Virus record (IMG/VR): IMGVR_UViG_3300045988_034039 | Span: 1 to 6,148 of that record | DNA from: a virus | Length of the DNA stretch: 6,148 nucleotides | Strand: one strand, 5' to 3' | Shown: positions 1 through 6,148 of the stretch, piece by piece | Layout of the letters: each line of letters begins with the position of its first letter | How positions within the stretch are numbered: position 1 is the stretch's first letter | Notes under the pieces: generated by a model | The model's input: the letters and a program-made list of their open reading frames with translations, nothing else | Databases searched by the model: none | Told to the model about the DNA's origin: nothing | Program-made: the position numbers and the translations under genes

Positions 1-55
1 TGCTTCTTCCAGGCGTTGTTTTTGATTCTTCGCTGAGTTGTATTCTGCCGTCATT
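1..55. repeat. Terminal direct overlap: nt 1-55 are identical to nt 6094-6148. This is the signature of a circular genome linearised with redundancy.
   Basis: By direct comparison both copies read tgcttcttccaggcgttgtttttgattcttcgctgagttgtattctgccgtcatt. The overlap lies inside one continuous reading frame (VP2). Confidence 0.95.
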
Positions 56-294
56 CCGAAGTATTCGTTTTGTCGCTGTTGATTTCTCTGCGCCATCTCT
101 TCATTGAGCTTCGCCTGGTAGTCCATGTTTTCTAGCTCATATCCGTGTTGTTTTTCCATCAGTTTTTTTTGGTCGTGATAATCTATTCCTCCTCCGCCTC
201 CGAATAGTCCACTTACAAAACTTCCTACTCCGCTTGCTAATCCTCCTGTAGCGGCATCTCCAATCATTCCTAATGCATTCTTAATAAATCCCAT
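1..294 (-). CDS. VP2: VP2 (DNA pilot / minor capsid protein), N-terminal 98 codons. The gene continues across the circular junction into 5272-6093, giving about 371 aa in total.
   Basis: ATG at 294-292, with an in-frame upstream stop at 309-307. My translation is MGFIKNALGMIGDAATGGLASGVGSFVSGLFGGGGGIDYHDQKKLMEKQHGYELENMDYQAKLNEEMAQRNQQRQNEYFGMTAEYNSAKNQKQRLEEA. Its last 18 residues equal the start of the 5272-6147 ORF in the track. The N-terminus is Gly-rich, as is typical of microvirus pilot proteins. Confidence 0.85.
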   Translation of the reverse strand, partial: MGFIKNALGMIGDAATGGLASGVGSFVSGLFGGGGGIDYHDQKKLMEKQHGYELENMDYQAKLNEEMAQRNQQRQNEYFGMTAEYNSAKNQKQRLEEA

Positions 295-503
295 AATAAT
301 AAGTTTTTACATTGATTTCGCTCTTTTTAAAAGAGCTCCACATTATAACTAGATAATATATGCTACGTGCGTACCACCCTCTTTAAAGAGGATTTCGCGG
401 TAAACTTATTGGACAATCTATGCCGTGCGTCCCCGCGAAATCTTTGGTCTTAATGGTCGTTCACTTCATACGTATGAACTTCGTTCACTAAAGTGGTAAC
501 ATG
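295..503. promoter_or_regulatory. Non-coding region dense in repeats and palindromes, between the 112-aa ORF and VP2. It is a candidate replication origin or regulatory region.
   Basis: No ORF on the coding strand. Palindromes lie at 320-336, 378-391 and 465-478. A 10-bp stem pairs 391-400 with 433-442. Direct repeats lie at 355-375/415-432 and 457-465/481-489. Confidence 0.5.
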
Positions 504-842
504 CTAATTAAGTTCGTTCTTCGACTCAATTGCACCGTTGGCTACGGCTTTTTTCGCTTCTTCGTCGATACTCTTCTTAGCTTCGCGCATACCTCCTAGT
601 TCTGATATCCTACCTCTTGTTCGGTTAACTTTCTCCATTGCATCTAAGGCAATGTCCCACTTGTCTGTACGGATGTCGTATGCTGCTATTACTCCGTCTT
701 TTCTTGGTGTATAGATTAATGGCGCGCTGTCTCCGATAGGTTCGTTGTTTTGCGTCATTCTGTCAATTTTTAATTCGAGCCTTTCACCCTCTACTAGCGC
801 TGTTCCTAATTTGCTTCTGTAATTAATTCCTACTTTTTTCAT
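504..842 (-). CDS. Hypothetical 112-aa protein directly downstream of the capsid gene. It may be a scaffolding or assembly protein, judged by position only.
   Basis: ATG at 842-840, 11 nt after the VP1 stop codon, and TAG stop at 506-504. It is on the same strand as all the other genes. The sequence looks like a normal globular protein with a charged C-terminal tail. I do not securely recognise a family. Confidence 0.6.
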   Translation of the reverse strand: MKKVGINYRSKLGTALVEGERLELKIDRMTQNNEPIGDSAPLIYTPRKDGVIAAYDIRTDKWDIALDAMEKVNRTRGRISELGGMREAKKSIDEEAKKAVANGAIESKNELN

Positions 843-853
843 GTTATAAAATA

Positions 854-2854
854 TTAAAGTGTTGGCATTACTTTGGCACTCATCACGATTCGTGCTTCGA
901 TATCAAATCCGATTTGAACCCAAAAGTTCATTGATTGTAAGTCCGTATCTGCGAATACGTAGTTATACGCTTGCGGGTCAATGTATGTTGAGTTGTTCAG
1001 CTTCGGTGTATTTCCTTCCCATTCTGTTTGATAGATTCTGTTTAACACCATAAATGACTCTGACTCTCCTACAGCGAAGTTTCCGTATGTCTTGTTATAA
1101 CTAGTCATGTAATCAATCCATGCTGGCTGTTTACCTACGCTATACTCTTGTAACACTCCATTACTGTACACAATCTGTTCTGCGTCCATTTTCCATGTAA
1201 GCAAATCTTGAAACCCGATTTGATCAAGTTGTGGTTTGTGAATTTGGTCGAGATTGTCTAACATAATGTCAAAATCATTCCCTTGTGAATAGTCAACTCT
1301 TGGCGTGATACTGCATATACCAATTAGGTAACACGGCTCTGTAACTTTTACAGTGATGTCTCCACCTTTCTTCCCTGTGTTAATTCCTCGTCCTGCTAGT
1401 GTTCCTAGTGGTTCATCCTCGGCTGCACTATTACTTACAACTTCCTGGAATTGAATCTCGCTAGACATACCCCCTTGATATTCGGGAATTTCGCTTCTAC
1501 TTACGTAGTCGGTTGTATATACTGTTTCAATCCAATCATTATAAGTACCCCCACTGATTGCGATTCGGTTGAGCATATTGTATACTTTTTTCGCTAAGAT
1601 TAGTGTATCTAATTCCAGCTTTCCGTCTGATACGTCCACTGCTGTAATTGCGTTGATTCCGTTTTCCCCGTCAATCCATTCTGTATTAATCCAATTGTTA
1701 AATATGTCGGACTGGTAAGTCTTAATCGCTAGTCCTACTTGTGGATATGCGCTGTAAAACTCTCTTCCTAAATTGATTAAGTCTTTTAAGTACTTTTGCG
1801 TCAGGTTTCCTTTGCCTTTCTCATATTGAATTAGTCCCTCTTGGTTTCCTAACGACAGTATTTCCTCTCTAGTTTTGTCGATTTGTTCAAGTTCGTACTT
1901 ATTCAACGTGATACTTCCTGATGTTTTGACACCTGTTAATCTAATATTCCTATATTCGGGTTTGTCATGCCAATTAACTGGGATACTCCATACCTTGTTT
2001 GTATATGACATCGCTGCATTCTTTGCCATTTGCTTTGCTGTAATCTCGAATGTCCCTATTACTGTAGTTGAGTCTGACATATATTCACCTACTAGTATTA
2101 ACTGATTAATATCTCCGGTGCTTGGGAATATTGTGTCTGCTATTTCGATTATATACCTTACGAGCCCGTTTTCTGCGTAGTATAGGTTCATGAAACTACT
2201 GTCCACTAATTCCCACTCTTCACTTGTTGCCAGTTTTGCCATCACCCTGATTGGCGATTTAGTTGTATTTGGTTTTTGAACTTCTGTTATATCCCCTACT
2301 CCAATTGCGTAGAATTCTTCTTCTTGTTTATTTGCATAGTAGTTTTTAAAGATGTCATAATATGCGATCGCGGGAATGGCATTAAATTTATGCACAAAAT
2401 CTAGCGAATCTGAGAGTTCTCGACCCTTGTTTCTAAACCCTAGATAAGCTAATAGGCTACTGCTGCTCCATGGAGTTTTAGAACTATCTTTCCCTAATGT
2501 TATGGCAAACTTCGGAAATTTCACCTTAGCCATATCAAGTCCTACGTTTAACGCGTTATTGTGAAGGAGTGCATTGTATAGTCTGATAGGCACGGTAAAG
2601 ATATCCATCTGAAACTTATAACTCCCGAATAGAGGCCCTACGGTAGGATGTGTTAGAATGTGACTGTTTGCTTTAATCTTGTATGTTGTACCTGGTGTTG
2701 CTAAGATTTTCATGCAAGGCACCAGTGTCCCTGGCGCTTGCGTGTTTCTCCAGATGTATGAGAGATTGTGTGTGCTTCTCTCATAGTCATGCATAGCGAC
2801 TTTCATCTTATTGTTATCGCCCAGCGTGTTTTTCCCGATAGTTTTTTTAACCAT
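854..2854 (-). CDS. VP1: Major capsid protein VP1 (Microviridae F-protein family), 666 aa.
   Basis: It is the longest ORF. The N-terminal region (...HDYERSTHNLSYIWRNTQAPGTLVPCMKILATPGTTYKI...) matches the conserved pattern at the start of microvirus capsid proteins: S-H-x-L-S, then G-x-L-x-P, then P-G-(D/T). Its size fits the large-capsid (Alpavirinae-like) lineages. Confidence 0.93.
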   Translation of the reverse strand: MVKKTIGKNTLGDNNKMKVAMHDYERSTHNLSYIWRNTQAPGTLVPCMKILATPGTTYKIKANSHILTHPTVGPLFGSYKFQMDIFTVPIRLYNALLHNNALNVGLDMAKVKFPKFAITLGKDSSKTPWSSSSLLAYLGFRNKGRELSDSLDFVHKFNAIPAIAYYDIFKNYYANKQEEEFYAIGVGDITEVQKPNTTKSPIRVMAKLATSEEWELVDSSFMNLYYAENGLVRYIIEIADTIFPSTGDINQLILVGEYMSDSTTVIGTFEITAKQMAKNAAMSYTNKVWSIPVNWHDKPEYRNIRLTGVKTSGSITLNKYELEQIDKTREEILSLGNQEGLIQYEKGKGNLTQKYLKDLINLGREFYSAYPQVGLAIKTYQSDIFNNWINTEWIDGENGINAITAVDVSDGKLELDTLILAKKVYNMLNRIAISGGTYNDWIETVYTTDYVSRSEIPEYQGGMSSEIQFQEVVSNSAAEDEPLGTLAGRGINTGKKGGDITVKVTEPCYLIGICSITPRVDYSQGNDFDIMLDNLDQIHKPQLDQIGFQDLLTWKMDAEQIVYSNGVLQEYSVGKQPAWIDYMTSYNKTYGNFAVGESESFMVLNRIYQTEWEGNTPKLNNSTYIDPQAYNYVFADTDLQSMNFWVQIGFDIEARIVMSAKVMPTL

Positions 2855-2862
2855 AGTCTTAC

Positions 2863-3099
2863 TTATTTATTATTTAACATTTCGTTTACTTTTTTTTCTG
2901 CGATATGTTCGCTTAGTTGTCCTACAATGGTCACTAACATGTCCCAATCTATCATGTTTGTAATGTAGTCTTCTGCATTTTCTTTTGTTTTGAATTCCAC
3001 TTTTGATGCGCGATATTTTCCGCACACAATTACGAATTTTTCCTCTTCGTTTACTTTTGTTTTTTCGATTCTGAATAGGTTCATTCCGTTTCTTTCCAT
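2863..3099 (-). CDS. Hypothetical 78-aa protein.
   Basis: ATG at 3099-3097 and TAA stop at 2865-2863. It lies 5 nt after the preceding ORF and 8 nt before the VP1 start. Residue composition looks like a real protein. No family recognised. Confidence 0.55.
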   Translation of the reverse strand: MERNGMNLFRIEKTKVNEEEKFVIVCGKYRASKVEFKTKENAEDYITNMIDWDMLVTIVGQLSEHIAEKKVNEMLNNK

Positions 3100-3104
3100 A
3101 ATTT

Positions 3105-3299
3105 TTACTTATTAAAATAGTTGTTAAATTTTGTGCTATCCACACTAGTACTGTTTTCTTGTCTTTGTTCAAAAGTTCCGTTATTATTTTTCGCGATGCT
3201 CATACTCATCGTACACGCCTGTAAAAACAGGATGCTTAGTACTGTGGTGATAAATGTAACCACCGCTGTAATTAATTTTTCTTTCTGTTCTTTAGTCAT
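3105..3299 (-). CDS. Small 64-aa membrane protein or putative lipoprotein.
   Basis: MTKEQKEK (charged n-region), then LITAVVTFITTVLSILFL (hydrophobic core), then a lipobox-like L-Q-A-C with Cys29 encoded at 3215-3213, then a polar Asn/Ser/Thr-rich tail. The start overlaps the upstream stop by 8 nt (ATGACTAA). Confidence 0.55.
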   Translation of the reverse strand: MTKEQKEKLITAVVTFITTVLSILFLQACTMSMSIAKNNNGTFEQRQENSTSVDSTKFNNYFNK

Positions 3300-3483
3300 A
3301 AAAGTAAGTATTTATGTTAATAATTTTGTATTTCTTTTTGTTAATTATTTTTTTGATTGCTGCCATACATTCCCATCTTATTTCAGACTCTAATTCTCTC
3401 TGTGAGACAATTACCTCTGCTTCTATTGATTTGACAACTCCCGTTTCCTTGTCGGCTATCACCGCTATTGTTTTATTCCTCAT
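3292..3483 (-). CDS. Hypothetical 63-aa protein.
   Basis: ATG at 3483-3481, 4 nt after the upstream TGA stop. TAA stop at 3294-3292, overlapping the next start. No family recognised. Confidence 0.5.
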   Translation of the reverse strand: MRNKTIAVIADKETGVVKSIEAEVIVSQRELESEIRWECMAAIKKIINKKKYKIININTYFYD

Positions 3484-3487
3484 ATTA

Positions 3488-3706
3488 TCATTCGGGTTCG
3501 TGGATTAAATAGATATATTGTTTTTCGTTTGAAGAGCCTGGTTTTATAATTAGCGTGTAATCATATAGTTTTGTTTTCCATCCTCTTTTCTTGTACTCTT
3601 CTGCAATTGTTTTTAAACTTTTTTTGCAGTCTCTAATTCTTCCTTCGTAGACTGATTGAGCTTTATCCCAGTTGTCTATTCTTAATACGCTATAAATCTT
3701 GTTCAT
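3488..3706 (-). CDS. Hypothetical 72-aa protein.
   Basis: ATG at 3706-3704, separated by 1 nt from the upstream TAA stop (TAATATG), and TGA stop at 3490-3488. No family recognised. Confidence 0.5.
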   Translation of the reverse strand: MNKIYSVLRIDNWDKAQSVYEGRIRDCKKSLKTIAEEYKKRGWKTKLYDYTLIIKPGSSNEKQYIYLIHEPE

Positions 3707-3707
3707 A

Positions 3708-3920
3708 TTATTTAATTATATTGATTTCACAATGTCTGTACCAATAATACCCGAACAGTGTTTCTAATATCTCGTACTGTTCGCAGCTTAGATTTGGGCT
3801 TAATGCAAGTAAGTTGAACCTTTTCTTTAATAAATCCTCATCTTCTTTTTTTAAATTCACCTTGAGTATTAACTTGTAATCTTTGTTTTCTTTGTTTTCT
3901 ATTACTATTTCTTTTTCCAT
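3708..3920 (-). CDS. Hypothetical 70-aa protein, first gene of the small-ORF cassette.
   Basis: ATG at 3920-3918, preceded by an A-rich leader and a promoter-like motif. TAA stop at 3710-3708. No family recognised. Confidence 0.5.
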   Translation of the reverse strand: MEKEIVIENKENKDYKLILKVNLKKEDEDLLKKRFNLLALSPNLSCEQYEILETLFGYYWYRHCEINIIK

Positions 3921-3969
3921 AATTGTAAATTTTTTGTTTTTTAATGGTGTTTATCTCTTTCTCACACCA

Positions 3970-4001
3970 CAAAGATAATACAAAAATATAAGCCAACCAA
4001 A
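3970..4001 (-). promoter_or_regulatory. Candidate Bacteroidota-type promoter: -33 TTTG, a 20-nt spacer, then -7 TATCTTTG.
   Basis: On the minus strand TTTG lies at 4001-3998 and TATCTTTG at 3977-3970. This fits the Bacteroides consensus TTTG-N19-21-TAnnTTTG. A second -7-like box, TATTTTTG, lies at 3988-3981. The site is in a ~25% GC gap about 50 nt upstream of the ATG at 3920. Confidence 0.35.
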
Positions 4002-4060
4002 TAAATGACTGACTTTAACACTTCTTTAACATTTCTCCATCAGCATTGCTAATAAAAAAT

Positions 4061-4265
4061 GAGAGAAGGGGTCGGTTTGGTTCTTTGCCGAGACAAAGAA
4101 CAGCCTGATACTATTACACGTCTCGACCGGGTCGAGCGTGCCCGAGTGACGAGTTGGGAGAACGAGGAACGGCCGAACGAAGTGAGGAGAGTAATGAGTT
4201 GCGAAGCAACACCTTCATGTCTGTTGAGTACAGCGAGCATCTCGAGTATGGCGAGCCTTCGTTCG
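4061..4265. other. GC-rich multi-hairpin non-coding element immediately 3' of the VP4 stop codon. Its function is unknown; it could be a structured ssDNA origin or a structured RNA.
   Basis: My hand count gives 111 G+C in 205 nt (54%), against 40 in 160 (25%) for 3901-4060 and about 35% in a nearby coding sample. At least seven stems are present; coordinates are in the findings. The only ORFs here are a TTG-initiated one and antisense ones. Confidence 0.6.
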
Positions 4266-5270
4266 TCAGAACGGACAACACCCAATTTCGTAGTTGTTTA
4301 TTCTCTCTGCTGTTTGTCTGTCGATATATTCATTCATATTCCTTCGTTTTCTGTACATACTTCGCTGTTTTTCCAGTCTTCGCCAATATTGTTTCTCCTT
4401 CCATAGAGCTATATTGTCTCCGTGTATCTGTTTTGCTTGTTCTCTGTAGTAGCTTAGGAGGTTCTTGTATTCATCTGAATCTATCTTGCACTTTTCCCCC
4501 ATCACCCATGTATCACCCTTGTCTAATTTCTGTAGCCATAGTAATTCTTTTTCTTCTTCACTATAAATTTTGTCTCGGTAATATCTTGGCATCATTGCTC
4601 TAGTACCATTCTTAAAAACGTAGTATTCTCTTGTGTTTTTTCCATTGTATCTATTGAATTTCCAGTCTCCGCGCTCGAAGTATTGTTTCCCCATTCCTGC
4701 ACTTGTTAACACTTTCCCTGTAAATTCTCTATTGTTTAAGTCATCCTTTAGCATGTACTTACTGATGTAATTAATTGTTTTTTCGTTTACAAAATTACCG
4801 ATGAATACATACCCATATTTCCATTTTTCAATTACCAGTTCCGCTGCTTGGTTTCCGAAGAATATCCCATGTAAATGTATTCTTCCTCTATCTTCTCCTA
4901 GCTCGGTTACGCACCAGTGTTTTAGTGACTTCCCTGTTTTTTTTCTGCATCGCTCTAGAAACTTTCTCAGTGCTAGTGTTGCTATATTGTTTTCGTTTCC
5001 TTTAACTGATTTTACTTCTAGTTCGTTTTTCAACAATTCTAAATTCTCATCGTCAATTGTTAATGTTACGAAATAGCTCTTGTTGTGTCTGATTTCTTCT
5101 GCTAGTCTGATTCTCCATTCTCTGGCTTTCTTTTTTCTACACTCGTAGCACTTCCCGCATGCTACCGGTACATAATTCAGTCTTGCATCATGTGGAGAGG
5201 GTTTGTAGTACCCTCTCTTCTTAGATGTCCTGTACTTAGGATTTGGTATTAATCTTGGATATAAACACAT
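4266..5270 (-). CDS. VP4: Replication initiation protein VP4 (HUH rolling-circle endonuclease, phiX174 gpA-like), 334 aa.
   Basis: Motif 1 is FVTLT (nt 5072-5058). Motif 2 (HUH) is RIHLHGIFF, with H-L-H at 4877-4869. Motif 3 is NYISKYMLKD, with two Tyr spaced Y-x3-Y at 4769-4755. The N-terminus MCLYPRLIPNPKY and a CGKCYEC cysteine cluster are typical of gut microvirus VP4. The ATG lies 1 nt after the VP2 stop. Confidence 0.92.
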   Translation of the reverse strand: MCLYPRLIPNPKYRTSKKRGYYKPSPHDARLNYVPVACGKCYECRKKKAREWRIRLAEEIRHNKSYFVTLTIDDENLELLKNELEVKSVKGNENNIATLALRKFLERCRKKTGKSLKHWCVTELGEDRGRIHLHGIFFGNQAAELVIEKWKYGYVFIGNFVNEKTINYISKYMLKDDLNNREFTGKVLTSAGMGKQYFERGDWKFNRYNGKNTREYYVFKNGTRAMMPRYYRDKIYSEEEKELLWLQKLDKGDTWVMGEKCKIDSDEYKNLLSYYREQAKQIHGDNIALWKEKQYWRRLEKQRSMYRKRRNMNEYIDRQTAERINNYEIGCCPF

Positions 5271-5271
5271 A

Positions 5272-6148
5272 TTACTTAACCATTGCTGTTCCTACTATTT
5301 GACCAATTCTTTGTACGCTCTCTAGAGATCTTAGTATTATATCTGCTATAAGCTTTGTTTCTTCTAGATTTAATTTTTTCTCTGTAAATTTATTTTCCTT
5401 GTTCCACTGCTCTACTTGTGCTTCGATTTGTTTCCGGACATTTTCCCTCTGTCCTTCCCAGTTCTCGGCTTGTGCTGCCCATAGGTCTAACTGTCCTTGG
5501 ATAGTTTTTATGTTTTCGTTTGTGAACTTGGCATTGGCTGCCGCTTCCATTGCTTTCATTGTGTTTAGGTATATCTGAGAATTTATACTTTTCTGTAATG
5601 AATTTTTGATGATTGTTTTTTGGTCGTTGTCTAGGTTTACGCCTTCAATTTCAGAAACTAATCTATCGAACTCTTTAAATAGTATATGCTCTTGTACTTT
5701 GAGGTTTAATCTCTCTTGGTCTGTTTTTGCTGCTAGGTTTTCGCTTAATTCTTTAGCTGCTTTGAGTGATTCTTCATACGCCTTACCTACGTAGTACTGT
5801 TGTTTTTCTGAAGGTATTTTTGCAATAATCTCACCAACTTTTGTTTCGCTCTCCTTGATATCTTGTCTTGCCTTATCTGTGTCTACTCCCTTGGTTTTGT
5901 TTGCTTCTGCGTATGCCTTGGCTGCTTCTGCATTCATCAGATTCGTTTGTGCCTTGATTTGGCTTAATTGAAGTCCCATACCCACTGCTTGCGCTTGTGA
6001 CAGTCCGACTCCACTACCGCTTGCTCCACCTGTACTTCCTGTCCCTGCTCCGCCACTTCCTGCGCTTCCGTACATTAATGCAGGATTTAATCCTGCTTCT
6101 TCCAGGCGTTGTTTTTGATTCTTCGCTGAGTTGTATTCTGCCGTCATT
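5272..6148 (-). CDS. VP2: VP2 (DNA pilot / minor capsid protein), C-terminal part. The frame is open at the window end and continues from nt 294-1 through the circular junction.
   Basis: It contains the EEAGLNPALMYG motif characteristic of microvirus VP2, a Gly/Ser-rich stretch (GSAGSGGAGTGSTGGASGSG), and then a long heptad-like charged helical region. TAA stop at 5274-5272. Nt 6094-6148 duplicate nt 1-55. Confidence 0.85.
   Translation of the reverse strand, partial: MTAEYNSAKNQKQRLEEAGLNPALMYGSAGSGGAGTGSTGGASGSGVGLSQAQAVGMGLQLSQIKAQTNLMNAEAAKAYAEANKTKGVDTDKARQDIKESETKVGEIIAKIPSEKQQYYVGKAYEESLKAAKELSENLAAKTDQERLNLKVQEHILFKEFDRLVSEIEGVNLDNDQKTIIKNSLQKSINSQIYLNTMKAMEAAANAKFTNENIKTIQGQLDLWAAQAENWEGQRENVRKQIEAQVEQWNKENKFTEKKLNLEETKLIADIILRSLESVQRIGQIVGTAMVK
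6094..6148. repeat. Second copy of the 55-nt terminal overlap (identical to 1-55).
   Basis: Exact identity to nt 1-55 by inspection. Confidence 0.95.

Follow-up and report, generated by a model that had tools for sequence, protein, structure and literature searches.

The DNA between the Rep/VP4 gene and the next gene of this gut microvirus holds a real, strongly conserved non-coding hairpin cluster that is typical of its phage family. The window, by which we mean the whole 6,148-nt stretch of virus DNA that was analysed, carries one clade's version of a family-wide GC-rich non-coding hairpin cluster, which in most relatives follows the Rep gene and precedes the main promoter. The element most likely acts as DNA rather than as a protein or a known RNA. 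Read on the plus strand of the window, it may be analogous, though not homologous, to a complementary-strand origin, and we put the probability of this reading at about 45%.

Location, conservation and distribution of the element

All genes of the stretch are carried by the minus strand. The element starts directly after the Rep/VP4 stop codon and lies in non-coding intergenic DNA, in the slot between this stop (4266) and the next gene (3920). The compositional anomaly reported at 4061-4265 in an earlier note, made from the letters of this DNA alone, is real: the GC content is 0.54 and the purine content is 0.59, compared to a purine content of 0.38 for the whole plus strand. In a 200-nt profile, GC is 0.46-0.525 at the element vs 0.245-0.30 just upstream and 0.30-0.44 elsewhere. 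The short repeats listed in that note, GGGTCG at 4069 and 4129 and three copies of GAACG, are also found in the sequence. The conserved core that adjoins the element is retained down to the clade with 63% VP4 identity. The features are collected in Table 1; in gene-sense order, the element consists of module C, hairpin B, the AATAGTATCAG motif, hairpin A and the invariant tail with its T6/A6 run.

Table 1. Features of the element and its surroundings (positions in the window)
Feature	Position	Strand	Description
Rep/VP4 gene	4266..5270	-	334 aa, PF23343; directly upstream of the element in gene order
Whole non-coding element	4054..4265		GC and purine bias, highest conservation, no synonymous excess, no Rfam match
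Module C	4141..4265		Variable part of the element; includes H5
H5	4198..4210	+	Plus strand GTTGC-GAA-GCAAC; gene-sense strand GTTGC-TTC-GCAAC
5' arm of H4 of the earlier note	4174..4182		Partner 4257-4265; perfect inverted repeat in the window
Hairpin B (H2 of the earlier note)	4117..4140		GC-rich stem of 10-11 bp, one bulged base, 3-nt loop
Motif AATAGTATCAG	4105..4115	-	Between hairpins B and A
Hairpin A (H1 of the earlier note)	4080..4101		GTTCTTTG / CAAAGAAC; 6-nt loop, TCTCGG on the sense strand and CCGAGA on the plus strand, TCG core kept
Invariant tail	4054..4079		CCAAACCGACCCCTTCTCTCATTTTTT on the sense strand, AAAAAATGAGAGAAGGGGTCGGTTTGG on the plus strand
Conserved intergenic core	3946..4036	-	Adjoins the element
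TGTTAAAG direct repeats	4013-4036		Tandem repeat found in the adjacent core
Promoter-like pair	3998-4001 and 3970-3977		TTTG and TAtcTTTG, 20 nt apart; presumably of Bacteroidota type
Leader hairpin GGTG..CACC	within 3946..4036		

Compared to the genomes of the 80%-VP4 clade, the element is the most conserved stretch of the genome, with values of 0.88-0.97 vs a mean of 0.73-0.74, while VP4 third-codon positions in the same genomes are only 58-60% identical. Variation is seen at 29 of 163 element sites, and a synonymous excess is seen in no frame. The earlier note had named a conserved coding gene as an outcome that would speak against a structured element; all six frames were examined and none carries a coding signal. 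An RNA family, which the note had offered as an alternative, was not recovered either: the Rfam covariance scan shows no match in the region at E up to 10 and none in 10 relatives at E up to 0.1, and a tRNA/tmRNA scan of the window found none.

In metagenome and viral collections, the element is seen only in microvirus contigs of ~6 kb, with a constant location in more than 25 independent assemblies. Of 68 distant relatives, most have a cluster of GC-rich hairpins in the corresponding slot, so the earlier suggestion to look for an element after VP4 in related microviruses gave a positive answer. An nhmmer search of the distant clades with the element profile reached no homologue outside the clade whose VP4 identity is 63% or more, and the GC-rich clusters of more distant clades are positional analogues with common short motifs only. 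The INPHARED phages showed no match in megablast and blastn searches. Among 185,579 species genomes, there is no VP4 relative and no match to the module-C pattern, and thus no host copy or provirus was found.

Comparison of related genomes (labelled by L-numbers) shows that the element is made of separable parts. Module C is deleted between short direct repeats in L001, L005, L006, L009 and L018; hairpin B is also missing in L001, L005 and L006, and L005 has none of the modules, not even the motif. L021 and L022 carry hairpin A and the tail only, upstream of VP4, and L020 carries a module C homologue upstream of VP4. Because modules are missing in various relatives, no module is indispensable. 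The presence or absence of the element differs even among genomes that are 93-98% identical, with at least four independent slippage deletions. In L100-L102, where VP1 is ~23% identical, the whole cassette runs the other way round with respect to the main genes. These genomes carry an almost identical hairpin A and tail, whereas Rep is barely alignable and the neighbouring small ORF is only 39% identical.

Hairpins, mini-hairpin heptamer and tail

Three of the stems drawn by eye in the earlier note, H1, H2 and H5, are real and conserved. The H1 arms (4080-4087/4094-4101) form a perfect inverted repeat, and the top pair of hairpin A covaries (GC 6, CG 2, UA 2) in a model-based alignment, which was used instead of a MAFFT alignment that placed the hairpin A variants out of structural register. 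Further compensated pairs are found in L019, L021, L100 and L101, and in five lineages, compensatory substitutions and paired insertions have kept hairpin A paired. The hairpin B arms (4117-4127/4131-4140) form in every fold and in the consensus structure. The hairpin B stem is unchanged in 17 of 18 carriers, with a loop that varies (CCG or CCA); in L018, it has one compensatory pair, one wobble and two breaks. H5 (4198-4202/4206-4210) is likewise present in every fold and in the RNAalifold consensus. The stems of B and H5 are invariant while the neighbouring linkers and the B loop vary, and the stems and tail are less often substituted than the B-A linker and B loop. Since the stems other than hairpin A are invariant, covariation cannot support them, and the RNAalifold covariation term is +0.35; the covariation check proposed earlier therefore speaks for hairpin A only. 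The long-range H4 exists as an inverted repeat in the window, but its conservation did not hold up: in 10 relatives, only 65% of cells pair, with 0 compensatory changes and no improvement over shuffles, and H4 is missing from the RNAalifold consensus structure. H3 and the two 4-bp stems are not conserved and are also missing from this consensus.

Comparison with dinucleotide shuffles, which the earlier note had suggested, gives a modest gain for DNA and none for RNA. The z-score is -2.6 for the minus-strand DNA fold (0 of 200 shuffles as good), -1.6 for the plus-strand DNA fold (19 of 200 as good), and -1.0 and -0.45 for the RNA folds. In a genome-wide ssDNA scan, the element windows have the lowest raw energies (-24.8 and -29.2 kcal/mol), and 2701-3000 and 301-500 beat them on z-score. 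The preference of these generic-parameter folds for the gene-sense strand (z -2.6 vs -1.6) runs against the origin reading.

H5 holds the mini-hairpin heptamer GCGAAGC at 4201-4207 of the plus strand. In the fetched family genomes (88-90, depending on the tally), the sense form GCTTCGC is present in 46-50 copies vs 4.9 expected, which is a ~9-fold enrichment, and where the VP4 stop is mapped (87 genomes), 44 of 45 copies are located at most 450 nt after it. The enrichment is strand-specific, and the flanking contexts differ between copies. Some contexts leave a stem of 2 bp only, indicating that the structure would be stable only as a d(GCGAAGC) mini-hairpin. Module D of the relatives carries, on the same strand, CGGCGGTAGCCG, a GCGNNAGC motif. 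Mini-hairpins are found at the priming sites of G4, St-1, alpha3 and RSF1010 ssiA (Hirao review, PMC13037366).

The core of the tail, GACCCCTTC(T/A)CTCATTTTT, stays the same in most carriers, and this holds from the clade of the window as far as L100-L102; L002 and L026 have a third variant, CCCCCTCACTC. In relatives, the tail pairs with purine-rich partners, which lie upstream in L019, L021 and L020; in L009, L013, L015 and L100-L102, it pairs downstream with module D. The tail of the window has no strong pairing partner, and its T6 run (4054-4059, sense strand) comes after ~20 unpaired nt. At the other end of the element, the VP4-proximal part of module C (about 4221-4256) shows a 9-nt periodicity, and this end is a perfect (GTTCTCGAG)n array in L003, L004, L008, L024, L027 and L030. 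The tandem-repeat finder detected no array in the window's element; the 9-nt array is found in relatives only.

The motif between hairpins B and A is strand-specific. AATA[GC]TA[TC]CAG has 35 copies on the sense strand and 0 on the antisense strand, and all copies but one are located after VP4, in clades with 47-100% VP4 identity. Most copies directly follow a GC hairpin on its 3' side, and one clade has a copy on either side of the GC cluster. Single positions within the motif differ among near-identical genomes (TAATAGTA, TAACAGCA, TAGTAGTA and TAACAACA).

Strand orientation, proposed role and alternatives

Four-fold degenerate sites are A-rich in the gene sense in 87 of 87 family genomes (median A 0.62, T 0.14). 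In L100-L102, where the cassette is inverted relative to VP1, the VP1 sense is T-rich instead (T 0.38-0.53). In both arrangements, the T-rich strand is the strand that carries the element as read on the window plus strand, and the mini-hairpin motifs are always on the T-rich strand. Known virion strands are rich in T (phiX174 0.63, G4 0.50, Chp2 0.50, SpV4 0.65), and the gene-sense A bias of the family mirrors these four phages, whereas a dsDNA Bacteroides phage is without the T signature (A 0.29, T 0.34). A preference of ssDNA phages for NNT codons has been described (Cardinale and Duffy 2011, PMC3278643). This orientation argument covers two independent arrangements and the classical phages only, and for a polarised four-fold substitution spectrum the polarisable non-A sites are too few (G 7, C 3, T 7). 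The four-fold composition and the orientation of the cassette suggest that the T-rich strand would be the encapsidated strand, and the window plus strand may thus be the virion strand. A wider proposal is doubtful: the whole gut microvirus family might package the strand complementary to its mRNAs ('negative-sense'), with the window plus strand as the virion strand and the cluster with its GCGAAGC/GNNA mini-hairpins as a host-primed origin for coding-strand synthesis, whose fixed orientation would define or depend on the packaged strand. This proposal draws on the A-rich gene-sense sites, the composition flip in L100-L102 and the constant location of the motifs on the T-rich strand.

As a complementary-strand origin, the element would be a cis-acting signal on single-stranded phage DNA, with the plus strand as the putative acting strand. 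The compact stable hairpins A, B and H5 (GCGAAGC), together with the invariant purine-rich tail and the A6 run on the plus strand, would mark the start site, and a host enzyme (primase, primosome factor or RNA polymerase) would start second-strand synthesis there. On this view, the counterparts of the element would be the complementary-strand origins of G4 and phiX174 and the single-strand origins of plasmids. Hairpin A and the tail are near-identical in genomes with ~23% VP1 identity and a barely alignable Rep, and a shared host factor fits this better than the phage Rep. The earlier note had proposed a structured element for complementary-strand priming. The structure, its conservation, the covariation of H1, the GCGAAGC heptamer and the orientation are in line with this proposal, while H4, H3 and the short stems have dropped out of it, and priming itself is a role that we infer.

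Microviruses are among the most abundant phages of the human gut, and phiX174 and G4, both coliphages, are to our knowledge the only microviruses with known replication signals. The element is a testable candidate for a single-strand replication signal of a large uncultured family: its hairpins are defined, its 26-nt tail is invariant, its heptamer is strand-specific, and deletion variants that occur naturally can serve as controls. Strand composition provides a simple test of the packaged strand. If this test is right, the non-coding strand is packaged, which would overturn the textbook assumption about Microviridae and would affect the preparation and interpretation of ssDNA viromes. In addition, the tail and hairpin A could mark phages with a common host.

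A viral-strand (rolling-circle) origin or another Rep-dependent site is an unlikely alternative, in which Rep would bind the GC hairpin and nick at or near AATAGTATCAG or in the tail, and the orientation would set the displaced and packaged strand. The strict strand specificity of AATA[GC]TA[TC]CAG, its place beside a GC hairpin across clades and the two copies that flank the GC cluster in one clade agree with such a site, and the coupling of the element's orientation to the T-rich strand fits a plus-strand origin equally well. The element has also moved relative to VP4 and is inverted in L100-L102, and nick sites are expected as breakpoints. However, origins normally co-vary with Rep, whereas hairpin A and the tail are near-identical beside almost unrelated Reps; moreover, positions within the motif vary among near-identical genomes, L005 does without the motif and all modules, and the element has no similarity to the 30-nt phiX174 origin. 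We consider it somewhat less probable that the element acts at the RNA level where the VP2-VP4 transcription unit ends, as a terminator, an insulator or a 3'-UTR stabiliser, possibly with a Rho-loading C-rich tract, that stops read-through round the circle into the main promoter. Its position between the last gene and the promoter-like core and its C-rich, G-poor sense strand with a conserved T6 run at the end are consistent with such a role, as are the canonical terminators in the corresponding slot of L019, L020 and L057 and the terminator-like pairing around hairpin A in L019 and L021, where GAGAGAAGG on the upstream side is paired with CCTTCTCTC directly ahead of the T-run. In the window, however, no hairpin abuts the T-run, and a terminator scan is empty within the element, its single weak site (4015-3990, minus strand) being outside the element and overlapping the promoter-like core. 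The RNA folds are no better than shuffles, GCTTCGC with a 2-bp stem is implausible as an RNA hairpin, the cassette of L100-L102 is opposite in orientation to the main genes, and terminators or rut sites do not need 90-100% conservation of loop and tail across 23% VP1 identity.

The variable presence of the element among 93-98% identical genomes, the slippage deletions, the variable 9-nt array and the relocation and inversion between lineages would also suit a spacer that is prone to hairpins and merely tolerated, or a recombination cassette of a selfish kind, in either case with no phage function and conserved via exchange between co-circulating genomes. We regard this as improbable, because exchange alone cannot explain conservation far above that of synonymous sites across the 80% clade, with the same excess in L100-L102 beside a small ORF of 39% identity; the concentration of substitutions outside the stems and tail and the strand- and position-specific enrichment of the heptamer across deep clades also argue against it. 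The sharp GC and strand-skew contrast with the remaining genome had led to the element being called compositionally foreign, and it would suit a recent insert from the host or another element, an attP/Xer (dif-like) module or an assembly chimera; dif-like sites do flank related Bacteroidetes microvirus proviruses (PMC3091885). Foreign DNA is now very improbable and already largely refuted. The same slot is GC-rich in most of the distant relatives, the element is confined to microviruses and always lies in the non-coding control region, an equivalent cluster is present family-wide, it recurs at one place in independent assemblies, and the species genomes contain neither the module-C pattern nor a VP4 relative. 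The 28-nt dif consensus, which has two arms and a 6-nt spacer, has 0 matches with up to 3 mismatches in the window, a relaxed dif core pattern gives chance-level matches only, all outside the element, and the att site of the BMV proviruses is upstream of Rep, not after it (PMC3091885). Least credible of all is a small protein, encoded by a 78-aa sense ORF (4049-4285, minus strand) or by an antisense micro-ORF from the ATG at 4059 (plus strand). One sense frame is open in most carriers with a common stop, the 9-nt repeat unit preserves this frame, and the antisense ATG is conserved, but the open frame is +1, +2 or 0 relative to VP4 depending on the genome, has no start codon in repeat variants, contains TAG in L010 and L025, and is mostly taken out by big deletions in close relatives. 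The sense frame has 11 synonymous vs 18 non-synonymous substitutions, purifying selection is seen in no frame, and stops shorten the antisense ORF to 21-31 aa in most relatives.

Comparison with known systems

The intrinsic terminators and hairpins of microvirus intergenic regions (J-F, F-G, G-H and H-A in phiX174) resemble the element in that hairpins and a T-run stand where a transcription unit ends, and relatives of the window place true terminators in the corresponding slot. Unlike in these terminators, no stem abuts the T-run in the window, and the sequence is under far more constraint than a terminator would require. The single-strand origins of rolling-circle plasmids (ssoA, ssoU, ssoT and ssoW) are non-coding, highly structured, orientation-dependent and host-specific sequences of 150-300 nt, which are dispensable and yet form highly conserved cassettes common to replicons with unrelated Reps. 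The deletion variants, the hairpin A and tail found with a barely alignable Rep, and the orientation on the T-rich strand give the element sso-like properties. The differences are that the element belongs to a phage rather than a plasmid, that it has no sequence relationship to the sso, and that it lacks the CS-6 of ssoA (TAGCGT), with no TAGCG[TA] in 4054-4265 on either strand.

Complementary-strand origins differ between related microviruses, and lineage-specific presence is therefore normal for them. The PriA/n' site of phiX174 is a hairpin-forming non-coding sequence like the element, and GCGAAGC is present at 2358 on the phiX174 plus (virion) strand, in the F-G intergenic region. The phiX174 primosome assembly site is dispensable for viability. 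Unlike the element, the phiX174 intergenic region is not GC-rich (0.43 vs 0.45 for the genome), and the element has no homology to the primosome assembly site; its recognition by PriA would be putative. Searches with blastn-short against G4 and phiX174 gave chance matches of 9-14 nt only, indicating that the element would be an analogue of their origins at most, not a member by descent.

A further comparison is with the DnaG origin of G4 (and of St-1 and alpha3), which lies in the F-G intergenic region. G4 differs in its host, since a Bacteroidales rather than an Escherichia host is inferred for the element, and in the location of the origin, which in G4 is between the capsid and spike genes while the element comes after Rep and before the promoter. 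The motif of the element is carried by the strand opposite to the gene-sense strand, and the analogy thus requires this strand to be the virion strand. Both are hairpin clusters in the non-coding intergenic DNA of microviruses, both are GC islands (0.58 vs 0.46 for the genome in G4, 0.54 vs about 0.37 for the element), and both are purine-enriched relative to the remainder of their own strand. They also have the GCGNAGC/GCGNNAGC class of mini-hairpins in common, which is represented by GCGAAAGC within the primer-RNA site annotated for the complementary-strand origin of G4 and by GCGAAGC in H5 of the element.

Setting, composition and folding of the element

The microvirus genome of ~6.1 kb is complete or near-complete and carries all its long ORFs on the minus strand, together with several small ORFs. 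The first base of the GC-rich hairpin cluster, hereafter the element, lies directly past the VP4 stop codon in gene order, and the element ends ~60 nt ahead of a conserved intergenic core. This core has a GGTG..CACC leader hairpin and a TTTG/TAtcTTTG pair with a spacing of 20 nt, which is a putative promoter by the Bacteroides consensus. The core is kept down to the clade with 63% VP4 identity and takes a variant form with GTTAAA repeats in distant clades.

Features of the window and of relative genomes (L handles)
Feature	Genome	Position	Strand	Content
Capsid protein	window	854-2854	-	666 aa
Conserved intergenic core	window	3946-4036	sense	TGTTAAAG repeats, promoter-like pair, leader hairpin
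Promoter-like pair, TAtcTTTG	window	3970-3977	sense	
Promoter-like pair, TTTG	window	3998-4001	sense	
Two direct repeats in core	window	4013-4036		TGTTAAAG
Element	window	4061-4265		
Tail	window	4054-4079		CCAAACCGACCCCTTCTCTCATTTTTT
Hairpin A (H1)	window	4080-4101		stem arms GTTCTTTG/CAAAGAAC
Hairpin B (H2)	window	4117-4140		
Module C	window	4141-4265		~125 nt, H5 within
H4	window	4174-4182/4257-4265		
H5	window	4198-4210		
Rep/VP4	window	4266-5270	-	334 aa, PF23343
Pilot-like protein	window	up to window end	-	291 aa
Hairpin A and tail	L019	239-295		stem arms GTTCTTTTG/CAAAAGAAC
Whole element	L020	3993-4200		E = 3e-32
Hairpin A and tail	L021	1664-1720		stem arms GTTCTTTCC/GGAAAGAAC
Hairpin A and tail	L022	4358-4411		
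Inverted cassette	L100	~3100-3300	opposite VP1, Rep, peptidase M15 gene	stem arms of hairpin A GTTCTTTTTG/CAAAAAGAAC
Inverted cassette	L101	~1250-2040	opposite VP1, Rep, peptidase M15 gene	stem arms of hairpin A GTTCTTTCTC/GAGAAAGAAC
Inverted cassette	L102	~3800-4000	opposite VP1, Rep, peptidase M15 gene	

Relatives comprised eleven IMG/VR genomes, ten genomes found through VP4 homologues (63-81% identity), eight metagenome contigs found with a DNA pattern from module C, and sixty-eight more distant genomes (VP4 identity 36-56%). Among the relatives gathered, the element is confined to ~6 kb microvirus contigs, and it is absent from 185,579 species genomes. This rules out both an artefact of assembly and an insert from the host. 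The compositional anomaly that the earlier note described is real, with GC of 0.54 and a plus-strand purine content of 0.59 compared to 0.38 for the whole plus strand. Its description as foreign does not hold. Most of the 68 distant genomes have a GC of 0.43-0.55 over the 200 nt past VP4, against a genome value of 0.35-0.38, and ~25 reach their highest GC anywhere in a stretch that begins within ~100 nt of the VP4 stop. The cluster sequences differ among clades and have short motifs in common, indicating that the composition is characteristic of the control region throughout the family. The N-terminus of the pilot protein, rich in Gly and Ala, is the other GC maximum in these genomes.

H1, H2, H5 and H4 are present in the window as first drawn. 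Folding against shuffled controls gives modest support for a structured element, as DNA (gene-sense z -2.6, plus strand z -1.6) and not as RNA, where neither strand is significant. When the whole genome is scanned as ssDNA, the raw folding energy is lowest at the element, but better z-scores are found elsewhere. The strongest z-scores lie around the VP1 start (2701-3000; -5.3 and -5.4) and around 301-500 (-2.9 to -3.7), where the CCCTCTTTAAAGAGG hairpin at 373-409 gives weak, sub-threshold Rfam matches (sroH 3' end, mir-981). A CRISPR-DR32 repeat model matches 6084-6119(-) in the pilot-protein gene weakly and probably by chance, scoring 29.7 bits where the gathering score is 48 (E = 0.028). 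The capsid gene VP1 is hypervariable at ~1900-2350, with 0.38-0.55 identity to relatives that are otherwise 0.75-0.9 identical.

Modules, conserved stems and losses

Alignment gives the module order in gene sense as module C, hairpin B, motif AATAGTATCAG, hairpin A and an invariant tail, beyond which some relatives carry a module D. Compared with the clade of 80% VP4 identity, the element is 88-97% identical, the highest value in the genome, while VP4 third-codon positions are 58-60% identical. Modules are repeatedly missing among relatives: L001 and L006 lack modules C and B, L009 lacks module C, L018 lacks module C and the tail, and L005 lacks every module. At least two deletions have short direct repeats at their ends (GACG..GACG in L001 and L006; GCACGCT..GCACGCT in L009), a pattern that replication slippage would produce. 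A period of 9 nt runs through the part of module C nearest VP4, and in L003, L004 (4807-4847), L008, L024, L027 and L030 this part is replaced by a perfect 9-nt array, (GTTCTCGAG)3-5, whose copy number differs among near-identical genomes. Module D (L009, L013, L015 and L100-L102) lies directly past the T-run and contains CGGCTACCGCCG, which reads CGGCGGTAGCCG on the other strand, with a 4-bp stem and a GNNA loop. The module also has a stretch of purines, GGGTCGG or GAGAGAGGGTCG, that base-pairs with the invariant tail; read on the antisense strand, the stem leads into a T-run and resembles a terminator.

The RNAalifold consensus retains hairpins A, B and H5 plus a 3-bp stem in which one compensatory event is seen, and its covariation term of +0.35 amounts to none. 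The long-range pairing of H4 is not kept across relatives, so H4 does not stand as a conserved helix. Distant carriers are more informative on the stems than near relatives. The arms of hairpin A match in each variant, and the stem is therefore upheld by compensatory substitutions and paired insertions; its loop retains a TCG core, and its top pair is GC in 6, CG in 2 and UA in 2 sequences of the model-based alignment. In L018, hairpin B has a compensatory pair and a wobble and is broken at two pairs.

Most carriers of the element leave one sense frame open. A protein-coding reading is ruled out by the shifting register of this frame relative to VP4, start codons missing in the repeat variants, TAG in two genomes, and no purifying selection in any reading frame of the element (of 29 variable sites in the open frame, 11 are synonymous and 18 non-synonymous). 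Rfam returned no match to the element, in line with the earlier note, which did not recognise a named RNA family in it, and ARAGORN found nothing. The attP/Xer alternative fails, with no match to the dif consensus; the Bacteroidetes microvirus proviruses described in PMC3091885 have their att site upstream of Rep.

Strand-specific motifs, strand bias and inversion

The core of H5 is the heptamer GCTTCGC in gene sense, which is GCGAAGC on the window plus strand. It is present in 46-50 copies compared to 4.9 expected; 44 of 45 copies lie within 450 nt past the VP4 stop, and they are embedded in at least six kinds of flanking sequence. In the opposite orientation, with GCGAAGC in gene sense, the heptamer is about as frequent as expected and is absent from the post-VP4 region. 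In several clades, the flanks permit only a 2-bp GC/GC stem (TCGCTTCGCTC), which is meaningful only as a d(GCGAAGC) mini-hairpin. GCGNAGC/GCGNNAGC mini-hairpins are described as extraordinarily stable and are placed in RSF1010 ssiA and, within the complementary-strand origins of G4, St-1 and alpha3, at the primase site (PMC13037366). G4 carries GCGAAAGC at 3977, within the annotated primer RNA (3970-3997) and in an intergenic region of GC 0.58 compared to 0.46 for the genome, and phiX174 carries GCGAAGC at 2358 on the plus strand, in the F-G intergenic region. The GNNA mini-hairpin of module D shares its strand with GCGAAGC.

A second motif, AATA[GC]TA[TC]CAG, is found 35 times on the gene-sense strand and 0 times on the other, with all copies save one in the post-VP4 region, mostly directly past a GC hairpin. 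In the L033-L056 clade, two direct AATAGTAyCAG copies (for example in L035, 5028 and 5162) flank the GC-rich cluster, and the first overlaps the VP4 stop codon. The VP4 C-terminal coding sequence of the clade holds, ~15-25 nt upstream of this first copy, a small, apparently covarying hairpin (CGCC-ATG-GGCG, CACC-TTG-GGTG or CGCTT-T-AAGCG).

Single-stranded DNA phages favour NNT codons, ascribed to C-to-T pressure on the single strand (PMC3278643), and T at four-fold sites is 0.63 in phiX174, 0.50 in G4, 0.50 in Chp2 and 0.65 in SpV4. The window shows the mirror image, with A 0.58, T 0.16, G 0.18 and C 0.09 at gene-sense four-fold sites (n = 497; genes 504-6147). All 87 family genomes share the A-rich bias (A 0.43-0.74, median 0.62), and a dsDNA Bacteroides phage has no such bias (A 0.29, T 0.34). 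Polarising recent substitutions left too few usable sites.

The element also moves and inverts. Its profile matches in the clade of 63-67% VP4 identity lie upstream of VP4, in the VP2-VP4 gap; the copies with hairpin A and tail only (L019, L021, L022) end ~25 nt ahead of the VP4 start codon. In the distant L100-L102 lineage, VP1 is ~23% identical and Rep barely alignable, yet there is almost no change in hairpin A, the tail or module D, and the cassette, with its promoter-like core and a small ORF 39% identical, is inverted relative to VP1. These three contigs are independent, and the cassette comprises a long hairpin, hairpin A, tail, module D, promoter-like core and small ORFs. Such an ambisense layout is reportedly almost unheard of in Microviridae (Roux et al. 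2012, PMC3394797). In L100-L102, the VP1-sense strand is T-rich (T 0.38-0.53). Thus, in both arrangements, as in phiX174 and G4, the T-rich strand carries the GCGAAGC-type motifs, which here is the window plus strand. These sequence comparisons tie the orientation of the element to strand identity, as an origin would show, and they suggest, without proving, that the strand packaged by this family is the complement of its mRNAs.

Interpretation and comparison with known origins

The best-supported reading is that the element would work in cis, as single-stranded DNA, within the replication control region, in keeping with the earlier note's proposal of a priming site for complementary-strand synthesis. 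One main rival is a plus-strand origin that depends on Rep; the coupling of orientation to strand agrees with it as well as with a complementary-strand origin. The persistence of the element across phages with unrelated Rep proteins favours recognition by a host factor. The other main rival is a terminator or insulator that works at the RNA level. L019 and L021 have a terminator-like arrangement, in which CCTTCTCTC beside a T-run pairs with GAGAGAAGG further upstream.

Complementary-strand and single-strand origins are known to be dispensable, as in f1, phiX174 and sso elements, and the repeated loss of the element fits a cis-acting signal of this kind. Negative-sense packaging by this microvirus family is possible on these data. 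By descent, the element is a member of neither the G4/phiX174 origins nor the plasmid single-strand origins, because it shows no homology to G4 or phiX174 and the CS-6 motif is absent. It would be a lineage-specific, new version of a known signal type, with analogues in the G4 and phiX174 complementary-strand origins and in the single-strand origins of plasmids.
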